Shown here: piece by piece, positions 1-64,000 of the stretch
Layout of the letters: the number at the start of each line of letters is the position of its first letter
How positions within the stretch are numbered: the stretch's first letter is position 1
Virus record (IMG/VR): IMGVR_UViG_3300027278_000003
Source: a virus
Lineage: Duplodnaviria > Caudoviricetes
DNA: 64,000 nucleotides
Direction: 5' to 3' (one strand)
Made by a program: the position numbers and the translations under genes
The notes under the pieces: generated by a model
What the model was told of the DNA's origin: nothing
The model's database searches: none
Seen by the model: only the letters and a program-made list of their open reading frames with translations

Positions 1-2
1 AA

Positions 3-938
3 TCTGGTAAATGTAAGGTTATAATAGATACTGTATTAGAAGGATTTTTTTTAACAGCGTGGCGGTTCATACATCATATATTTGACAGTGAGCCAAGTAG
101 CATAATATGGTTAACTGGTGATTATAAATTAGCATACAAAAACGATATAGGATACGACCTCAGAACCATAAATTATTGGGAACGTCACATGAGTGAGCAA
201 AATCAATCAGGTGATGAAATGCGAGAGTTTTTAAAAGAAATATCAACGCCGCCAAATCCAAATGGCACTCGTTTACACTATTGCACATATTATAACAGAA
301 GAATACGAAATCACCGCGTGGACATGATGATTGAAATGTTTCATCGTGAACAAACAAAAAATATGATTTGGTCGTGGGGCGGCAACGTTGAAAAGTATGC
401 AATGCATATACGCAGCCCAAGATACAGAAACTATATAATAAACAAATTTGGCAATGAGTATATAAATGCCGCAAGCGATGTTCTTGCTTGGGGTAATCGA
501 CAATCACATCCATCCACGACCGACAATTTATCTGTTAACTTATGCCAAATATATAATTTTGACCACATACGAAATACATATTATCAATTTGTAGTAGAAA
601 CTTTTGCATCAGATGGGATACATACATTCCTGAGTGAAAAGACATTTAAAGCGTTTCTGTTTAGACAACCATTTGTGATGTGGGGAGATCCGAACACGGT
701 TTCCGAACTTCGCAAGTCTGGATATAAGACATTTGATCATTGGATAAATCATAGCTACGATACTATAGAAAACCCAGATGATCGAAGACAGGCTATTGCG
801 GATGAAATCGTGAGATTGAATTCTATACCAAAACATGAATGGACATCAATGTTAATTGAAATGCAAGAAGAATTGAACCACAACTATCACCATTTGGTTG
901 ACACCGCACACAACCGCTATTCGTTGAAATTAGAGTAA
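3..938 (+). CDS. Glycosyltransferase-like protein, 5'-truncated by the window edge
   Basis: Frame +3 is open from base 3 through the called ATG at 189. The motif SEKTFK...QPFVMWG...GYKTFD...SYD resembles phage GT10/fucosyltransferase-like proteins. Confidence 0.5.
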   Translation, partial: SGKCKVIIDTVLEGFFLTAWRFIHHIFDSEPSSIIWLTGDYKLAYKNDIGYDLRTINYWERHMSEQNQSGDEMREFLKEISTPPNPNGTRLHYCTYYNRRIRNHRVDMMIEMFHREQTKNMIWSWGGNVEKYAMHIRSPRYRNYIINKFGNEYINAASDVLAWGNRQSHPSTTDNLSVNLCQIYNFDHIRNTYYQFVVETFASDGIHTFLSEKTFKAFLFRQPFVMWGDPNTVSELRKSGYKTFDHWINHSYDTIENPDDRRQAIADEIVRLNSIPKHEWTSMLIEMQEELNHNYHHLVDTAHNRYSLKLE

Positions 939-942
939 TATC

Positions 943-1374
943 ATGGAACTATATACACTACAGCCAAACTTACCAGAAATACCAGAACACTTAATATTAA
1001 AAGATCCCGAACTTATACGTAAAATACCTGATAACTTTCCATATCCAAACCCAACATATTCTACACATGACGTAAGCCCAGTGTTACGAATTTGGTTGCA
1101 AAAACACTTTGATTTTAAATTTTATGTGAATTATCAGGTCATGTATAGACAACTTCCTATACACATTGATATCGACCGAGAGGTCTGTTATAACTACATA
1201 ATTGATACAGGTGGTGATAACGTCAAAACTAGGTGGTACGACGACTCACAGACTACTGAAATTCATAGCGTAGTTGTTCCCGAACGAGTTTGGCACAAAC
1301 TTGATGTATCCAAACCACATGACATTAGTGAAGTTTCTAGACCAAGATTTAGTATTACTGTTTGGCCTGCATAA
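943..1374 (+). CDS. 2OG-Fe(II) oxygenase/cupin-like protein
   Basis: HxD (PIHID), distal His (KPH) and C-terminal RFSITV strand. Confidence 0.55.
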   Translation: MELYTLQPNLPEIPEHLILKDPELIRKIPDNFPYPNPTYSTHDVSPVLRIWLQKHFDFKFYVNYQVMYRQLPIHIDIDREVCYNYIIDTGGDNVKTRWYDDSQTTEIHSVVVPERVWHKLDVSKPHDISEVSRPRFSITVWPA

Positions 1375-1377
1375 TAA

Positions 1378-1401
1378 AAAAGGGGACCTAAGTCCCCTTT
1401 T
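1378..1401. terminator. Bidirectional intrinsic terminator
   Basis: AAAAGGGGAC-CTAA-GTCCCCTTTT between convergent stop codons. Confidence 0.8.
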
Positions 1402-1409
1402 CCATTTTA

Positions 1410-2162
1410 TTAATCGTCTTCTCCGTAGATTTTTAGAACTTCTACAACTGCTGGGTGCCGTTCAACATCCATCATGTCAAAACGTGATATTGCAATATGT
1501 TTTAGATTTGCATGTTCATAACGTCTTACTAAGTCCATAAAATCTGAGAGACCATTCTCCGAAAATCCCCTATCGTGTTGTTTTAGGTCTCCAGTTACGA
1601 TCATCTTAGCACCGTTGCCGATACGCGTTAGTAGCATTTTCATTTGCGACTTTGTAGCGTTCTGCATCTCGTCTGCGATGATCCAAGCATTTTCAAATGT
1701 TCTGCCGCGCATATAAGCAAGCGGTGAGATTTCGATTACGTTGTTTTCTAACATCATCGTAATTTGATCTACTGTGAAATGCTTTTCAAAAATATCAAAT
1801 ATTGGTCTTGTCCAAGGTGCCATCTTCTCATTTAGATCACCCGGCAGGAAACCGTGTTGCTCGTCCACTGATACTGCTGGACGAGTAATAACAATCTTTT
1901 TCACCTCTCTTTCCATAAATGCTTTGATACCCATTTGTGTACACAACAGCGTTTTACCTGTACCAGCTGGCCCGATAGCGAATACAATATTGTTATCTGG
2001 ATTTGCTAGTTGATAAAGGTAATCTTCCTGTGCTATGTTACGGGGTAAGATTGTTGGTAATGTTTTTCTGTGTAGTGGAATAATGCCATGATCGTTTGAG
2101 TGTTGAGTCTCACGGCTGACTCGGCTATTAGTGTGTTTTTCAACACGCTTTTTTCTTGCCAT
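1410..2162 (-). CDS. phoH: PhoH-family ATPase
   Basis: GPAGTGKT, ITRPAV, GFLPG, YMRGRTF, DEMQN and GDLKQHD motifs. Confidence 0.95.
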   Translation of the reverse strand: MARKKRVEKHTNSRVSRETQHSNDHGIIPLHRKTLPTILPRNIAQEDYLYQLANPDNNIVFAIGPAGTGKTLLCTQMGIKAFMEREVKKIVITRPAVSVDEQHGFLPGDLNEKMAPWTRPIFDIFEKHFTVDQITMMLENNVIEISPLAYMRGRTFENAWIIADEMQNATKSQMKMLLTRIGNGAKMIVTGDLKQHDRGFSENGLSDFMDLVRRYEHANLKHIAISRFDMMDVERHPAVVEVLKIYGEDD

Positions 2163-2315
2163 GTTGTTGCCTCCTAGTGAGGGGATTTTCTATACGAACA
2201 AACTATTTGTTCATATATACTTATCATATAACAACCCTCAAAAAATTACAAGTTAACTTTGGACTTGACAAAAAGTTATTTCTATGATAAATACATTAAC
2301 AACGGAGAATTCACA

Positions 2316-2828
2316 ATGTCAGAAGTTAATCAAAACGATGTTCTTGATAATCTAAGATCAATCGACAAGAACGGTACCCTATTGGAAATGTTGCTAGAGT
2401 TTGAACATGTGTTAGACCAGCAAGGCATGTATGCATACAAAAACTGGAAACTAGGAGAAGTGGCTGAAGGTCCGCACCTTTCACGTTACTGGTTACATAT
2501 AAAGTTACTATACCCATACAAGAAAATGCCAGACCCACGTGCTGCATTGCGTTTGACTGATATTGGTTGTGAAATCAAATTCAACAAAGGTGTTCTTAAA
2601 ACTCCAGTTGATGTAAAATCACGCGAAGACTTGGACGAAGAAGGTAAGCCAAAACTAAAATCTAATGACGTTTGGTTAATCGACGTTTGGATGCCACGTA
2701 AATTTGTTGATGAATTCTCAGATGAAAAAATTAAAATTGGCGATGATGAAGTAGATATGTCAGAACTGAACCAAGCATATGACGATGGTTTGGACGACGA
2801 AACTAATATTGAACAGCAGGATATTTAA
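2316..2828 (+). CDS. Conserved phage hypothetical protein
   Basis: GGAG RBS then ATG at 2316 (preferred to TTG 2259); late-type GATAAATA at 2286. Confidence 0.6.
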   Translation: MSEVNQNDVLDNLRSIDKNGTLLEMLLEFEHVLDQQGMYAYKNWKLGEVAEGPHLSRYWLHIKLLYPYKKMPDPRAALRLTDIGCEIKFNKGVLKTPVDVKSREDLDEEGKPKLKSNDVWLIDVWMPRKFVDEFSDEKIKIGDDEVDMSELNQAYDDGLDDETNIEQQDI

Positions 2829-2830
2829 CA

Positions 2831-3244
2831 ATGAGATACGAACAGATAAAAGAAGGCGTTGAATACGGCGACCTACAATCACTTGTAAAAAATATCGTCA
2901 GCATTGCCGAATTCGAACCAAAAACTGGCATCGATAATGATGTTGTAGTAATTGGATTCTATGTTGACGACGAATCACCTGCACAAGACTTGGGTACTTT
3001 TCTTGAGCGCGGCGTTGCAGAAATTCTAGACACAGAAGTTTCTCCTAACCCAGACGATGAAGGTTATTACATGGTTTTCGTTGAAATAGACAATGACGAA
3101 AAACTTATGGAAAACGTGTTTGAAATGATTCTGGACACAGAACGTCTAACAAACATTCAAGAATGGACTCTGCGCTTCTTTAACGGTACTACAAAAACAA
3201 TTACAACGGAACAGATTAAAGCATGGCTAAAGACGAATACATAG
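2831..3244 (+). CDS. Hypothetical acidic protein
   Basis: Tightly packed ORF with phage-typical codon usage. Confidence 0.6.
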   Translation: MRYEQIKEGVEYGDLQSLVKNIVSIAEFEPKTGIDNDVVVIGFYVDDESPAQDLGTFLERGVAEILDTEVSPNPDDEGYYMVFVEIDNDEKLMENVFEMILDTERLTNIQEWTLRFFNGTTKTITTEQIKAWLKTNT

Positions 3245-3441
3245 AATTTGAAGGTCAGGTGGTAGACGTACTGCCGGGAAGCAAATTCAAAATTAAACTA
3301 GATAACAACCACATGATAGAAGGAACGTTGTCTGGAAAGATGCGAAAGAACAACATCAAAGTTATTCTATATGATCGTGTTAAAGTCGAAGTGTCGCCAT
3401 ACGATTTGAGCAAGGGACGTATTACGTTTAGATACAAATAA
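3223..3441 (+). CDS. infA: Translation initiation factor IF-1
   Basis: 72 aa: MAKDEYIEFEGQVVDVLP...SGKMRKNNIKVILYDRVKVEVSPYDLSKGRITFR, the IF-1 S1-fold pattern. Confidence 0.95.
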   Translation: MAKDEYIEFEGQVVDVLPGSKFKIKLDNNHMIEGTLSGKMRKNNIKVILYDRVKVEVSPYDLSKGRITFRYK

Positions 3442-3914
3442 TGTTTGCACTACCAAATATAAGAAAGTATTTCATACTTGCAGCACTGATATGTGCAGCA
3501 AGTTTCGCCGCCTGGAAATACTACACTTATACGCAAAATCAAATTCAAGTAGCAAAAACTAACGCAGCACTTGCGGAACAAGCCCTTGCAGACTCGAATG
3601 ATGCACTGTCAATGGTACGAGAAGATTTGATACAAGTTCGTGAAGAATTCGACCGAGTATCACAAGAATTCGCAGACGCACAGCGCAGAGTAGATGTATT
3701 GGAAGAAAAACTAACAGAGCATGAAATTGGCGCATTGGCGCAAGCAAAGCCTGCACTAGTTGAAAAAATAGTTGACAATGCTACACAAGATGTGTTAAGA
3801 TGTTTTGAGATAGAAAGTGGGTCACCACTTACACAGGAAGAAATCAATGCAACACGCCCGAGTGAAATCAACACTAGCTGTCCTGACATTGCTAACCCTA
3901 ACTACCGCCCTTAG
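3441..3914 (+). CDS. Putative i-spanin (Rz-like)
   Basis: N-terminal TM helix, long coiled coil, C-terminal Cys pair; overlaps a lipoprotein ORF. Confidence 0.65.
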   Translation: MFALPNIRKYFILAALICAASFAAWKYYTYTQNQIQVAKTNAALAEQALADSNDALSMVREDLIQVREEFDRVSQEFADAQRRVDVLEEKLTEHEIGALAQAKPALVEKIVDNATQDVLRCFEIESGSPLTQEEINATRPSEINTSCPDIANPNYRP

Positions 3915-4251
3915 TGCGTGTTCGACAACTCCACAAGTTGTTGAATATCAAGGAAAGCCAATCGACAGACCTGAACTAATTCTGCCACAAACTTCACAAT
4001 TAGATTTACGCAAAGTAGATTATATTGTTGTCAACCGCGACAACATAGAAGAAGTGTTTGCAGAACTTGAACGCACAGGTCAACCTATTGTACTTTTTGC
4101 TCTTACGAGTGACGGATACGAAGCACTAAGTCTTAACATCGCAGATGTCCTACAACTAGTGTCACAACAGAAAAATGTTATTGTCGCATATAGGAACTAT
4201 TACGAAAACGCAGATAGCGCAATTGCAGCACATAACGCAAGTGTCAAATGA
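3862..4251 (+). CDS. Putative o-spanin lipoprotein (Rz1-like)
   Basis: Signal peptide and lipobox LSAC; overlaps the i-spanin 3' end. Start uncertain (GTG 3862 or ATG 3847). Confidence 0.6.
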   Translation: MKSTLAVLTLLTLTTALSACSTTPQVVEYQGKPIDRPELILPQTSQLDLRKVDYIVVNRDNIEEVFAELERTGQPIVLFALTSDGYEALSLNIADVLQLVSQQKNVIVAYRNYYENADSAIAAHNASVK

Positions 4252-4634
4252 CAGATTACTATACACTGTTCGGTCTAACTAAATACTCTAGTAAAGACGA
4301 TATAAAGAAACAATACAGACTACTTCTAGAAAAACATCATCCCGATCTTGGAGGTGATGGAGATCCCGAAAAATTAAATCTTGTTATCGAAGCATATAAA
4401 CACTTGATGTTTGATGCAGACAATTATATACTGAATTTACACATTACGGTAACTTTGTCGCATGAACAACTTGCGTCTATGTTAGGAACAACGCACGACT
4501 TTATGAGTTCTGATATTGATGCAATCTTTAGCGTCAAAGTACCGTATGAAACACGAATTGGCGATACAATTTTAATTAAGAATATCGCACACAGCACTAA
4601 TCTAAAAATAACATTTAAGGACGAAAATGAGTAA
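4248..4634 (+). CDS. DnaJ-domain protein
   Basis: DYYTLFGL...YRLLLEKHHPDLGG J-domain with intact HPD. Confidence 0.85.
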   Translation: MTDYYTLFGLTKYSSKDDIKKQYRLLLEKHHPDLGGDGDPEKLNLVIEAYKHLMFDADNYILNLHITVTLSHEQLASMLGTTHDFMSSDIDAIFSVKVPYETRIGDTILIKNIAHSTNLKITFKDENE

Positions 4635-6852
4635 TCAACCTGATAGAGTGAACCTTTCAATTGAACGTGCAATTATGAAAGCAAGTTCATTGTCACATGA
4701 ATACGTCACACTTGAACACCTGCTATATGCAATCATCGAAGAAGATGATGTAAGCGACCTTCTAGGTAAGATTGGCGTAGATATTGGACAAGTAGCAGAA
4801 GAACTGGAAGACTATCTAGGATCACGCGACGACATTACCGTTCCCGGTCTAGAAGATGCTCCGCGTAAAACTCTTTCACTTGATCGGGTTTTCAACCGCG
4901 CAGTAACGCAAGTTATTTTCAGTGGCAGAACAAAACTACACTGCCGCGATATTCTAGTGTCGCTATTGAGTGAAAATAGTTCACATGCGTATTACATTCT
5001 ACGCAAAGCCGGAGCAAGTCGAGCAAAAGCAATCGAAGTTCTACAGCAAGAAGTGTATCAGCAGAATGGCGGCGGTATGCCAGCACAACAGGGACAGCAG
5101 CAAGGCGGCCCTGTTAAGTTTGAAGACTTCTGCACAAACTTGAACCGAGAAGCAGCGGAAGGTCGTATCGACCCAGTTATCGGACGTGATCAGGAACTTA
5201 TCGACCTGTCAGAAGTTCTTGCAAGACGTAAGAAGAACAACGTTATCATCGTAGGTGAACCTGGCGTCGGTAAGACTGCAATCGCAGAAGGTCTTGCACT
5301 AAACATCATTAACGACAATGTTCCAGATACACTAAAAGACAAGATTGTTTGGTCACTTGATGTTACATCACTTGTTGCTGGTACAAAATATCGCGGCGAA
5401 TTCGAAGAACGCGCAAAGACTGTGTTCGACCAACTTGCCAAGAAAGATAACGTGATCCTGTTCATTGACGAAATTCATATGATCATGGGCGCGGGTTCAG
5501 CAGGTGGTTCAAATATTGACATTGCGAACTTGCTAAAGCCACTACTTGCAAGCGGCAAACTTCTTTGCATTGGTGCAACCACTAGTGAAGAATATCGTGA
5601 AAACTTTGAAAAGGATCGTGCGCTACAACGTCGATTCCAGAAAGTTGTTATTGATCAACCAAGCAAAGAAGATACTAAACTAATTCTTAAAGGGCTGAAG
5701 CAATACTACGAATCATTCCACGAGCGTGGCTATGACGACGAAGCCGTAGAACTTGCAGTTGATCTAGCAGAACGTTATATGCATGGTAAGTACAACCCAG
5801 ACCGCGCGATTGACATCATGGATGTTGCTGGTGCTAGAGCAAAACTACACAAAAATGAAGGCAACGTTACAGTACGTGATGTACGCGAAGCAGTATCAAA
5901 AATTACACGTGTTCCACTAGAAATGATTGATACTAAGGAAAACAAGAATTTTGCAACGCTTGAAGATAATATCAAGCAAAAGCTATTTGGTCAAGATAAA
6001 GCAGTTGGCGCACTTGTAGAAGCAATTCTAGTTTCAAAATCCGGTATGCGCCCTCGTAACAAACCAATCGGTTCGTTCTTGTTTGTTGGACCGACTGGTA
6101 CTGGTAAAACTGAACTATGTCGTCAGCTTTCTGCAAATCTTGATATCCCACTAAAGAAATATGATATGAGTGAATACATGGAACAACACTCCGTATCAAA
6201 ACTAATTGGTGCCCCTCCAGGTTATGTTGGACATGCCGAAGGCGGCGCTGGCGCAGGTAAACTTATCAATGACGTAGACGAGTCACCAAACTGTATCGTC
6301 CTACTTGACGAAGTTGAAAAAGCGCACCCAAGTGTTATGAACCTCTTGCTACAAGTTATGGACGATGGTAAGTTAACTAGTTCAACTGGTAAAACAGCAG
6401 ATTTCAGCAATGTTATTCTAATTATGACTTCAAACTTGGGTGCGGCGCAAAAATCAAAACGTGCAATCGGTTTCTCAACTGATAATGACGATGCATCAAT
6501 GCAAGCGGTAAACAAGTTCTTCTCTCCTGAATTTAGAAACCGTCTGGATGCTATGGTAGAGTTCGTGCAACTAGGACGTGAACAAATAGATATGATTGTT
6601 GACAAGTCTATCAATGAACTAAACGAAATGCTCAAAGAAAAGAACGTTACAATTGTTCTATCTCCGGCAGCAAAAGAGTGGATGCGCGACAAGGGTTATG
6701 TACCTGATATGGGTGCGCGCCCACTACAGCGTGTTATCAATGATTACATTAAGAAACCATTGTCGAAAGAAATTTTGTTTGGTGCGCTACAAGACGGTGG
6801 CACAGCGACAATAAATATAGTCGATGATGGAGTAACATTTGAATACACCTAG
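4627..6852 (+). CDS. clpA: ATP-dependent Clp protease ATP-binding subunit, ClpA-like
   Basis: Clp N-domain, two AAA modules (GEPGVGKT, GPTGTGKT), FIDEIH, LLDEVEKAH, GARPL; lacks the ClpB middle domain. Confidence 0.92.
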   Translation: MSNQPDRVNLSIERAIMKASSLSHEYVTLEHLLYAIIEEDDVSDLLGKIGVDIGQVAEELEDYLGSRDDITVPGLEDAPRKTLSLDRVFNRAVTQVIFSGRTKLHCRDILVSLLSENSSHAYYILRKAGASRAKAIEVLQQEVYQQNGGGMPAQQGQQQGGPVKFEDFCTNLNREAAEGRIDPVIGRDQELIDLSEVLARRKKNNVIIVGEPGVGKTAIAEGLALNIINDNVPDTLKDKIVWSLDVTSLVAGTKYRGEFEERAKTVFDQLAKKDNVILFIDEIHMIMGAGSAGGSNIDIANLLKPLLASGKLLCIGATTSEEYRENFEKDRALQRRFQKVVIDQPSKEDTKLILKGLKQYYESFHERGYDDEAVELAVDLAERYMHGKYNPDRAIDIMDVAGARAKLHKNEGNVTVRDVREAVSKITRVPLEMIDTKENKNFATLEDNIKQKLFGQDKAVGALVEAILVSKSGMRPRNKPIGSFLFVGPTGTGKTELCRQLSANLDIPLKKYDMSEYMEQHSVSKLIGAPPGYVGHAEGGAGAGKLINDVDESPNCIVLLDEVEKAHPSVMNLLLQVMDDGKLTSSTGKTADFSNVILIMTSNLGAAQKSKRAIGFSTDNDDASMQAVNKFFSPEFRNRLDAMVEFVQLGREQIDMIVDKSINELNEMLKEKNVTIVLSPAAKEWMRDKGYVPDMGARPLQRVINDYIKKPLSKEILFGALQDGGTATINIVDDGVTFEYT

Positions 6853-7549
6853 CACTGTATATTCGACTAAACTATTTTATAAGAAGTATCCATACAAGAT
6901 CACTTACAAGAGATTGTATGGATTCCCTTCTGCCGAAATAATAGAAATGTACAATGCTAGATGTGGTAATGGGCAAACACGACATTTCGATTGGTGGTGG
7001 TGTCCTCTTCCAGAAAGCGACGAAGACAAAGATAAACGAAAGCGTTGTTATTCATATTTGAAGAATAATTTTAAAGACATAAAAGTTCATAACGTAGCAA
7101 CAACCTGTATATACTTCCTCACAAAGGACGACTTTGAACGAGCAAAGAAGCGTTACAAAGAATTACATGTAGAATACACTGAACCGTTTATCGAAGAACT
7201 TCCAGAAATTACTGAAAAGTATCCGGAGAGTGTAGAATTTAAGAAAAGTCTGTATTTCAAAAATTATAGATACCGCGTCACACTTGCACCTAATGATGAT
7301 TTTAGAACACATGTCGCAGAATATCTTGCGATAAATTTTGCAGATAATGAAAACTATCGTTTAAACAAAAATATCCTAGTAGCTGGCGGTGTTATAAACA
7401 ATCATACTGTAAGACGCTACATTGGCTATTATCATACATACAATTTATACTGCAAAGATAGAATAGATTTAGAGTTTATTACGTTCGTAATTAGCGAGTG
7501 TATCGCCAAAATAAGTAAAGTGGTACTCATTGAAGAAATAGATAAATAA
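6839..7549 (+). CDS. Hypothetical protein
   Basis: ORF overlapping the clpA stop. Confidence 0.55.
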   Translation: MNTPSTVYSTKLFYKKYPYKITYKRLYGFPSAEIIEMYNARCGNGQTRHFDWWWCPLPESDEDKDKRKRCYSYLKNNFKDIKVHNVATTCIYFLTKDDFERAKKRYKELHVEYTEPFIEELPEITEKYPESVEFKKSLYFKNYRYRVTLAPNDDFRTHVAEYLAINFADNENYRLNKNILVAGGVINNHTVRRYIGYYHTYNLYCKDRIDLEFITFVISECIAKISKVVLIEEIDK

Positions 7550-7596
7550 GAATAACACTAAAAATAGTTTTATCTATATATAATGAGGACACCAAA

Positions 7597-7758
7597 ATGG
7601 CGAAGATCAAAGAAGAAATTCTTGTAATCAAAATTTCCACAATAACAAAAGATGGTCAAGGTCCAGACGTAGTTAACGATGAAATCGCTGCAACAATTGA
7701 AGCAGTAATTACAGAGTTACTAGGCAACGCCGCTGTGGTGGAATTAGAGAAAGCATAA
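7597..7758 (+). CDS. Small protein missed by the ORF track (53 aa, MAKIKEEILVIKIST...VVELEKA)
   Basis: GAGGA RBS, ATG 7597, TAA 7756-7758; late promoter GATAAATA at 7541. Confidence 0.7.
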   Translation: MAKIKEEILVIKISTITKDGQGPDVVNDEIAATIEAVITELLGNAAVVELEKA

Positions 7759-7768
7759 GGAAACTACG

Positions 7769-8137
7769 ATGGCTAGAAAAACCACAACTCTCATGCCAAA
7801 CAGTGGCGTAGAACTAAACGTAACTGGCGACCCAGTACCGGGCGATAGCTATTATGGTTATACTGACGGTATTCACACCGTTGCAATCTATTGTCAAAAT
7901 CTAACAGGACGTGTCAAAGTACAAGGTACACTTGCAACCAATCCCGGTGAAGGCGATTGGTTCGATATCTTGTTAACTGGTATGCCGTACAAAGATTATA
8001 CAGGGTTTACTGGAGTTGAAGGTTTTACTTTCATAGCGAACCTAGTTTACCTAAGAGCAATTTTAGACCGCGATTCACTTGGCATAACAGACGTAACAGG
8101 CGCAGGTTACATTGATAAGATTTACTTGAATTACTAA
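7769..8137 (+). CDS. Putative virion structural protein
   Basis: AAGGA RBS; in a late operon ahead of fibre genes; beta-rich. Confidence 0.55.
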   Translation: MARKTTTLMPNSGVELNVTGDPVPGDSYYGYTDGIHTVAIYCQNLTGRVKVQGTLATNPGEGDWFDILLTGMPYKDYTGFTGVEGFTFIANLVYLRAILDRDSLGITDVTGAGYIDKIYLNY

Positions 8138-8150
8138 AGGACAGAGATAA

Positions 8151-11100
8151 ATGAGTATTAACGCACAACCGTTTGCACCCACGTTCAAATTGGTGGGGAA
8201 CCTACAGCAAGATCAAGTCTTGGTATTTGATGTTAGCGAAAATGCATTTGTCAATACTACAACAGGCTTAGGTGGCGGCGTAGCATTGATAAGCGATGCA
8301 CAAAATCTTGGTACAGGACATGGCATTTTCGAAAGTATTGCTGGCTCATCCATGCAATTCAAAAGCATTATTGCTGGTTCAAATGTAAACATTGTAGACA
8401 ATGGCGTTGCACTTGTTCTTAATGTTGACGTTACTGAAACTGTACAAACTGGTACAAACGTTGGCACTGGTACACCTGTATTCAAGCAACTAAATGTTGA
8501 CAATCAATTAGAATTCAAAAGCATTGCAGTTGGTTCAGGTCTGACCCTAGCAGACAATGGTTCTACTCTAACTATCTCACTAAACGCAACAGCGGGTGGT
8601 GTTCTCGTTCCGTCAAACAATCTGTCCGATTTGACTGACGATGCGGCCGCCCGTGTAAATCTAAGTGTATACTCAAAAGCAGATTCAGATGCAAAGTTCT
8701 TTAAGCTAGACAATCATAACATCCCATCAGTAGATAACAGATGGGATATCGGTTCTCCTGAAAAACGCTTCAATGACGTTTACGGTGAAACATTCCATGG
8801 CACTGCAATCCGTGCAGAGGAACTTGCTATATCTGGTCAACTAGGTAACGTGTTAATGCACAACGGTACGAAATGGGTGGCATCTCCAGACTTTGCACAA
8901 AAATCATATGTTGATGCGCAAGTTGCGGCGGCGGTAAGCGGCGGTAATATTGATCTAAGTGGATATGTAACCGATGCAGAACTAAGTGCAGCAATCGCAG
9001 GTGTAACTCACCCAGCGGCAGATTGGAATACACTTCTAAACAAACCAACACTATTCGATGGACAATATTCATCATTGACTGGTGCTATTGAAGGGCTATC
9101 AAGCGATACAGGTACGAATACACTCACATTGAAAGCGGGTTGGAATTTAATCCCAGAGGCAGATAGTCTACAAAGTCTAGGTTCCCCAACAAATCGCTTT
9201 ACAAACATCTATCTAGACAATTCGACTATTTCAATTGGCGACAATAGCCTAGAAGCAGACGCGAATGGAACTCCTCTATGGAACAGTGAGGCGCTTGCGA
9301 CACGCAACTATGTCGATACAGCGATTGCAAACATTTCAACTGGTGGTTCGGTCGATCTAACTAACTACTACACAAAAGGTGAAGTTGATGCATTGATCCC
9401 AACTACATTCTCAGGCGACTACAACGATCTAATCAATACACCAGCGATCCCATCACTTGCAGGTTATGCGACACAGCAATGGGTTATTGATCAAGGCTTT
9501 ATGACAGGCGATAGTGATAACCAATCGTTGACACTAACTGGTACTGTTCTATCAATTTCAAATGGTAATTCGGTTGATCTAGCCGCAATTGATACAAACG
9601 TTGATCTAACTAACTACTACACAAAAGGTGAAGTAGATGGATTAATTCCAACTGTATTCAGTGGTGACTACAATGATCTAACTAACACCCCATCTATCCC
9701 AGAAACACTGCAAGATTTGACTAATGTTTCAAACGTTGCGCCAGCAGATGGTCAGCATCTTGTTTATGTAGCCTCGACGGGTCTTTGGACTCCTAGTGCA
9801 TCATCGACTGGTTCAGGGACAGGCTATTCAGATGCAGACGCACGTGCAGCAATTTCAGGTGGTACAGGTCTATCATACAACAGCACAACTGGTGTTATGG
9901 CTCTTAACGCTGAAATCGGTCAGCTTACAAATGTTGATACTGCTGGCATACAAAACGGTCAAGTTCTAAAATGGAACGGTTCTAGTTTTGTCCCTGCAAA
10001 TGACACAGTTCTAACATCAACTGATCAACTTCCAGAAGGTACAACAAACAAGTGGTGGACAGATGCAAGATTTGATTCACGTTTTGCAGCGAAATCAACA
10101 AGTGACCTAGCAGAAGGCACAAATCTATACTTTACAGATGCACGTGTTGATGCACGACTTGCAACACAATTGGTTGCGGGTACAAATATCACAATCACAA
10201 ACGGTGCAGGTGGCGTTAGAACAATTTCAGCAGCGACAACTGATCTGAGTGCGTATGCAACAACAGCATATGTAGATAGTGCAGTATTCAGTGGCGTATA
10301 CGCAGACCTAACTGGTAAACCAACACTATTCTCAGGTGATTATAACGATCTAACTAACAAACCTACACTGTTTGATGGTGCATATACATCACTAACTGGG
10401 ACACCAACAATCCCAGCAGATGTATCAGACTTGACAGATACGCAAAATCTATTAGGTGGTTCAACATACGGCGATAGTGATGTTCTTGCACTAAACAATG
10501 GCGGTCTAGAACACATGATCCCAAGTGCAGACGTTACATATGATTTGGGTAGTGCAACATACAGATGGCGTGATTTATACCTAAGTGGTAACACAATTCA
10601 CATCGGTGACGCAACACTGTCTAAGGATGCAGACGGTCTAAAATATAATGGTTATGATCTACAAGACTTCAACAACTTGAAGAATAAACCTGATCTAAGT
10701 AACCTAACAGACACAAACGTTAATAACGTAAACCGTCCCGTAACATATGCAGCACTTAACACACAACTTGAACCATATATTACTGCGGATGAACTAACAG
10801 CAGCACTTGCTGGCGTTACACTATTCTCTGGTGACTACAATGATCTAACTAACAAACCAACTATACCAGCAGATATAAGTGATTTAACTGATATTACTGG
10901 TCTTCTTGGAGCAGCAACAGTTGATCTAACTAACTACTACACAAAAGGTGAAGTAGATGCATTGATCCCAACTGTGTTCAGTGGTGACTACAATGATTTA
11001 ATCAATAAACCAACGATCCCAGACGTTACTGGTTTCGCAACAACTACGGATGTAGCAAATGCAGTAGCGAATATCAATACATTCTCAGGATCATACAACG

Positions 11101-12092
11101 ATCTTACGGATAAGCCAACACTACAAAATCTAAGTGCCGGTACTGGTATTCAAATCAATACAAACACAGTGTCATTGAGCGCAAATATTGGTGATCTACA
11201 GAATGTTTCAAACACCGCACCAACAACAGGCCAAGTTCTAAAATGGGATGGCGCACAGTGGGCTCCAGGTACAGATAATGCAGGCACTAGTGTTTCTACT
11301 ACTCTATTTGGTCTAACAGATACAAATATTTCAAGTATTGCAAACGATCAAATTCTAACATACAACACTGCATCAGGCCAGTGGAGAAACGTTGATCTAA
11401 CTGCACACCCAGATTATTTCAGTTCAAGTGACTTTGATACAGCATTCGCAGCGAAATCAGTTGCAGACCTAGGCGATGTTGATACTGCTGGCATTCAAAC
11501 TGGTCAGTTCTTACAATGGGATGGCACAAAGTTCGTTGCAGCAAGCGTTGCAGGTGGTGGCTCAGTTGATCTAACACAAGAAAGTATTAATGAACTAAGT
11601 GATGTTGACACTGCAACTAGCGCACCAGTTAATGGCGATGTTCTAACATGGAACTCAACATCAAGCAAGTGGCAACCAGCGGCGGCTCCTGCAGGTTCGG
11701 GTGGTACAGGTGCAAGTACAGAATACTTTAAGTTGAACTATGCAACTAACGGTGCATTAACAAGTATTACAAACGCAACAAGTGGCGTAAGTGCAACAAT
11801 TCTATCAACAACTGGCGGTGACGTTGAAATCACATTCTCAGGATACAATTTCCCACCATCAAACGTTCTGATTTATGGTTATGCGTATCAGTCAAATGAA
11901 TATGTTATCATGCCACTAAACAAAGACATTACAACACGTGTTGTTGCAGGTGGTGGTAGTGCAGGTAACCCAGTTGCATTTGGTAACTTCGGCAGCACAA
12001 CTATGACATTGAAATTACGCGAAGCAGATACAGGCGCGTCACGTTCGTTCGGCACAGCAACACACGCTTGGATCGTGTTCTCTATGATTTAA
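8151..12092 (+). CDS. Large tail-fibre-like structural protein with internal repeats
   Basis: 1313 aa, Gly/Thr/Ser-rich; repeated FSGDYNDLxNKP, VDLTNYYTKGEVD, LxDVD and GQVLKWxG motifs. Confidence 0.75.
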   Translation: MSINAQPFAPTFKLVGNLQQDQVLVFDVSENAFVNTTTGLGGGVALISDAQNLGTGHGIFESIAGSSMQFKSIIAGSNVNIVDNGVALVLNVDVTETVQTGTNVGTGTPVFKQLNVDNQLEFKSIAVGSGLTLADNGSTLTISLNATAGGVLVPSNNLSDLTDDAAARVNLSVYSKADSDAKFFKLDNHNIPSVDNRWDIGSPEKRFNDVYGETFHGTAIRAEELAISGQLGNVLMHNGTKWVASPDFAQKSYVDAQVAAAVSGGNIDLSGYVTDAELSAAIAGVTHPAADWNTLLNKPTLFDGQYSSLTGAIEGLSSDTGTNTLTLKAGWNLIPEADSLQSLGSPTNRFTNIYLDNSTISIGDNSLEADANGTPLWNSEALATRNYVDTAIANISTGGSVDLTNYYTKGEVDALIPTTFSGDYNDLINTPAIPSLAGYATQQWVIDQGFMTGDSDNQSLTLTGTVLSISNGNSVDLAAIDTNVDLTNYYTKGEVDGLIPTVFSGDYNDLTNTPSIPETLQDLTNVSNVAPADGQHLVYVASTGLWTPSASSTGSGTGYSDADARAAISGGTGLSYNSTTGVMALNAEIGQLTNVDTAGIQNGQVLKWNGSSFVPANDTVLTSTDQLPEGTTNKWWTDARFDSRFAAKSTSDLAEGTNLYFTDARVDARLATQLVAGTNITITNGAGGVRTISAATTDLSAYATTAYVDSAVFSGVYADLTGKPTLFSGDYNDLTNKPTLFDGAYTSLTGTPTIPADVSDLTDTQNLLGGSTYGDSDVLALNNGGLEHMIPSADVTYDLGSATYRWRDLYLSGNTIHIGDATLSKDADGLKYNGYDLQDFNNLKNKPDLSNLTDTNVNNVNRPVTYAALNTQLEPYITADELTAALAGVTLFSGDYNDLTNKPTIPADISDLTDITGLLGAATVDLTNYYTKGEVDALIPTVFSGDYNDLINKPTIPDVTGFATTTDVANAVANINTFSGSYNDLTDKPTLQNLSAGTGIQINTNTVSLSANIGDLQNVSNTAPTTGQVLKWDGAQWAPGTDNAGTSVSTTLFGLTDTNISSIANDQILTYNTASGQWRNVDLTAHPDYFSSSDFDTAFAAKSVADLGDVDTAGIQTGQFLQWDGTKFVAASVAGGGSVDLTQESINELSDVDTATSAPVNGDVLTWNSTSSKWQPAAAPAGSGGTGASTEYFKLNYATNGALTSITNATSGVSATILSTTGGDVEITFSGYNFPPSNVLIYGYAYQSNEYVIMPLNKDITTRVVAGGGSAGNPVAFGNFGSTTMTLKLREADTGASRSFGTATHAWIVFSMI
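9352..11110 (+). repeat. Dispersed intragenic DNA repeats in the fibre gene
   Basis: GATCTAACTAACTACTACACAAAAGGTGAAGT near 9356, 9603 and 10923, each followed by a TTC(T/A)GxGAyTACAAyGAT unit; further FSGDYNDL copies near 10330, 10825 and 11085. Confidence 0.8.
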
Positions 12093-12106
12093 TAAGGAAA
12101 TAAAGA

Positions 12107-14137
12107 ATGGCTAACTACAAAACCAGTGCAATTGATCTTAACGTCCCTGCCAAAGTTCTACCATGTAACGTTACAAAAGCAACAGCAGTAGCATTCTGGG
12201 ATTATGACGATGGCAAGGGTGACGCATGGTGGAGTGGTGGTTCTAACCCAAAAGCATATCGTTGGGAAATCGCTATGAACGTGACTACTGTAAATCACGG
12301 TTCACACTTAACTAGAACGCCAAACGTATTCAATGGGTATGACGTAGTTGTAGGTGATTTTATCGCTGGTGCAACTGATGGTCGTGCGCTACAGATTGTT
12401 TCAATCTCAGCAAAAACAGCATTTACAGTTACTTGCGAAGTTGAAGATAGACTACGCTACAACACATTTAGAAGTGCGTCTGGTTCTGGTATCTTTACTA
12501 TCCCAGGTGCTGGTGTTATTTTCCAACTTAACGAGAACGGCGACCCCATGCTTGATCCGCTTCCATCTGGTGTGGTTTCAGCAGACTTTTACGCAAACGT
12601 AAACTCACGCTTCAAATATCTAAACCCATCAAACAACTATCTACTAAGACAACCAAATCACGGTTTTGAAGAAGGTGATGTAATTTGTATCAATCCAGAT
12701 ACAAACGGTTTTGAAGTTTCATCACCGGATAATATTGACAGACTTGTTGGCACAGTAACACATCCAGGTCCGGGCCCAAACAACTTTCTACTACGTCCTG
12801 CAAACGGAGTAATTGACTTTGTTCCAGGTCTGCCAGGTGAAGTAGGCGATTTCATCTACCCAAGTGTTGACGGCTCAGGTGACCTGACACTAACAGACAC
12901 CGGCGTTGCTATTTTCTTGAAACTACTAGAAGCAGTACCTAGCGTTGTACGTGGCACAAAAACAAATGGTAAAGCAACAGCAGGTGATACTCTCGAAATA
13001 AACGATGTGAATGTCCAATTCACAACAAACACACTTGGTGATGTTACTGTTCAAAACGCAGTAACAGACATTAACCAAAAAACAAATCTACACAAAGTAG
13101 TAGCAGAAGCAAGTGCAGCGCCAAATGAAGTGAAATCAAATATTGCTACATACGGTTCTGCATATGGTCTAGTTGGCGGCTTCCCGCCATTCGCAGCAAC
13201 TATCAATGGTCAAACTGTAAACTTTAACACGACTACAGCAGGTAATGCACAATATGGCATGCCAGTTGCGGTAGCAGAAGATATGGCAAATGACATTATG
13301 CTTGCTGGTATTCCAAATCTAACTGCTTCACACGAAAATGGTGATTTAATACTAATTGAAACTAATGGCGGTGGTATCACAATCGCCAACGTTTCTAACG
13401 ATGCACAAGGTAACCCATTTGCAGGTATGAATTCAATTACATCATTGAATACATCATACGCAGGTGCAACTGGTGTTTATGTGCTTCAACTACGCAGAAA
13501 TGACGGCGGTGAAATCATTCTAAGAGACATTGTTGGTTCTGCGACAACAGACTTCGGTATCCTATCAGGACATAACGGCTCATACGCAGTTGGTCTAAAC
13601 GTAGAACAAGGTGTTCGCAAAGCGGGTACTGTAGTCGTACAAAACATTGCATCACGTGATGCACTACCGACTAAACTAGTGGGCGATAGTGCGTATGTGC
13701 TTAATACAGGTGAAGGTGAATGGGGTCTATACATTTGGGATGGATCCGATTGGACACTTGTAGCAACACAAGACAGTGCTGCAACAGACGCAAATTCACT
13801 TTCTTACACATTCACATGCCCGGTAGGCGGCTTTGGTACTGCTAAAACCGTTACATTAGGACGTATTAGTGACAATTCACGTGTAGTAAGTGTTCTTGTA
13901 GAAGTTCTAGGTCCAATTCAAGGTTATGCTAATGGCGTTCCTGCGCTTGAAGTAGGCACGGCGGCTGACCCTGACAGATTTATGTCAGAGGATGAAAACG
14001 ATCTAGAAGGTAACGGATCTTATACAACAACACCTGACTTCCATTATACTGGTTCAACAGAACTTGAAATCAAAGCAAATCTAAAACACTTTGGTGCAAC
14101 TTCTGGTGAAATTAAAGTCACTGTGACATATGTATAA
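12107..14137 (+). CDS. Putative virion structural protein
   Basis: 676 aa, AAGGA RBS, co-operonic with the fibre gene. Confidence 0.65.
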   Translation: MANYKTSAIDLNVPAKVLPCNVTKATAVAFWDYDDGKGDAWWSGGSNPKAYRWEIAMNVTTVNHGSHLTRTPNVFNGYDVVVGDFIAGATDGRALQIVSISAKTAFTVTCEVEDRLRYNTFRSASGSGIFTIPGAGVIFQLNENGDPMLDPLPSGVVSADFYANVNSRFKYLNPSNNYLLRQPNHGFEEGDVICINPDTNGFEVSSPDNIDRLVGTVTHPGPGPNNFLLRPANGVIDFVPGLPGEVGDFIYPSVDGSGDLTLTDTGVAIFLKLLEAVPSVVRGTKTNGKATAGDTLEINDVNVQFTTNTLGDVTVQNAVTDINQKTNLHKVVAEASAAPNEVKSNIATYGSAYGLVGGFPPFAATINGQTVNFNTTTAGNAQYGMPVAVAEDMANDIMLAGIPNLTASHENGDLILIETNGGGITIANVSNDAQGNPFAGMNSITSLNTSYAGATGVYVLQLRRNDGGEIILRDIVGSATTDFGILSGHNGSYAVGLNVEQGVRKAGTVVVQNIASRDALPTKLVGDSAYVLNTGEGEWGLYIWDGSDWTLVATQDSAATDANSLSYTFTCPVGGFGTAKTVTLGRISDNSRVVSVLVEVLGPIQGYANGVPALEVGTAADPDRFMSEDENDLEGNGSYTTTPDFHYTGSTELEIKANLKHFGATSGEIKVTVTYV

Positions 14138-14355
14138 TATCTGAATATTATCAACCCAACCAGTTGTATAAATACTTTTGTAGGGGATCTAACCCTACTA
14201 CTTCTTGATGTTTCTTCCAAGGAGTATATCTTCACTCAAAATTAAAGGAACAATCATTATAAAAATGATTAACCACTACCCATCCATTAAAACATGATGT
14301 TTAATGATGGGATAGTTACCTTTATTTACAAATGCTATTTTTAAGGAGAAACTAA

Positions 14356-17300
14356 ATGGCAGATATTAAAAACTTTGGTATCCGTGGTATTGGTGCTGAC
14401 GTACAGTTTGGTAAGTCAGGTGGTCGCGTAGTTTATGACTCAGGCAACTCACTTTTCAAAATCACAACTGACGGTACAACACTAGGTCACCTAAATGTTG
14501 CTACAACACCAACAGCGGACAACCACGCAGCTTCAAAAGCATACGTAGACTCAGTAGCATCAGGTCTTGATGTTAAGGATTCAGTACGTGCAGCTACAAC
14601 AGCTAACATCAACGTAGCAGAAGCACCATCAACAATTGACGGTGTTAACCTAGTTGCTGGTGATCGTGTTCTTCTAAAGGACCAAACAACAGCTTCACAA
14701 AACGGTATCTACGTATTCAACGGCGCAGCGGCAGCAATGACACGCGCAGTAGACATGGACGCAACAGGCGAGTTCGTTGGTGCATTCTTCTTCGTAGAAG
14801 AAGGTACTGTTAACTCAGACCAAGGCTTCGTAATGTCATCAAATGGTCCAATCGAAGTTGGCGCATCAGACATCGAATTCACAAAATTCACAGGTACAGG
14901 TCAGATCACAGCAGGTGATGCTCTATCAAAATCAGGCAACACACTAAACGTGAACGTAGACGGTACATATGTTAAGGTTGTAAACGATGCACTAACACTA
15001 AACGGTACTTCAACAACAGGTGAAGTTCTAAAGTCAAACGGTGCAGGCGGCGTTACATTTGGCGCGCTAGACCTAACAAACGCATCAGCAGTATCAGGTG
15101 CTCTACCACTAGCAAACGGTGGTCTAGGCGTTGATGCTTCACAAACAGCAGGTAAAGCAACAGCACGCACAAACCTAGGTCTAGGTTCAATCGCAACACA
15201 GGATGCTAACAACGTAGCAATCACTGGCGGTTCAATCGACATCTCAGGTGGTACTCTAACACTTGCAAACGACCAAATCTCAGGTGATAAGATTTCAGGT
15301 GGTACAATTGACTCAGCTAACATTCAGGGTGGCGCAGGCAAGACACTATCACAATTCGACATCACTGTAGGTGCTGGTAAAACACTAGACGTTGATGGCG
15401 TTCTAGACGTAGACGGCGCAGCTGGTTCAGCAATCGACAACGTAGTTATCGGTGGCACAACATCAGCAGCAGGTACATTCTCATCACTAACATCAGGTAA
15501 CGTAGACCTAAACGGTGGTAACATCGACGGCACAGTTATCGGTGCGGCAGTTGCAGCAAACGCAACATTCGTTGATGCTAACGTAACAGGTACACTATAC
15601 GTTGACACAATCGAAGCGTACACAACAGGTGGTGACATCACATTTAACTCACTAATCGTAACTACACAGGGTATCAACGTTGCAAACGCAGGTATCTCAG
15701 GTGCAGGTACAATCACAACAGGCGACATCAAAACAAACACAATCCTAGAAAAAACAGCAGGTAACGGTGTTGAGATTGATGGCGTTCTACTAAAAGACTC
15801 TGGCGTTACAGCAACAGGTGTGTCAACATTTGCAGACCTAACAGCTACAACAGCAGACATCAATGGTGGTGCAATCGACGGTACAGTTATTGGTGCAGCA
15901 GCATCAGCAGCAGGTACTTTCACAAACCTAACATCAGCTAACGTTGCAATCACAGGCGGCGCAATTTCAGGTACAAACGTTGATCTATCAGGTCAGGCGC
16001 TAACACTTGACAATGACGCAATCTCAGGCGACAAGATCGATGGTGGTCTAATTTCAAACTTCGCTTCAACAGGCATCGATGACAATGCTACTTCAACACA
16101 AGTAACAATCTCAGATGCAGAAGTTGCGTTTGGTGCAGACGTTTCAATCGCAGGTAACCTAACAGTTTCAGGCACACTAACATCTGTAAACACAACAAAC
16201 ACAGAAATCGCAGACAACTCAATCGTTCTAAACAAAGGCGAAACAGGTGCAGGCGTAACAGCAGGTACAGCAGGTATCGAAATCGACCGTGGTACAGCAG
16301 ATGCAGCAACATTCCAGTTCAATGAAACAACAGACACATTTGAATTCAAAGTTGGCGCAGTATATGCAGACCTAAAAGTTGCTAACCTAGCAATGGACGG
16401 TATCGAAGCAGATACAATCGGCTCACTATCAGGTGCAGGCATCACATTCACAGACGCAGTAGACGGCTCATCAGCAGACTTCTCAGGTTCAGTATCAGTA
16501 GATACAATCGCAGAACACACAGTAGGTGCTGGCGTAACAGTTGATGGCGTTGTTCTAAAGGATGGCGTTGTAACAGCAGGTCTAGTAGCAGAAACAGGTG
16601 ATACAGTAGACGTATCAGCAGCTACACTAGTACTAGCAGACGACCAGATTTCAGGTGACAAAGTTGAAGGTGGTACAATTAACTCAATCACAATCAACTC
16701 ACTAGTATCAGGTTCAGTAGACGTAAACGGCGGTGCGATTGATGGCACAGTAATCGGCGGCACAGCAAGTGCAGCAGGTACTTTCTCATCACTAGTATCA
16801 GGCAACGTTGACCTAAACGGCGGTGCAATGGATGGCGTTACAATTGGTGCAGCAGCATCAGCAGCAGCTACATTCACATCAATGACAGCGGATTCAGTTG
16901 ACGTTAACGGTGGTAACATCGACGGCGCAGTTATCGGCGCAGTTGCATCAGCAGCAGGTACATTCTCAACACTAAACTCAGCAAACGCTCAGATCACAGG
17001 TGGCGACATTTCAGGCGCAAACCTAACATCAGACGTTGTTGACCTAAACGGTGGTGCGATTGACGGTGTTGTTATCGGTGCATCAGTATCAGCAGCAGCA
17101 ACATTCTCAACAATGAATTCAAACAATGTTGATATCAATGGTGGTGCAATTGATGGTGCAATCATTGGTGCAAACGCATCAGCAGCGGGTACATTCTCAA
17201 CTCTAACATCAGCGAATGCAACTCTAACAGGTTCAATCGATGTGTCAGCAGGTACTCTAACACTAGCAAACGACCAAATCAACGGTGACAAAGTTCACGG

Positions 17301-19134
17301 TGGTACAATTTCATCAGCAAACCTAACTGGTTCAGCAAATGCAATGACAGGTTACGACATCACAGTAGGCGCAGGTCGCTCACTAGACGTAGCATCAGGT
17401 ACTCTAACACTAGCAGATAACCAAATCTCAGGTGACAAAGTACACGGTGGCGTGATTTCAAACTTCGCTTCAACAGGTATCGATGATAACGCAACAGCAA
17501 CAAAGATCACACTAACAGATACAGCGGCAACATTCGGTGTAGCTGGTGACTTCGGTGCAAACGCTCTAGACGCAGGTGCAGCAACACTAGCTTCACTATC
17601 AGTTTCAGGCGACGCGGTAATCTCAGGTAACCTAACAGTTTCAGGTGCAGTTACAACAACTCTATCAGAAACAGTTGCTATCGAAGATAACATCATCGTT
17701 CTAAACTCAAACGAAGTAGACGCAGCAACACTAAACGCTGGTTTCGAAGTTGAGCGTGGTACTCTAGCAAACGTTTCATTCCTATGGGACGAAGGTAACG
17801 ATGTTTGGACACTAGGTTCAGAAGGTCTAGTTGTAGGTGCAGTTGAAGCAGCTTCACTAACACTAACAACAGAACTAGCTCGCGTATATGGCGGTACAGG
17901 CACAGATACATCAGCATTCGCAGATGACTCAATCGCTCTAATGTCAGGCGCAGGCGTTGCAGAACTAGCAAAAGGTTCAAACAACTCAGTACTAAAAGTT
18001 AACGCATCAGGTGCTCTAGGCTACGGTAAAGTAGTTCTAACAGCAGACGTTGATGGTGTTCTACCAACAGCTAACGGTGGTACAGGTCTATCATCATACG
18101 GCTCAGCACACCAGCTACTAAAAGTTAACTCAGCAGGTACAGCACTAGAGTACGGTTATGCAACACAGCTACGTAACACATCGGGCGTTCTAGTACTAGA
18201 AGCATCAAACGCAGCTTCAGGTACAGCAGAATACCTAGATATCACAAACGCTAACGGTCGTGTAACTCTATCAGCTAAGAACGCATCAGGCACAGGCGCA
18301 GTAGATATGTATCTACAGGGTCAAAACGGTGGTGACGTATTCCTAGTTGGTCAGTCAGGCGAAGCTCTACTACAGGGTGAAGCAGACACAGACCTAACAG
18401 TTGCAGGTGGTGATTCAGTTGCAGGCCTAGGTGGTGATCTAATCCTAAAAGGCGGTAACGGTTCAGCTAACGGTGCATCAGGTTCAGTAATCATCAAGGG
18501 CGGCAACGGCGGCTCAGCAGATGGTAACGTACAGATCCTAGGTGCAGACGATACAGCAATCGCAACATTCGTTGAAACAGCAGCGGCAGCAGACAACTTC
18601 GTATTCACAAACGGTACAGGTGGTCTAGAACTAGCGGCAGCAGGTACATCAACAGATGTTAACCTAAACCTAGCACCAAAAGGCAACGGTCTACTACTAG
18701 CACCAGCTGGTTACGACATGTCAGCAGGCGCAGGCAACGCAATCGTAACAAAAGATTACGTTGACGCAGCGGCCGCTGGTTCAGTTGATATGGGTGTCCG
18801 TCGTGTAGCATTCGCTGCAAACGGCGCATCATCATTCACAATCGGTACAGTAGCAAACGTAGCAGGTAAAACATACTACGTAAACAAAGTTACTGTAAAG
18901 GTTACAAGTGCATTCGTAGGCGCAGACGAGCTAATCGTTACAGACGGTACAAACACACTAGTAGGTGCAAATGACGTTGATCTATCAGAAGGTGGTATCT
19001 ACGTAATGGACCTAGGTTACGAAAACGCAACAGCTGGCGGTTCAACACTAACAGCTAACATCCAGAACGGTGGTTCATCAGCAACACCAGCAACTGGTAA
19101 CGTAATCGTAACAGTTGAATTCAAGCAAATGTAA
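14356..19134 (+). CDS. Very large repetitive virion/fibre protein
   Basis: 1592 aa; AAGGAG RBS; VKDSVRAATT...GDRVLLKDQ...NGIY domain; many DxNGGxIDGxVIG repeats; extreme ACA/TCA/GCA/CTA codon bias. Confidence 0.75.
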   Translation: MADIKNFGIRGIGADVQFGKSGGRVVYDSGNSLFKITTDGTTLGHLNVATTPTADNHAASKAYVDSVASGLDVKDSVRAATTANINVAEAPSTIDGVNLVAGDRVLLKDQTTASQNGIYVFNGAAAAMTRAVDMDATGEFVGAFFFVEEGTVNSDQGFVMSSNGPIEVGASDIEFTKFTGTGQITAGDALSKSGNTLNVNVDGTYVKVVNDALTLNGTSTTGEVLKSNGAGGVTFGALDLTNASAVSGALPLANGGLGVDASQTAGKATARTNLGLGSIATQDANNVAITGGSIDISGGTLTLANDQISGDKISGGTIDSANIQGGAGKTLSQFDITVGAGKTLDVDGVLDVDGAAGSAIDNVVIGGTTSAAGTFSSLTSGNVDLNGGNIDGTVIGAAVAANATFVDANVTGTLYVDTIEAYTTGGDITFNSLIVTTQGINVANAGISGAGTITTGDIKTNTILEKTAGNGVEIDGVLLKDSGVTATGVSTFADLTATTADINGGAIDGTVIGAAASAAGTFTNLTSANVAITGGAISGTNVDLSGQALTLDNDAISGDKIDGGLISNFASTGIDDNATSTQVTISDAEVAFGADVSIAGNLTVSGTLTSVNTTNTEIADNSIVLNKGETGAGVTAGTAGIEIDRGTADAATFQFNETTDTFEFKVGAVYADLKVANLAMDGIEADTIGSLSGAGITFTDAVDGSSADFSGSVSVDTIAEHTVGAGVTVDGVVLKDGVVTAGLVAETGDTVDVSAATLVLADDQISGDKVEGGTINSITINSLVSGSVDVNGGAIDGTVIGGTASAAGTFSSLVSGNVDLNGGAMDGVTIGAAASAAATFTSMTADSVDVNGGNIDGAVIGAVASAAGTFSTLNSANAQITGGDISGANLTSDVVDLNGGAIDGVVIGASVSAAATFSTMNSNNVDINGGAIDGAIIGANASAAGTFSTLTSANATLTGSIDVSAGTLTLANDQINGDKVHGGTISSANLTGSANAMTGYDITVGAGRSLDVASGTLTLADNQISGDKVHGGVISNFASTGIDDNATATKITLTDTAATFGVAGDFGANALDAGAATLASLSVSGDAVISGNLTVSGAVTTTLSETVAIEDNIIVLNSNEVDAATLNAGFEVERGTLANVSFLWDEGNDVWTLGSEGLVVGAVEAASLTLTTELARVYGGTGTDTSAFADDSIALMSGAGVAELAKGSNNSVLKVNASGALGYGKVVLTADVDGVLPTANGGTGLSSYGSAHQLLKVNSAGTALEYGYATQLRNTSGVLVLEASNAASGTAEYLDITNANGRVTLSAKNASGTGAVDMYLQGQNGGDVFLVGQSGEALLQGEADTDLTVAGGDSVAGLGGDLILKGGNGSANGASGSVIIKGGNGGSADGNVQILGADDTAIATFVETAAAADNFVFTNGTGGLELAAAGTSTDVNLNLAPKGNGLLLAPAGYDMSAGAGNAIVTKDYVDAAAAGSVDMGVRRVAFAANGASSFTIGTVANVAGKTYYVNKVTVKVTSAFVGADELIVTDGTNTLVGANDVDLSEGGIYVMDLGYENATAGGSTLTANIQNGGSSATPATGNVIVTVEFKQM

Positions 19135-19177
19135 TCTTTGATTACACAAGTTTGATTTAACTTTGTGGTAACACAGG

Positions 19178-19210
19178 GAGGGGATTTCGAAAGAGGTCCC
19201 CTCTTTTTTT
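19178..19210 (+). terminator. Intrinsic terminator
   Basis: GAGGGGATTTC-GAAA-GAGGTCCCCTC followed by a T tract. Confidence 0.85.
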
Positions 19211-19336
19211 ATTGTACATTTCATTATAATATGATATAATGATAGAAATGATAAATAGATTATGTTAATACTTAACGACACAGCATCAAGACTGTGAATC
19301 ACCAATATAACAAGAACGTTGAGGACTGCGATAACA

Positions 19337-20140
19337 ATGGCTGTTACAATTAATGCTAAAGGTACTAGTGTACCTTATTTCAAGATAGGCAAATCTGGTG
19401 TAACTTTATACCAAGGTGCAACTGACCCGCATACTACCGATGGTTATGCGGTTCGCGCTAATGACATTTGGATAGACACTACAGATAAAACTCTGAAATT
19501 TAGAACTCCGTTATCGACATGGGAAGCATTATCAACTGTAAACGCACTTGCAGATTTAGAAGACGTTGATCTTACTGGTTTAGCAAATGGCTACGTATTA
19601 AAGTACAACGCGCTATCTCAACTTTGGGAACCATCACAAACAACCGGTGGTCTTGCAAGTGATTGGGGTTCAATCGCAGAAACTCCAATCGACTATGACG
19701 GATACACTGGGGATGTTTGGCAATTAGACACCGGGACAGGTGTTCTCTCGTATGCAAACACTGTTCAAATCGGTGGCAACTTGAACGTTTCCGGACATGC
19801 TACTATCTCAGGTAACTTGATATTCGGTGATGCATCAACCGACACAATCTCACTAACAGCGGATATTAATTCAAATCTAATCCCGCAAACTACAGCAACA
19901 TACGATTTTGGTAGTTCTACAAAGCAGTGGAATAATGCGTATATCTCAGGTACTATTGACAACAGCGCCAACACCGGTGCAATGCTTTTCCCAAGAGGAA
20001 CAACTGCACAACGCCCAAGTGAAGCGCAAGAAGGTATGGTACGTTTTAACTCAGAGACAAAACGATTTGAAGGTTACAACGGCAGTGAATGGATCAACAT
20101 CGATATTCCAGATGATTGGGGATCACTTCCTACAGTTTAA
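19337..20140 (+). CDS. Putative virion structural protein
   Basis: GAGGA RBS before ATG 19337; C-terminal FPRGTTAQRP...GMVRFNSETKRFEGYNG module typical of fibre-associated proteins. Confidence 0.65.
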   Translation: MAVTINAKGTSVPYFKIGKSGVTLYQGATDPHTTDGYAVRANDIWIDTTDKTLKFRTPLSTWEALSTVNALADLEDVDLTGLANGYVLKYNALSQLWEPSQTTGGLASDWGSIAETPIDYDGYTGDVWQLDTGTGVLSYANTVQIGGNLNVSGHATISGNLIFGDASTDTISLTADINSNLIPQTTATYDFGSSTKQWNNAYISGTIDNSANTGAMLFPRGTTAQRPSEAQEGMVRFNSETKRFEGYNGSEWINIDIPDDWGSLPTV

Positions 20141-20163
20141 TACAATAACATGTACATCGAATA

Positions 20164-20189
20164 GCCCGGCAGAAATGTCGGGTTTTTTT
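20164..20189 (+). terminator. Intrinsic terminator
   Basis: GCCCGGCA-GAAA-TGTCGGGT followed by a T tract. Confidence 0.8.
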
Positions 20190-20256
20190 GTTTCCACTTC
20201 ACTAAACTGCGAATTTAAAAGATAAATACAGTATGAGAGTTGTCAGGAGACATAAA

Positions 20257-20574
20257 ATGGATAAGCAAGAGCGATGGTGGTGGTATGCACCAGAGTACTT
20301 TAGTAGATGGCGTTTATTTCCAAGAGCGTTCATTTCTATGTACATCTATCTTTTGTATGATGTTGTTCAATGGTTTATGGCGTTGGAAACCCCAAACATG
20401 GAACAAGCAGGATTGGTGAGTGTTATTGTGGGTGCAGGTGCGGCTTGGTTCGGTCTGTATGTGAATTCAAGTTCAACAAAGTTTGAAACAGTTGAAGTCC
20501 CACCAGAAGATGTAAAAATGACGCAAGTACAATGGGAAGCAATGAACAATAGAGGCGCAGGCGAGAATGGCTAA
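20257..20574 (+). CDS. Small two-TM membrane protein (holin-like)
   Basis: AGGAG RBS before ATG 20257; two hydrophobic helices; late promoter at 20221. Confidence 0.45.
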   Translation: MDKQERWWWYAPEYFSRWRLFPRAFISMYIYLLYDVVQWFMALETPNMEQAGLVSVIVGAGAAWFGLYVNSSSTKFETVEVPPEDVKMTQVQWEAMNNRGAGENG

Positions 20575-21028
20575 AAACAGTTTCAAGTATTACATTCGTC
20601 TTTCAATGAAAGAAGAATTCTCAAAGCACGACATCAAAGGCATCATAACGGTCCTTAAAAGTGCAATTGCAAATATCTTTAAACCATTAGAAGATGGTAC
20701 TGCCGTGATTTATCGCGAAAAAGACACATTTCATGTGTATGATTTTAGTTTAAATCGCGCAGTGTCAGAAGCAGAAGCAGAAGTAATACTTGGACTATTA
20801 GAAGAATGGACAGATGCAGATTTCACTATGGAAGTCACAACTAGTGAAAAATACGATCTACCAGAAGGTGAAACAGAAATTGATTTATCAGCGATGAAAC
20901 ACAATCGTTGGGTATCAAAGCAAGTCGAAAATGGCTGGAGATATGGTCTACAGTTTAACGAAAATGACAAGACTGATCCAAAACTAAGACCGTATCACGA
21001 ATTAACAGAAAAATTAAAAAACACATAA
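20567..21028 (+). CDS. RyR-domain-containing protein
   Basis: C-terminal HNRWV..QVENGWRYG...KTDPKLRPYHEL matches the RyR repeat pattern. Confidence 0.7.
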   Translation: MAKNSFKYYIRLSMKEEFSKHDIKGIITVLKSAIANIFKPLEDGTAVIYREKDTFHVYDFSLNRAVSEAEAEVILGLLEEWTDADFTMEVTTSEKYDLPEGETEIDLSAMKHNRWVSKQVENGWRYGLQFNENDKTDPKLRPYHELTEKLKNT

Positions 21029-21091
21029 GATTGCACTTGACTTTGATACCATCATATAGTAGTATGATAGAGTATACATATAGGTAAAGGT

Positions 21092-21631
21092 ATGTCAGGA
21101 ACGAAGAAAATATACAATCTTACAGAAAAGAACTATTTCAAGTTCTTTGGTATTGATGAAAAATATGGCATTAGTGTGCGTAGCCTAACTACGCATTATA
21201 AGAAAGTTGTTGCTATTTTAAAAGAAGACACAACGGTTCTTGGGAATGATAAACTTATGTTTGCAGAACGTGCATTCAATACACTCGCAGACCCTATCTC
21301 CCGTGCAAGATATCTTATTGAATTAAACGGTGAAGACACTGACATTATTGACAATCTTTCCGTGATAGACCGATCATTATCCCAACATTATGAGTATGCT
21401 CTGGCAGACATTACAAGTGTCGCAGAAATTGATGATTTCATCGCTGATTTAAAAGATCAATCTCAGTTTATCATTGATCAAATTGAATCCAGCATTGATA
21501 CGTACAAAAATTATAAAAATGCGATGGGCTTGATATGTAAGTTTCATTCTATCGCGGAGATACACAATGCCGCAAAAGACAAAAAACAAAAATTGAATGA
21601 TGGGATCAAGTATGTTGTTTTTGACAGATAG
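21092..21631 (+). CDS. HscB-like co-chaperone with a degenerate HPD motif
   Basis: NYFKFFGI...AFNTLADPISRARYLIELNG aligns by eye to HscB; adjacent to A-type Fe-S carriers. Confidence 0.7.
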   Translation: MSGTKKIYNLTEKNYFKFFGIDEKYGISVRSLTTHYKKVVAILKEDTTVLGNDKLMFAERAFNTLADPISRARYLIELNGEDTDIIDNLSVIDRSLSQHYEYALADITSVAEIDDFIADLKDQSQFIIDQIESSIDTYKNYKNAMGLICKFHSIAEIHNAAKDKKQKLNDGIKYVVFDR

Positions 21632-21935
21632 CGCAAAGCGCAGAATTAATTCTCTGCTTTCAGTAAGTGAAAGCACAGGCATCTATATCAGTATGAAAAC
21701 TGCTGGATGTACGGGCTTAATGTACAATGTAGAACTAGCAGAAAATATTAACCCTCTAAAAGACATGACCGTTGTAATCGATGGCATTAGCGTGTCTGTT
21801 CCGATGGAATACGCACATGCGATTAAAGGTGCAACGTTAGATTTTGTCACAGAGGGATTCAACACACATTTCGAACTTATCGAGAACCCAAACGAAAAAG
21901 CACGTTGTGGGTGCGGCGAGAGTTTTTCAATATAA
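21612..21935 (+). CDS. A-type Fe-S carrier, IscA/SufA-like
   Basis: AGCTG and CGCGESF; three conserved Cys. Confidence 0.9.
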   Translation: MLFLTDSAKRRINSLLSVSESTGIYISMKTAGCTGLMYNVELAENINPLKDMTVVIDGISVSVPMEYAHAIKGATLDFVTEGFNTHFELIENPNEKARCGCGESFSI

Positions 21936-21946
21936 CGGAGAATACT

Positions 21947-22270
21947 ATGCTTTTCACAGAGAGTGCCGCAGCGCGGGCTAAAGAACTTCTTGTAGAAAAT
22001 GAAGCAGACGAAACAGTTGCACTACGTGTGTACGTAGAAGGTGGCGGTTGTCACGGCTTTAACTATGGTTTTGGCTTTGACAACAATATTGCAGAAGATG
22101 ATACCGTTATTGAAACAAACGGAGTTAAACTAGTAGTAGACAGCATGAGTATCATGTATCTAGATAGCGCAACTATCGACTTTGTTTCTAGTATGCATGG
22201 CGATAGATTCACTATTGATAACCCAAGCGCGGCGACTACATGTGGTTGCGGATCAAGTTTTTCCATGTAA
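21947..22270 (+). CDS. A-type Fe-S carrier, ErpA-like
   Basis: LRVYVEGGGCHGFNYGF...CGCGSSF; GGAG RBS before ATG 21947. Confidence 0.9.
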   Translation: MLFTESAAARAKELLVENEADETVALRVYVEGGGCHGFNYGFGFDNNIAEDDTVIETNGVKLVVDSMSIMYLDSATIDFVSSMHGDRFTIDNPSAATTCGCGSSFSM

Positions 22271-22318
22271 GTTGATGAATAGTATAAATACTATATCAAA
22301 CTTTTAAAGGAGTGGCGT

Positions 22319-22771
22319 ATGTCCAGAGTTCTTAAATGGTGGCTTGTTTTCTGTATTTCATTAGTAATTGGCTATCTCGCATATTTTTTCGGGTGGGTTG
22401 ATGAAATCTACAGTAAAGACACTACTAAACTAAGTTTTGCAATCCTAGCAATTTATGTAGCAGCAAGTTTACATGTAGGACACGCCACTTTTAAAAAATC
22501 AAAAAAACAATCAGTCAGATCAGCAGCAAACGTAGGTTGGTTCCTAAGTGAAACTATGCTTACTCTTGGTATGATAGGTACAGTTGCAGGTTTCATTCTG
22601 ATGTTAGGATCTAGTTTCGAAAACATCGATACAAGTAATGCTGAGTCATTAAAAGAAGCATTAACTGCAATGGCGCTAGGTATGAGCACCGCACTATATA
22701 CTACACTTGTTGGTCTAATTTGCAGTCAAATACTAAAAATACAACTTGTAAATCTAGAAACAGGAGACTGA
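22319..22771 (+). CDS. MotA/TolQ/ExbB-family proton channel subunit
   Basis: LGMIGTVAGF and GMSTALYTTLVGL TM motifs. Confidence 0.75.
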   Translation: MSRVLKWWLVFCISLVIGYLAYFFGWVDEIYSKDTTKLSFAILAIYVAASLHVGHATFKKSKKQSVRSAANVGWFLSETMLTLGMIGTVAGFILMLGSSFENIDTSNAESLKEALTAMALGMSTALYTTLVGLICSQILKIQLVNLETGD

Positions 22772-22772
22772 T

Positions 22773-23486
22773 ATGGAGTCTCCAAACAGATACAAAAGTT
22801 CAACTGGTATGACTGATTTGCTATTCAATCTTCTGGTTGGATTTGTGTTCCTGTTTGTCGTAGCATTCATTCTTATCAACCCCCCAACTAAGAGAAACGA
22901 TATTCCAACAAAAGCAGAATATCTAATAATCATCGAATGGAACGAAGAATTCAACGATGATGTAGACCTGTGGGTTCAGGACCCGAACGGTGTGAAAGTT
23001 GCATTTATGAACAAAGAAGGCGGCTTGCTAAACTTAGAGAAAGACGATTTGGGATATTCTAATGATACGTTCACCCGTCCCGATGGAACCACTGATGTTT
23101 TACGTATAAATCGTGAGGTAGTCACGATGCGCGGAACACAAGCAGGTACGTATTCAGTTTCAGCACATATATATTCTAGAAGCGTCACTAGATTGGCGGA
23201 TGGGGTTGTTACCGCTGACCCAGGTCCGGGAACAATAAAGTTTACACTAATCAAAGTCAATCCTTACAAAGAATCATTTATTGCAGAATACGAATACACT
23301 GCAAGACGACAAGAAATTCCAATGATTGAATTCACACTTGATGATCAAGGAAACATCATTGACATACAGCCACTAAGACGTAGTATTATAACTGGGCGTG
23401 CAATACATCAATCTGATGCAGCAGGTGGGTCACCAAATACACCCGCAACAAATACTATTAGAACACCAACAATACACGGCCCATAA
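22773..23486 (+). CDS. ExbD/TolR/MotB-like partner with a periplasmic domain
   Basis: Single N-terminal TM containing Asp (MTDLLFNLL); directly follows the MotA-like gene. Confidence 0.55.
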   Translation: MESPNRYKSSTGMTDLLFNLLVGFVFLFVVAFILINPPTKRNDIPTKAEYLIIIEWNEEFNDDVDLWVQDPNGVKVAFMNKEGGLLNLEKDDLGYSNDTFTRPDGTTDVLRINREVVTMRGTQAGTYSVSAHIYSRSVTRLADGVVTADPGPGTIKFTLIKVNPYKESFIAEYEYTARRQEIPMIEFTLDDQGNIIDIQPLRRSIITGRAIHQSDAAGGSPNTPATNTIRTPTIHGP

Positions 23487-23502
23487 TCACAAGGAACATG
23501 CC

Positions 23503-23994
23503 ATGACAAGTTATAATCTTGATCTATTACCTTTATTAACATCTGTTGTATTTCTTACAATTGTTGTACTTTGGATTGCTGTTAAGAATTATAAAAATTT
23601 CATTATTACATTCTTGATCATTCCGCTAACACTTGTAGCAGCAATCGTGTCGCATTCAACAGTTGATAGATTGTTAGGTTATCCTGTGCATGGGGCAATC
23701 GACAAAGATAGTCTGTACTTATTCCACGTAGAGAGTGGTGACAGAGAATGGATTTATGTATGGGTAATCGCACCCGATGATTTGGGCGAGGTTAGACCAC
23801 GTGCAATTGCCATAGCTAATACAGAGCAAAATAGAAAAGCGATGCAAGAAGCCCAAGAGAAGGGCGAACAAGGACAACCTATGTCTATTGGTCAAGAAGG
23901 ACAAATGGAACTAGGCAATAATGGCGAAACAAATGGTGGAGAATACGAAGTATACGACTTCCAAATCAATCATTCGCCTGATCTAAAAAATTGA
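23503..23994 (+). CDS. Membrane protein, third gene of the motor-like operon
   Basis: AAGGA RBS before ATG 23503; two N-terminal hydrophobic segments. Confidence 0.55.
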   Translation: MTSYNLDLLPLLTSVVFLTIVVLWIAVKNYKNFIITFLIIPLTLVAAIVSHSTVDRLLGYPVHGAIDKDSLYLFHVESGDREWIYVWVIAPDDLGEVRPRAIAIANTEQNRKAMQEAQEKGEQGQPMSIGQEGQMELGNNGETNGGEYEVYDFQINHSPDLKN

Positions 23995-24059
23995 CAAAAT
24001 GCTTGACAATATTATAGTATTGTAATATAAAGAATGGTAAAATAACAACGGAGAGTGCA

Positions 24060-24242
24060 ATGAGTGATCCAGTCGTTGACGAAAAGCCACTATCAAGTAT
24101 AGAGTGGACTATACTATGCGTACTAAACCAAGAAATCACCGATCTTAAAGTTAAACCTAAACCATCTAACCAAGAACAAGTTGTCATTGACTGGCTGCAA
24201 GAACGACTTGATCGACTCAACGCACGACGACATAAAAACTGA
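24060..24242 (+). CDS. Small hypothetical protein
   Basis: GGAG RBS; downstream of tandem TTGACA boxes at 23992-24008. Confidence 0.55.
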   Translation: MSDPVVDEKPLSSIEWTILCVLNQEITDLKVKPKPSNQEQVVIDWLQERLDRLNARRHKN

Positions 24243-24493
24243 TGCAAAATAACATAATTGATGCCCGAGAAATGTTCCTCGGAAGAGCCTTGCTTGCTGC
24301 ACTAGACGCAAAGATAAATGCATACAAAGAACAATACCGTTCCTACTATCTATTAGTAGAAGAATACGGCGAAGATTTTATAGAGTTGAGATTGCATGAC
24401 CTCAATGAAGACATGCACATTGTAATTGACAAAGCACCTATGATTGTATATCTTGAAAGGCAAGAAAATGGACAGGCACTCTTTGAAATCTAA
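24242..24493 (+). CDS. Small hypothetical protein
   Basis: Stop/start coupled with the preceding ORF. Confidence 0.55.
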   Translation: MQNNIIDAREMFLGRALLAALDAKINAYKEQYRSYYLLVEEYGEDFIELRLHDLNEDMHIVIDKAPMIVYLERQENGQALFEI

Positions 24494-24614
24494 CGACGAA
24501 CTACTAAAGCAATTCATTAAGATGCGCAAGTGGAGTAAACCCACCTATGAGCAAATGATGGAATATCTTGAAATATACTCGGAATTGACTATTCGAGGTG
24601 CGATATCTGACTAA
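24468..24614 (+). CDS. Small hypothetical protein missed by the ORF track (48 aa, MDRHSLKSNDELLKQF...)
   Basis: Overlapping ATG at 24468, TAA at 24612-24614. Confidence 0.4.
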   Translation: MDRHSLKSNDELLKQFIKMRKWSKPTYEQMMEYLEIYSELTIRGAISD

Positions 24615-24652
24615 AGTCATAAATAAAAGTATAAGATAATTAAAGGAAAGTT

Positions 24653-24724
24653 ATGACATACGAACTTGTTACATCGCAAACATCAACAACACTGGGTAAT
24701 AACCCAGCGAATGATGCTGTGTGA
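24653..24724 (+). CDS. Putative attenuator leader peptide MTYELVTSQTSTTLGNNPANDAV
   Basis: CATAAATA at 24618, AAAGGA RBS, ATG 24653, TGA 24722-24724 immediately before an antiterminator arm. Confidence 0.7.
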   Translation: MTYELVTSQTSTTLGNNPANDAV

Positions 24725-24725
24725 C

Positions 24726-24799
24726 AGGGCGTAGACGATAACTAGACTAAAAGTTACGAAACGCCCTCAGAAAAAAATCTGAGGGTTTTTCATTTTTTA
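24726..24799 (+). promoter_or_regulatory. Attenuator: overlapping antiterminator and terminator
   Basis: AGGGCGT (24726-32) can pair with ACGCCCT (24761-67). CCCTCAGA (24764-71) alternatively pairs with TCTGAGGG (24778-85), followed by T tracts. Confidence 0.75.
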
Positions 24800-24801
24800 T
24801 G

Positions 24802-25244
24802 TTGACGAATCATAAAGAATGAACTAAATTATATAAATGTGATGGTCACTGACACAAACCAAAACATCGGGTTGTTCCGTAACGGACACGTGAGAGGTCA
24901 CGGTTAGCTTCTCATTCAGAGTATCCGACAGCGTTAAGGTCGGGCGGGGAGCGTCACTCATTATGATACACGCAAACTGACATTTGGGGAAAAATCTGTC
25001 CCGTGGTGGCGACCACATCTGAAAAAAGTTCTTGACGAATCGGATAAGTTTTGATAAGTTAAGAAAGTTGCGAGAGGGCAAAGGCTAGTAACCAGATGCA
25101 CTCGTAACAAAAAAGAAAAAAAGTTCTTGACAAAGACAAAATAGTTTGTTAGAGTGAGGAACATCAGAAGCGAAACGTGAGTTTCAAAAAAACTTCTGAA
25201 AAAGAAAAAAAGTTCTTGACAAAGACATTAAGTTTTGTTAGAGT
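24802..25244 (+). promoter_or_regulatory. Four tandem sigma70-type promoters with A-rich UP elements
   Basis: TTGACG 24802/TAAATT, TTGACG 25032/TAAGTT, TTGACA 25127/TAGAGT and TTGACA 25216/TAGAGT, each with a 17-bp spacer; the last two are near-identical direct repeats. Confidence 0.8.
24837..25018 (+). ncRNA. Candidate structured ncRNA A (unidentified)
   Basis: GC-richer, no credible ORF; the ends ATGTG-TGGTC and GACCACAT pair; several internal hairpins; starts at the +1 of the 24802 promoter. Confidence 0.4.
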
Positions 25245-25253
25245 TAGGAACAC

Positions 25254-25265
25254 GCTGTTTGAAAA
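25254..25265 (+). promoter_or_regulatory. boxA-like antitermination element
   Basis: GCTGTTTGAAAA just after the predicted +1 of the last promoter; resembles rrn boxA. Confidence 0.45.
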
Positions 25266-25274
25266 TTTAGAATG

Positions 25275-25580
25275 TCTTAATCTTCTAGACTTCGGTCGAT
25301 AATGAAGATGGAAACAGATTTTATCTGTTTTCAATTGTGTATTAAGAGCAAAGAAACGTGACAGGTAGGTAGGCTCCTAGGAGTAACGAACCCGTAAAAT
25401 CCTGGTGAGGGACCGAGCGTTGACGAATATGCAATTGTAAACAGAGTTTAAAAACGGCACCTGAGAACGAGTTGCTAGGCAGAAGTTGAACCGTGAAGAT
25501 GGCAGAAGTTCAACTACTCAGTAGAGGGTCACCTATACAAAGCCGTTTTTGTCTATTGCCTGGTGAACAATAGACAAATT
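25275..25580 (+). ncRNA. Candidate structured ncRNA/leader B (unidentified)
   Basis: Nested helices TCTTAAT/ATTAAGA, GAAACAGA/TCTGTTTT, AAAAACGGC/GCCGTTTTT, AGTTGAAC/GTTCAACT and GTCTATTG/CAATAGAC. Confidence 0.45.
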
Positions 25581-25585
25581 TTTAT

Positions 25586-25661
25586 TCCCAGATAGCTCAG
25601 TCGGTAGAGCAAATGACTGTTAATCATTGGGTCGGCGGTTCGAGCCCGTCTCTGGGAGCCA
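25586..25661 (+). tRNA. tRNA-Asn(GUU)
   Basis: Full cloverleaf, loop CT-GTT-AA, encoded CCA. Confidence 0.95.
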
Positions 25662-25666
25662 ATATT

Positions 25667-25756
25667 GGAGGGGTGGCAGAGTGGTTGATTGCACCGGTCT
25701 TGAAAACCGGCGTAGGCGAAAGTCTACCGTGGGTTCAAATCCCACCCTCTCCGCCA
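25667..25756 (+). tRNA. tRNA-Ser(UGA)
   Basis: CCGGT-CT-TGA-AA-ACCGG, long variable arm, G73, CCA. Confidence 0.95.
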
Positions 25757-25761
25757 AATTG

Positions 25762-25787
25762 GCCCTTATAGCTCAGTTGGTAGAGCA
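25762..25787 (+). pseudogene. 5' fragment of tRNA-Thr fused to an HNH remnant
   Basis: GCCCTTATAGCTCAGTTGGTAGAGCA is identical to 26050-26075; no anticodon or T arm follows. Confidence 0.75.
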
Positions 25788-25980
25788 ACGAGGTTATTCA
25801 TGTGAATGTTGTGGTATAAGCGAATGGCAGGGTAAACCAATCGTTTTAGAATGCGATCATATTGATGGCAATCACAAAAACAATACACCTGAAAACTTAC
25901 GATTAATTTGCCCAAATTGTCACAGTCAGACGGAAACCTATAAAAACAAAAACATAGGTAAAGGTAGATCGTATAGATAA
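25777..25980 (+). pseudogene. HNH endonuclease C-terminal fragment
   Basis: CECCG...LECDHIDGNHKNNTPENLRLICPNCHSQ zinc-finger/HNH; no RBS or normal start. Confidence 0.75.
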
Positions 25981-26049
25981 AATTTAAATTTTAGCGTATT
26001 AGGAACAACTTTTCGTTCTAAATGCTAAATAATTATATACGAAGATAAT

Positions 26050-26167
26050 GCCCTTATAGCTCAGTTGGTAGAGCAGTTGATTTGAAAGCACACGCGATAA
26101 CGATAGGTTCACAAGGTGTGTTTTCGTAATCATCAGGTCCGCGGTTCGAGTCCGTGTGAGGGCACCA
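26050..26167 (+). tRNA. tRNA-Thr interrupted by a 42-nt insertion in the anticodon loop (probably UGU)
   Basis: 118 nt; removing 26085-26126 gives a 76-nt cloverleaf with loop TT-TGT-AA, acceptor GCCCTTA/TGAGGGC, A73 and CCA. Confidence 0.8.
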
Positions 26168-26177
26168 TTCTTCTTAT

Positions 26178-26262
26178 GCGGATATGGCGAAATTGGTAGA
26201 CGCACTAGATTTAGGTTCTAGCGGGGTAACTCGTGGGGGTTCAAGTCCCTCTATCCGCACCA
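26178..26262 (+). tRNA. tRNA-Leu(UAG)
   Basis: CTAGA-TT-TAG-GT-TCTAG, long variable arm, A73, CCA. Confidence 0.93.
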
Positions 26263-26362
26263 AAAAATTTAATACCTCTGTGTCCAAATCATCATGAAAT
26301 GGTTCACAGTAAATATAAAAATGAAGTTACGCCTTTAATAGAAAGGCAAATTTCAGAAAAGT

Positions 26363-26436
26363 GGGGAATTGGTGAAGCGGGATCACGCTAGATTTGCATT
26401 CTAGAATCACGAGTTCGATTCTCGTATTCTCCACCA
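26363..26436 (+). tRNA. tRNA-Ala(UGC)
   Basis: Loop TT-TGC-AT; G3:U70 wobble and A73 alanine identity elements; CCA. Confidence 0.85.
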
Positions 26437-26455
26437 AACATATACTGGAAATTGT

Positions 26456-27196
26456 ATGAAGTATCGCTTGCCGTTCACAAAAGAAACTACATATACTAGA
26501 CATGGCTGGTTTCAATATGCTATGGTACTAAGTTTACCATTTTCTTTTTATTTTTTAACATTAGAACAATGGGTATACAGTCTTTTAGTCGGCTATGTGT
26601 TAGCTATAATTGGTCAAATTGTAGGTCACCATAGATATTTCAGCCATAGAAGTTTTAAACTAAACATCTTTTGGCACTATGTTTTATGTTACTTAACAAC
26701 AGTATTATCTATCGGTAGTGTATTAGAGTGGAGAAGAATGCATCTAGCGCATCACAAATACTCAGATACACAATATGATCCACATTCACCAACGTATAAA
26801 GGTATTTTAAAAGTATTTTTTATATCATGGTTTGATTACCCACAGGGTGTGGCTATCTCCGAAGAATCTGAAAAACTTAAATCAGAAAAAGGTATAGTAT
26901 TCTTTCATACATACTATGTATATATTATACTTTTTCATATTGCAATAGTTTCATTGATTGATCCTAAGTTGCTTTATGCTTTATACTTTTTCCCTCCGTT
27001 TCTTGCGTTAAGTATGGGTTCACTAGTGAATTCTCTTTTACACAATGAAAATGGACCGAAAGACAACATATTACTTGCATTTATTGCAGGAGGCGATGGT
27101 TATCATGCAATTCATCACGAAAAACCGTATTTGGCAACCTATCCTTTCCCAGATTTAGCAGGAATGATCATATCATTGATTAAAAAGAAAGAATAG
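26456..27196 (+). CDS. Fatty acid desaturase (delta-9-like)
   Basis: His boxes HHRYFSH, HLAHH and HAIHH; several TM segments. Confidence 0.88.
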   Translation: MKYRLPFTKETTYTRHGWFQYAMVLSLPFSFYFLTLEQWVYSLLVGYVLAIIGQIVGHHRYFSHRSFKLNIFWHYVLCYLTTVLSIGSVLEWRRMHLAHHKYSDTQYDPHSPTYKGILKVFFISWFDYPQGVAISEESEKLKSEKGIVFFHTYYVYIILFHIAIVSLIDPKLLYALYFFPPFLALSMGSLVNSLLHNENGPKDNILLAFIAGGDGYHAIHHEKPYLATYPFPDLAGMIISLIKKKE

Positions 27197-27213
27197 TATA
27201 AATAAACGTATAA

Positions 27214-27288
27214 GCGGGCGTAGCTCAGTGGTAGAGCGTCACCTTGCCAAGGTGAGGGTCGTGAGTTCGAATCTCATCGCCCGCTCCA
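27214..27288 (+). tRNA. tRNA-Gly(GCC)
   Basis: TCACC-TT-GCC-AA-GGTGA, U73, CCA. Confidence 0.95.
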
Positions 27289-27366
27289 AATTCCTAGCAT
27301 ATGATTTGACTATGCCATTCGGGTAACATACTTCCCGTTGAAACAATCACAAAAGTCACTGCTTTA

Positions 27367-27442
27367 GGGAGATTAGCTCAGTTGGTAGAGCGTCTCGTTT
27401 ACACCGAGAATGTCAGGAGTTCGAGTCTCTTATCTCCCACCA
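27367..27442 (+). tRNA. tRNA-Val(UAC)
   Basis: TCTCG-TT-TAC-AC-CGAGA, CCA. Confidence 0.95.
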
Positions 27443-27496
27443 TTTCACTTTCTCAAATCAGATAAATACCGTATAAGTTCTTTATGGGAGAAAGTC

Positions 27497-27757
27497 ATGA
27501 TCAAGCGTACAGGTTTAGCAAAAAGAGTGTCGGCGAAAGCGGCTCCTACTAAAAACGTATCTACACGTAAAAAAACAATTACAAAAACTGTCGAAGCAGA
27601 GGCTGCGCCAATGTTTACATTTAACATCACTGCTGGTGTTGAAAATCTAGGTTCAGTTATTGAAGCAAACGAAGAAGCAGCACTTGCGAAAGCAAGAAAG
27701 AAATTCGGCGCGCCATTAAATTATGGTGTGTTCCAATATACAGCAAAGCGTGTATAA
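27497..27757 (+). CDS. Small basic protein (86 aa)
   Basis: GGGAG RBS before ATG 27497; GATAAATA at 27461. The longer track ORF starts inside tRNA-Val. Confidence 0.6.
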   Translation: MIKRTGLAKRVSAKAAPTKNVSTRKKTITKTVEAEAAPMFTFNITAGVENLGSVIEANEEAALAKARKKFGAPLNYGVFQYTAKRV

Positions 27758-27897
27758 TTAAAGTTTCCAAACGTCAGTTGACGGCGTGACTGTTAGGAGA
27801 GACTAACATTTAAACTACATTTATGTGACGTAACCTTACTTAGAGTATGAAGTGCGTATCACCGAAACTTCCCAAGACATTCTAAATTTTTAAACAC

Positions 27898-27974
<77 letters not shown>

Positions 27975-27983
27975 TTTTTAATT

Positions 27984-28011
27984 GCGGTTGTAGCTCAGTT
28001 GGTTAGAGCAT
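27984..28011 (+). pseudogene. Truncated tRNA 5' fragment
   Basis: GCGGTTG-TA-GCTC-AGTTGGTTA-GAGC-AT, then an abrupt end. Confidence 0.65.
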
Positions 28012-28019
28012 TAAATAAA

Positions 28020-28094
28020 GGACTGTTGGTTTATCGGTTAGAATTCTCGCCTGTCACGCGAGGGAGACGGGTTCGATTCCCGTACAGTCCGCCA
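28020..28094 (+). tRNA. tRNA-Asp(GUC)
   Basis: CTCGC-CT-GTC-AC-GCGAG, G73, CCA. Confidence 0.9.
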
Positions 28095-28166
28095 TTAATA
28101 AGATATACTATGACAAATACCGGTACCGTTTGTGGAAAGTGATAACAGTTATAGTATATCTTTTAT

Positions 28167-28241
28167 GGCCCGTTCGTCTATCGGTTAGGACGCTAGGTTT
28201 TCAACCTAGAAAGAGGGGTTCGATTCCCCTACGGGCTACCA
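28167..28241 (+). tRNA. tRNA-Glu(UUC)
   Basis: CTAGG-TT-TTC-AA-CCTAG, CCA. Confidence 0.93.
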
Positions 28242-28279
28242 ATCATTATACTAAATATCATCATGAAAGATATATCATC

Positions 28280-29362
28280 ATGAAAGATTTAAAACAGTTG
28301 CAAGAACACTACGGATGTTCTCTGCCTTTTATCAACCAATACGTAGTAAAAGACCCAAAAGGTTACTCTGTTAAGCCTTGTTGCATGTCAACTGTTACCC
28401 CACCAGAGTATGTTGATACCTATAAAGAATTAAAAAATCATAAAATTATAGAAGAAACCCAAAATGCTTTTCTAGAAAAGCGTTGGCCTTCCACCTGTAC
28501 GATTTGTAAACTAGACGAAAGCGCCGGAGAACGCAGCTACAGGCAGAGCATGTGGTACAGACATATAAACCACTTTGAAACCAAAAAATTAGTATGGGAT
28601 CTACGGTTTGATAACGTTTGTAATCTAAAATGTATAATGTGTAACCCTAGTAACAGCAGTAAATGGAACGAAGATTTAGACATTTACAACCAATTCAATG
28701 ATACAAATATTGTAGAACATTTTACCCGAAAAACATCAGACATTGACGACATATTAAATGAATGCAGAAACACCGCAATTGAGATAAACCTATTGGGCGG
28801 TGAACCATTTTATAGCAAGAATACGTTTGATTTCATAGAACGACTTTCGGCTAATGTATGGAATACTGAAAATACTGAATTAATATTCGTCAGCAATGGG
28901 AACGGGTTGAACAACAAATGGATAGAATTGTTAAAGCGTTTCCGAAAAATATCAATAATGTTAAGTTTAGATGGTGTAGGTGAGTTAGCAAACTACATAA
29001 GATACCCAACCGATTGGGATCAATATTTAAAAAATGTTGACATTATAAAAGAGAACAATTGGAATCTAGCGTTTAATATAACTTGGAGTGCGTTAAATCT
29101 ATATCAACATAATGAAATCATAGAGTTTTGTAAACAAAATCATATAAGACGCAGAAATAACATTTTACATAATCCAAATTATCTAGGCTTTAATGCACTA
29201 AAAAATTTGAAGCCTATAGGTGTTAAAAACATAGATTACTACATAGAAAACCACCACGAGTACGATGATACTCTAAATAAAAAATTAAAAAACTATCTAG
29301 AAACATTGGACGCCAAACGAAACTTGAATAGTAAAAATTTAATGCCATGGTGCTGGGAATGA
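28280..29362 (+). CDS. Radical SAM protein with an N-terminal SPASM/twitch-like Cys cluster
   Basis: CNLKCIMC, GGEP, PCC and CTIC motifs; start reassigned to ATG 28280 because the track start lies across tRNA-Glu. Confidence 0.85.
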   Translation: MKDLKQLQEHYGCSLPFINQYVVKDPKGYSVKPCCMSTVTPPEYVDTYKELKNHKIIEETQNAFLEKRWPSTCTICKLDESAGERSYRQSMWYRHINHFETKKLVWDLRFDNVCNLKCIMCNPSNSSKWNEDLDIYNQFNDTNIVEHFTRKTSDIDDILNECRNTAIEINLLGGEPFYSKNTFDFIERLSANVWNTENTELIFVSNGNGLNNKWIELLKRFRKISIMLSLDGVGELANYIRYPTDWDQYLKNVDIIKENNWNLAFNITWSALNLYQHNEIIEFCKQNHIRRRNNILHNPNYLGFNALKNLKPIGVKNIDYYIENHHEYDDTLNKKLKNYLETLDAKRNLNSKNLMPWCWE

Positions 29363-29387
29363 TATTTGGCAGTAGCTAAATATCAAT

Positions 29388-30935
29388 ATGAATTCAAAAA
29401 TGTCAGATATTGTTATATTCTCGGAAAGTAGAGTTGATATGAATGGGCTGGGATCTCGCAGTTGGGGATCTTATAGTATAGCCTCACATTTTCGTTCTAT
29501 AGGTTTTTCAACTCAAGTAATTGATTACATATACAATATGAGCCATGAAGAATTAGAGAGAGCAATCAAAAAATATGTTTCATCTGATACCAAAGTTGTT
29601 GGGATTGGCGCAGCATATTGGGAATTTTATCCAAACCATATCTTGCAACAGCTTTCTAAAATTTCAAAACTAATAATTGAATTTTCAAAAAATATAAACC
29701 CAAACATAAAAGTCATAGCTGGTGGTCCTAGTGTGAGAATTTTTCTGAGAGAAAACTTCCCCAAAGTTGATGCCATTTTCGAAGGCTTTTCAGAAAGTGA
29801 TTCTAAAAAATATCTAGAACACGTGTTCAATAATACGCCGAAACCGTTAGAAAATAGTATTGTTAGAAATACTTCAATTTATAATAATGTAGTGGGTGAA
29901 CAGAGTTTTTTCTCAAAAAGTAAAACTTCATATGTGGAACATGACTACATATTGAAAAATGAAGTTCCCATACTAGAAATAGGCAGAGGTTGCATATTCA
30001 ATTGTAAATTTTGTAGTTTTGCGCTTAAAGGTAAGAAGAAGTTAGATTACATAAAAGATCAATCGCTGTTACGGGATGAGTTAATAGAAAATTACGAAAA
30101 GTATGGCATGGATAAGTACATCTTTGTGGATGATACTTTCAACGATAGCCAATACAAACTAGATGAATTGTACAAAACTTTTTCTTCATTGCCATTTAAA
30201 ATGAACTTTTCTGCATTTTTGAGACTTGACTTGTTGAACGCACACCAAGATCAAATTCAACAGTTACAGGAAATGGGGTTAACGTCTACATTTTTTGGAG
30301 TAGAAACATTTCACTATCAAGCGGCAAAAGAAATTGGTAAGGGCATTCACCCAGATAAAGTAAAAGAGCTACTTCATAGGCTCACATCAGTAGATTGGAA
30401 GGACAAAGTTAAAGTAGCCATCACATTACTTATTGGTTTACCACATGAAACCTACGAATCACACGAAGAAACACTAAAATGGATTTTAGACGAAAACAAT
30501 TTAGTAAATCAAGTTGTCCCACATCCACTGATAATACAAGATCCCAAAACACTAATAATACCGGAACAATATCCAAATGTGAGTAAATATCAATTAGAAT
30601 CCGAAAAGTATGGATTTTATTGGAAAGATGACCCGCTTGAATGGCATAATCACATCGGTCCTGTGAAATCTAGACAGGAAACTCTGCAACTATATGCAAG
30701 ATACATAGAAGCGGTGAAGCGCAGTAACCGAGCAATTCAGGGCGGATTTAACTTGCATAGATTATGGCCACTGGTTAAAGTTTATAAACCAAATTTAGAA
30801 TACGATGACTTACTAAAAATGTCAAGGAAAGAATTCGATGACCTGTCTACATACCTATTAGAAAAAGACATGGTAGAATCAACTTTAGTCAACACTTATA
30901 AGAGAAAATTATTAGAAGATGACCGGACCCTATAA
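29388..30935 (+). CDS. B12-binding-domain radical SAM protein
   Basis: IAGGP, RGCIFNCKFC, FVDDTF, FFGVET and LLIGLPHET motifs. Confidence 0.85.
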   Translation: MNSKMSDIVIFSESRVDMNGLGSRSWGSYSIASHFRSIGFSTQVIDYIYNMSHEELERAIKKYVSSDTKVVGIGAAYWEFYPNHILQQLSKISKLIIEFSKNINPNIKVIAGGPSVRIFLRENFPKVDAIFEGFSESDSKKYLEHVFNNTPKPLENSIVRNTSIYNNVVGEQSFFSKSKTSYVEHDYILKNEVPILEIGRGCIFNCKFCSFALKGKKKLDYIKDQSLLRDELIENYEKYGMDKYIFVDDTFNDSQYKLDELYKTFSSLPFKMNFSAFLRLDLLNAHQDQIQQLQEMGLTSTFFGVETFHYQAAKEIGKGIHPDKVKELLHRLTSVDWKDKVKVAITLLIGLPHETYESHEETLKWILDENNLVNQVVPHPLIIQDPKTLIIPEQYPNVSKYQLESEKYGFYWKDDPLEWHNHIGPVKSRQETLQLYARYIEAVKRSNRAIQGGFNLHRLWPLVKVYKPNLEYDDLLKMSRKEFDDLSTYLLEKDMVESTLVNTYKRKLLEDDRTL

Positions 30936-31209
30936 AACAAAATTCCCACAACAAGCATACAAGCCTAAGTTCAAACAAAAAGAACTTATTCAGATTGCGC
31001 GTAAAATTTGTAGCACACCTGAAGGTTATAAAAGTGACATTGATCCTGTAGAATTCGAATGGAAACCAAAGCGGGGTATCGTGTTGCTACACATGCAGTA
31101 CGCCGAACCCATTGAAGCACAGCAGACTTGGACTTTAGCATTTCCTATCGAACCATTTGAAATTGGTTATGACAAATGGGTGGAGAGTTTAAAAAATGAA
31201 AATACATAA
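30919..31209 (+). CDS. Hypothetical protein
   Basis: Overlapping ORF chain. Confidence 0.5.
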   Translation: MTGPYKTKFPQQAYKPKFKQKELIQIARKICSTPEGYKSDIDPVEFEWKPKRGIVLLHMQYAEPIEAQQTWTLAFPIEPFEIGYDKWVESLKNENT

Positions 31210-31393
31210 TTATATAATTCGATCAATTTTGATCGCTACTGCGATAGCGTTGCTAATTTCCATATTTGCTATAGCACTAATTATTTTACCATTCTTGATT
31301 GTTTTGTCAGTTTTAGTAGCATCATTGCTCTATGTATGGGTTATAATAGAAAATAAAAAACCTTACATCTTTGGTGAAAAACTGACATTTTAA
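31196..31393 (+). CDS. Small membrane protein
   Basis: Long hydrophobic stretch. Confidence 0.5.
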   Translation: MKIHNYIIRSILIATAIALLISIFAIALIILPFLIVLSVLVASLLYVWVIIENKKPYIFGEKLTF

Positions 31394-31905
31394 GAAGTTA
31401 AAAAAATGTCATGGTAGTTTGAAAGTACTTCATCCCACGTATATGGTATGTTCAATTGAAGGAAATACCTATCTTTTTTTACGTCCGGGACTCCATGACG
31501 GATTTTGGCATTTATAATAGTGGGACATCTATATGTGTGTCGTGCAATTTCATTCTTATTTTTATCTATGAATATTATATCCGCAGGATAATCTGTGAGT
31601 GGAAACATCAGAACTACATTTCTAAATATGTCTTTGTGGAATGGCATTTCGCCGCCAGCGAGAAGTTTATTGTATTTGAATTGTTTTATGTCTCGTATTT
31701 CTGGTGAGAGTTGGTCTAAGATATCAGTGAATATAGAAACTTCGTCCTTGTCTTCTAAGTATACATCAAAATAATTCATTTTACTTGTATCAACTCCGCT
31801 TCTAGAATAAAGAGGGTTTGGTTGCCAATTTAATTTATGTTGATATTCAAAAATTCGTTCTTTGTCATACTTCAATGATGGTATTTCTAATACATAATCG
31901 TCCAT
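31390..31905 (-). CDS. 2OG-Fe(II) oxygenase-like protein
   Basis: PFHKD, RHGV and RYFLQ motifs; TATAAATA on the minus strand at 31927-31934. Confidence 0.55.
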   Translation of the reverse strand: MDDYVLEIPSLKYDKERIFEYQHKLNWQPNPLYSRSGVDTSKMNYFDVYLEDKDEVSIFTDILDQLSPEIRDIKQFKYNKLLAGGEMPFHKDIFRNVVLMFPLTDYPADIIFIDKNKNEIARHTYRCPTIINAKIRHGVPDVKKDRYFLQLNIPYTWDEVLSNYHDIFLTS

Positions 31906-31997
31906 GATATACTCCGTTACATAACATATTTATAATAAACATAGTAGTTAAGTTACGCTCCTGTCTCTTTAAATATATATGAGATGGGAGAAATATT

Positions 31998-32216
31998 ATG
32001 AAATTTCTATACGTAGATGTTCGTAACCGAAAGATCGTTGCAGTATTTCAAAATTCTAAAGGTGAAAACCTATACTGGACGAAAGAAGAAGTTCTTGAAC
32101 AAAAGAAAAAACATCAAGTGCTATCAAGTTGGGCAATGATTCAACATTGCGACGATGCACTTGAAGCAATGGAGTTACACAAAGTTTCTAAGAAACCTTG
32201 GTGGAAATTCTGGTAA
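31998..32216 (+). CDS. Small hypothetical protein
   Basis: GGGAG RBS; ends in KKPWWKFW. Confidence 0.6.
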   Translation: MKFLYVDVRNRKIVAVFQNSKGENLYWTKEEVLEQKKKHQVLSSWAMIQHCDDALEAMELHKVSKKPWWKFW

Positions 32217-32245
32217 TAAACTTAATGACATTATAAGTTAAACTA

Positions 32246-32270
32246 GACCCTGCTTCGGCAGGGTTTTTTT
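32246..32270 (+). terminator. Intrinsic terminator
   Basis: GACCCTGC-TTCG-GCAGGGTT followed by a T tract. Confidence 0.9.
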
Positions 32271-32333
32271 CTTGTAACTAATATCTGCATTTAATGATAA
32301 ATACACATAACGCTATTTTAAAGGGAAATCAGC

Positions 32334-33743
32334 ATGAGACTATACGATTTATTTGAAAATGAAAATTCAAACTTGGTTGTGATCTACCCAGGTCGCTTTC
32401 ACCCATTCCATATTGGACATGGGAAAGTTTATCAATATCTAAAGAAACAGTTTCCGGGTGCAAAAGTGTATATTGCAAGTTCAAACAAAACAGATGCACA
32501 CAAATCACCATTTGCGTTTGATGAAAAGAAAAAGATGATGATGCTTGCTGGTGTTGATCCGAATGCAATCGTACAAACCAAAGTCCCCTATGTAGCGAGT
32601 GAGATTACAGATAGATTTGATCCTGATAATACTATCGTTGTATATGCAGTATCAGAAAAAGATATGCTAGAAGACCCAAGATTTGATTTCCCACAAAACG
32701 GTCTAAAGATGAAAAAGAACGGTGAACCTGCACACGTTCAAAAGTGGCCTGGCGTTAAAAATGCAAAACCTCTACGTGATCATTCATACGTTGTTACTAC
32801 TCCAACATTTACTTTCTCTATTCAAGGTGAAGCGATTAACTCTGCGACACAAATTCGCAATATGATTGCACACGCAGATGAAAAAGAACTAGTTAAAATT
32901 CTGCAAGATTTATACGGTCGCAACGATATTCCACGTGAAGTTATTTCTCTGTTCCAGAAGAAACTGGGTCCAAACACAGTGAGTGAAAACTGGGAAGAAG
33001 ATTGTGCATTCGAACTACTACTAGAAGCAGAAATCATTTGGGATCTACGTATTCTACGTGAAGGAAAAGTCTCAAACAGAGGCGCGTCACGTAAGAAAGA
33101 ACTAGAATTTCATAAAAAATTAGACAGACTTGTACACGACACATTTGGTACTCGCCCAGGCGAGTTAGATGAACGTGAACTTTCAAAGAAAGAGATTAAA
33201 AAACGTGATAAGTATGCAGATGATCTCCCAGATGCAGAATTCAAAAAGCGTTATGGCAAAGACTGGGAAGCAGTAAAATATGGCACTGCCACAAATATGG
33301 TAAAGCGTAAATCAGAGGGAACTGAAATGAAAATATCAGATATCGTAAATGAAGCGAAGGGTCCATGCTGGAAGGGCTATCAACAAATTGGCATGAAGAA
33401 CAAGAACGGTAAAAAAGTGCCAAACTGTGTTCCGGTAAGCGAAAATGAAATCACTGTAGAAAACGCAGATGAAATCTATGGCACATTCGATGATGCTATA
33501 TTCGAAGCAGAATATCAAGGTCGCGATGTGCCTCTAAACAAACCTATGCAAGGCGATGTTAAGAAATTCAAAGTATATGTAAAGAACGAAAAGGGTAATG
33601 TAGTCAAAGTTAACTTTGGTGATCCTGATATGAAAATCAAAAAATCGAATCCTGCACGTAGGAAGTCATTTAGAGCAAGACATAACTGCGATAACCCAGG
33701 ACCAAAAACAAAAGCACGATATTGGTCGTGCCGCAAGTGGTAA
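32334..33743 (+). CDS. Cytidylyltransferase-like (HxGH) multidomain protein, probably head-packaged
   Basis: YPGRFHPFHIGH; C-terminal small modules PCWKGY...VPNC and EAEYQGR...KARYWSC. Confidence 0.7.
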   Translation: MRLYDLFENENSNLVVIYPGRFHPFHIGHGKVYQYLKKQFPGAKVYIASSNKTDAHKSPFAFDEKKKMMMLAGVDPNAIVQTKVPYVASEITDRFDPDNTIVVYAVSEKDMLEDPRFDFPQNGLKMKKNGEPAHVQKWPGVKNAKPLRDHSYVVTTPTFTFSIQGEAINSATQIRNMIAHADEKELVKILQDLYGRNDIPREVISLFQKKLGPNTVSENWEEDCAFELLLEAEIIWDLRILREGKVSNRGASRKKELEFHKKLDRLVHDTFGTRPGELDERELSKKEIKKRDKYADDLPDAEFKKRYGKDWEAVKYGTATNMVKRKSEGTEMKISDIVNEAKGPCWKGYQQIGMKNKNGKKVPNCVPVSENEITVENADEIYGTFDDAIFEAEYQGRDVPLNKPMQGDVKKFKVYVKNEKGNVVKVNFGDPDMKIKKSNPARRKSFRARHNCDNPGPKTKARYWSCRKW

Positions 33744-33753
33744 GGAGTGAGCT

Positions 33754-34602
33754 ATGAGTAACTATCAACATCCAAATAATGACCCAAACCTAATGGGTGT
33801 GCAGAATTCAATGGAGTATAATGCTGCCGGAGATCCTGCATTGCGTGTTATTGCCAATCTAAACGGTTGGGGTATTCAAGTAGCAGATGGTGACATTGAC
33901 GGTGTAAGTTTTATTGAAAAGTTCGGCAGAACAAGTGACGTTCCAAACGGTGATATTTGCACAGTTTGGGATTATGCAGATACACAAGAGATGTATAACT
34001 ATCTAACTGCGCCATCAACGGTAACTGTAGTAAGCGACGATGCATCCGATAACCCAACAGGTAACGGCGCAAGAACCATCAACATACAAGGCTTGGATGA
34101 AAACTATCTACAGGTAAACGAAACTATTCCAATGAACAGTACAACCACTACTACATTCATTCGTGTGTTTCGTGCGCTAGTAGCCAACGCAGGCGCAACT
34201 GGCAACAACGAAGGTAACGTACTAATTCGTGCAACAAGTGACAACCGTGTTCTTGCACGTATTAAAAAGATTGCAAACAATGCTCCAGGTGCTGGACAAA
34301 CATTTATGAGTATGGTAACTGTTCCTGCGGGCAAGACTGCATATCTAACACAATGGGCTGTTAGTAGTGGCAAGCAAAATGCTGATACTATTGCTTATGT
34401 ATTTGTGCGTGATCCTCTTGCTGCGGGCGATGGTGCTTGGAACTGTAAAGACGTTGTGGAAATTCAAGCAAATAGTTACATTAAAGATTATGTTGTTCCT
34501 CTACGTTTTACAGAACGAACAGATATTGAAATCCGTGCATTCAGTGATACAGGCTCAAGTTGCGCAAGCACATTTAACTTAATACTAATAGACAACCAGT
34601 GA
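33754..34602 (+). CDS. Putative virion protein
   Basis: GGAG RBS, beta-rich, in a late operon. Confidence 0.55.
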   Translation: MSNYQHPNNDPNLMGVQNSMEYNAAGDPALRVIANLNGWGIQVADGDIDGVSFIEKFGRTSDVPNGDICTVWDYADTQEMYNYLTAPSTVTVVSDDASDNPTGNGARTINIQGLDENYLQVNETIPMNSTTTTTFIRVFRALVANAGATGNNEGNVLIRATSDNRVLARIKKIANNAPGAGQTFMSMVTVPAGKTAYLTQWAVSSGKQNADTIAYVFVRDPLAAGDGAWNCKDVVEIQANSYIKDYVVPLRFTERTDIEIRAFSDTGSSCASTFNLILIDNQ

Positions 34603-34610
34603 GAAAATAA

Positions 34611-35522
34611 ATGAGAATAGATGAATTTGAAGGCGTAACAAAGACGCAACTAGACGCACTAGAAAAAGTACTAGACCAAGTATTTGCAAAACTTGGCATT
34701 GATGTAGAATTTACACGCCACTTCCTAGATCGTGTAAATGATGAACGCAACATCAAGCAAATCACAATTAAAGAACTAGGAAACTTGTTCGCCAAAGAAT
34801 TCAAAAAATGGGGCAAGCCAATTGCTCAGATGGGACCTGATGCGGAAGCAGTTATGAAGGACCTAAGTAGTGATATTAACTTGCCTTTCGCTCTAAACTG
34901 GAATAAGCAAAGTGGTATGCTAGAATTAGTTGCAAAAACTGTTATGCGTAAGAAAAACTTCCGCACACCAAACAAAGAGTTTCCGGTTGAAAGTGCAGAA
35001 CTAGATGAAGACCTAGGTTCTATTCCGCCACTAACTGATCTAATCGTTATGGCAGTGGTTGCTCAAACAACAGTAGCAGCATTAAAAGCAGCATTCAAAG
35101 CTGGCAAGTATGCACTAAAGCTAAAGCGTATTGCAGACAAAGCGGGCGTCAAACTTGATCGTGCTATTATGGGCGAACAAGGAGTGGCTGAATCAAATCC
35201 ATTTACAGATGCACGTATGAATGCTATTAAAGCAGGTAAGAAAGAGTTTACTGTTAACGGTAAAACATATCGTGTCACTGGCGATACAAGCGATGAACGT
35301 GAAGCAATTGCAAATGAAGCAGTCAATCGTGATGAATACACAGCAAAACTAGCAGCAAAGCAAAAAGACAAGTTTTTTAAAGCAGCATTGGCAGCACTAG
35401 ATCGTCTCGTAAAGAGTGATCCACGTGGTCAAGATGTTGGTGGTTATGCATTTGATATTGCACGTGCATTCCAAGGCGTAAATGGCAGGGAACTAGCGAG
35501 AGCATACAATGAAATTCAATGA
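34611..35522 (+). CDS. Multidomain hypothetical protein (putative head cargo)
   Basis: N-terminal VEFTRHFLDRVNDERN module; domains separated by xxE linkers. Confidence 0.55.
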   Translation: MRIDEFEGVTKTQLDALEKVLDQVFAKLGIDVEFTRHFLDRVNDERNIKQITIKELGNLFAKEFKKWGKPIAQMGPDAEAVMKDLSSDINLPFALNWNKQSGMLELVAKTVMRKKNFRTPNKEFPVESAELDEDLGSIPPLTDLIVMAVVAQTTVAALKAAFKAGKYALKLKRIADKAGVKLDRAIMGEQGVAESNPFTDARMNAIKAGKKEFTVNGKTYRVTGDTSDEREAIANEAVNRDEYTAKLAAKQKDKFFKAALAALDRLVKSDPRGQDVGGYAFDIARAFQGVNGRELARAYNEIQ

Positions 35523-36702
35523 GGTAATTCGCAAAGTAGGCGACAAATATAGATTAGTAAGTAAAAAGGGTAAAAATCTTGGCACTTACGACACTAAGGC
35601 TGGTGCCGAAAAGCGCGAAAAGCAAGTAAACTATTTTAAGCATATGGAGAGTGTTGCACAAGAACCTGATCCACAAGGTTATCAAAAAGACTTGCTTACT
35701 ATGCCACCATATACACTTGTAGTCGATACATCTGGTGACTTGGATTGGTATAAATTCGGTCAGCACTTTGCACGACTAAATCAGCAAGATCCACACGAAT
35801 GGGGCCAGGGAGCAAGTGACATGGTTGTGACCCTTGCAAACCAAGATCAAGTTGATAGAGTAAAGGCGATCCTTGATCGTTTTGGCGCAGAGTATAAAGA
35901 AATCGGAGGTACAAATGTACACCCAGAAATTCACAGCGATAGTGCAGTCAAAGTGGACGAAGGCTGGCAATTACAGCTAGAACGTGGTAAAGATATGGAT
36001 GTATTACATATCACAGACAGTAAGACTGGTAAACGTACAGAAGTTCGCGGTAAATCAAATTATGAAACTGCGTATGATCCTAATGATCCGCTGCATAAAC
36101 TACTAGACAAGATTGGTAAAGCATCAAGCGTATCAGACTTAATGAACGGTGATCTTGTTGGCGTTAATCCAAGACACCCAGACGGACCAAAAGCAGATGC
36201 AGCAACAGCAAAAGCATTTAATGAAGAAACTGGCGAAGAAATGTTAAGTATCTTCCAAAAGATGCATCACGATGCTGGCAACAACGATGAAATGGATGCG
36301 TTCATCAAGTCACATGATTGGAAACTAGCTGACTTCACACCAGACATGTTCCCAAGCGAAGAAGAATTCTTTGACTATGATGACCCATTTGGTCGTGTCA
36401 TTGATATTGACTATTATCATCGCGTAGACTTGTCAAGTCCAATTATCGTAGGTCCTCAGTACAGTGATGGCAAGTATTCAGTTATCGATGGTAACCACCG
36501 CGCAGCAACAGCACAACAACTAGGTAAGACTATTAAAGGTTATTTCCCAGTTAAGAAAGTAAATGAAACTGCTGGTGTTGGTCGTATCGTTAAAGGTGTA
36601 AATACAACTGTTGATGTAGGACCAAATGAGATTATCAATCAAGTTAAAAAGTACGGTAATAGTGTTGATCGTGACGGTAAACCCAAACTTAACTTAAAGT
36701 GA
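35509..36702 (+). CDS. Multidomain protein with a ParB/Srx-like domain
   Basis: SPIIV...YSVIDGNHRA motif. Confidence 0.6.
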   Translation: MKFNEVIRKVGDKYRLVSKKGKNLGTYDTKAGAEKREKQVNYFKHMESVAQEPDPQGYQKDLLTMPPYTLVVDTSGDLDWYKFGQHFARLNQQDPHEWGQGASDMVVTLANQDQVDRVKAILDRFGAEYKEIGGTNVHPEIHSDSAVKVDEGWQLQLERGKDMDVLHITDSKTGKRTEVRGKSNYETAYDPNDPLHKLLDKIGKASSVSDLMNGDLVGVNPRHPDGPKADAATAKAFNEETGEEMLSIFQKMHHDAGNNDEMDAFIKSHDWKLADFTPDMFPSEEEFFDYDDPFGRVIDIDYYHRVDLSSPIIVGPQYSDGKYSVIDGNHRAATAQQLGKTIKGYFPVKKVNETAGVGRIVKGVNTTVDVGPNEIINQVKKYGNSVDRDGKPKLNLK

Positions 36703-36713
36703 TAAATACTACT

Positions 36714-36923
36714 ATGAAGATTTCAGAGATCATAAGCGAGAATTTTGCTGGCGCCTTTGCTGGTGTTGCGATGCCGATGACACCGGGCACGAAGAAAGAT
36801 GACGCCATTAAATCTGTTTATGGATCCAAGAAAAAGAAAAAACAGTATGAAATGGGTTATAGCTCAGATGTAGGTAATCTTGTGTATAACAAGCCCGTTA
36901 AAAATCCAATGATTAAAAGATAA
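36714..36923 (+). CDS. Small late protein (MKISEIISE...)
   Basis: GATAAATA at 36701; ATG at 36714. Confidence 0.5.
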   Translation: MKISEIISENFAGAFAGVAMPMTPGTKKDDAIKSVYGSKKKKKQYEMGYSSDVGNLVYNKPVKNPMIKR

Positions 36924-36934
36924 GGTAGAAAAAA

Positions 36935-37927
36935 ATGAAACTGTCACAACTAATCGAATCTTTTGTAATCTCTAATGACGAATTTGAAGATTACCTAGAT
37001 AGAGCAACAGAACAACTAGCACAAGAAGTGCAATCAGGCAAAAATGCACGTGATGCAGTCCACGACCTAGCACTACAGTTTGCAAAGCAACACAATAGTT
37101 CATATGACGCATACACGCGCATGTCAGACTCACTTTTCGCACGACTACATACTCTAGAACTAGATGGTTCAGAGTCAACTGATCTAGTGCCAATGGACGA
37201 GCCTATGGCAGACATGGGTGCAATGAATGAGCCTGAACTAGGTGGCGACATGGGCGCAGACGATGCAATGGGCGGTATGGACATGAACCTACCAGCAGAC
37301 GATGAAATGCCAAGTGACAGTGACATGGAAGATTATGCTGCGGTAATGGACAATGAACCAGAAGCAGAAGAAATGGAAGAATCATGTGGTTCATCACACA
37401 AGAAAAAGATGAAAGAAGAAGACACAACAATGGGTTCCATCGAAGTTAAAACAGATGAAGAACGTGCAGGTCGTGCAGCATTGTTTAACCTACGTAAAAT
37501 CGTGGATGAAAAGCAAGCCCGTTCAATCAAGTTTGTAGACGGCTCAACAAAAGTTGATATGTTCACAGCATCAGCAATCGTTAAAGTATATGATGCAGTT
37601 AACGCAGCAAACAAAGCAAAGATCATTAATATGCTAGGTACTGGTAAGGCAGGCCTTCTAAAAGTTGCAAACGCGGCGATGAAATTAGCGACAACAAACG
37701 AAGGCGTTCTTGGTGGTTTAGCAAAGGGCGTGGCAAATATCGCAAGTAACCAAATCAATAAAGCACAACAAAAGTTTGGTAATGCGGGGTCTACTACAAC
37801 AAAAGGTATCGGTGATATTAAAAAAGCTATCACACCTAATACTAAAAAAGTTGGAGAAGCAGTAACAGCAAAAGCAGACAAGATTATGGAAAGTGCAATT
37901 TCTAAGGCAGTTAAGTCAAAGAAGTAA
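36935..37927 (+). CDS. Acidic/low-complexity multidomain protein (scaffold or head-cargo-like)
   Basis: MKLSQLIES N-terminus; Asp/Glu/Met-rich linker. Confidence 0.55.
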   Translation: MKLSQLIESFVISNDEFEDYLDRATEQLAQEVQSGKNARDAVHDLALQFAKQHNSSYDAYTRMSDSLFARLHTLELDGSESTDLVPMDEPMADMGAMNEPELGGDMGADDAMGGMDMNLPADDEMPSDSDMEDYAAVMDNEPEAEEMEESCGSSHKKKMKEEDTTMGSIEVKTDEERAGRAALFNLRKIVDEKQARSIKFVDGSTKVDMFTASAIVKVYDAVNAANKAKIINMLGTGKAGLLKVANAAMKLATTNEGVLGGLAKGVANIASNQINKAQQKFGNAGSTTTKGIGDIKKAITPNTKKVGEAVTAKADKIMESAISKAVKSKK

Positions 37928-37987
37928 TTGACACTCGACTCGTAGTATGCTATATTAAAGGGAACTCGATTCAGAGTTCCCTTTTTT
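37928..37987 (+). terminator. Terminator overlapped by a sigma70 promoter
   Basis: TTGACA-N17-TATATT (37928-37956), then AAGGGAACTC-GATTCA-GAGTTCCCTT and a T tract. Confidence 0.7.
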
Positions 37988-38009
37988 ATTATCTAACGAG
38001 GAGATAACC

Positions 38010-38270
38010 ATGTCACTAGACAACATTACATCAGAAGAAAAAGCAAAACTAACGCAACTTGTAAACGAAGGTTGCTCAGTACTACAAGAGATTGATGACC
38101 TTAAAGGTGGTCTTCGTGATACTGTAAAAGCAATCGCAGAAGAACTTGATATCAAACCATCAATTCTAAACAAAGCTATCTCAATTGCACATAAAGCAAA
38201 TCTTCAAGGCGCAAAGCAAGATTTCGAAGATGTTGAAACTGTTCTTGAAACGGTGGGCCGTACTCTGTAA
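38010..38270 (+). CDS. T4 DsbA/GapR-like dsDNA-binding protein
   Basis: Helical pattern EIDDLK..LRD.VKAIAEELDIKPSILNKAI. Confidence 0.55.
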   Translation: MSLDNITSEEKAKLTQLVNEGCSVLQEIDDLKGGLRDTVKAIAEELDIKPSILNKAISIAHKANLQGAKQDFEDVETVLETVGRTL

Positions 38271-38512
38271 TGGCAAAAGAACCAATTGTTCACAAAGATA
38301 AGTTCGGCAGAGATATCGGAAAAGATACAGTAGTTGTGGCTTCAATCGGTACACGTGAAATAGACGTTTGTACAGTAGTAAAGCAAACTCCAAAAATGGT
38401 AACTCTCAACCGTGTTGGTAGTACTTCACGTTGGACGTTTCAACGATATCCCAACGAACTTATCGTGATCAATGACATTCCCGAAACCGCAGTTTATCTA
38501 TTCACACATTAA
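38270..38512 (+). CDS. Hypothetical protein
   Basis: Translationally coupled ORF. Confidence 0.55.
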   Translation: MAKEPIVHKDKFGRDIGKDTVVVASIGTREIDVCTVVKQTPKMVTLNRVGSTSRWTFQRYPNELIVINDIPETAVYLFTH

Positions 38513-38521
38513 GGAGCAGTT

Positions 38522-41320
38522 TTGTCATACGTAGACGCATATTATAATAAAGACAAAGACATTGTTCAAGTGGTTGAACGTGTCAACGGAAAACGTGTTT
38601 ATCAAGATTATCCAGCATGGAGAAAATTCTACATTCGCGATGATCGAGGTGACCATCTAAGTATTCATGGAGAAAAAGTACGCGAGATTAAAGTAAAGCG
38701 CCTTAAAGATATGCACAAAGAATTGCGTATCAACTCTGGTAAGAAAATCTACGAAAGTGATATCAAGCCAGAAATTCGCTGTCTCGCTGAAAACTATCTG
38801 AATGTTGACTCGCCAAAACTAAACGTTGCATTTTTCGACATCGAGGTGGACTTTGACGCAGAACGCGGCTTTGCTCCACCCGAAGATCCATTTATGCCAA
38901 TCACTGCGATTACTACACATTTACAGTGGCTTGATCAACTTGTAACATTTGTTATCCCACCTAAACATATGCGTGAGGGTGAAGGGTTAGAAGAAGCACA
39001 GCGACTATGCGACAAGTTTGAGAATACATTTTTGTATCTCAGTGAAGCAGATATGTTGAATGACTTCCTAGCACTTATTGACGATGCAGACGTTTTATCT
39101 GGTTGGAACAGTGAAGGTTTTGATATTCCATACACTGTTCGGCGTATCACACGTGTGCTTTCTAAGTCACACACTCGTAAGCTATGTTTGTGGGATTTGA
39201 TTCCTAAAGAAAAGATGATGGTGAAATACGGTAAAGATCAAATCAGTTATAATCTGTTTGGTCGTATTCACCTCGACTATCTTGAACTTTATCGCAAGTA
39301 TACATATCACGAAATGCATTCTTATTCACTAGATGCGATTGGTGAATATGAACTTGGCGAACGTAAGATTGCATATGAAGGTACTCTAGACCAGTTGTAT
39401 AACCAAGACTTCTATAAGTTTGTAGAATACAACAGGCAGGACGTTGCACTACTTGACAACCTAGACAAGAAGCTACGTTTCATTGATCTAGCAAACGAGA
39501 TTGCGCACGATAACACAGTTAATATTCAAACGACTATGGGTGCTGTTGCTGTTACAGAGCAAGCAATCATCAACGAAGCACACCGTCGAGGTATGGTAGT
39601 TCCAGATCGCAAGCGCCGTGATTGGGCTACGGAAGATGATGATTACGAGCCCACACCAGAAGAAGAAGCAGAAGCAGAAGCACAAAAAGCAGCAGGCGCG
39701 TTTGTTGCTAACCCAAAAATTGGTATTCAAAAATGGGTATCTGGTATCGATATTAACTCACTGTATCCGGCAATCATTCGTGCGCTAAACATGTCACCCG
39801 AGACTATTACAGCACAGTTGCGACCAACATACACTGACCAACTGATCAGTGGTCGCATTGCGACAGGTCGCAGAGGCGGCACGAACAAAGGGTTTGGTGC
39901 TGCACAAGCATGGGAAGATACATTCACGACCGAAGAATTTCGTTTCATGAATGGGCAAGACAAGACAAATATGTTGCATCTTGACATGGAAGATGGCAGT
40001 ACGCACGAAATCACTGGCGCAGAAATGTACGACCTAGTATACAACTCAGGTCTACCATGGACGATTAGTGCGAACGGTACAGTATTCAAGCAGGACGTAC
40101 AAGGCATCATTCCGAGTTTGCTTGAGCGATGGTATGCAGAACGTAAGCAACTACAAGCGAAGAAGAAAGAAGCACAAGCTGGTGGGAATGCAGAAGAAAT
40201 TGCATTCTGGGATAAGCGTCAGCTAGTGAAGAAAATTAACTTGAACTCACTATACGGTGCTATTCTTAACCAAGGTTGTCGTTTCTACGATAAACGTATT
40301 GGTCAGTCAACTACACTGTCTGGGCGTTGTATTACTCGCCACATGGGATCAAAGACCAATGAAATCATTGCAGGTGACTATGACTACAAAGGTCCAGCAG
40401 TAATTTACGGTGACACTGACTCTATCTATTATTCTATGTATCCTGTATACAAAGATCAAATCGATAGTGGTGAAATCGCATGGGACAAAGAAATTGTTCT
40501 CAAGCTGTATGATGAAATTGCGAACCAAGTGAACGCAAGTTTCCCAGACTTCATGAAAGTATTCTTTAACTGTCCTCGCAAGCAAGGTGAGATTATTGCA
40601 GCAGGACGAGAAAACGCAGCAACGATGGCTATCTTTATTAAGAAGAAACGTTATGCAATGTTGATCTATGATGATGATGGTGTTCGCCGTGATGTAGACG
40701 GGAAACCCGGCAAAGTAAAAGCAATGGGTCTTGACTTGAAGCGTTCGGATACGCCAGACTACATGCAAGATTTCTTGATGCAAGTTCTTATCAAAGTACT
40801 AACTGTTGGTAACGAAAGTGACGTTATCGGAATGGTGAAAGAATTCAAGAAAGAATTCCGCAGTAGGCCGGGTTGGGAAAAGGGAACGCCAAAGCGTGTT
40901 AACAACTTGACTAAGTTTAGAAACATGGTCGATAAGTTTAAAAGTAAGCAGTCAGCAGACTTTAAACTTGGTAAAGTAGAAGAAGAAAACAAGAAAGTAA
41001 CTATGCCAGGTCACGTTACTGCGGCGTTGAATTGGAATACACTTCGACAGATGAACAGCGACCGTTATTCTCTTGAAATTGTTGATGGTATGAAAACTAT
41101 CGTATGTAAACTTCGTGACAACCCAATGAAGATTACAAGTATTGCGTATCCTATTGACGAAACTCGCATTCCAAAATGGTTCCAAGAACTTCCGTTTGAT
41201 CACGATCTAATGGAAACGACTATCATCGACAAGAAGATTGATAACCTTATTGGTGTTCTTAAATGGGATTTGAGTGACGCAAACACTAGCGAAACTTTTG
41301 ATAACTTGTTTGATTTCTAA
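38522..41320 (+). CDS. Family B DNA polymerase
   Basis: Exo FFDIE; DINSLYP, KINLNSLYG and YGDTDS motifs; GGAG RBS with TTG start; C-terminal FDNLFDF. Confidence 0.97.
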   Translation: MSYVDAYYNKDKDIVQVVERVNGKRVYQDYPAWRKFYIRDDRGDHLSIHGEKVREIKVKRLKDMHKELRINSGKKIYESDIKPEIRCLAENYLNVDSPKLNVAFFDIEVDFDAERGFAPPEDPFMPITAITTHLQWLDQLVTFVIPPKHMREGEGLEEAQRLCDKFENTFLYLSEADMLNDFLALIDDADVLSGWNSEGFDIPYTVRRITRVLSKSHTRKLCLWDLIPKEKMMVKYGKDQISYNLFGRIHLDYLELYRKYTYHEMHSYSLDAIGEYELGERKIAYEGTLDQLYNQDFYKFVEYNRQDVALLDNLDKKLRFIDLANEIAHDNTVNIQTTMGAVAVTEQAIINEAHRRGMVVPDRKRRDWATEDDDYEPTPEEEAEAEAQKAAGAFVANPKIGIQKWVSGIDINSLYPAIIRALNMSPETITAQLRPTYTDQLISGRIATGRRGGTNKGFGAAQAWEDTFTTEEFRFMNGQDKTNMLHLDMEDGSTHEITGAEMYDLVYNSGLPWTISANGTVFKQDVQGIIPSLLERWYAERKQLQAKKKEAQAGGNAEEIAFWDKRQLVKKINLNSLYGAILNQGCRFYDKRIGQSTTLSGRCITRHMGSKTNEIIAGDYDYKGPAVIYGDTDSIYYSMYPVYKDQIDSGEIAWDKEIVLKLYDEIANQVNASFPDFMKVFFNCPRKQGEIIAAGRENAATMAIFIKKKRYAMLIYDDDGVRRDVDGKPGKVKAMGLDLKRSDTPDYMQDFLMQVLIKVLTVGNESDVIGMVKEFKKEFRSRPGWEKGTPKRVNNLTKFRNMVDKFKSKQSADFKLGKVEEENKKVTMPGHVTAALNWNTLRQMNSDRYSLEIVDGMKTIVCKLRDNPMKITSIAYPIDETRIPKWFQELPFDHDLMETTIIDKKIDNLIGVLKWDLSDANTSETFDNLFDF

Positions 41321-41892
41321 TGGCTAAAAAAACATACACAGAACTAGTATCAAGTCTAGGACGAAACGCAGAGAGTGATGAATGTTACACTCCTGTAGAT
41401 CAGGTCCTACCATTGCTACCATACCTAAATAAAGATAAGACATACTATGAAGCAACTAGCGGAATTTCTTCAAACATTTTGGATGGATTTACTAAGTGGG
41501 GCTATAGCATTGTTGGGAGTAATGGTAGGGATTTCTTTACTTGTGAACATAATGATGTTTATGATGGGATCATAACGAACCCACCATACAGTCTCAAAGA
41601 TAAATTCTTTCGGCATTGCTACGACTTGGGTAAACCATTTGCGCTACTACTTCCAGTAGCAAGTTTTCAAGGTGGCGCAAGAGGAAAGATGTTTATGGAA
41701 TATGGTATGTCGGCACTAGTGTACAACAACCGTGTTGACTTTACTGGTAAGGGCAATCCTACATTCGGCAATGCTTGGTTTATGTGGGGCTTTGATACCA
41801 TGCCACCAAATACAATTCATTGGGTAGACAACCCAAAGATTGGTGAAAAGATTGATGTTGAAAAAGCATTTGACAACTTTTTCGACTTGTGA
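41320..41892 (+). CDS. Putative N6-adenine DNA methyltransferase
   Basis: DECYTP, IITNPPYS and PFALLLP motifs. Confidence 0.75.
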   Translation: MAKKTYTELVSSLGRNAESDECYTPVDQVLPLLPYLNKDKTYYEATSGISSNILDGFTKWGYSIVGSNGRDFFTCEHNDVYDGIITNPPYSLKDKFFRHCYDLGKPFALLLPVASFQGGARGKMFMEYGMSALVYNNRVDFTGKGNPTFGNAWFMWGFDTMPPNTIHWVDNPKIGEKIDVEKAFDNFFDL

Positions 41893-41925
41893 TATAGTAA
41901 TACTAATAATATATAGGAGAACGCA

Positions 41926-42681
41926 ATGCGTGACATTTTGAAAGATATTGTAAAACACACTCACTCGCTTGGTATCATCCAAGCAGTAAAAGTAACTACA
42001 GATGCAGAAAGCACAACTCTAGACGCGATGGACGATGATCGTACTGTTGTTCTTCGTGCAAAACTACATGAACGCGTAGCAGCGTTTGAAGGTAAATTCG
42101 GTCTAGGTCGTCTTGGTGTTCTAAGCGGTTATCTAGGTTATGAAAGCCGCAACAATGAAGGCGAAGTTGTAACTACACAAGTAGAAATCGGTCGCCAAGA
42201 ACGCAATGGCGAAGAAGTTCCTAGCGAATTTAACTTTACTATTCCTGGCATTCTAAGTTCAACTTATCGTGTTATCGTAAGTGAACTAGTTGATGCACAG
42301 ATCAAGACCGCAAACTTCAAAGGCGCAAAATGGGATGTTGAAATCATGCCATCACAGCAAGCAGTTAAAGACTTGCAGCAAACAGCAGCAATTCTAAGTT
42401 CATATGATCCACTGTTCACTGTGAAAACAGTAGATGGTGATCTACAGTTCACAATCGGTGACGCGTCAACTGATAAAGCAGACTTGACTTTCGCACGTAA
42501 TGTAAACGGTGAACTAAAGACTGGTTGGAGTTTTCCACTTTCAACAGTTCTTACAATTCTAAAGCTGGGTGATACTTCATCAATGAGCATTAAGATTTCA
42601 GATCAAGGTGCGATGATGATCCAAGTCGATAGTGGTCTTGGTCTATACGAATACATTCTACCAGCAAAATCAGGAAACTAA
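41926..42681 (+). CDS. DNA polymerase sliding clamp (gp45/PCNA-like)
   Basis: About 250 aa, two-domain alpha/beta pattern ending ISDQGAMMIQVDSGLGLYEYILPA; in the replication operon. Confidence 0.65.
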   Translation: MRDILKDIVKHTHSLGIIQAVKVTTDAESTTLDAMDDDRTVVLRAKLHERVAAFEGKFGLGRLGVLSGYLGYESRNNEGEVVTTQVEIGRQERNGEEVPSEFNFTIPGILSSTYRVIVSELVDAQIKTANFKGAKWDVEIMPSQQAVKDLQQTAAILSSYDPLFTVKTVDGDLQFTIGDASTDKADLTFARNVNGELKTGWSFPLSTVLTILKLGDTSSMSIKISDQGAMMIQVDSGLGLYEYILPAKSGN

Positions 42682-44244
42682 ATGAAAGACTTTGGCAAGA
42701 ACAATAAAGATAGCGGGTATGCAATCTTTCTTCCCGCAATCTCAAACTTTTATGTTCGCAAAATCTCACAGCATTATGCGGGCACAACTGACATGTTCCC
42801 GCCAGAGCGAATCCCACAAGGATTTGAACACGGTCTAGATGGTCTTAACATCTTTGACAAAGAGAAAGGCTATGTGTATTATTCACATGGCCTATACTCT
42901 GCGGGACATGCGAACCTAGACCTAGAAGGATCAAAAATTGATGATGGCATGGTTGTTAATCGTAATCGTGAACATACTATTCTTGTTGGCGATAGTGGCG
43001 GGTATCAAATCGGTTCAGGCGCTTGGAAACTTGATTGGACAAACTTTGAAGACGGTGCAGACTGGAAGAAAGTAAGACATGACATTCTAAAGTGGCTTGA
43101 AGAATATTGTGACTATTCAATGACACTTGATATTCCTCTTTGGGCATGGCTACCACAGTATCGTGGTCGCACAGGTCTTAAAGATCCAGAAGATTGTTTG
43201 AAAAAAACTATCTTCAATCATGAATATTTCATTAACAATCGCACACCCGGCAAGACTAAGTTCTTGAACACACTTCACGGCTCTAATTGGCAAACAAGTG
43301 AAATGTGGTATGAGGGTGTAAAACATTTCAATGATAAATCAGTGTATGGTGATCGTGCCTTCGAAGGCTATGCTATGGCAGGTGACCACGCTGGTGATGC
43401 AGAACTACTTTTACGCAGACTAATTCGTTTGCGTGATGATGGACTTCTTGGCCAAGCTGACCAAGATGATGTTTGGATTCACACTCTTGGTATTAGCGTT
43501 CTCCCATGGGGTGCTATGTTAACAGCGGTCCAGCGACAACTAAGAGAGCATGTAAATCCAAATATAACAATCTCTTTTGATGCAGCATCTCCTTATATTA
43601 CAGCATCGAAAGGATTGGCGTATGACTATCCCGACTTGAACGGCAATGCTTGGAGTTATAAAACCAAGCAACTGAAATGGCGTCAGGACCTGAGCCGGGA
43701 CCAACAGCCGTGGATGTATTCTGGTGAAATTGGTGATCGCCTAAACATGCGAGATATTAATTACATGCAACCGGGGATGCTAAATCGAAACGGTAAACCA
43801 GCAAAATCAAGTTGGGATAGTCTATCTTATATCCTTGTTCAAGCACACAACACTGAATATCATATCCGTGGAATGCAAGATGCAATACGCAGGTTCGATC
43901 ACGAATATGAAATGGTAAGAGATAAAATTGACATTACCAATATGAACTTGGATCCAAAGAAACCTTCTATTCTAAGTGAATCTGTACCAGATACAGTTCT
44001 TTACTTTGCTAAATTTGTTGAGGTTCTATTTGATCCTAAAACTAAAGACCCTATGCAGCTATTGACGGATTATCGCGCTTTTTTGCGCAAGTGCGAAGGT
44101 TCACGCGTCCAAGACACTAGTACAGTTCCAGAAGGTATGGAATTCGAAGAACCAGCTATTCGTACAGAAGAATTCATCGAAGCTATCAAGGGTAAGAAGA
44201 AAGAATATGCTGAACCAGAAGGTGTAGCAGATTTATTTGGCTGA
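42682..44244 (+). CDS. TGT-fold guanine transglycosylase, DpdA-like (7-deazaguanine insertion)
   Basis: GDSGGYQ, MTLDIP, KFLNTLHG, WIHTLG and SFDAASP motifs; clustered with folE, queE and a queD-like gene. Confidence 0.75.
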   Translation: MKDFGKNNKDSGYAIFLPAISNFYVRKISQHYAGTTDMFPPERIPQGFEHGLDGLNIFDKEKGYVYYSHGLYSAGHANLDLEGSKIDDGMVVNRNREHTILVGDSGGYQIGSGAWKLDWTNFEDGADWKKVRHDILKWLEEYCDYSMTLDIPLWAWLPQYRGRTGLKDPEDCLKKTIFNHEYFINNRTPGKTKFLNTLHGSNWQTSEMWYEGVKHFNDKSVYGDRAFEGYAMAGDHAGDAELLLRRLIRLRDDGLLGQADQDDVWIHTLGISVLPWGAMLTAVQRQLREHVNPNITISFDAASPYITASKGLAYDYPDLNGNAWSYKTKQLKWRQDLSRDQQPWMYSGEIGDRLNMRDINYMQPGMLNRNGKPAKSSWDSLSYILVQAHNTEYHIRGMQDAIRRFDHEYEMVRDKIDITNMNLDPKKPSILSESVPDTVLYFAKFVEVLFDPKTKDPMQLLTDYRAFLRKCEGSRVQDTSTVPEGMEFEEPAIRTEEFIEAIKGKKKEYAEPEGVADLFG

Positions 44245-44434
44245 GGAGGAAACTATGACCAAAGACAAAAAACTACAAAGACTAGAACAACTAAAAAAAG
44301 AACACCGTGATCTTGACAATCAGGTACAAAAAGAGTATAGTATACGTCTAGATGTAAGTGATTTAAAAGTTCAAAAACTCCGACTAAAACAAGAGATTCT
44401 AGCAATGGAAAAAGAGCTAGGATTGAATGAGTAA
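44237..44434 (+). CDS. Small coiled-coil protein (DUF465/YdcH-like)
   Basis: LEQLKKEHRDLD...LKVQKLRLKQEI. Confidence 0.55.
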   Translation: MAEEETMTKDKKLQRLEQLKKEHRDLDNQVQKEYSIRLDVSDLKVQKLRLKQEILAMEKELGLNE

Positions 44435-44876
44435 CTACTACGATTATATGCGCGATGAAGGACGCAAACAAGATATGACAATCGAAAAATCAATGAATGA
44501 AGCAAAGCGATGGATTTGGGTTACGTTCAAACGTGAAGGTATTCACTGCTATCCAGCAGCAAAAGATGATCCTAAACTAGCGACAGGTGATTGGGATGAC
44601 GTATCATTTCTTGGCGTCCCTCACCGTCATATTTTTCATTTTCGTGTGGCTGTTACTGTCACACACAATGACCGCGATATTGAGTTTATTCAATTCAAAC
44701 GCTGGCTTGAAAAGTTGTACAACGAAGACGTACTTGATCTAGATTATAAATCTTGCGAAATGATGTCCGATGATCTATACATGCAAATTGCAAACAGATA
44801 TCCAAATCGTGACGTAAAGATTGAAATCTCAGAAGATGGTGAAAACGGAGCGTTAATCGAATATGCCAGTAATTGA
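44427..44876 (+). CDS. QueD-like 6-carboxytetrahydropterin synthase (T-fold)
   Basis: EGIHC, HRHIFH, SCE and EISEDGENGA motifs. Confidence 0.75.
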   Translation: MSNYYDYMRDEGRKQDMTIEKSMNEAKRWIWVTFKREGIHCYPAAKDDPKLATGDWDDVSFLGVPHRHIFHFRVAVTVTHNDRDIEFIQFKRWLEKLYNEDVLDLDYKSCEMMSDDLYMQIANRYPNRDVKIEISEDGENGALIEYASN

Positions 44877-45417
44877 ACATCCAACTAAAGAAGAAATTCA
44901 AGCAATGGTGCGCGTAGTACCAGATCATCCTCGACAAGGAGTGATGTATCAAGATATGGCAAGTATCTTTAATCATCCGCAGGGACTACTAAAAGTAGTA
45001 ACACTGTTTAAAAATTATATCAATGCAAATGGTATTGAGTTTGATCGTATTGTAGGACTTGATGCGCGTGGATTTCCCATGGCAGGTGCTCTTAGTGCAA
45101 TCACCGGTAAGCCCTTCGCGATGGCGCGGAAACGTGGGAAACTTCCAGGTGAAACAGTATCAACTACATACGAACTAGAATACGGTAAAGATGAATTGCA
45201 TCTACAAATTGACGCAATGAATCCACGTGATCGTGTACTTGTCATTGACGATGTAATTGCAACTGGTGGCACTCTTGAAGCAGTTACTAAGTTAATCATG
45301 CAATTTGATGCAAACGTAGTTGGCGTACTTGCTATCATGGATCTAGAGTTCCTTGGTGGTGCGCAGAAATTGCGGGATCGCGGATACAACGTGTATTCTA
45401 TTTTGAAGGAAGAATAA
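44863..45417 (+). CDS. apt: Adenine/purine phosphoribosyltransferase
   Basis: GLDARGF, RKRGKLPG, YELEYG and the PRPP loop VIDDVIATGGT. Confidence 0.88.
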   Translation: MPVIEHPTKEEIQAMVRVVPDHPRQGVMYQDMASIFNHPQGLLKVVTLFKNYINANGIEFDRIVGLDARGFPMAGALSAITGKPFAMARKRGKLPGETVSTTYELEYGKDELHLQIDAMNPRDRVLVIDDVIATGGTLEAVTKLIMQFDANVVGVLAIMDLEFLGGAQKLRDRGYNVYSILKEE

Positions 45418-45951
45418 ATGATCACAAGTTTTGTGGTGACATTAATTGAATGCTTAGAAATCGCATTCATCACTTTGATGCTAACGCAGTATACAAAATC
45501 TGCAAACATCTATGCATCGGGTTTTGTGGGATTAATCGGTGGCGTACTCGCTGCATATTTCCTACACGATGTTCTTGAAGATTATGAATGGGCAATGTAT
45601 GCTATTCTTAGCGTATTGTTCTTTTATCTGTTTGTAAAAAGCAAGGACATCACTGCACATATCAAGGAACACTTAGAAGAAATTCGTAGTGCAAGTAGCA
45701 TTGTTATAGCGGTTGCTACTGTGTTCTTTGTGTATGCACGTGAGAGTTTTGAAATCTTTTCGGCACTCTTACTTAATCCAGCAAGCAATTGGTTGTTGGC
45801 TGGCGTAGCAGCAGTTCTTGCTGCATTAGTATTTGTATTTGCTAGAAATAGTGAATACAAGAGATATGTTTTCAAATTTGGTTATTTGGCATATCTCGCG
45901 TTTGGTATCTGGTTTGGATACGAAGCACTAGAACATCTACACATTCTCTGA
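45418..45951 (+). CDS. FTR1/EfeU-like iron permease (short form)
   Basis: About six TM helices; two degenerate RExxE motifs (IECLE, RESFE). Confidence 0.55.
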   Translation: MITSFVVTLIECLEIAFITLMLTQYTKSANIYASGFVGLIGGVLAAYFLHDVLEDYEWAMYAILSVLFFYLFVKSKDITAHIKEHLEEIRSASSIVIAVATVFFVYARESFEIFSALLLNPASNWLLAGVAAVLAALVFVFARNSEYKRYVFKFGYLAYLAFGIWFGYEALEHLHIL

Positions 45952-45964
45952 AAGGTTTAATAGA

Positions 45965-47029
45965 ATGTTATATCTTATAGACTTGGAAAGCGTTGAATCC
46001 CGCTATACCAAACAATGGAAGACGCATTTCCCCGCATTGTTGAAACAGAACGGAATTGACGTTACAGTTATCGAAGGTCCCACAGACATTCCCGCTGCAA
46101 CTACTCCCGGAGCGTTTCTCAACTTTGGCGGTACAAATATCTATAAGAGCGCACAGTTAGAACAAATAGCAAAACTGTTCTGTGAAGGTAAGATCAAAGA
46201 TGGTGACTACTTTCTCTATACCGATGCGTGGAATCCCACTGTTATCCAGTTGAAATATATGGCAGAATTGCTTGGGATAAAACTCCGAATTGGTGGACTC
46301 TGGCATGCTGGTAGCTATGATCCCCAAGATTTTCTAGGTCGCTTAATCGGTGATAAGCCATGGGTTCGTAACGCGGAAATGTCAATGTATGATTGTTATG
46401 ACGACAACTTCTTTGCAACAAAGTTCCATATCGACTTGTTTACAAATACGTTCTGGAACGATGACCGTGATATCGACAGGCAGCTACTTCACTCTATTAG
46501 ACAAGTAGGATGGCCTATGGAATATATTGAAACTGAACTTAGTGAGTATAAGAATATGGCGAAAGAGGACATTATTCTATTCCCTCACAGAATTGCTCCT
46601 GAGAAACAGCCCGAGATTTTTGACTACATTGCTGAACAAATGCCCGAATATAAGTTCATCAAATGTCAAGAACTTAATTTAACCAAACCAGAATACCATA
46701 CGTTACTTGGTAAAGCAAAATTGGTATTCAGTGCAAACTTACAGGAAACTCTTGGTATCTCAGTATACGAAGGTCTTGTTGTGGGTGCAATACCAATGGT
46801 ACCGGATCGTCTATCTTACAGTGAAATGTGGGATGAGACATTCAAATATCCAAGTGAATGGACTACAAACCTAGAAGCAGCAAAGAAGAACATTGCAAAC
46901 ATCAAAGCGTACATTCGTATGCAAATGAGCAAAAATTCTGATATGCAGTTTTTGATGAAACAGGAAGTAGAACGTGTGCAGAAATTCTATCACGCAACAA
47001 AACTTATTGACATTCTAAAAAACTATTGA
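45965..47029 (+). CDS. GT-B glycosyltransferase
   Basis: FPHRIAPEKQPE and QETLGIS.YEG...GAIPMVPDRLSY donor-binding motif. Confidence 0.8.
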   Translation: MLYLIDLESVESRYTKQWKTHFPALLKQNGIDVTVIEGPTDIPAATTPGAFLNFGGTNIYKSAQLEQIAKLFCEGKIKDGDYFLYTDAWNPTVIQLKYMAELLGIKLRIGGLWHAGSYDPQDFLGRLIGDKPWVRNAEMSMYDCYDDNFFATKFHIDLFTNTFWNDDRDIDRQLLHSIRQVGWPMEYIETELSEYKNMAKEDIILFPHRIAPEKQPEIFDYIAEQMPEYKFIKCQELNLTKPEYHTLLGKAKLVFSANLQETLGISVYEGLVVGAIPMVPDRLSYSEMWDETFKYPSEWTTNLEAAKKNIANIKAYIRMQMSKNSDMQFLMKQEVERVQKFYHATKLIDILKNY

Positions 47030-47099
47030 CTTCTAACATCCACTCATGCTATAATAAAACATGAGTGGGATTACCACATCTAACTAAGGAACATAGTAC

Positions 47100-47801
47100 A
47101 TGAGAAAGACTTCCGAAATTATTAAACACCGGATCGAAGAAGCTGGCGCACGATATTGGGCAGGCGATAATATTGCAAACTTCATTATGCCAGAAGAATA
47201 TGACATGATAATTGATGAACTAACCGAGGGATTCGAAGGTATTCTAGATTCTCTCGTAATTGATCGTCATACCGATCCAAATAGCATGGATACAGGTCGT
47301 AGACTTGCAAAGATGTATGTCAACGAACTTATGTCAGGACGATACAATCCTGCTCCAAATGCAACTGCATTTCCAAATGAACCTGACAATATCACAAACG
47401 AAAAATATGAAGGCATGCTAGTTGTTCGCAGTGAACTCACAAGTGTTTGTTCACACCATCACCAACCAGTTAAAGGTGTTGCATACATTGGTATCATTGC
47501 AGCAGACAAATTGATTGGTCTAAGCAAGTATACACGTATCGCACAATGGTGTGCAAGACGAGGTACACTGCAAGAAGAACTTGCAATGGACATTGCACGT
47601 GAAATCATGAAAGCAACTGGATCAAATGATGTAGGTGTTTACATTCAAGCGACACATGGTTGTTGTGAAAATCGTGGCATTATGGCACACAGTTCACTAA
47701 CACAGACAACAGTGCTAAAGGGTTCATTCTTCAATAACCCACATGTTAAACAAGAATTCTTTGACAACATTAAGCTACAGCAGGAGTTTGCACCGCGATG
47801 A
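47100..47801 (+). CDS. folE: GTP cyclohydrolase I
   Basis: DTGRRLAKMY, SVCSHHHQP, GLSKYTRI and HGCCENRG motifs. Confidence 0.95.
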   Translation: MRKTSEIIKHRIEEAGARYWAGDNIANFIMPEEYDMIIDELTEGFEGILDSLVIDRHTDPNSMDTGRRLAKMYVNELMSGRYNPAPNATAFPNEPDNITNEKYEGMLVVRSELTSVCSHHHQPVKGVAYIGIIAADKLIGLSKYTRIAQWCARRGTLQEELAMDIAREIMKATGSNDVGVYIQATHGCCENRGIMAHSSLTQTTVLKGSFFNNPHVKQEFFDNIKLQQEFAPR

Positions 47802-47917
47802 ACGACCATAAAGAAAACTACTGCACAGGCAAAGGACTTCCTCTAGCATTAACGATTATTATGCTAATGATGGTCGGCGGACCTGTTGCTATTTCAGCAA
47901 TGATGGGATATTTTTAA
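47798..47917 (+). CDS. 39-aa single-TM peptide missed by the ORF track
   Basis: ATGA overlap with the folE stop; GGAG RBS; hydrophobic helix. Confidence 0.5.
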   Translation: MNDHKENYCTGKGLPLALTIIMLMMVGGPVAISAMMGYF

Positions 47918-47918
47918 T

Positions 47919-48089
47919 ATGAAACATACAATCATTTTTAAACAGCCGCTTACATTGAAAATCAAAAGCGTTGTAGACTTTGATCTAGAATCAGATGGTA
48001 CACGCATTGTTGCAACAGTAGAAGCAACTACGCTAGAAGAAGCAAAACAAAAAGTGTTAAACACATTGGAAGGCATTGAATTAGAATGA
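47919..48089 (+). CDS. 56-aa protein missed by the ORF track
   Basis: Fills the gap; ATGA overlap with the queE start. Confidence 0.5.
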   Translation: MKHTIIFKQPLTLKIKSVVDFDLESDGTRIVATVEATTLEEAKQKVLNTLEGIELE

Positions 48090-48958
48090 AACTAAGATAT
48101 TCAGAAGCATTCTATTCGCTGCAAGGTGAAGGACAGTACGTTGGGGTTCCCAGCGTATTTCTTCGCACCTTCGGATGTAACTTTCGATGTCAGAACTTTG
48201 GGTTGCCACGCGGACGAGAAAAAACACACTACAACCCAGAGGTTGAAGAACTACTAAATACTGGCATCTTGGATCGTGTTACTAAGTTTGAAGAACTACC
48301 AATCATTCATACTGGCTGTGACACGTATGCAAGCATCTACCCAGAATTTAGACACCTTGTTATGGATAAGACGATTGATGAAGTTGTCGAACAACTACTC
48401 AGTCTAACACCTGAAGGTAAGTGGATCCAAGATAACGGACAAGATGTTCATCTAATTCTAACTGGCGGTGAACCTCTACTTGCTTGGCAGAAACTTTACA
48501 TCGAACTATTCGAACATCCGAAAATGAAGGACTTGAAAAATGTCACATTCGAAACAAACTCCACACAGTTTCTACATGAAAGTCTACGAACTTACATTGG
48601 AAACCAAAAGAGAATTAAATTCACATTTTCATGCTCGCCTAAACTCTCCGTTTCTGGAGAACGTTGGGAAGACGCTATTAGACCTGATGTCGTACACAAT
48701 TATATCACTACTTTGGGTACTAATCTGTATCTCAAATTTGTTGTCTCTGATCGTACAGACGTGGAGGAAGTTGATCGCGCTGTTGCAGAATATCGCAGTC
48801 ATGGCATCGATTGTCCGGTTTATCTTATGCCAATGGGCGGGCGCAGTGAAGGATATGATATCACAGTCCAAGAGGTCGCAAACATCTGTATGCAAAAAGG
48901 ATACAGATTTACACCAAGACTCCACATATCTCTATTCGGGAACGCCTGGGGGACTTGA
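48086..48958 (+). CDS. queE: 7-carboxy-7-deazaguanine synthase (radical SAM)
   Basis: EAFYSLQGEG, FLRTFGCNFRC...GCDT, LTGGEP, FETN and PRLH motifs. Confidence 0.92.
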   Translation: MKLRYSEAFYSLQGEGQYVGVPSVFLRTFGCNFRCQNFGLPRGREKTHYNPEVEELLNTGILDRVTKFEELPIIHTGCDTYASIYPEFRHLVMDKTIDEVVEQLLSLTPEGKWIQDNGQDVHLILTGGEPLLAWQKLYIELFEHPKMKDLKNVTFETNSTQFLHESLRTYIGNQKRIKFTFSCSPKLSVSGERWEDAIRPDVVHNYITTLGTNLYLKFVVSDRTDVEEVDRAVAEYRSHGIDCPVYLMPMGGRSEGYDITVQEVANICMQKGYRFTPRLHISLFGNAWGT

Positions 48959-49028
48959 TAAGAATAAACGATATCTCCGTGGTGTACACACAGAAGAACA
49001 ATATAACAATATAAGGAAGCAGTTATAA

Positions 49029-50108
49029 ATGAACAACTATATTTTTACTAGCGAAAGTGTTAGCGATGGACACCCTGATAAGGTTGCAGACCAAATCAGT
49101 GATGCCCTAGTTGATGCTGGGTTGAAGAATGGGGACGAGACTACTCGCGTTGCCATCGAAACACTTGTAACTACCAATCACGTAACGTTGGCGGGCGAAG
49201 TAAAAAACTTTAATGTATCGAAAGAAGAAGTTAAAGAAATCGTCCGAAATAAAGTTCGTGAGATTGGTTATGAACAAGAAGGATTTCATTGGGAAAATCT
49301 AAACATCTACAATGAAATTCACTCACAAAGCGCAGACATTGCACTTGGAACTGACGACTTCGGTGCAGGGGATCAGGGTATTATGTTTGGTTACGCCACC
49401 AATGAAACGCCAACACTAATGCCTGCGCCTATCTATTATTCACATGAAATTCTAAAAGAACTAAAAAATCATCGTGGTGCTATTTTAGGCCCGGATGCAA
49501 AGTCTCAAGTGTCGGTACAATACGAAGGCGGGCGTGTCAAGCGTATTGACCAGATTGTTGTGTCTACACAACACACTGAAGGTAATGTAGAAGCAGCGCG
49601 TGAACTTTCAAGACTTGCAGCGCAAAACGTACTCGGTGATTTGATTGATGATAAAACTATATGGCATCTTAATCCAACTGGTAATTTTGTCATTGGTGGT
49701 CCGGATGGTGACGCTGGTGTCACTGGACGTAAAATCATCGTTGATACATATGGTGGTATGGCACCTCACGGTGGCGGTGCGTTCTCTGGTAAAGACCCAA
49801 CCAAGGTTGATCGCAGTGCAGCGTACATGGCACGTTGGCTTGCAAAGAATGTGGTAGCGGATAACATGGCTGATTGGTGCAAAATCCAATTGAGTTATGC
49901 TATCGGTGTTAAGGAACCAACATCAATCTATGTTGAATCGAATGGTCACGACCGTAGTATTATGGAATTCATTGAACGTGAAATCGACTTGACACCACTT
50001 GGTATTATTCGTCGCTTTGATATGTATAACTTCCACGAATACAGTAAGAATTGTGTTTACGGGCACTTCGGTGATAAGGACGTTCCATGGGAACGCATTG
50101 GTTGGTAA
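49029..50108 (+). CDS. metK: S-adenosylmethionine synthetase
   Basis: FTSESV.DGHPDK, GAGDQG, GP.GDAG.TGRKIIVDTYGG and GKDPTKVDRSAAY motifs. Confidence 0.97.
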   Translation: MNNYIFTSESVSDGHPDKVADQISDALVDAGLKNGDETTRVAIETLVTTNHVTLAGEVKNFNVSKEEVKEIVRNKVREIGYEQEGFHWENLNIYNEIHSQSADIALGTDDFGAGDQGIMFGYATNETPTLMPAPIYYSHEILKELKNHRGAILGPDAKSQVSVQYEGGRVKRIDQIVVSTQHTEGNVEAARELSRLAAQNVLGDLIDDKTIWHLNPTGNFVIGGPDGDAGVTGRKIIVDTYGGMAPHGGGAFSGKDPTKVDRSAAYMARWLAKNVVADNMADWCKIQLSYAIGVKEPTSIYVESNGHDRSIMEFIEREIDLTPLGIIRRFDMYNFHEYSKNCVYGHFGDKDVPWERIGW

Positions 50109-50109
50109 C

Positions 50110-50625
50110 ATGCTAGGCTATTTTCTAAATCCTAAGAATTGGTTTCTGTCCGATAAAGAGAAACAAATTGCTAAATTGAACTACGCGCTTTCAGGTGAAG
50201 AACTTGAACGCGCACTAGTTCGTCTTGAAGATCCCGAAAGCCGGGACTTCAAGATTGGCATGTTGAACATTGATATAAAATATAACTATATCAATCAAGG
50301 TGCATACGACAAAGCAGTAGCGACATTGGATAACGAACCATACGTTAAAGTATTGAGCATTGACTTGGACCCAAAAACACCGGGTGCTGGCTACTTTGAA
50401 CTAGACTTCAACGAACAGTTTGTTGAGTATCTAGCAAACAGTGGGTATGAAGGTACTGAACCAGAACAGATCGTTGACAACTGGTTCAGCGACTTATGTA
50501 GAAACATCGTTCTTGCTGATCTACAAGACGAAAACGGTGAACCAAAAAGTTATATGGTAGACAGCAAAGAAGGTCAAATTATTCAACGCTTAAAAATGGA
50601 CGACGACCGTGCAGAATATTCTTGA
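50110..50625 (+). CDS. Conserved phage hypothetical protein
   Basis: ATG 50110 just after the metK stop; the track start lies inside metK. Confidence 0.55.
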   Translation: MLGYFLNPKNWFLSDKEKQIAKLNYALSGEELERALVRLEDPESRDFKIGMLNIDIKYNYINQGAYDKAVATLDNEPYVKVLSIDLDPKTPGAGYFELDFNEQFVEYLANSGYEGTEPEQIVDNWFSDLCRNIVLADLQDENGEPKSYMVDSKEGQIIQRLKMDDDRAEYS

Positions 50626-50677
50626 CATAGTATCGTATACATGTTAAAGTATTTTCAACACAACTAAAGAGGAAACT

Positions 50678-51679
50678 ATGGCTACATTTATTCTTGTTGA
50701 TAGCTTCAACATGTATCATCGCGCCAAACACGTGGCAATGCGCGGCACTGATATCGACACAAAGATTGGACTTGCATTTCACATTATGATGTCTAGCGTC
50801 AAAATGTGTTATCAAAAGTTCAATGCCGATCACGCGGTATTTTGTCTTGAAGGTCGTAGTTGGCGCAAAGACTATTACAAGCCATATAAGGCACAGCGCA
50901 AAGCCGCACAAGAAGCCAAGAGTATTCGTGAACAAGAAGAAGACAAGATTATGTTTGAAGCATATGATGATCTTATACAATTCTTGGACAAGAAAACTAA
51001 CGTCACCCTTCTACAGAATAAAAATGCAGAAGCGGACGACATGATTGCGCTATTCATTGCTTCACATCCAAACGATCAACATATTATTGTGTCAAGTGAC
51101 AGTGACTATCAACAGCTACTTGCTCCGAATGTTCGTATCTACGATGGTGTACAGAACCGTATCATCACACTTGAAGGTTTCTTTAAGGATGATAAAGACA
51201 TGACTCCAATCAAAGATAAGAAAACTAAAGAGAGACTTGCAGCACCCGATCCACAGTGGCTTCTATTTGAAAAATGTATTCGCGGTGATACTTCTGATAA
51301 CATCTTTTCTGCGTACCCTGGTGCACGTAAGAAGGGAAGTAAAAACAAAGTCGGCATGACAGAAGCATTTGAAGATCGCAAGACAGGCGGCTTCAACTGG
51401 AACAACTTTATGCTACAACGTTGGACTGATCACAATGGTGAAGAACATGTAGTACGGGAAGATTATGAGCGCAATCGAACTCTCATTGACCTAACTGTAC
51501 AACCAGAAGAACTCAAAGTGGCATTCATCGAAACTATTGCAGAAGCAAGCAAACCGAAACGCGTAAATGGCGTTGGTATCAACTTCTTAAAATGGTGCGG
51601 TGCATGGGATTTACAGAACCTAGCGAAAGCACCCGATGAAATGGCAGCTATTCTAAATAAGGCGTACCCACATGAATGA
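50678..51679 (+). CDS. 5'-3' exonuclease / T4 RNase H-like flap nuclease
   Basis: VDSFN, SWRK, EADD, SSDSDY and GDTSDNI motifs. Confidence 0.88.
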   Translation: MATFILVDSFNMYHRAKHVAMRGTDIDTKIGLAFHIMMSSVKMCYQKFNADHAVFCLEGRSWRKDYYKPYKAQRKAAQEAKSIREQEEDKIMFEAYDDLIQFLDKKTNVTLLQNKNAEADDMIALFIASHPNDQHIIVSSDSDYQQLLAPNVRIYDGVQNRIITLEGFFKDDKDMTPIKDKKTKERLAAPDPQWLLFEKCIRGDTSDNIFSAYPGARKKGSKNKVGMTEAFEDRKTGGFNWNNFMLQRWTDHNGEEHVVREDYERNRTLIDLTVQPEELKVAFIETIAEASKPKRVNGVGINFLKWCGAWDLQNLAKAPDEMAAILNKAYPHE

Positions 51680-51899
51680 CGAATATCAAAATCTAGCATC
51701 GCAAATTATTCAATTGCAAGTTGCAACCAATTCTATTTCAGAAACAGTTACAACTCTCGCAGAAGAAATCGTAGAATTAAGAAAAGAACTTGCTGCATTG
51801 AACCAAAGAATTGATTCAGTTCGCAGCACAGTGAGCATAGAAAATCAGGCAATACGGAATTCGCAGAGCCTCAATTTCAGATATAATGACCGTGCATAA
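51672..51899 (+). CDS. Coiled-coil hypothetical protein
   Basis: Heptad pattern; overlapping ORF chain. Confidence 0.45.
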   Translation: MNDEYQNLASQIIQLQVATNSISETVTTLAEEIVELRKELAALNQRIDSVRSTVSIENQAIRNSQSLNFRYNDRA

Positions 51900-52620
51900 A
51901 TTTATCTTTGATGTTGATGGTACCTTGACTCCTAGTAGAGGTACTATCAACGACGAATTCAAAGAATGGCTATTAAACTTTTCTAAAGAGCATGATGTGT
52001 ATCTTGCGACTGGCAGCGATGCACCAAAAACCATTGAACAAGTTGGCGAAGAACTTTTCAATTCTGTTGCAAGATCATATAATTGCAGCGGAAACAGTGT
52101 ATGGGAAAAGGGTGTAAACATATATAATAATGACTGGGAATTACCAGAGCGCCCTTGGAAGTATCTCGAAAGTGTATTGATGCGTTCACAGTTTCGACCA
52201 CGCACAGGTTGGCATTTCGATGTCAGACCGGGCTTAGTGAACTTTTCTATTGTTGGCAGGAAAGCAACACCAGAAGAACGTAAAAAATACGTTGAATGGG
52301 ATACGGCAAACAAAGAACGCTGGTTCATATCAAACGAATTTAATCTCAATTTCTCTAAACAACACAATGTAGAATCACAAGTTGCAGGAGAAACTGGTAT
52401 GGATATTATGCCCATAGGTAAAGGTAAGCAGCAAATCATCAAAGATTTTGATACAAACAATAACATATATTTCTTTGGTGACAAGACGCAACCGGGCGGA
52501 AATGATTATGACATTTCTCAAACAGTTCGCGCACTAGATAAGGGACATGTATATTCCGTCAAATCTTGGGAAGATACGTGGGAATATTTAAAAAACATAT
52601 GTATACAATTGAAATCATAA
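51886..52620 (+). CDS. HAD-family phosphomannomutase (eukaryote PMM2-like)
   Basis: FDVDGTLT, NFSIVGR and FFGDKT..GGND motifs. Confidence 0.82.
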   Translation: MTVHKFIFDVDGTLTPSRGTINDEFKEWLLNFSKEHDVYLATGSDAPKTIEQVGEELFNSVARSYNCSGNSVWEKGVNIYNNDWELPERPWKYLESVLMRSQFRPRTGWHFDVRPGLVNFSIVGRKATPEERKKYVEWDTANKERWFISNEFNLNFSKQHNVESQVAGETGMDIMPIGKGKQQIIKDFDTNNNIYFFGDKTQPGGNDYDISQTVRALDKGHVYSVKSWEDTWEYLKNICIQLKS

Positions 52621-53090
52621 AAGATAAATTTTGGATTGTAGAAGATGCAGGCGTAAAACTTGGTACTATTCGTAGAGCAAGTTCTTCTAACTTTGAGGTA
52701 ATCACTAATGATGCACTGGTAGTCGAGCTACTATCTCTTAGTGCGTTAACTTCAAAGTTTGGAAGTAAAATTCTGGAATCAAAACAAATCAAAAAAATCG
52801 AAGCAGTAGAATATGGAAAAGATTTAGACGAGGTTGAAGGTTATCCTTGCAAACATCGTGCATTCAACAAACGTCTAGAGAACAATATTCCAGTATACAC
52901 GAAAACAGAAAAGAGTAATGTTCTTTATGCAGCAGGTTACTACGGCTTGCACTTCCCTGGTGCGGGTTGGAAAAATGCGTACTGTGTGAAACAAGAAACA
53001 TTAAGCACATACGAATATATAGGACCATTCAAGTCTAAAACTCAACTAGAAGCAGAAATCCTAAAGAGGTCTAAACAAGATGAAGTTTAA
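52599..53090 (+). CDS. Conserved phage hypothetical protein
   Basis: ATG 52599 (MYTIEIIKDKFWIVE). Confidence 0.55.
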   Translation: MYTIEIIKDKFWIVEDAGVKLGTIRRASSSNFEVITNDALVVELLSLSALTSKFGSKILESKQIKKIEAVEYGKDLDEVEGYPCKHRAFNKRLENNIPVYTKTEKSNVLYAAGYYGLHFPGAGWKNAYCVKQETLSTYEYIGPFKSKTQLEAEILKRSKQDEV

Positions 53091-53271
53091 AAAGATCAAA
53101 GATTTTTTTGCAACCGTACGCAACTCTACCATCAAAAAAGAACAGCATGTGCGTATCCCAATTGCTGATGCACAAGAGTTGCAAACAGAAATAAGTATGC
53201 TTTTACTTGAATTGAAGGAAGCAGACAAATCATCTACAATCACTATATTTGACGGAGGTAAATTCAAATGA
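53080..53271 (+). CDS. Small hypothetical protein
   Basis: Overlapping ORF chain. Confidence 0.5.
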   Translation: MKFKKIKDFFATVRNSTIKKEQHVRIPIADAQELQTEISMLLLELKEADKSSTITIFDGGKFK

Positions 53272-53552
53272 TTGATTATGGCGCAGTTCTAATCGTAGGA
53301 CATTTTATCATCAGCGCATTCAATGTACCACTTGGTAATCCACTGTATCAGTTCATTCCATATCCAAACATGGAAACATGCCAACAGTATGCACAATATG
53401 AGGCAGTGCCAGATGGATACCCAGTAAGCATTGAATACAAACTATACAAAACAACAGAGTGTATGACGAAAGAAGATTTCCAAGCAGCTATGGCAGCGGC
53501 TCAAGCGCAACAGCAACAAGAACCTGCTCAAAACTGGTGGGAACAAAATTAA
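53268..53552 (+). CDS. Small secreted/hypothetical protein
   Basis: GGAGG RBS; two Cys. Confidence 0.5.
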   Translation: MIDYGAVLIVGHFIISAFNVPLGNPLYQFIPYPNMETCQQYAQYEAVPDGYPVSIEYKLYKTTECMTKEDFQAAMAAAQAQQQQEPAQNWWEQN

Positions 53553-53608
53553 TATTCGTATAAAACTCTAAAAAGCATAAATATAGAATATGCTTAGGAG
53601 AAGACGTT

Positions 53609-54490
53609 ATGTCACTAATTACAAAGGCAATACAGTACGTAAAAATAGCAATTCAATTCATTTATGAATCGATCAAAGGAAACTTCTTAGTTAGACTGAT
53701 ACAAAATATCATTTCTAGTCCAATGAAGATCGTACTAGTAGTACTTGTGATTGTGCTAGGTTGGAATCAAACTCGTATATATTACAATCAATATCTGGAA
53801 ATGTATAAAGAGTTAAATTCCCCGAAAGAAGGTGAAGCCGCAGAGGTTGAAGGCGTAACTTTCACAAAGCTAGGTGACAATTTATATTCACTAACTGGTG
53901 GTATTCAAGATGGAGACTGCAATAAGATAGTCCCACAGATGCCAGAAGCATTTACACTAATACTTGAAAGTCCGGGCGGCAATCTAGCAGAAGGTTCATG
54001 CATCGCAGCACACGTAAAGCTACGCAATGTTGTAACTGTTGTAAGAAATACGCCAGTACTAAACGAGGATGGGGATGTAGTATACACACCGGGTGTCGCA
54101 ACTGCCAAAGTAAACGAAAGTTTCGATGGTAAAGTAATGTGCGCATCTGCATGTGGTCTTATTTTCCTAGGAGGAGACACTCGTTATCTAATAGGTGATG
54201 TTTATTTCGGTATTCACGGACCTGGCACACCAGCGGATCAAATTGTACGTATGCATCCTACACAAGTAGAATCATCAACGCTACGTACCGCAGCAAATCT
54301 ACTAACACTATTACAAGATTTGGGCGTAGAAGATCCAGAAGTTAGAAAACTATTCATTCAAATCCCCAACGCCGCAATGTATTGGTTACAACCAAATGAC
54401 TTTAACATAAAACCAGGTCTAATCAGCATAGCAACACACTATAAGAATTTTTGGGGATATTCAGGCACAAACCTCGAAGGAGGTTTATAA
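53609..54490 (+). CDS. Membrane-anchored periplasmic protein, ClpP/crotonase-like
   Basis: TM segment, ESPGG, CASAC and FGIH motifs; CATAAATA at 53576. Confidence 0.55.
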   Translation: MSLITKAIQYVKIAIQFIYESIKGNFLVRLIQNIISSPMKIVLVVLVIVLGWNQTRIYYNQYLEMYKELNSPKEGEAAEVEGVTFTKLGDNLYSLTGGIQDGDCNKIVPQMPEAFTLILESPGGNLAEGSCIAAHVKLRNVVTVVRNTPVLNEDGDVVYTPGVATAKVNESFDGKVMCASACGLIFLGGDTRYLIGDVYFGIHGPGTPADQIVRMHPTQVESSTLRTAANLLTLLQDLGVEDPEVRKLFIQIPNAAMYWLQPNDFNIKPGLISIATHYKNFWGYSGTNLEGGL

Positions 54491-54509
54491 AGCGAAGGAG
54501 GCCTAAACT

Positions 54510-55538
54510 ATGCTCAAAAGTTTCTTTTTGACAAAAGATAAATTTCTGTATGCTTGGCTAATGTTGGCGTGGTTGCTATTCATAGGTTGGTATTCAGTTC
54601 AAATTCTAGTATACTACAACGCGTGGAACAGAGATTTCTATGACGCAATGCAAACTCTCCAAGAAGAAAAGTTTTGGGATTTGTTTTGGGGATTTAATTT
54701 TGCGAGACTAATAGATTTCGCATCATTGAACATGGATTCTGGAAATCTTGTTCCAAGTTTCTTAGAAATTCTAATCATCTACGTTCCAATTGCGACATAC
54801 TCAACATGGCAAACACAGCGTTACACATTTGCATGGCGTGAAGCTAATACTCATTATTACTTGAAGCGTTGGGAAGCATCAACTGCTACAATCGAAGGTG
54901 GTTCACAGCGTATTCAAGAAGACTTGATGATTTTCGGCAAGACGCTACAGGGTCTATTCACTGGCTTTGTATCGAAGATTTTCGTACTCGCAGCATTCTT
55001 ACCAATTCTATGGAATCTAAGTGAAGGCTTACCAGTGTGGGGCGACAAGATTATCCCAGGCTTCTTAGTATGGATTGCACTTACCCTAAGTATCGGTGGT
55101 ACACTACTTTCATTCTTATTAGGTTTGAAACTCCCAGGATTGGAATATAACAACCAAGTAGTCGAAGCAAAGTTTCGTAAGAAACTAGTACACAGCGAAG
55201 ACGATTTAAATGAGCGTATGACCTCAGACTTGTTCCCAATGTTTGCAGCCGTTAAACGTAACTACTATCGTCTATTCAACTGGTACATGGGCTTTAGCGT
55301 ATGGCAAACAGCGTTCGGTATGCTTGCTGGTAACGTTGCGCTAGTAGTACTAGCAAATAGTTACTTTGCACAGTTAATCACATTTGGTGTTCTTATTCAA
55401 GTTCTAAATGCATTCGGACGAGTAGAAGGTTCACTAACATACTTTATTGATCGTTGGACAACAATCGTTGACTTCCAATCAGTTGTCAAACGTCTACGTG
55501 AATTTAATCGCGTTTTAGATGAAGCGGATAACGTGTAA
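54510..55538 (+). CDS. SbmA/BacA-family peptide transporter
   Basis: NAWNRDFYD, WRE, EGGSQRIQED, YNNQVVEAKFRKKLV and NYYRLF motifs. Confidence 0.85.
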   Translation: MLKSFFLTKDKFLYAWLMLAWLLFIGWYSVQILVYYNAWNRDFYDAMQTLQEEKFWDLFWGFNFARLIDFASLNMDSGNLVPSFLEILIIYVPIATYSTWQTQRYTFAWREANTHYYLKRWEASTATIEGGSQRIQEDLMIFGKTLQGLFTGFVSKIFVLAAFLPILWNLSEGLPVWGDKIIPGFLVWIALTLSIGGTLLSFLLGLKLPGLEYNNQVVEAKFRKKLVHSEDDLNERMTSDLFPMFAAVKRNYYRLFNWYMGFSVWQTAFGMLAGNVALVVLANSYFAQLITFGVLIQVLNAFGRVEGSLTYFIDRWTTIVDFQSVVKRLREFNRVLDEADNV

Positions 55539-55627
55539 TAACTACGTATTAAAATACATATTTGATAAATACTGATAGCGATTGTTAGAAATGACAGTCG
55601 CTATTGATGTAATACGAGGATGACACA

Positions 55628-55930
55628 ATGGCAAGACCCAAACCAATAGTTCTGCTTGAACATACAGATAACAAAAGCTACAGAAGTGAGCAAGTATTGA
55701 AGGCAGAAGCAATTTATGCGGTTTTCTTTGATGGAGAGCCAATCAACCTCCGTAGTTTAAACTCCCTCGTTAACTTCCCAGGACCTAAGTATAAGAAAGT
55801 ATCCTTCAGTAACCCTGGCCATGCAATCAATCTTGCACAGCGACTTAACAAGTTATTTAAGTCAGATAAGTTCGAGGTATATGTTCTCACCCAAGGCGAG
55901 AAGATAGATTTAGACGAGTTTGATGAATAA
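55628..55930 (+). CDS. Conserved phage hypothetical protein
   Basis: GAGGA RBS; GATAAATA at 55564. Confidence 0.6.
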   Translation: MARPKPIVLLEHTDNKSYRSEQVLKAEAIYAVFFDGEPINLRSLNSLVNFPGPKYKKVSFSNPGHAINLAQRLNKLFKSDKFEVYVLTQGEKIDLDEFDE

Positions 55931-56288
55931 ACATGATATCATAAAATATCTAAATGATCACAACACTGGCAAATATGCCGGAAGAAAAGACATTCGAATT
56001 AACGATGTTTTTATCTCCGGCGTAAATGCTGAAAAACATTTCAGAGTTACAGTATTTGGGAAAGATTTACTTTCTAAGCATTTCGATGTTTATAAACTAA
56101 ATCTTTCGTGTAAGCAAGGTAAAGTATCCAATAAACAAGTGCTACAACTTGATCGATACATGTACAGCCCATACTATTTGCACAGTAGTGGAACTCTTTA
56201 TCTTTTCGAACAATCCATAGCAAGTGAATTTATTTTGTTAGATTCAGATTTTGACGCGTGGGTTGACTTAAAAAGTTTCAACGATTGA
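55920..56288 (+). CDS. Hypothetical protein
   Basis: Overlapping ORF chain. Confidence 0.55.
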   Translation: MMNKHDIIKYLNDHNTGKYAGRKDIRINDVFISGVNAEKHFRVTVFGKDLLSKHFDVYKLNLSCKQGKVSNKQVLQLDRYMYSPYYLHSSGTLYLFEQSIASEFILLDSDFDAWVDLKSFND

Positions 56289-57216
56289 TTTCATCTATAA
56301 TATGTTTTGCAACGGTTTCGTTTACCAGAGGTCCCATATGACCACCGTATAGATTTATATCAGGCGGATCCATGTCATATATATCTCTGGCGTACACTTT
56401 ATTGACTATTTCCATCGTAGGTACACCGGCATCAGTTAGCTCTTTTACTAATTGGTCTTTTGTGTGTAATAATGTAAATGCATCTAAGTTGAAAAATTCC
56501 GGATCTAAAATATCAAAAAAATGTATACTATCACCAAATATCGCACTCAATGCATTCTGGTTTATTGCTTTTAGTATACGGTTGTGTGAATTGTCAAGCA
56601 TACGTTCCGGTGTATAGAATTTGTTATATATATGAGAATCATCATCTCCAATTAAAACAGCAGAAGTGAAATGGGTCACATCCTCATATATGTTTTCACC
56701 AACATTCATTTTGTGTAAATGCATGAAACGTTCATAGTATGTCCAAAGTACAATTATTTTCTTTGGTTTTTTATCTGCTAACCACAACGCATTATAGAAT
56801 ATGGCGTCATTACTAGCAGAATTAAATCCCATGTTCACAATATTCTCTCCAGTAAGCGAACCATAATAGCTGGGTATGGTTTCTTCATACTTGTTACCAC
56901 ATCCCTCAACATACGAACACCCCAAGAACACGGTCTTGGTACTCCAATCAAAATCATCATCAAAATCAACTGGATGTCTAAAATTGTAATTGTTATAATG
57001 ATATTCAATAGGTTCAGATAACCATCTCCAATCTCCTATGTTCCTTGATACTAAAAAATCTACATTTTTTTTATATCGTTCAACATCATCAGGTGATGTA
57101 TATGGTATCGGCCCAGGTTCCCACTGATTTAGTGTAACAGCACCATATCTCACAAGAGTATTACCAAATGGCCACGGTTTCTTTATTAGACGTTCGAATT
57201 GATATTTTTCTTTCAT
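56278..57216 (-). CDS. SGNH-hydrolase-like protein
   Basis: FLGCSY, NMGFN.ASN and terminal GGHMGP..N motifs; GGAG RBS on the minus strand. Confidence 0.5.
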   Translation of the reverse strand: MKEKYQFERLIKKPWPFGNTLVRYGAVTLNQWEPGPIPYTSPDDVERYKKNVDFLVSRNIGDWRWLSEPIEYHYNNYNFRHPVDFDDDFDWSTKTVFLGCSYVEGCGNKYEETIPSYYGSLTGENIVNMGFNSASNDAIFYNALWLADKKPKKIIVLWTYYERFMHLHKMNVGENIYEDVTHFTSAVLIGDDDSHIYNKFYTPERMLDNSHNRILKAINQNALSAIFGDSIHFFDILDPEFFNLDAFTLLHTKDQLVKELTDAGVPTMEIVNKVYARDIYDMDPPDINLYGGHMGPLVNETVAKHIIDEINR

Positions 57217-57255
57217 TAAATTTACTCCTACGCCACTATTTAGTTGCGATAAAAC

Positions 57256-57283
57256 TTGACAATACAGCGAATCATGCTATATT
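57256..57283 (+). promoter_or_regulatory. Early sigma70-type promoter
   Basis: TTGACA-N16-TATATT; the same TGCTATATTAATAGAGTA block recurs at 59491. Confidence 0.75.
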
Positions 57284-57312
57284 AATAGAGTAGTCAAGAG
57301 AGAGAAGAAAAC

Positions 57313-57549
57313 ATGACAATTCAAGTTGAAGCCCAAGATTTCGGAATGTTCACTGCTGCTGGTAACGCTGCTGTTACTCGCATCGTTGATAACAACGTCC
57401 GTTTCATCAACACCGTGAATGTTGAACATGCATTCAAACAGATTGAACTTGAACTTGATCGACTTCAAGCTGTCAACGCTTTCAGTGAAGCATATGACAC
57501 CGAAGTTCTTGAGCAAGTTTGGGCTTACTTGAACAAAAAAACTTCTTGA
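57313..57549 (+). CDS. Small early protein
   Basis: Directly under the 57256 promoter; T-ending codon bias. Confidence 0.6.
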   Translation: MTIQVEAQDFGMFTAAGNAAVTRIVDNNVRFINTVNVEHAFKQIELELDRLQAVNAFSEAYDTEVLEQVWAYLNKKTS

Positions 57550-57574
57550 CAGAATCAACGAATCACAGTATAAC
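57546..57574 (+). promoter_or_regulatory. Early sigma70-type promoter
   Basis: TTGACA-N17-TATAAC with an A-rich upstream tract. Confidence 0.75.
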
Positions 57575-57618
57575 AGTTAAGTGATCACAGAGACAAACAG
57601 AAAGAAAGGTTCTCTACA

Positions 57619-58746
57619 ATGGCAAAAGTTTCTACTCAGGATATGGATGTTCGCGTTGTTCGTCCGAGCGATGTTCGTGCTGAAATCAACTATGCGTTCA
57701 ATCGCAAGCGTCCTGTCTTCATCTGGGGTCCTCCCGGTATCGGTAAATCTGAGATTGTCGAAAGCATCACGCAAGAACGTGCCGGTTATATGATCGACCT
57801 GCGTCTTGCTCTGATGGAACCGACTGATCTTCGCGGTATTCCGTTCTACAACGAAGTTACTGGTCGCATGGAGTGGGCTCCACCCTCTGATCTTCCTACT
57901 CAGGAACTTGCTGATCAATTCGATTGTGTTGTTCTGTTCTTGGACGAAATGAACCAAGCACCGCAGTCGGTTCAAGCTGCTGCGTATCAGCTAATTCTGA
58001 ACCGTCGTCTAGGTAACTACCGTCTCCCTGAGAACGTCCTGATCGTTGCTGCTGGTAACCGTGAAAGCGACCGTGGTGTTGCGTATCGTATGCCGTCACC
58101 GCTTGCTAACCGCTTTGTTCACCTTGAAATGGGTGTTGACTTTGAAGATTGGCAGACTTGGGCACTTGAAAGCAAGATTGATGCTGAGGTTGTGGGTTAT
58201 CTGACTTCGAACAAGATGGACTTGTTCAACTTTGATCCGCGCACTGCATCACGTTCATTCGCTACGCCGCGTTCTTGGACTTTCGTTTCGCAGATGCTTC
58301 CTCAGGAAGGTGAGGCTATCTCTGTTAGTCGTCTACACGACCTGATTGCAGGTACTGTTGGCGATGGTATCGCAACCAAGTTCATGGCACACCGTGCGGT
58401 TGCTGGTAAACTTCCTAACCCGACTGACATTCTGAACGGCAAAGTCAAAACTCTTCCTCGCGAAGCAAAAGAAATCTCTGCGATGTTCTCGCTCACCGCT
58501 TCTATGTGTTACGAACTCAAGGACTTCGTTGATCGTAACGGTAAGGAAAAGATGGACGAACTCTACAAGATGGCAGACAACTTCTTCCGTTTCATGATGG
58601 ACAACTTTGAAACTGAAATGACTGTTCTTGGTGGTCGTACTGCACTGAAGGTCTACAAACTTCCGCTTGAACCGCGTAAAGTTCCGTGCATTGAAGAATT
58701 CTTCAAAAAGTACGGCAAACTGATCATCGAAGCACATAACGCATAA
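57619..58746 (+). CDS. MoxR-like AAA+ ATPase
   Basis: WGPPGIGKS, DLRGIP, LFLDEMN, AAGN, LANRF and TPRSW motifs. Confidence 0.88.
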   Translation: MAKVSTQDMDVRVVRPSDVRAEINYAFNRKRPVFIWGPPGIGKSEIVESITQERAGYMIDLRLALMEPTDLRGIPFYNEVTGRMEWAPPSDLPTQELADQFDCVVLFLDEMNQAPQSVQAAAYQLILNRRLGNYRLPENVLIVAAGNRESDRGVAYRMPSPLANRFVHLEMGVDFEDWQTWALESKIDAEVVGYLTSNKMDLFNFDPRTASRSFATPRSWTFVSQMLPQEGEAISVSRLHDLIAGTVGDGIATKFMAHRAVAGKLPNPTDILNGKVKTLPREAKEISAMFSLTASMCYELKDFVDRNGKEKMDELYKMADNFFRFMMDNFETEMTVLGGRTALKVYKLPLEPRKVPCIEEFFKKYGKLIIEAHNA

Positions 58747-58776
58747 TAAAAAATCCTTTCTGTTGATTATGAACTT

Positions 58777-58816
58777 GGGAGAGGTCGTTGACTTCTCCCT
58801 CTTTTTTTAGTATAAT
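58777..58816 (+). terminator. Terminator hairpin that also contains a sigma70 promoter
   Basis: GGGAGAGGTC-GTT-GACTTCTCCC plus T tract; TTGACT (58788)-N17-TATAAT (58811). Confidence 0.75.
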
Positions 58817-58834
58817 AGTATCAAAGGAGTAAAA

Positions 58835-59467
58835 ATGTTAAAACAAGATTACATTTTACCAGAAAACTGTTATCATGAAATATATTGGGACAACACTCCT
58901 GAATTTGAAAGAGTGCGTTCTATATGCCTACAAGAAAAAAACAATTGGCTAGTTGACAACTATACCGAAAAAAATATGGACCTTGCGGACCAAAGAGGGT
59001 ATTCGGTAGTTTATAGTAAGTTCGATGATAGCCCAATAATGATGTCCGGTGTGATGGCATCTGGTCTATGGCCGCAACACGTTGCCCGCACACTGAATAG
59101 GTTATGGGTGTTCCCAGAATATCGTCAACCAACCGTATCTGGTATCGTACACCTGAATAAAACTGCTCGGATTCACATGACTGAGCCACTTATGGAAGTA
59201 AACAACTATAAACTATACTTTGTCAGTATGCAATCGCGAACAGGCAAGAGTGAAAAGAATTGGTGGAAGTGGGCAAAACATGCATTTCATGCTGCTAATG
59301 ATGGTTGGAAGGACAGTGACCTTATGATCAGGGTCATTGATAAACCAGTGAAGAAGGCATACCAAAACTTTTTTTATTATGAAGTGGAAGAGGGTTACTT
59401 TGATACTTGGGAAAACAAACCACTAATATCACGTGAAGATTGGTCAGAATTACCAGATGGAAAATAA
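58835..59467 (+). CDS. GNAT-like hypothetical protein
   Basis: RTLNRLWVFPEYR motif; GGAG RBS. Confidence 0.45.
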   Translation: MLKQDYILPENCYHEIYWDNTPEFERVRSICLQEKNNWLVDNYTEKNMDLADQRGYSVVYSKFDDSPIMMSGVMASGLWPQHVARTLNRLWVFPEYRQPTVSGIVHLNKTARIHMTEPLMEVNNYKLYFVSMQSRTGKSEKNWWKWAKHAFHAANDGWKDSDLMIRVIDKPVKKAYQNFFYYEVEEGYFDTWENKPLISREDWSELPDGK

Positions 59468-59529
59468 ATTCTTGACATATCCGCATCCTCTGCTATATTA
59501 ATAGAGTAATGACTGAAAGGACGAATCAT

Positions 59530-60870
59530 ATGCAAGTCAAACCTGACACTATCAAAACAGAAGACGATTTCAACGCTGTTCTTGATGATATCTTGAAAGA
59601 AAATGGTATCGAGGTCGATTCCGACTCTGACGATATTGTAGAATTCGATTATACTGATCTTCAAGTTAAGGAGATGATTGTATCTGGTCGTGTTCGTATG
59701 CTGATCAAGCATCCGTTCTTCGGCACTCTTGCTACTCGTCTGAAACTGGTTGAAACTGGTGGTTGGTGTCCGACTGCTGCGGTAGACGGTAAACACTTCT
59801 ACTACAACCCAGACTTCTTCCGTACTCTAACGCCCGAAGAAATTGACTTCGTGGTTGGTCACGAGGTTATGCACTGCGTGTATGAACACTGCGGCGAAGG
59901 TGGTCGTTTGATGGATTTTGACGATAGCAATCGTGATCCCAAACTCTGGAACATCGCGGCTGACTATAAAGTCAACCAAGCATGTGTCGAGGCACGTATT
60001 GGTAAGATGCCAAAGCAGGCGCTGTATGATCGTAAATACTACGACAAGTATACTGAAGAAATCTATGCAGACCTCAAGGAAGAGCAAAAGAAAAATCCCA
60101 ATGCTCACGGCGGTAAGGAAACTCTAGACCAACACTTGTTTGGTGATGGTGACGGACAAGGTTCTGGCGAGAACGATCCTACTGGTCGCAAGGCACCTAT
60201 CAAGATTTCGAAGGAAGAAGCAAAGGCGATTAAGGATCAAATGAAGCAGGCTGTACTACAGGCTGCACAAACCGCAGGCGCTGGAAACATGCCGGGTGAT
60301 ATCAAGCGTATCATTAAGGAGATGACCGAACCAAAGATGGACTGGCGTGAATATCTCAATCTGAGTATTCAAAGCGTTCTGAAAAGTGATTTCACTTGGA
60401 TGCGGCAATCTCGCAAGTCCCGTACTATGGGTATCTATCTGCCGGGTCTTGACAACGATGTTGAGGTTGAGGCTGCGATTGGTATCGACGTTTCGGGTTC
60501 TATCTCTCACGAAATGATTAAAGATTTCATGGGTGAGATTTACGGCATCATGCAACAGTTCCAAAGTTTCAAACTGACTGTTTGGACTTTTGATACTCAG
60601 GTCTACTCTGAATCAGTTAAGGTGTTCACCCCATTCAATGCTGAGGAAATTCGCGAATACGAAATCATCGGCTGTGGTGGCACTGACTTTGAATGTAACT
60701 GGACTTTCATGGAAGAAAACGATATCAACCCTAGCAAGTTCGTTATGTTCACAGATGGTTATCCGTTCGGGTCTTGGGGCAATGAGGCGTATTGCGATAC
60801 GCTGTTTGTTATTCACGGTTCCGACCATATCATCCCACCATTTGGTGAGTACACCTACTACAAAAATTAA
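59530..60870 (+). CDS. vWA-domain protein with an N-terminal HExxH metallopeptidase (DUF2201-like)
   Basis: TAAVDG, HEVMH, WNIAAD, MIDAS DVSGS and GCGGTDF motifs; own promoter TTGACA at 59472. Confidence 0.85.
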   Translation: MQVKPDTIKTEDDFNAVLDDILKENGIEVDSDSDDIVEFDYTDLQVKEMIVSGRVRMLIKHPFFGTLATRLKLVETGGWCPTAAVDGKHFYYNPDFFRTLTPEEIDFVVGHEVMHCVYEHCGEGGRLMDFDDSNRDPKLWNIAADYKVNQACVEARIGKMPKQALYDRKYYDKYTEEIYADLKEEQKKNPNAHGGKETLDQHLFGDGDGQGSGENDPTGRKAPIKISKEEAKAIKDQMKQAVLQAAQTAGAGNMPGDIKRIIKEMTEPKMDWREYLNLSIQSVLKSDFTWMRQSRKSRTMGIYLPGLDNDVEVEAAIGIDVSGSISHEMIKDFMGEIYGIMQQFQSFKLTVWTFDTQVYSESVKVFTPFNAEEIREYEIIGCGGTDFECNWTFMEENDINPSKFVMFTDGYPFGSWGNEAYCDTLFVIHGSDHIIPPFGEYTYYKN

Positions 60871-60925
60871 AAGGGCAGAGCATCCAGTTGCTCTACCTTG
60901 AGCAACTGGAAAGATAAATATTCAC

Positions 60926-61468
60926 ATGAGCGATACACTATTATTAAATGCAGACGGTTCACCGCTGGCAGTGACTCCACTTTCTACACTAACGTGGCAG
61001 GAAGCAATGAAACTTGTTGTACTAGAGCGCGTCAACGTGCTTGAATGGTACAAAGGTTGGGAGATTCATACTTCCCGGCAAACGTTTAAAGTTCCCTCTG
61101 TGGTATCTGTTAAAGAATATATACCAATTTCACAATCAGGAGTAAACTTTAGCCGTCAGAATGTATACATTCGTGACGGTTTTGTATGCCAATATTGTGG
61201 TGATTTATTCCATGCAAAGGACTTGACACTTGATCACGTCCTACCAAAATCGCGTGGTGGTAAAACAAACTGGGAAAATATTACAACTGCATGTAAACCG
61301 TGTAACCATAGTAAGGGTAACAATGCGCGTATTGTACCAAAGAAAAAACCAACACGACCAAACTTCTACCAAGTATTGAACCGTAAGAACTTCCACATCA
61401 CAGTTAAGGATGAAAAATGGTTGAACTACCTTCAATGGCCAGAAGAATACGTCCGAATGGCTGTATAA
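60926..61468 (+). CDS. HNH endonuclease
   Basis: CQYCG, LTLDHVLPKSRGG..WEN..ACKPCNH. Confidence 0.9.
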   Translation: MSDTLLLNADGSPLAVTPLSTLTWQEAMKLVVLERVNVLEWYKGWEIHTSRQTFKVPSVVSVKEYIPISQSGVNFSRQNVYIRDGFVCQYCGDLFHAKDLTLDHVLPKSRGGKTNWENITTACKPCNHSKGNNARIVPKKKPTRPNFYQVLNRKNFHITVKDEKWLNYLQWPEEYVRMAV

Positions 61469-61571
61469 TAATCGCTTGACATTAATCACAAAATCAATTA
61501 TAATGTATGTATGAATTGTGCAAATTCATATTATATATAATATTAAATAAATCACGACAAAGGAGTAACAT

Positions 61572-61808
61572 ATGTCAGAAGAAGCACAAGTAGCAGAAGC
61601 ACCACAGGCTCCTGCTGTTACCGTAAACGATCTTGCAAACGTTTATGCAATCATTGATCTAGCCTCAAAGCGCGGTGCATTCCAAGCATCAGAGCTAACC
61701 GCAGTAGGTTCAGTTGCAAACAAAATCAAAGCATTTGTTGACCACATTGCAGCACAAACAGCGGCGGCGGAAGAAGCAGCGGCGCCAGCAGAGGGCGGTG
61801 AGGCTTAA
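61572..61808 (+). CDS. Conserved small phage protein
   Basis: AAGGAG RBS; promoter TTGACA-N17-TATAAT at 61477. Confidence 0.6.
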   Translation: MSEEAQVAEAPQAPAVTVNDLANVYAIIDLASKRGAFQASELTAVGSVANKIKAFVDHIAAQTAAAEEAAAPAEGGEA

Positions 61809-62455
61809 TGGCTTTTCTTAAACACGTTGGTAGACACTCAGGTACAGGTCAACGCCTGAGTGTCGCATTCCTACAACTGCCAGACGACAAAGAAAACGCG
61901 TTAGTAGTATATAGTGACTCACTACCAGACCGCTACCATCAAGATTTTATGGCAGCAGTTGAATCGAATGAAGGTCAGGCTGCAAAAAGCCTGTATGAAG
62001 TTCTTGCACGTAAAGTATTTTGGCATGGTACTACTATGCTAGAAACACTACATAAAGAAAATCATTTGGTTAAGATTCCTACTTCACAAATCATCATGAC
62101 ACCAAATTCAAACACTAGTATTCCACTAAATGATATTTTGGCACAGATGGATGGATTTGAAGTTTCAGAAGATGCAATCGCAGATAACGATACCACTCAA
62201 ACTGTAACTGAATCCCAAGTTGATATTAATGTAGACGAATCTAAGAAGGACGAGAACAAGCAAATTGCACAAAACTTGTTAGTGCAGGCGCAATTACTTG
62301 AAGAAGATGCAAAGCGCAAACGTGCAGAAGCATACAAGTATGATCCTTCTCTCGCCCCCAAGGAATCAAAGGTTACTATTACACCAGCATCAGAAGATGG
62401 TGAACCTACTAAAAAACGCGGTCGTGGCAGACCACCAAAAACTGTAGAGGCATAA
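61808..62455 (+). CDS. Conserved phage protein with a C-terminal AT-hook-like KRGRGRP
   Basis: Translationally coupled; basic tail. Confidence 0.55.
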   Translation: MAFLKHVGRHSGTGQRLSVAFLQLPDDKENALVVYSDSLPDRYHQDFMAAVESNEGQAAKSLYEVLARKVFWHGTTMLETLHKENHLVKIPTSQIIMTPNSNTSIPLNDILAQMDGFEVSEDAIADNDTTQTVTESQVDINVDESKKDENKQIAQNLLVQAQLLEEDAKRKRAEAYKYDPSLAPKESKVTITPASEDGEPTKKRGRGRPPKTVEA

Positions 62456-62458
62456 AGT

Positions 62459-62722
62459 ATGCATCGTAGTGATATCTTAAAACTTATTGAAACAGAACGC
62501 GAAAGACAATTAAATTTGCCCGGTAGCGAATTAGATGCAAACAATTCTCCAAACGATTGGATAGCTATTGCATCTTACTACCTGTCTCAGGAAGCACGGA
62601 GAGCAACTACGATGCAACCTCATGCAGATGAATTCATCAATGAACTTATCAAAGCGGCGGCAGTAATTGTTGCCGCTTTGGAACATGCTGATAACATGAA
62701 AAACAAAGGCGATCTTTCATAA
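62459..62722 (+). CDS. MazG-like all-alpha nucleotide pyrophosphohydrolase (tentative)
   Basis: ERERQ...NDW...ELIKAAAVIVAALE pattern. Confidence 0.4.
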   Translation: MHRSDILKLIETERERQLNLPGSELDANNSPNDWIAIASYYLSQEARRATTMQPHADEFINELIKAAAVIVAALEHADNMKNKGDLS

Positions 62723-63040
62723 ATGGAATACGATAGAGAGGGAGAATTTGAGCGGATCATGGAAGAAATCTTCCCAATGAGTATTCCTGCTCAATTCGTA
62801 AAAAATCTTGTTGTTAAACTAAACAACGGACAAAGCGTAATTCTCAAAGGAGATGAATTACTACAACCACTACCAGTATCAAATGATCTTAGCTGGGACA
62901 AACTAGTGGAACAATTTGACAGGATCGAAGACATTGAAGTGTTCATCGATATGCCTGCAATTCAAAACAATGTTGCGTTTAACGTAAAGCAAATTCTAAG
63001 CGCACATTTCCAAGCACAATATAAGAAAAAGAATGATTAA
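62723..63040 (+). CDS. Hypothetical protein
   Basis: ORF chain. Confidence 0.5.
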   Translation: MEYDREGEFERIMEEIFPMSIPAQFVKNLVVKLNNGQSVILKGDELLQPLPVSNDLSWDKLVEQFDRIEDIEVFIDMPAIQNNVAFNVKQILSAHFQAQYKKKND

Positions 63041-63551
63041 TATGATTATTGCTGCCGATGAAAACGGCGGCATAGGTTATAAGAATGGTCTACCATGGCC
63101 AAAGAACGATAAAGACATGAAATACTTTCAGAAAATAACTGAAGGTAATGTCGTCGTTATGGGATCGAACACGTGGAGAAGTTCGGGCACATACTATCAT
63201 AACAGCGACAACGCAATAAAATATGTTGTATCCTCCCAAAATATGTTCAACTTTCCAGGTGTGTTTGACACCTACGACCCAACTCACGATAAAATAGAAG
63301 ACATTCTGTTATCAATTGAGTTCCGTCACCCAGGACGAGAAGTGTTCATTACAGGTGGTAAAACGCTATACGATGCTGCATACAAAATTTGCGATAGAGT
63401 ATATCTAACTGACATACATGGTAAGTACCGTTGTGATACATTTTGTGACATCAGCAAATACATAGAGAACAAGAGCATAGTTAGCTCAACCTCGGAAGCT
63501 GCAACACGTAGTGGTCCGGGAATACAATTTTCAATATGGGAGGCAAACTAA
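63033..63551 (+). CDS. folA: Dihydrofolate reductase
   Basis: GIGYKNGLPW, DMKYF, VVMG and ITGGK.LY motifs. Confidence 0.92.
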   Translation: MINMIIAADENGGIGYKNGLPWPKNDKDMKYFQKITEGNVVVMGSNTWRSSGTYYHNSDNAIKYVVSSQNMFNFPGVFDTYDPTHDKIEDILLSIEFRHPGREVFITGGKTLYDAAYKICDRVYLTDIHGKYRCDTFCDISKYIENKSIVSSTSEAATRSGPGIQFSIWEAN

Positions 63552-64000
63552 TGACAACAAAATCAATCTGGGCAGAAGGTGATTACCTTGACCTTCTGTA
63601 TACTGTACTAGATACAGGTGAAGTTCGTGATCAAGAACGAACAGGTGTAGGAACAAAGTCACGTTTTATGGCATGGCTCATATTTGATTTAAACCGTGGG
63701 TTTCCCCTACTTACAACAAAGAAAGTAAACTTCAATGCAGTAGCAAGTGAATTGCTTTGGTTCATTGAGGGTTCTGACGATGAACGTAGACTTGCTGAAA
63801 TTCATTATGGAAAGCCAAGAGAAGAACTTGTAGGCAAAACTACTATTTGGACTGCGAATGCAGACGCACAGGGGGTTGCTCTAGGATATGAGAACACAGA
63901 CACAGTTAAGAAGTTAGGACCTGTATATGGCGTTCAGTGGCGTAACTGGAATGGCATTGACCAACTTGCTAAACTAATCGAACAGATTAAAACAAATCCT
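63551..64000 (+). CDS. thyA: Thymidylate synthase, 3'-truncated by the window (not in the ORF track)
   Basis: RTGVGT, FPLLTTKKV, ELLWFIEG and LGPVYGVQWR motifs. Confidence 0.95.
   Translation, partial: MTTKSIWAEGDYLDLLYTVLDTGEVRDQERTGVGTKSRFMAWLIFDLNRGFPLLTTKKVNFNAVASELLWFIEGSDDERRLAEIHYGKPREELVGKTTIWTANADAQGVALGYENTDTVKKLGPVYGVQWRNWNGIDQLAKLIEQIKTNP

Follow-up and report, generated by a model that had tools for sequence, protein, structure and literature searches.

Genomic context of module A

The DNA analysed here is a stretch of 64,000 nucleotides (the window), which corresponds to the minus strand of G000:C1:32556-96555 in an IMG/VR virus record of 342,181 bases with an estimated completeness of 92%. 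This genome, G000, belongs to a marine jumbo phage that has not been cultured. Among cultured phages, the closest family-B DNA polymerases are those of Rak2-like and Atu_ph07-like jumbo phages, with no more than 49% identity, and the whole stretch is present in many 2017 marine metagenome runs. In addition, ARAGORN recognises 28 tRNA genes in G000, organised in two arrays.

Two small conserved genes of 83 and 48 amino acids (window positions 24242-24614) are followed by a compact element, designated module A, that comprises a promoter, a Shine-Dalgarno (SD) sequence, an open reading frame (ORF) of 22-23 codons, an antiterminator and an intrinsic terminator. Further downstream on the same strand, tRNA array 2 (25586..28241), the presumed target of module A, encodes tRNAs for Asn, Ser, Thr (interrupted), Leu, Ala, Gly, Val, Pro, Asp and Glu. 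The initial annotation placed the element in front of a tRNA operon; the array does lie downstream, although it is not directly adjacent, as ~750 nt of non-coding DNA and four promoters intervene. Related contigs L104, L179 and L181 carry a 202-aa gene with an Asp/Arg-hydroxylase domain between the two small genes and module A (L104:2867-3466, L179:4367-4975), and the window is without it at that site. A blastn search of positions 24400-25000 against cultured phages gave no match, and locus searches with the neighbouring 237-aa and radical-SAM proteins found no related loci.

Promoter and leader ORF

Module A opens with a late-type promoter motif, CATAAATA, at 24618..24625 on the plus strand, which forms part of a conserved cassette, ATAAATAAAAGTATAAGATA, kept in all copies of the module. 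The motif thus stands where the initial annotation had proposed a late promoter, and it is enriched in intergenic DNA ahead of start codons: ATAAATA occurs 70 times on the strand of the window and 19 times on the opposite one, and 50 of the 70 occurrences are located in or at the edge of intergenic DNA, which makes up 10% of the genome, mostly 25-50 nt before a start codon. The late cassette (ATAAATA followed by aa(a/c)gtataag) is also found 16 nt upstream of tRNA-Gly (27197), and in relatives it precedes tRNAs as well. The copy in the window, TATAAATAaacgtataag, spans 27197-27213 and ends 9 nt before tRNA-Gly, and in relatives the cassette stands immediately 5' of tRNA-Thr(UGU), which suggests that some tRNAs have private late promoters.

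Downstream of the promoter, the SD sequence AAAGGA (24642..24647, plus strand) lies 5 nt upstream of the ATG of the leader ORF (24653..24724, plus strand), which encodes MTYELVTSQTSTTLGNNPANDAV in 23 codons followed by TGA and includes five Thr (all ACA), three Asn and two Ser codons. Both the ribosome-binding site and the 23-codon frame are located exactly where they had been proposed. The 5' leader therefore contains a short predicted ORF with a ribosome-binding site, as expected of an attenuator, and this arrangement is kept in four versions of the module. When the transcript is dinucleotide-shuffled, 3% of the shuffles contain an SD sequence with an ORF of such length. The frequency of Thr codons (5 of 22) corresponds to P = 0.015 when uncorrected for the 20 amino acids, and the use of ACA for all five has P = 0.036 only, because ACA is the commonest Thr codon (51%). 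Moreover, the sequence that forms the 5' arm of the hairpin described below is A/C-rich, a composition that by itself favours open frames and Thr, Asn and Gln codons.

RNA structures and the position of the ribosome

Three mutually related structures can be drawn on the module A transcript, whose fold as a whole has z = -8.5. The first one, overlooked in the initial annotation, is a long hairpin of 95 nt (regions 1:2; 24649..24743, plus strand) that pairs the region of the start codon with the stretch just past the stop codon, enclosing both, and that would act as an anti-antiterminator. The second one is the antiterminator (regions 2:3; 24726..24767, plus strand), in which AGGGCGT (24726-24732) pairs with ACGCCCT (24761-24767) around an inner TAACT/AGTTA helix; this pairing had been claimed previously, and the fold of 24720-24770 bears it out with -15.8 kcal/mol and z = -4.2. 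The third one is the intrinsic terminator (regions 3:4; 24763..24799, plus strand), formed by GCCCTCAGA and TCTGAGGGT as a 9-bp stem with a 6-nt loop and -18.9 kcal/mol, followed by the T-run T5CAT6. A GC-rich terminator with a T-run is thus interposed between the leader ORF and the candidate controlled genes. Antiterminator and terminator have GCCCT in common and are, as had been stated, mutually exclusive, while the 5' arm of the antiterminator is held by the 24649-24743 hairpin, an anti-antiterminator that overlaps the ORF. Finally, the start codon is paired in the finished RNA (in L104 the SD sequence is paired too), which implies that translation of the leader must start co-transcriptionally, or not at all.

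The effect of a ribosome on these structures was modelled by masking the RNA up to 12 nt past the A-site codon, an assumed footprint, and by folding the remainder before the 3' arm of the terminator exists. With the ribosome at codons 2-20, the antiterminator is predicted to capture the 5' arm of the terminator with a mean pairing probability of 0.54-0.79, a capture in which only five of the nine bases of that arm take part. The probability then decreases to 0.33 at codon 21 and to 0.02-0.03 from codon 22 to the stop codon. The L104 copy behaves as the window copy in the model, except at the stop codon, where the value returns to 0.52. The initial annotation had suggested folding both conformers; both are predicted to form, and in the model they are switched by the position of the ribosome (codons 2-20 versus 22 to stop). 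Thus, under the assumed footprint of 12 nt beyond the A-site codon, the model reproduces the geometry in which stalling of the ribosome releases the antiterminator and its arrival at the stop codon blocks it. When no ribosome is present, the minimum-energy fold of the full-length RNA consists of hairpin 1:2 and the terminator, and the equilibrium fold of the unfinished transcript is ambiguous.

The region between the terminator and the tRNA genes

A sigma70-like promoter (TTGACG, 17 nt, TAAATT; 24802..24830, plus strand) is located immediately 3' of the terminator and would be ungated by the switch. Further sigma70-like promoters occur on the same strand at ~25030, 25127-25155 and 25216-25244, those at 25127 and 25216 being near-identical repeats within the ~750 nt of non-coding DNA (24801-25577). 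Hence, four sigma70-like promoters (24802-25244), which the initial annotation had missed, separate the terminator from the first tRNA, located 790 nt away. The promoter TTGACGAATCA is found 3' of the terminator in all module A copies and also in module C (see below). The -35 boxes flanking module A (gttATGACA and gttcTTGACG) could derive from a partial duplication.

The presence of these promoters has a direct consequence for any regulatory reading of the locus. An attenuator would be expected to have no further promoter between its terminator and the genes that it controls; four of them lie there in module A, whereas module B, described below, has none. Therefore, the switch can gate only transcription from the late promoter and from the upstream late operon, and array 2 does not depend on read-through past the module A terminator.

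The non-coding region probably encodes stable RNAs, since metatranscriptome contigs from three datasets match 24801-25577 exactly. These contigs have a depth of 2-4, do not include the leader and may in part reflect carry-over of DNA; one of them starts at 24801, just past the T-run. An Rfam search of 24801-25577 gave no match. Within array 2, positions 26050-26164 (115 nt) match the Rfam tRNA model and are not called by ARAGORN; they form a tRNA with an insertion of ~40 nt, Thr UGU according to the initial annotation, beside an ORF at 25627-25980. The array of L104 contains an uninterrupted tRNA-Thr(UGU) after tRNA-Asn, and another relative carries four tandem copies of the 23-nt unit caccaaatgtttattagtatata in its tRNA array, between tRNA-Leu and tRNA-Ala (L115:4140-4245).

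Conservation of module A in related phages

Relatives of G000 fall into two groups with respect to module A. The more distant ones are the IMG/VR records G001-G004, whose polymerase is 82-88% identical to that of G000 and whose 83-aa neighbour gene is only 46-54% identical. The closer ones, found by protein-guided searches of metagenome assemblies, are contigs whose 83-aa neighbour protein is 63-82% identical, and these carry four distinct versions of the module. The leader peptides of these versions are MTYELVTSQTSTTLGNNPANDAV in the window and L184, MSYELVTSTSTTLDNNPANGAV in L104, MNYTLVTTETSTTLGNPVNDAV in L179 and L180, and MNYTLVTAETSTTLGNPVNDAA in L181-L183. The L184 module is identical over the part that its contig retains, bar one base upstream of the ORF, and its 83-aa gene is only 67% identical, a combination that suggests mosaic exchange of the array region. 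The idea that module A was an insertion unique to G000 was overturned by these copies.

All four versions keep the promoter cassette, the ATG, a length of 22-23 codons and the same stop position (TGA or TAA), and the SD sequence of the other three is AAGGA or AGAGGA, though the spacer sequence differs. The leader ORF remains open despite two independent indels, each of 3 nt and thus frame-preserving, and despite 6-12 substitutions in each pairwise comparison, none of which created a stop codon. When the same amount of change was simulated by random mutation, all three lineages kept the ORF in 1.8% of cases (P = 0.018). The stop codon lies one base before the 5' arm of the antiterminator in three of the four versions and two bases before it in L181.

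The RNA structures have also been maintained, although module A copies are ~90-100% identical and few changes are therefore informative. The terminator is invariant in all copies, and the outer helix of the antiterminator pairs in 4/4 versions, a single GC pair having become GU. L104 has other complementary strands in place of the inner antiterminator helix (-14.9 kcal/mol, z = -4.8), and in this copy the base helix of the long hairpin has been rebuilt from different sequences and also sequesters the SD sequence, while the apical stem of this hairpin shows a compensatory GC to AU double change. In L179 and L181, several base pairs that involve the 5' arm of this hairpin are lost, and the codons stay within one amino-acid set. 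The geometry of the trp, thr and his attenuators, which the initial annotation had recognised in the window copy, is supported by the joint maintenance of promoter, SD sequence, start codon, frame, stop position, antiterminator and terminator in four copies.

The more distant relatives have no module A at the homologous junction. In G003 and G004, the late cassette leads directly into a sigma70 promoter and the array, and in G001 a sigma70 promoter follows the homologous small genes. In G002 (L099:2870-3040), a sigma70 promoter precedes an RNA of ~110 nt without an ORF, which ends in a terminator (CCCGGC...GTCGGG plus T-run). This junction is occupied by different small modules in different relatives. 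According to the initial annotation, the attenuator reading would fall if relatives lacked a conserved ORF and complementary arms; both are present in four versions of module A, but they are absent from G001-G004. No second copy of module A was found in G000 or in G001-G004, and the exact terminator pattern had no match in IMG/VR. A degenerate pattern of the linker gave a single match, in an unrelated GC-rich contig, which was judged to be due to chance.

Modules B and C

A covariance model of module A picked up an element of low similarity within the tRNA array of one relative. This element, module B, occurs at 14 loci in relatives, in about six diverged forms, and comprises late and sigma70 promoters, an SD-like run, an ORF of 19-20 codons, a small hairpin that holds the stop codon, and a terminator; examples of its leaders are MSNTTTYITCWPPSNWGMF, MSQTNTIYITNWPPLIWGMS, MSRSIQQYILNWCLHRGMS and MHKTSLQSFYWCPPKGRGLS. 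The stop-holding hairpin is invariant and the pairs of the terminator stem covary. Thus, the search for an ORF plus terminator with covarying stems ahead of tRNA arrays in relatives, which had been proposed together with the original observation, was answered by module B. The first gene 3' of module B is tRNA-Trp(CCA) in all 14 loci. In one type (L133), this gene begins ~8 nt past the T-run, so that no promoter can intervene. Module B is absent from G000, which has no tRNA-Trp. In L120:3268-3357 and L116:4640-4722, a conserved spacer of ~85 nt with the closing stem ACACACTA / TAGTGTGT separates the module B terminator from tRNA-Trp; this spacer, which the L133 type does not have, could serve as a processing stalk.

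The Trp codon of the module B leader is invariant, while the remainder of the peptide drifts. In L137, the C-terminal part is even frameshifted, yet the frame stops 4 nt from the usual place. In the consensus fold, CCACC (the Pro codons after Trp) pairs with a G-run, which has an alternative partner in the C-run within the 5' arm of the terminator. In six of nine variants, the first Trp codon is the last stall position that frees the G-run, the modelled probability of a free G-run being ~1.0 at the Trp codon, then 0.5 and then ~0.1. The value at the Trp codon is already reduced in L134 and L137 (0.57 and 0.76), and the codon after Trp is still permissive in L142 and L162.

Module C is located in G000 itself (L170:3748-4003, minus strand), before array 1b and ~37.8 kb upstream of window position 1. 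It contains late and sigma70 promoters, AAGGA, an ORF of 30 codons (MKQSYGHKQIISNNIRWCQFMYGCGGSFGL) ending in TAG, a 12-bp terminator and the TTGACGAATCA promoter. Lys, Gln, Ile, Cys, Phe, His and Met codons abound in its leader, and array 1b encodes, in order, tRNAs for Met, Cys, Met, Lys, Ile, Pro and Gln, a CUA suppressor, and tRNAs for Met, Met, Arg, Phe and His. The ribosome model is permissive at codons 2-20 of this leader and blocking from codon 22 onwards. The suppressor tRNA has the anticodon CUA (amber; labelled Pyl by ARAGORN) and lies at reverse-complement genome coordinates 209371-209445. Read-through of the TAG codon of module C would carry ribosomes across the terminator, which hints at a possible role of stop-codon recoding. 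Searches of the fragmentary relatives yielded no copy of module C. The linker CAAAAGTTATTTTAA.G.AA.GCCCC is common to modules B and C, and module A shares AAAAGTTACGAAACGCCC; on these sequence grounds the three modules are probably homologous in their 3' parts, to which different leaders are joined.

Codon composition of the leaders and tRNA content of the arrays

The match between leader codons and array tRNAs was scored under strict wobble. In leader A, 17 of 22 sense codons are cognate to array-2 tRNAs (background 0.45; P = 0.02 against windows of real phage genes), and among the 20 codons that make up the sensing part of leader C (positions 2-21), 12 are cognate to array 1b (background 0.27, P = 0.005). 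Residues served by one array only are distributed 19 versus 1 in leader A and 11 versus 15 in leader C (Fisher p = 1.7e-4), and 16:1 versus 5:13 when the sensing parts alone are compared (Fisher p = 8e-5). Leader A is thus enriched in codons tied to the presumed controlled genes, as judged both from its own composition and from its contrast with leader C.

This match is retained as the leader evolves. Nine of the 23 positions of leader A vary across the four versions (T/S/N, E/T, S/T/A, G/D and A/V) and only residues of the array-2 set are used, bar Gln in the window copy. Each leader has 4-6 Thr ACA codons. Leader A is probably multivalent, involving Thr, Ser, Asn, Leu, Val, Ala and other codons, rather than a pure ACA or Thr-specific sensor. 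A correspondence between the last permissive codon and the first tRNA of the array (Trp in module B, Asn in module A) was considered and abandoned, since the arrays of L179 and L181 start with tRNA-Arg(UCU), for which there is no leader codon.

A candidate attenuator of tRNA synthesis and alternative explanations

Taken together, these features are best accounted for by a ribosome-mediated (leader-peptide) transcription attenuator, comparable to thrL or trpL and placed before a phage tRNA array, a reading of module A to which a probability of about 65% is assigned. Transcription would start ~6 nt after CATAAATA or arrive from the upstream late operon, and a ribosome would load at AAAGGA/ATG while the RNA is being synthesised. 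If the leader were read smoothly to its last two sense codons or to the stop codon, the ribosome would cover AGGGCGU, the antiterminator would be blocked, the terminator would form and transcripts would end at ~24795-24800. If the ribosome were delayed at any of codons 2-20, which are for the most part Thr ACA, Ser, Asn, Leu, Val and Ala codons and would be read by tRNAs encoded downstream, it would hold the 5' half of the long hairpin. Starvation and host anticodon nucleases, both named in the initial annotation, would be candidate causes of such a delay. The freed AGGGCGU could then pair with ACGCCCU and pre-empt the terminator stem, and the polymerase would continue into the stable-RNA and tRNA genes. 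Without a ribosome, the long hairpin would hold AGGGCGU and termination would ensue. As the sigma70-like promoters past the terminator are ungated, such a switch would add demand-driven transcription on top of their activity, most plausibly late in infection. Translation of the leader, the timing and the response to decoding speed are the conjectural elements of this scheme.

Among the alternatives, a free-standing late gene for a small structured RNA of ~165 nt, trans-acting or stable, in which the ORF would be a by-product of the A/C-rich hairpin arm, is unlikely. Module A is a self-contained unit with its own promoter and terminator and a very stable fold, in front of a tRNA array that has its own promoters, and the pairing of the start codon (and, in L104, of the SD sequence) in the mature RNA would suit a non-coding product, as would the compensatory changes that keep the hairpins while altering amino acids and the ORF-less, sigma70-driven RNA of ~110 nt with a terminator at the same junction in G002. 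A structural RNA would not, however, explain why ORF, SD sequence, start codon and stop position survive two in-frame indels (P ~0.02), or why the 1:2 hairpin erodes in L179 and L181 with the codon composition kept. Further arguments against it are that each of the two modules of G000 has a leader whose composition reflects the array behind it, that module B sits between promoters and a promoter-less tRNA-Trp, and that no Rfam family matches.

It is quite unlikely that the locus contains nothing beyond a constitutive terminator, partial or full, which insulates the tRNA and stable-RNA genes from the late operon upstream or sets a fixed low level of read-through, with a small ORF devoid of regulatory role. 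The terminator is indeed strong and invariant, it ends the upstream plus-strand operon, and unregulated promoters come directly after it; moreover, RNA contigs begin right after it, at 24801, which is weak evidence. Nevertheless, a constitutive terminator would leave unexplained the conserved 2:3 pairing with its replaced inner helix, the placement of the stop codon next to the 5' arm of the antiterminator, the codon match, and the position of the Trp codon of module B at or next to the boundary between permissive and non-permissive codons. Lastly, a small protein gene, with the peptide of 22-23 residues as its product and an ordinary terminator behind it, would be in line with the conserved ORF, SD sequence and promoter, but it is highly improbable given that 9/23 positions vary among close copies through non-conservative changes (E/T, G/D), that modules B and C combine the same architecture with unrelated peptides (frameshifted at the C-terminus in the B variant L137), and that the peptide is hydrophilic and without recognisable motif.

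The attenuator reading of module A can be extended to the three modules as a family of homologous codon-matched attenuators that would provide a homeostatic, demand-driven supply of viral tRNAs, a generalisation whose chances are about even. The decoding speed of the codons served by a tRNA block would set the transcription that enters that block, and the leaders would evolve to track the tRNA content of their arrays. These considerations bear on the question of why large phages carry tRNA genes and how these are regulated. If the proposal is true, leader codons that mirror the downstream tRNAs would constitute direct genomic evidence that phage tRNAs are made on decoding demand, and the reach of classical attenuation would widen beyond amino-acid and synthetase operons to include tRNA genes and viruses. 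The modules would, in addition, represent compact and portable sensors of codon-specific translation speed.

Comparison with known systems

Window positions 22000-30000 and the module A, B and C loci were compared with the Rfam models Thr_leader, Trp_leader, His_leader, Leu_leader and T-box, none of which matched at E values up to 1. A search of the full-text literature retrieved no paper on leader-peptide attenuation of tRNA genes, in phages or elsewhere, in keeping with the initial annotation, to which no characterised phage attenuator of a tRNA array was known.

In the tRNA gene cluster of phage T4, stable non-tRNA RNAs known as species 1 and 2 are encoded. Like module A, these are small structured RNAs in the tRNA region of a T4-like phage, and we know of no conserved ORF-plus-terminator switch associated with them; they are the model for the small-RNA alternative considered above. 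T-box elements resemble module A in being terminator/antiterminator switches that report on the tRNA pool, but they bind uncharged tRNA directly and lack a leader ORF, whereas the proposed sensor of module A is the translating ribosome. A closer functional parallel is found in pheM, the leader of pheST, where leader-peptide attenuation of the phenylalanyl-tRNA synthetase operon responds to charged tRNA. As in module A, a gene of the translation apparatus is subject to attenuation; unlike it, pheM regulates synthetase rather than tRNA genes and is cellular, not viral.

The enterobacterial leaders thrL and ilvL (of ilvGMEDA) share with module A a short SD-led ORF rich in regulatory codons, a three-way 1:2 / 2:3 / 3:4 pairing with an intrinsic terminator, and a stop codon whose position lets a ribosome that terminates there mask the antiterminator. 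Module A differs from them in that it precedes phage tRNA and stable-RNA genes instead of amino-acid biosynthesis genes, in its promoter of T4-late type and in the unregulated promoters 3' of its terminator. Moreover, its regulatory codons are scattered rather than arranged in long tandem runs, and it has no sequence or Rfam relationship with these leaders. Module B, in turn, resembles trpL (RF00513), with an invariant Trp codon just 5' of region 1 (CCACC) and with the G-run and the terminator C-run in the roles of regions 2 and 3, respectively, although it would control tRNA-Trp itself and has one conserved Trp codon, not two in tandem. Thus, the proposed mechanism is the classical one, as known from thrL, ilvL and trpL and, for a synthetase, from pheM, and what is new is its target, its viral setting and the matching of the leaders to their arrays.

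Follow-up and report, generated by a model that had tools for sequence, protein, structure and literature searches.

The window analyzed here, a stretch of 64,000 nucleotides from IMG/VR record IMGVR_UViG_3300027278_000003, comes from the 342-kb genome of a marine phage whose sole tRNA-Thr gene (26050-26167) is split within the anticodon by a 42-nt hairpin. The question raised by this locus is whether the hairpin is removed from the transcript as an intron, has destroyed the gene, or serves in an RNA that is used unspliced. As far as we know, tRNA introns of bacteria and their viruses are thought to be removed by self-splicing only, and we know of no protein-dependent tRNA splicing in bacteria or phages. 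Short non-ribozyme introns in phage tRNAs were reported in 2019 and left unexplained (PMC6784885).

Anatomy of the interrupted gene

The Rfam tRNA model (RF00005) aligned to 26050-26164 end to end, over model positions 1-71, with a score of 53.2 bits (gathering score 29). The alignment contained one insertion only, in the anticodon loop; the D and T loops were conserved and the cloverleaf was complete. ARAGORN missed the gene in default mode and, in intron mode, called tRNA-Thr(tgt) with a 42-nt intron. A 321-nt "intron" from ARAGORN was rejected: the two parts that it connects are a duplicated 5′ tRNA fragment and the 3′ half, and the anticodon arm that it implies is impossible.

The 5′ exon of tRNA-Thr(UGU), placed by the Rfam alignment and by identity to uninterrupted tRNA-Thr genes, occupies 26050..26084 on the + strand. 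In register 35|36 it contains the 5′ strand of the acceptor stem, the D arm, the 5′ strand of the anticodon stem, U32, U33, U34, and G35; in register 34|35 it ends at 26083. The 3′ exon (26127..26167, + strand; starting at 26126 in register 34|35) contains U36, A37, A38, the 3′ strand of the anticodon stem, the variable loop, the T arm, the 3′ strand of the acceptor stem, A73, and an encoded CCA. The 42-nt insert, delimited by comparison with 80 uninterrupted and 12 cellular genes, lies on the + strand at 26084-26125 (register 34|35) or 26085-26126 (register 35|36). In register 34|35 it is exactly the closed hairpin, composed of a 5′ arm (GAAAGCACAC, 26084-26093), a 22-nt loop (26094-26115), and a 3′ arm (GTGTGTTTTC, 26116-26125), all on the + strand. 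One of the ten stem pairs is G-U, and the loop is predicted to contain a weak 3-bp inner hairpin. This anatomy is that given in the preliminary description (10-bp stem, 22-nt loop, 42 nt in all).

In the predicted fold, the anticodon arm and the insert form a single 16-bp helix from U29 to the loop, with one bulged U (26127, which is U36) and with U34 paired to G26126. The fold energy of −18.5 kcal/mol (z = −3.9) was equaled by 1 of 200 shuffles. The anticodon stem of this model runs on into the insert as one long helix, so that the anticodon of the precursor would be hidden: the primary transcript is predicted to have no readable seven-base anticodon loop, its anticodon bases being paired and becoming readable only after removal of the insert. 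An origin of the insert from an IS200/IS605- or MITE-like element was considered and is not supported; no second copy was found in the 342-kb genome, and there is no target duplication beyond one G.

Presence in independent data

The oddity of the feature, and nothing else, favors the explanation that it is an assembly or sequencing artifact. Four assemblies (three from ENA and one from JGI), made from different samples with different assemblers, were 100% identical across 6.7 kb including the insert, and a 557-nt Logan contig from DNA run X2 covered 25726-26168 without a difference. In addition, 81% or more of the words sampled from 25700-26500 were present in each of 13 marine DNA runs. A homologous insert in contigs of another phage, from five further JGI samples, also argues against an artifact, to which we assign a negligible probability. 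The possibility of an assembly artifact, which the preliminary description had raised, gave way to the agreement of the four assemblies and the Logan contig, and the insert is genuine sequence. RNA contigs from metatranscriptome runs X20 and X23 corresponded to 25654-25898 and 26294-26444, which flank the insert; they include neither the insert nor a spliced junction, and they neither support nor oppose its expression. No RNA run was among the listed holders of a 161-nt stretch, a result with no bearing on expression either way.

Uninterrupted homologs and the splice register

With the 42 nt removed, the joined exons were identical at 76/76 positions to cellular tRNA-Thr(UGU) genes found in 12 alphaproteobacterial genomes. 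Because 80 uninterrupted phage tRNA-Thr genes share the exact 5′ half, the insert could be placed at 34|35 or 35|36, both of which give UGU; the ambiguity between the two registers is one G, found on both sides of the insert. The preliminary description had listed the anticodons that would result from excision after positions 33, 34, 35, 36, and 37 as CGU, UGU, UGU, UGA, and UGA, and had considered the Thr products most plausible. All five follow from the sequence, and the matches of the 12 cellular genes and 80 uninterrupted homologs to the joined exons single out Thr(UGU) as the relevant product. Cuts in register 34|35 would be blunt and would leave conserved G...C intron ends.

The insert was absent from all 80 of the arrays with the same tRNA. 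Pattern scans of IMG/VR, with the window's own record left out, gave 0 matches for this tRNA carrying any insert of 30-60 nt, 0 for tRNA-Ser/tRNA-Thr adjacency, and 0 for an insert pattern based on the arms. The 22-nt loop sequence had 0 matches in metagenome contigs. A megablast search for close relatives among GenBank phages returned isolated tRNA matches only, and searches for synteny gave no match with a desaturase-like neighbor protein and only 33% relatives with a radical-SAM neighbor protein.

A distant relative with a homologous insert

A homologous insert was found in a second phage lineage, called L223 here, known from metagenome contigs of six JGI samples, five of them spanning the interrupted tRNA-Thr gene. 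Proteins shared between the two lineages were 41-72% identical. The L223 insert lies at the same site and is again exactly 42 nt long. Its 3′ arm was identical at 10/10 positions and its 5′ arm at 6 of the 9 nt that follow the shared G, whereas the loop differed at 17/22 positions and showed no sequence conservation. The three changes in the helix were one-sided, with pairing kept in each lineage; the helix has no double compensatory change, because only two lineages are known. UGU arises in L223 from register 35|36 only, register 34|35 giving the anticodon UAU.

The exons of the two lineages differed at 14/76 positions, 13 of them in stems, and pairing was preserved in all of the stem changes. 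Six pairs were altered on both sides, and 0/500 shuffles reached such preservation. Stem-preserving change is the way in which a functional tRNA evolves, in contrast to the scrambled loop of the insert. Judged from the sequences, this covariation suggests that the gene has been kept functional and is probably not a decaying pseudogene. The preliminary description had foreseen an unconserved insert if the gene were a pseudogene; the retention of a homologous insert in a distant relative counts against that outcome. One contig of the relative (L224/L229) carried four substitutions, with the D stem and one acceptor pair broken.

The hairpin-insert trait recurs in this group, since the relative has a second interrupted gene, a class II tRNA-Leu whose anticodon loop contains a 47-nt hairpin insert. 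No uninterrupted homolog of this tRNA-Leu was found that would fix the insert site. If it is read as UAA, a 1x1 internal loop would lie between the two cuts, and the resulting end would be a 1-nt 5′ overhang instead of a 3′ stagger of 2 nt.

The tRNA array and its codon usage

The array (25586..28241, + strand) contains, in order, tRNA-Asn, tRNA-Ser, a tRNA-Thr fragment with an HNH reading frame, the interrupted tRNA-Thr, tRNA-Leu(UAG), tRNA-Ala, tRNA-Gly, tRNA-Val, tRNA-Pro, a second fragment, tRNA-Asp, and tRNA-Glu. The preliminary description had linked the interrupted tRNA to dominant ACA codons, and this dominance was borne out: ACA makes up 51% of the Thr codons in 201 long ORFs of the phage and is the sole Thr codon (5/5) of a leader ORF upstream of the array (24653..24724, + strand), which is followed by a terminator-like hairpin (24763-24786). 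Other tRNAs of the array also fit top codons, for example CTA and TCA.

The tRNA-Thr fragment (25762..25787, + strand) is a copy of tRNA-Thr positions 1-26, identical at 26/26 positions, that ends after the D arm and is fused to the HNH frame. The second 5′ fragment lies between the Pro and Asp genes (27984-28010). Such 5′ tRNA fragments break after the D arm at 25787, at about 28010, and in L020, and may hint indirectly at endonuclease cutting of the insert-free gene.

The HNH homing-endonuclease ORF (25777..25980, + strand) is short, encoding 67 aa from a TTG at 25777 or 73 aa from a TTG at 25759. Its CxxC...DH...N...CxxCH core is intact and it matched Pfam HNH and, at 1e-26, PHROG HNH families; its N-terminal part is shorter than that of its relatives (91-203 aa), and because it is short the protein may be inactive. 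The ORF is single copy in the genome. It ends 70 nt upstream of the interrupted tRNA-Thr gene, and together with the Thr fragment it spans the region 70-290 nt upstream. It is 54% identical to a 91-aa HNH protein of the L223-type phage, and in L226 an HNH homolog lies 2.8 kb from the interrupted tRNA-Thr gene. Around the 80 uninterrupted genes, 730 kb of sequence contained one distant HNH match only (35% identical). The association of HNH gene and insert may represent a single event, because both lineages share ancestry.

T4 SegB and T5 F-Tfl are homing endonucleases of phage tRNA gene regions. Likewise, genes homologous to the HNH ORF lie in or directly beside tRNA arrays of T4-like, Yersinia, Gordonia, and Agrobacterium phages, one of them annotated as F-TflIV; in these other arrays no hairpin-split tRNA beside the endonuclease gene has been reported or was seen, in contrast to the present one. 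The HNH ORF and the 5′ fragment of tRNA-Thr, neither of which the preliminary description had noted, suggest a DNA-level reason for the insert.

Candidate processing enzymes

The preliminary description had proposed a search for RtcB, Rnl/Pnk, or EndA-like genes, and only the second of these was successful. The phage encodes a T4 Rnl1-type ligase (PF09511, 91.6 bits; phrog_562, 234.9 bits over nearly its full length). The protein that precedes it (177 aa) matched AAA_33 and the PHROG polynucleotide-kinase family, and a 207-aa protein by the kinase had only a match (7e-9) to a PHROG "phosphohydrolase" family and no Pfam match. No RtcB and no EndA (PF01974) were found in the phage genome; nor does it encode an RNase III. 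EndA is, to our knowledge, not an enzyme of bacteria. Five genomes that carry the identical tRNA-Thr represent candidate host lineages because of that identity; RNase III was present in 5/5 and RtcB in 1/5.

Rnl1 and Pnk are common in large phages, where they act as a defense against anticodon nucleases, and the presence of Rnl1 here is therefore not specific. In T4, host tRNA that has been cut in the anticodon loop by PrrC is healed by Pnkp and sealed by Rnl1. The likeness to the present phage lies in the Rnl1-family ligase, in the adjoining kinase-like protein and putative phosphohydrolase, and in the task of Rnl1, which seals a break in the anticodon loop of a folded tRNA, the same last step as is proposed here. 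The T4 break is damage inflicted by a defense nuclease on a host tRNA, whereas in the present phage the maturation of its own tRNA would include the break as a programmed step.

A proposed maturation pathway

The insert is probably a small protein-spliced intron, since an equally long hairpin occupies this site in a distantly related phage. The reading that we prefer, and to which we give an even chance from the sequence comparisons, is that the phage tRNA-Thr(UGU) gene works and that its 42-nt insert is a hairpin intervening sequence, a small intron whose removal depends on proteins; Rnl1 of the phage would seal the exons, host RNase III may make the cuts, and immunity to the HNH endonuclease is perhaps why the insert has been retained. 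At the hairpin base, both strands of the helix would be cut by an endonuclease, after which U34 would have to be rejoined to G35, or G35 to U36, by a ligase. The most likely ligase is the T4 Rnl1-type enzyme of the phage, which would form a heal-and-seal set with the Pnk-like kinase and the putative phosphohydrolase beside it. Host RNase III would be the favored nuclease, although we hold this weakly. Cutting after 26084 and 26126, as register 35|36 requires, would produce an offset of two base pairs and give both products 2-nt 3′ overhangs; the 3′-OH and 5′-phosphate ends produced by RNase III could be sealed directly by Rnl1.

In our own reading of the geometry, the RNase III step would fit L223, in which the only register that yields UGU, 35|36, is the one with an RNase III-type stagger. 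The RNase III model is fragile, in that the modeled helix has only 16-18 bp and the tRNA-Leu insert of L223, read as UAA, does not fit its stagger. Points noted against splicing in general are the rarity of the insert, the L224/L229 contig with its broken D stem, and a phage without EndA, RtcB, and RNase III.

A probable reason why the insert persists in the DNA is that the neighboring HNH homing endonuclease of the array finds its target interrupted, in parallel with what is called "collaborative homing." Reportedly, the cyanophage psbA intron, which lacks an ORF, spreads in this way with the free-standing endonuclease F-CphI. As in that system, a free-standing homing-endonuclease gene lies right by the interrupted gene, and carriers would be immune if their cut site contained an insert; here the HNH protein is short, and its DNA target is only a candidate.

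Alternative explanations

Intron-mediated maturation must be weighed chiefly against the reading that the gene is dead: that the anticodon was lost to an insertion, such as an endonuclease repair scar or a small mobile hairpin, that the transcript is never spliced, and that the phage uses the identical tRNA-Thr(UGU) of its host. The phage has no splicing machinery of a known kind, and its array is scarred by the duplicated tRNA-Thr 5′ fragment, the short HNH ORF, and the second fragment at 27984-28010. The D stem is damaged in one contig of the relative. Loss of the phage tRNA-Thr would also be cheap, because this tRNA is present in the candidate host lineages, and selection within the phage cannot be measured because its copies are all clonal. 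Against this, a pseudogene so old should have broken stems, yet with 14 exon differences and a loop diverged at 17/22 positions every stem change retained pairing, with six pairs compensated on both sides. Furthermore, the length of the insert was held at exactly 42 nt and its helix was held, and the gene is the sole tRNA-Thr of the phage and fits both its main Thr codon and the ACA-rich leader. We regard a dead gene as rather unlikely, although it deserves serious consideration.

Still less probable, in our estimation, is use of the RNA unspliced, either as a tRNA-shaped decoy or sponge for a host anticodon nuclease, a tRNA-modifying enzyme, or RNase III, or as a precursor that is cut and not rejoined, yielding tRNA halves. 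Conservation of the tRNA body and helix with a loop free to vary would be expected of a decoy, as would an anticodon that the predicted helix hides completely. Phage tRNAs have been proposed to counter tRNA-targeting defenses (PMC10264068), a role with which a decoy would agree. However, nothing points specifically to a target, a decoy would have no need of exons identical to the host tRNA down to the acceptor stem and the encoded CCA, and codon usage and the leader favor a role in decoding.

The chance that the insert is an intron of a known kind (a degenerate group I intron, an archaeal or eukaryotic bulge-helix-bulge intron, or two small self-cleaving ribozymes) appears very small. Its position beside U34 is what we take to be the classic site of the group I intron of bacterial tRNA-Leu(UAA), and in register 34|35 the 5′ exon ends in U. 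Group I introns have a catalytic core, P3-P9, of roughly at least 200 nt, and the U that ends the 5′ exon and the G that ends the intron never coincide here in any register. The preliminary description had set group I introns aside by size, and rightly so: 42 nt are too short for the core, and no Rfam intron family matched at the gathering score or at E<=1. Its second exclusion, of a bulge-helix-bulge junction, also stood, since the predicted fold has a single bulge of 1 nt where that motif requires two 3-nt bulges 4 bp apart, and the phage is without EndA.

Comparison with known systems

Like the present insert, group I introns interrupt an anticodon loop and must be removed at the RNA level if the gene is to survive; they are ribozymes, for which this insert is five times too small. 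Bulge-helix-bulge introns of tRNAs resemble it more in form, being short, located in or by the anticodon, and paired with the anticodon region, with a 5′ cut nearer the loop than the 3′ cut; splicing by proteins, as proposed here, would be a further likeness. They differ in having two 3-nt bulges rather than one bulged U and a predicted 2-bp offset, in being located at 37|38 rather than 34|35 or 35|36, and in depending on EndA/Sen with RtcB or Trl1, of which EndA and RtcB are missing from the phage.

The 23S rRNA intervening sequences are bacterial stem-loops excised by RNase III and common in Alphaproteobacteria (PMC8708148). They too are extra stem-loops that extend a native helix of a structured RNA and occur sporadically among relatives, but they are 100-200 nt long and the rRNA pieces are not rejoined (PMC8708148), whereas a tRNA cut in the anticodon must be religated. 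The 2-nt 3′ overhangs typical of RNase III would fit the modeled geometry in register 35|36 only.

The closest precedent is provided by the Lak megaphages, and the statement in the preliminary description that interrupted tRNAs have been noted in huge phages is on record there. Their tRNA genes contain introns called "enigmatic," with a splicing mechanism not known (Devoto et al. 2019, PMC6784885). As described there, the inserts were identical across cohorts, were unclassified by Rfam, were recognized against insert-free copies, and include one in tRNA-Thr(TGT) (PMC6784885). Over-long tRNA genes, insert-free homologs (80 here), and the lack of an Rfam class are shared with the present case. 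The Lak Tyr insert (37-129) is 93 nt long, the likeness to our 42-nt plain hairpin being one of description alone, and a tRNA is predicted to lie within the Lak Thr insert. The Lak phages infect Prevotella and use an alternative genetic code, and the host here would be a marine bacterium similar to alphaproteobacteria. Relative to the Lak cases, the present locus is set apart by a split within the anticodon triplet and by a diverged homolog with conserved arms and a free loop.

Implications

The locus is a tractable case, since the boundaries of the insert are known to within one base and the mature product would be a known cellular tRNA. The diverged homolog separates what is conserved (site, length, and stem) from what is free (the loop), and the genome contains named candidates both for sealing (Rnl1, the kinase, and the phosphohydrolase) and for the evolutionary driver (HNH). 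In its broadest form, the idea would be that of programmed, protein-only tRNA splicing in a bacterial virus, in which a double-strand-specific nuclease (host RNase III or some phage enzyme) and Rnl1 heal-and-seal remove an intron kept as immunity to HNH, and on this logic the tRNA introns found in Lak and other huge phages would be accounted for as well; we consider this general form doubtful. If the splicing is true, Rnl1-type "repair" ligases would gain a second, constructive role, homing endonucleases of tRNA arrays would be linked to intron-like immunity, and real phage tRNAs would be missed by default bacterial tRNA finders. If the gene is dead, the locus would still document clearly how endonucleases drive turnover in the tRNA arrays of phages.

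Reality and position of the insert

The phage contig holding the window is 342,181 bp long with 39% G+C, comes from marine metagenomes, is 92% complete by CheckV, and carries 28 tRNA genes and one tmRNA. Its sole tRNA-Thr gene (26050–26167), in the array at 25586–28241, is split within the anticodon by a 42-nt hairpin, of which no second copy was found in the phage genome. Positions 26050–26164 matched the Rfam tRNA model over its full length (53.2 bits; gathering score 29) with a single insertion, in the anticodon loop. ARAGORN skipped the gene by default and, in intron mode, called a tRNA-Thr(tgt) whose intron is 42 nt long. On re-reading of the sequence, the preliminary description proved exact in its arms, loop, and coordinates.

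Presence in public assemblies was traced through a neighboring 246-aa protein, recorded in 63 blocks. Four assemblies that were fetched (three from ENA and one from JGI, with MEGAHIT- and SPAdes-style names and contigs of 221–342 kb) were 100% identical to the window across 6.7 kb, insert included. A Logan contig from DNA run X2 covered 25726–26168 with zero differences, and 13 marine DNA runs each contained 81% or more of the words sampled from the insert region. The insert is genuine DNA, and the assembly artefact considered earlier is contradicted by the agreement of these contigs through it. The phage population is clonal, so there was no variation to work with.

Uninterrupted homologues were sought in IMG/VR with an exact 30-nt match to the 5′ half. 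This probe matched 80 loci, most of them phage tRNA arrays with as many as 23 genes. At every locus the tRNA-Thr(UGU) is uninterrupted and its loop reads UUUGUAA, and four loci matched the window exons throughout. The joined exons were also identical at 76 of 76 positions to a gene in 12 species-representative alphaproteobacterial genomes, many labelled Micavibrio, which points to an alphaproteobacterial host. From these phage and cellular homologues we conclude that the insert is exactly 42 nt and follows either U34 (register 34/35; 26084–26125, which coincides with the closed hairpin) or G35 (register 35/36; 26085–26126). The one-base ambiguity arises because a G occurs on both sides of the insert; either way the window product is UGU, one of the Thr products favored earlier and that of the 80 phage loci and 12 cellular genomes.

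The anticodon arm and insert fold as a single 16-bp helix that starts at U29 and ends at the 22-nt loop, U36 (26127) being the only bulge (–18.5 kcal/mol; z = –3.9). Because U32-A38, U33-A37, U34-G26126, and G35-C26125 are paired in it, the anticodon is buried. This single-bulge fold rules out a bulge-helix-bulge intron, and 42 nt is too short for a group I core; no other Rfam family matched the insert region even at E ≤ 1. The preliminary description had dismissed both intron classes, correctly.

A diverged homologue in a relative phage

When metagenomes were scanned for this anticodon stem with 25–55 nt of any sequence separating its halves, two contigs, L223 and L224, were returned, and a protein look-up found the L223 phage in contigs of six JGI samples (L225–L230), five of which span the gene. 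This relative has several proteins in common with the window phage (41–72% identity), and its tRNA arrays are arranged differently. Its interrupted tRNA-Thr (L223:11592–11709; Rfam 55.3 bits) is followed by tRNA-Leu(UAG), as in the window, and answers the earlier call for orthologous inserts: the site is the same, the insert is again exactly 42 nt, and its 3′ arm is identical at 10 of 10 positions. In the 5′ arm three positions changed: pairing is retained at two (G-U to A-U, C-G to U-G), and a mismatch arises at the third; the base facing U34 is G in the window and A in L223 (U-G to U-A); and 17 of 22 loop positions differ. Of the 76 exon positions, 14 differ between the two phages; one of these lies in the T loop, and the acceptor and T stems account for the other 13. 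All 13 stem differences preserve pairing, six pairs having both bases replaced, and the stem-pairing values were matched by none of 500 shuffles. In L224 (the same as L229), from one sample, four substitutions are clustered at tRNA positions 2–16 and the D stem is broken.

In L223 an A precedes U36, so that UGU can come only from register 35/36, in which both genes stay Thr. Register 34/35 gives blunt excision and conserved intron ends (G...C), and would make the L223 product UAU, an Ile-type anticodon; this is not absurd, since tRNA-Ile(UAU) is present in many of the phage arrays.

A class II tRNA of the relative (L223:9675–9806, also in L225, L227, and L228; Rfam 37.4 bits) has a 47-nt anticodon-loop hairpin. 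The only sensible joined loop, CUUAAAA, places the insert after U34, and the product is probably Leu (UAA); excision would imply cuts on either side of a 1x1 internal loop. About 430 nt upstream of this tRNA is a gene for a GIY-YIG endonuclease. With inserts in both tRNA-Thr and tRNA-Leu, anticodon-loop hairpins are recurrent in this phage group.

More broadly, IMG/VR contains further phage tRNA-like genes with 20–50 extra bases. Two with plain anticodon-loop hairpins, scored as tRNA by Rfam at 55–57 bits, are a Phe(GAA)-like gene in L091 (about 667–761, minus strand; 22 extra nt after position 32) and L108:1050–1155 (33 extra nt). A recurrent family of 115–127 nt, found at L012:6304–6877 and about 40 other loci (e.g., L002, L015, L036, L039, and L105), has a large insertion, a 43–56 nt element (a hairpin, then conserved ACAGCAA), between the D arm and anticodon region (Rfam 44–47 bits); L012 has four in succession. 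In a second recurrent family (L025, L073, L090, L103, and L112) the conserved structured element CCCTCA.GG..AAGG.CC.AAA.GC.GGGA..AA replaces the anticodon region. On the phage contig outside the window, 137854–137949, a 96-nt "tRNA-Phe(aaa)" by ARAGORN with no Rfam tRNA match, has a 7-bp stem and 21-nt loop instead of an anticodon arm and adjoins tRNA-Ser(ACU). Both phages have an amber-suppressor tRNA (CUA) followed by a small gene (L223:10191–11020; contig 132336–132811) whose products are 72% identical.

An HNH endonuclease beside the gene

A short HNH ORF (25777–25980, or from 25759; Pfam HNH; PHROG 1e-26) ends 70 nt upstream of the interrupted gene. Its catalytic and zinc motifs are intact, whereas its N-terminus is short (67–73 aa vs. 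91–203 aa in relatives), and it is fused to a copy of tRNA-Thr positions 1–26 (25762–25787; 26/26 identical). Homologues lie in or right beside tRNA arrays of a T4-like coliphage, Yersinia phage fHe-Yen9-04, Gordonia phage Forza, and Agrobacterium phage Atu_ph07. In the L223-type phage, a 91-aa homologue (54% identical) lies 2.8 kb from the interrupted gene, and 730 kb around the 80 uninterrupted genes held a single distant match (35% identity). In collaborative homing, a free-standing endonuclease lies beside a gene whose insert blocks the endonuclease's site; the layout here is the same, and a block of this kind may be why the insert is there. Because the two insert carriers share ancestry, the association may be a single event.

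Three tRNA 5′ fragments, one stopping at 25787, one at about 28010, and one in L020, all end just past the D arm and look like repair scars. The second is an orphan (acceptor strand and D arm; 27984–28010) between tRNA-Pro and tRNA-Asp; in L020, an IMG/VR locus, the tRNA-Thr 5′ fragment fused to the HNH ORF in the window recurs (27 nt) and directly precedes a complete, different tRNA-Thr(UGU). Read in the HNH frame, the spacer and fragment at 25756–25800 encode a peptide with K-L-x-L...L-x-E...G-Y spacing, matching the region before the HNH core of homologues (6/13 identical to a Synechococcus phage DSL-LC03 protein). The ORF may use tRNA-derived sequence as its N-terminus, or the resemblance may be chance. 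A 193-aa HNH ORF of the relative (L223:7596–8177) runs into tRNA-Ala (8095–8169), and an unannotated HNH-like frame in Forza (L205) overlaps the start of tRNA-Tyr; such overlaps seem common in these arrays.

Proposed splicing and alternative explanations

The enzymes listed for a search earlier were found in part: RtcB, EndA, Rnl2-type ligase, and also RNase III are absent from the phage genome, and an Rnl1 and a Pnk-like kinase are present. The T4 Rnl1-family ligase (376 aa; PF09511, 91.6 bits; phrog_562, 234.9 bits) has two proteins encoded directly upstream: one of 177 aa, AAA_33/polynucleotide-kinase-like, and one of 207 aa that falls in a PHROG "phosphohydrolase" family. Ligase, kinase, and phosphohydrolase would make up the heal-and-seal set of T4 anticodon-loop repair. 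Of five genomes that carry the identical tRNA-Thr, every one has RNase III and only one has RtcB.

An endonuclease, proposed to be RNase III, would cut both strands at the hairpin base, and Rnl1 would reseal the anticodon loop. In register 35/36 the 5′ cut would fall between pairs 35:76 and 36:75 and the 3′ cut after the partner of U34; this 2-bp offset would give both products 2-nt 3′ overhangs, and Rnl1 could join the 3′-OH and 5′-P ends without healing. As a precedent, the removal of intervening sequences from 23S rRNA by RNase III comes nearest; it is frequent in Alphaproteobacteria and occurs without religation (PMC8708148). Two points weaken the proposal: the helix is short, and to excise the L223 tRNA-Leu insert the cuts would have to lie on either side of a 1x1 internal loop rather than in a 2-bp stagger. 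For these two reasons we regard RNase III plus Rnl1 as doubtful and rank it below splicing by proteins in general, which has about an even chance.

The rival explanation is that the tRNA-Thr gene is dead. Perfect stems around a scrambled insert loop are not expected of a gene that died before the lineages split. If instead the insert moved between two tRNA-Thr alleles, it would be a site-specific mobile element long resident in intact genes. Under either history the interrupted RNA is most likely still in use, and an RNA in use must have its hairpin removed. RNA-library contigs identical to the phage, for which DNA carry-over is possible, covered only 25654–25898 (tRNA-Ser, the 5′ fragment, and the start of HNH) and 26294–26444, neither reaching the insert or junction. 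We consider a dead gene unlikely, yet a contender; a functional, protein-spliced mini-intron is the most likely explanation, at evenly balanced confidence. The observation in the preliminary description thus stands, and its interpretation is supported in part only.

Among published cases, the tRNA introns of Lak megaphages come closest; they were termed enigmatic and described as the first for phages, a tRNA-Thr(TGT) is among the genes concerned, and no mechanism was proposed (PMC6784885). No later work on the mechanism of phage tRNA introns was found in the literature searched. Four features set the window insert apart from the Lak introns as described: its size and form, a plain hairpin; its location within the anticodon triplet; its conserved homologue; and the accompanying candidate enzymes and endonuclease. 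We rate the split tRNA-Thr as belonging with this known, unexplained kind of phage tRNA intron.

After tRNA-Glu in the array, the 17-nt unit ATATCATCATGAAAGAT is tandemly repeated (28255–28288), and its 12-nt core recurs after tRNA-Leu (26288–26299). The ACA dominance noted previously holds: ACA accounts for 51% of the Thr codons across 201 long ORFs, and for all five Thr codons of a leader ORF upstream of the array (24653–24724), which is followed by a terminator-like hairpin. The array tRNAs Leu(UAG) and Ser(UGA) likewise fit the top codons CTA and TCA. Without being proof, the ACA-rich codon use and leader of this phage fit a working tRNA-Thr(UGU).

Follow-up and report, generated by a model that had tools for sequence, protein, structure and literature searches.

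A PCNA-fold sliding clamp flanked by genes for polymerase-like C-terminal peptides on two putative DNA-modifying enzymes suggests clamp-tethered DNA modification in a marine phage

The window analyzed here, a stretch of 64,000 nucleotides from IMG/VR virus record IMGVR_UViG_3300027278_000003, is part of the genome of a 342-kb marine phage with about 380 genes. The locus carries the following genes and features.

38522..41320, + strand: PolB, a family B (T4-type) DNA polymerase of 932 aa (Pfam DNA_pol_B, 1.9e-31, and DNA_pol_B_exo1, 3.1e-20; phrog_262, E 7.8e-191 over residues 4-927)
41294..41317, + strand: putative clamp-binding tail of the polymerase, TFDNLFDF (from the translation; the protein ends SETFDNLFDF)
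41320..41892, + strand: MTase, a small NPPY-motif DNA methyltransferase-like protein of 190 aa (phrog_799, DNA methyltransferase, E 3.3e-31; ITNPPY in the translation)
41866..41889, + strand: MTase tail, AFDNFFDL (from the translation; the protein ends EKAFDNFFDL), on an extension of ~16 residues past the core end ..WVDNPK
41926..42681, + strand: PCNA-fold sliding clamp of 251 aa (AF2 model and Foldseek)
42682..44244, + strand: TGT-fold, DpdA-like transglycosylase of 520 aa (AF2 model, Foldseek, VIA-align, and conserved motifs)
44134..44151, + strand: internal GMEFEE segment of the DpdA-like protein, aligning with the N-x-F-x-x-L-F-E-V-E-E motif of a distant clade (alignment columns 496-512)
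44221..44241, + strand: tail of the DpdA-like protein, GVADLFG (from the translation; the protein ends EGVADLFG)
44427-44876, + strand: QueD-like protein (labeled from motifs and position; homologue of the gene at the same place in PA5oct-clade loci)
44863-45417, + strand: APRT-like phosphoribosyltransferase
45965-47029, + strand: GT1-like glycosyltransferase
47100-47801, + strand: GTP cyclohydrolase I FolE
48086-48958, + strand: radical-SAM QueE-like protein

The MTase start overlaps the PolB stop (TAATG), the start of the DpdA-like gene abuts the clamp gene stop, and the clamp gene lies ~0.6 kb downstream of PolB with MTase as the sole gene between them. The three tail-bearing genes flank the clamp gene as originally noted, with PolB and MTase upstream and the DpdA-like gene downstream. 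Among the 79 related viral loci of sufficient length, nearly all kept the order pol-(MTase)-clamp-DpdA-QueD-like-GT-FolE, as did Pseudomonas phage PA5oct. The QueD-like protein had no Pfam match, and its only PHROG match was phrog_17812, of unknown function. No QueC was found in the 92%-complete genome.

The AF2 model of the 41926 protein was confident (pLDDT 92.4; pTM 0.87), and its top 50 Foldseek matches in the PDB were all PCNA (E about 1e-11; TM 0.63-0.74). The predicted structure fits the processivity fold, which has two topologically similar beta-alpha-beta-beta-beta domains per subunit. This fold bears out the original prediction that the protein is a clamp. Some annotations of its homologues in jumbo phages (PA5oct-like, Phosso, and Rak2-like) read sliding clamp or PCNA, and a clamp loader is encoded in the same genome (phrog_168, E 2.8e-80; G000:C1:105931-106854). 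The clamp had no Pfam gp45 match. Neither the clamp nor the DpdA-like protein had a PDB sequence match by HMM, so that both identities rest on predicted folds.

Assignment of the MTase is based on its motif IV, of the form (D/N/S)PP(Y/F), together with its homology to phrog_799. Homologues in other phages bear the annotation DNA N6-adenine methyltransferase, and its atlas cluster is "class I SAM-dependent methyltransferase" (score 0.97); no Pfam or NCBIfam match was found.

For the DpdA-like protein, AF2 modeled the core confidently, while the tail (residues 478-520) fell below pLDDT 50. The best Foldseek matches were all TGT (E 2.5e-6; probability 1.00), and VIA-align gave Z scores of 17-18 over about 300 aligned residues (rmsd 4.6-5.1) against bacterial, human, and archaeal TGT. 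Three motifs were invariant among 26 sequences: GDSGGYQ (D104), LDIP (LD.P; D150), and SFDAASP (SFD..SP; D300). They include aspartates of the catalytic type known from the DSGGFQ and MFDCV motifs of TGT. An hhalign comparison with Escherichia coli TGT, of low overall probability (4.5%; E 0.009), aligned the QGS, GYA.GG, LG, and FD...P segments, and D300 of the SFD motif aligned with the aspartate of MFDCV in the E. coli enzyme. The protein had no Pfam, PHROG, or NCBIfam match and no PHROG or tblastn match with the DpdA3 members of phiST (CGPG_00065) and CP220. A weak fold match to phiST DpdA3 was detected (M4SLA5; E 6e-3), more distant than those to jumbo-phage proteins and to R9TGF0 of Vibrio phage nt-1. 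The position of this TGT homologue in an operon of replication and deazaguanine genes fits a DNA substrate.

The ORF translations confirmed the C-termini of PolB, MTase, and the DpdA-like protein as first read, and the T4 gp43 tail, ending in ASLDFLFG, agreed with the ...SLDFLFG cited for comparison. All three C-termini share the form h-x-x-[L/F]-F-[D/G]-x. The pattern F..[LF]F[DSETG][FWVLM], for which polymerase tails were the sole source, was matched within the last 45 residues by two proteins genome-wide, PolB and MTase (0.39 in shuffles), and a post hoc pattern, [DN][LF]F[GD][FL]?$, matched exactly PolB, MTase, and the DpdA-like protein (0.03 expected). The loose pattern h..[LFM]F showed no enrichment in the genome (14 versus 14.8 expected); the DpdA tail at this locus (VADLFG), which is short, would thus be weak evidence on its own, and its weight comes from conservation among orthologues. 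None of the three tails at the locus matched the canonical PIP box, Q-x-x-[LIM]-x-x-[FY]-[FY]: the Q is lacking in PolB (S-E-T-F-D-N-L-F), MTase (E-K-A-F-D-N-F-F), and DpdA (V-A-D-L-F-G), and DpdA also lacks the pattern and the aromatic pair. FEN/RNase H enzymes are classical clamp clients, and the homologue encoded here had no comparable tail.

Polymerase ends were conserved as [ST]E[TQ]F..LF[DES]F in 11 distinct close orthologues and are of the same type as the T4 gp43 end. In the DpdA tail, F519 was invariant and L518 was present in at least 90% of 16 close orthologues, while neighboring linker residues varied; ends among orthologues included IAELFG, VDALFG, VSDLFS, VEDLFA, and SNMFDF. More widely, 90 of 120 DpdA-like orthologues carried F..LF within the last 60 residues, and across the family, when representatives were taken at 50% identity, 25 of the best 40 had the tail motif versus 27 of 257 controls. 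In PA5oct and in clade B, the motif lies internally, some 30 residues before the end, and in clade B another conserved acidic stretch, DDDELRALEE, comes after it; a large number of the clade-B DpdA proteins read Q-N-T-F-G-S-L-F here, near a PIP box of the form Q-x-x-h-x-x-a-a. In the close clade of this phage, F488 and E489 of the GMEFEE segment were invariant, and it is possible from the alignment that this segment is a remnant of an older motif position.

The DpdA peptide resembled that of the cognate polymerase in five lineages: the close clade (pol TFDNLFDF; DpdA VADLFG), clade B (NTFNKLFDFE; NTFGSLFEVEE), PA5oct (HFDSLFGW; SFNSLFDV), the cultured Vibrio phage 2.275.O (NNTDLFDW; NNNDLFGW), and Phosso (TTFNDLFTF; IVEGLF). 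For MTases, a peptide in the form of the phage's own polymerase was present in two lineages, in addition to these five of DpdA. A PSSM trained on clade-B polymerases only scored at least 12 bits for 20 of 56 DpdA ORFs versus 10 of 1026 other ORFs. Inside clade B, the polymerase and DpdA peptides co-varied weakly (p about 0.02), and inside the close clade they did not co-vary, so the match holds mainly at the lineage level, where it is confounded by shared ancestry.

The MTase tail was less regular. Among 120 homologues, 58 end at the core, 6 carry F-D-x-L-F-D-[LM], and 15 carry other tails of the D-L-x-x-F-F type. Of 12 close lineages, 5 had no such tail, and it was absent in most homologues, including those of the cultured cyanophages P-SSM2 and P-TIM68; it is an add-on that about half of the close lineages carry. 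Because it is so often missing, tethering would be dispensable for the MTase. Where the tail occurs, its last 8 residues were kept while the length and sequence of the linker varied. Its residues are nearly identical to those of the polymerase tail, and its codons differ at synonymous sites, which argues against a recent DNA copy. A T4-like contig that is unrelated to this phage encodes a homologous MTase with the end DLSAFFS, which takes the form of the PolB end of that contig, LEDFFG. The expectation that the tails would be conserved thus held in part: the DpdA LF was kept in the close clade and the motif tracked the cognate polymerase tail by lineage, but the MTase tail was lacking in most homologues. 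Unconserved tails and a 41926 product other than a clamp were both checked for as contrary outcomes, and neither was found.

In T4, gp43, gp55, and gp33 have common, interchangeable clamp-binding C-termini on divergent linkers, and the 11 C-terminal residues of the RB69 polymerase have been co-crystallized with the clamp (PMC2988020). By analogy, the three peptides described here are likely clamp-binding peptides of the gp43/gp55/gp33 kind that tether two DNA-modifying enzymes to the clamp, and DNA modification is probably physically hooked to the replication machinery. The peptides, borne on flexible linkers, would serve as docking peptides for the PCNA-like clamp of the phage; clamps loaded during replication would carry or recruit the MTase and the DpdA-like enzyme along new duplex DNA; and adenine methylation and the exchange of guanine for 7-deazaguanine would thereby be coupled to replication. 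We infer that clamp binding raises the efficiency of modification and acts near the fork. The original prediction, in which both enzymes dock on the clamp and modify DNA right behind the fork, is partly supported, with the clamp fold and the recurring tails in its favor and the frequent lack of the MTase tail against it.

Other readings of the peptides should be weighed. The shared peptide might dock on a different replisome partner (single-strand-binding protein, helicase, or clamp loader), through which the enzymes would still be associated with the replisome. Whether gp45 has more than one site is debated in T4 itself (PMC2988020), and the clade-B acidic segment could bind something else, but this reading is unlikely given that the equivalent T4/RB69 polymerase C-terminus binds the clamp (PMC2988020), that the three genes flank the clamp gene with clamp-DpdA adjacency kept over deep divergence, and that so many clade-B motifs approach a PIP box. 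It is decidedly unlikely that the likeness is functionless, in which case the DpdA tail of this clade would be hydrophobic by chance and the polymerase gene next door would have been the source of a neutral copy at the MTase end. The unenriched loose motif, the patchy MTase tail, and the lack of co-variation within the close clade would suit such an origin; however, F519 and L518 stand out inside a variable, disordered linker, the motif recurs across most orthologues in lineage-specific forms, and the MTase tail differs from that of the polymerase in synonymous codons and recurs on different linkers.

Many degrons are short hydrophobic C-termini, and a ClpX-like AAA+ protein is encoded in the genome. 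The peptides might then be turnover or regulatory tags for this phage unfoldase or a host protease, timing the removal of replication-phase enzymes. We give this very little credence, since a motif placed internally, as in clade B and PA5oct, would be expected of a linear docking motif but not of a C-terminal degron, and since the polymerase has the same peptide, which polymerases of its family use for the clamp (PMC2988020). It is also highly improbable that the TGT-fold enzyme modifies tRNA rather than DNA, with a tail unrelated to substrate. Although its solved structural matches are all tRNA-guanine transglycosylases, the gene lies in a replication operon beside clamp and 7-deazaguanine synthesis genes in all relatives, and its nearest viral structural neighbors include DpdA-type proteins (Vibrio phage nt-1 and phiST DpdA3). 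Furthermore, the PA5oct system was read by Iyer et al. as deazaguanine synthesis and incorporation (PMC7824862), and such a transglycosylase is encoded by all phages known to have deazaguanine DNA (PMC10516641).

If the clamp tether is real, it would provide a concrete, testable mechanism for processive, replication-coupled modification, by which phage DpdA enzymes could replace guanine to a high or complete degree in double-stranded DNA. A broader proposal, to which we assign roughly even chances when all of its parts are taken jointly, is that the PCNA-like clamp acts as a hypermodification tool-belt: a base-exchange enzyme and an MTase would ride clamps left on new DNA, giving processive, near-complete modification during synthesis, in an arrangement widespread among abundant marine and soil jumbo phages that has arisen repeatedly as modifying enzymes gained the polymerase tail of their own lineage. 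No paper linking a clamp with DpdA or such modifying enzymes was found in the literature searched. PA5oct and Vibrio phage 2.275.O, two relatives in culture, make the idea directly testable, and a polymerase-like tail may aid annotation by marking candidate replisome clients.

In eukaryotes, PCNA recruits the methyltransferase DNMT1 and the base-removing enzyme UNG2 by a short linear motif, so that new DNA is processed. Clamp tethering in this phage would be a viral parallel to that coupling; unlike those PIP-box clients, the system is viral, and its enzyme would exchange a base rather than only excise it. Phage DpdA is predicted to introduce 7-deazaguanine into DNA once it has been replicated, for which the term in the field is "post-replicative" (PMC10516641). 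Like the phage enzymes DpdA1-4 (Hutinet 2019, 2023), the protein described here has a TGT-derived fold and is encoded beside FolE/QueD/QueE-type genes, but it differs in its length of 520 aa with a long disordered tail, and its fold bears only a distant similarity to that of phiST DpdA3. The likeness to T4/RB69 clamp clients lies in a short hydrophobic/acidic peptide on a variable, flexible linker, common to the polymerase and to non-polymerase proteins of one phage; the ASLDFLFG end of T4 gp43 may be compared with GVADLFG in the DpdA-like protein. The clamp here, in contrast to gp45, is PCNA-like by fold and outside the Pfam gp45 family matches, and the motif is internal in related clades. 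Whereas the additional clients in T4/RB69 are transcription factors, those proposed here are DNA-modifying enzymes, which, if correct, would extend the phage clamp tool-belt beyond polymerase and transcription factors.

The genome of this uncultured phage is 342 kb long (92% complete), and the window is one part of it. The genes for the polymerase, the MTase, the clamp, and the DpdA-like enzyme are tightly packed there, all on the + strand:

38522-41320, +, family B polymerase (Pfam DNA_pol_B; phrog_262, E = 7.8e-191)
41320-41892, +, MTase of 190 aa (phrog_799, DNA methyltransferase, E = 3.3e-31; ITNPPY)
41926-42681, +, clamp of 251 aa (predicted PCNA fold)
42682-44244, +, DpdA-like transglycosylase of 520 aa (predicted TGT fold)

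The polymerase stop overlaps the MTase start (TAATG, 41318 to 41322) and the DpdA-like start lies directly 3' of the clamp stop (42679 to 42684), which together suggest translational coupling across the module. ORF translations confirmed the C-termini from which clamp docking had been predicted, namely, SETFDNLFDF (polymerase), EKAFDNFFDL (MTase), and EGVADLFG (DpdA-like), and the T4 gp43 C-terminus, ASLDFLFG, was likewise correct when its sequence was checked.

The clamp had no match in Pfam or NCBIfam, fell into a PHROGs family with no function assigned there (phrog_12062), and, as a family profile HMM searched against PDB sequences, returned nothing meaningful. Its structural model (pLDDT 92.4) had PCNA for all of its best 50 PDB matches (E ~1e-11; TM 0.63 to 0.74). 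Some annotations of its relatives in PA5oct-like, Phosso, and Rak2-like jumbo phages read sliding clamp or PCNA, and a clamp loader is encoded ~9 kb beyond the window in the same genome (phrog_168, E = 2.8e-80). In a search for a second clamp of the gp45 type (PF09116), the control genomes themselves had no match. The PA5oct homologue, EST35_0314 (L001:6918-7664; 42% identity), is annotated as a "structural protein" from ESI-MS/MS, a basis implying that it was detected in virion preparations.

No match to the DpdA-like protein was found in Pfam, PHROGs, or NCBIfam, nor anything meaningful with its family profile HMM against PDB sequences. In the predicted model the core is confident and residues 478 to 520 form a disordered tail; the model matches tRNA-guanine transglycosylases only (Foldseek E = 2.5e-6; VIA Z 17 to 18 over ~300 residues). 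GDSGGYQ, LD.P, and SFD..SP did not vary in 26 diverse orthologues, and hhalign aligned the QGS, GYA.GG, LG, and FD...P motifs with E. coli TGT at a low overall probability. The closest viral models were unnamed jumbo-phage proteins, the Motura TGT, and nt-1 R9TGF0, with phiST DpdA3 matching weakly.

Using the DpdA-like profile, we collected 79 related loci, comprising a close clade (clade A; ~80% identity, MTase present) and a distant one (clade B; ~45%, MTase absent). The order pol-(MTase)-clamp-DpdA-QueD-like-GT-FolE was kept in nearly all loci long enough to show it, and the order in PA5oct was identical. No cultured phage matched the region by megablast. In close-clade DpdA-like proteins, F519 is invariant and L518 is present in at least 90% of sequences, within a variable linker. 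Distant-clade enzymes carry N-x-F-x-x-L-F-[EDS]-[VE], and the polymerases of the same phages end in N-T-F-x-x-L-F-x-F-E. F..LF occurred within the last 60 residues of 90 of 120 DpdA-like orthologues. A conserved ..MEFEE at the older internal motif position in the window's clade is a possible remnant. Judged from their sequences, the polymerase and DpdA-like tails take matching forms lineage by lineage.

Polymerase and DpdA-like tails in three phages
PA5oct: polymerase HFDSLFGW; DpdA-like SFNSLFDV
Vibrio phage 2.275.O (cultured): polymerase NNTDLFDW; DpdA-like NNNDLFGW
Phosso: polymerase TTFNDLFTF; DpdA-like IVEGLF

A second conserved acidic segment, D-D-D-E-L-R-A-L-E-E, follows F..LF at the very end of clade B DpdA-like proteins (P0011-P0125; e.g., L032:9962-11500) and might provide another docking site; T-E-E-F-V-E-A-V-K-G-K-K-K-E-Y takes its place in the window's clade.

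The MTase had no match in Pfam or NCBIfam and only chance phmmer matches to PDB; homologues in phages carry the annotation N6-adenine methyltransferase. Among 120 homologues, 58 end at the core (..WVDNPK), 41 are extended with no recognisable motif, 15 have a D-L-x-x-F-F type terminal peptide, and 6 carry a C-terminal F-D-x-L-F-D-[LM] on linkers differing in length and sequence. The tail is thus an add-on to the core enzyme. A polymerase-type end was present in 7 of 12 distinct close-clade lineages and absent from the other 5. At the peptide level, the window MTase tail repeats the polymerase tail almost exactly; because the codons differ at synonymous sites, it is not a recent DNA copy. An unrelated T4-like contig carries both a homologous MTase with the end SDLSAFFS and a PolB with the end TTLEDFFG (P-SSM2 gp43 ends NLDSFFS). 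Given the polymerase-like MTase ends both here and in the window's clade, the family appears to have gained the tail of the local polymerase separately in each of two lineages, of which the second is represented by a single contig. MTase ends on T4-like (cyanophage-like) contigs, L113 and L157 (IMGVR_UViG_3300024264_001315) and L106-L116, were DLSAFFS, NLSEFFS, and DLTEFME, resembling the T4-like cyanophage polymerase ends LEDFFG and NLDSFFS; such ends would mean that the MTase family gained a polymerase-type tail independently. The P-SSM2 and P-TIM68 homologues of the MTase, both from cultured cyanophages, lack a polymerase-like tail.

Tail resemblance without function is one alternative to clamp docking. 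A regex built from polymerase tails alone, run on all protein tails of the genome, recovered only the polymerase and the MTase (0.39 expected), and a looser motif showed no enrichment genome-wide. The case for resemblance beyond chance is therefore mixed in this one genome, so we place weight on conservation among relatives. A clade B position-specific matrix made from polymerase tails only scored at least 12 bits in 20 of 56 DpdA ORFs versus 10 of 1,026 other ORFs, and among representatives of the whole DpdA-like family at 50% identity, the motif was present in 25 of the best 40 versus 27 of 257 control proteins. Permutation tests found co-variation of the two tails across clades (P = 1.5e-4), weakly within clade B (P about 0.02), and not within clade A; the correspondence thus lies at the level of lineages and is confounded by shared ancestry. 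Resemblance alone is less well supported than clamp docking.

Docking on another replisome partner shared with the polymerase is also less well supported; the clamp gene itself lies between those of the MTase and the DpdA-like enzyme. Complex prediction of the clamp with DpdA-like residues 461 to 520 gave scores of 0.38, 0.08, and 0.14, with the median below the mark, and weighs neither for nor against clamp docking. The tails might alternatively be a degradation tag, again with less support; the DpdA-like peptide is at the very C-terminus in the window's clade and ~30 residues before it in the distant clade. Similarly less well supported is action of the DpdA-like enzyme on a tRNA substrate, the substrate of the transglycosylases that its model matches.

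Genes 3' of the DpdA-like gene encode a QueD-like protein, an APRT-like phosphoribosyltransferase, a GT1-like glycosyltransferase, FolE, a QueE-like radical-SAM enzyme, and MetK. Of these, the glycosyltransferase gene is kept beside that of the DpdA-like enzyme in all relatives. A FEN/RNase H homologue is also encoded there and has no polymerase-type tail. The deazaguanine set at 44427 to 52620 comprises FolE and the QueD-like and QueE-like proteins, together with the phosphoribosyltransferase, the glycosyltransferase, MetK, and a phosphomannomutase. The QueD-like label is ours, given from motifs and position to a homologue of the gene that PA5oct-clade loci have there (no Pfam match; phrog_17812, no function assigned). 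A search of the whole genome, at its 92% completeness, yielded no QueC. The base inserted into the DNA could be derived from CDG and perhaps be glycosylated, and the phosphoribosyltransferase could salvage released guanine. A deazaguanine synthesis and incorporation system has been noted in PA5oct (Iyer et al.; PMC7824862). Hutinet et al. described DpdA1-4 and termed the modification post-replicative (PMC10516641). We found no paper tying DpdA or deazaguanine modification to a sliding clamp.

Other proteins may be further clients. One clade B relative encodes, between its DpdA-like and QueD-like genes, a protein of 182 aa that matches no Pfam family (L027:12236-12784, +) and has NEFNSLFDVEE near its C-terminus; the core of this peptide is that of the same phage's DpdA-like motif, NEFNSLFIV, and the peptide resembles that phage's polymerase tail, NTFGKLFDFE. 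Outside the window in the same genome, a 294-aa protein with no assigned family (L082; G000:C1:228150-229037, -) ends in ..QKNALFSF, which partly matches the polymerase-type tail. Other genome-scan matches (a ClpX-like protein and proteins of 395, 295, 187, and 231 aa) had no informative family and are possibly due to chance.

The original prediction that the MTase and the DpdA-like enzyme dock on the clamp through their tails, with DNA modified right behind the fork, is partly supported: the comparisons speak strongly for it, but not every MTase homologue has the tail. Both enzymes would be clients of the phage clamp via their C-terminal peptides. The analysis shows the predicted folds of the clamp and the enzymes, the disordered tail, and peptides that are conserved and correspond by lineage; we infer this binding, an effect on modification level, and timing at the fork. 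The reading is drawn by analogy with T4, where gp43, gp55, and gp33 bind gp45 through highly similar, swappable hydrophobic/acidic C-termini on divergent linkers (PMC2988020). The polymerase, MTase, and DpdA-like peptides of the window phage would be clamp-docking motifs in the same manner as those of gp43, gp55, and gp33.
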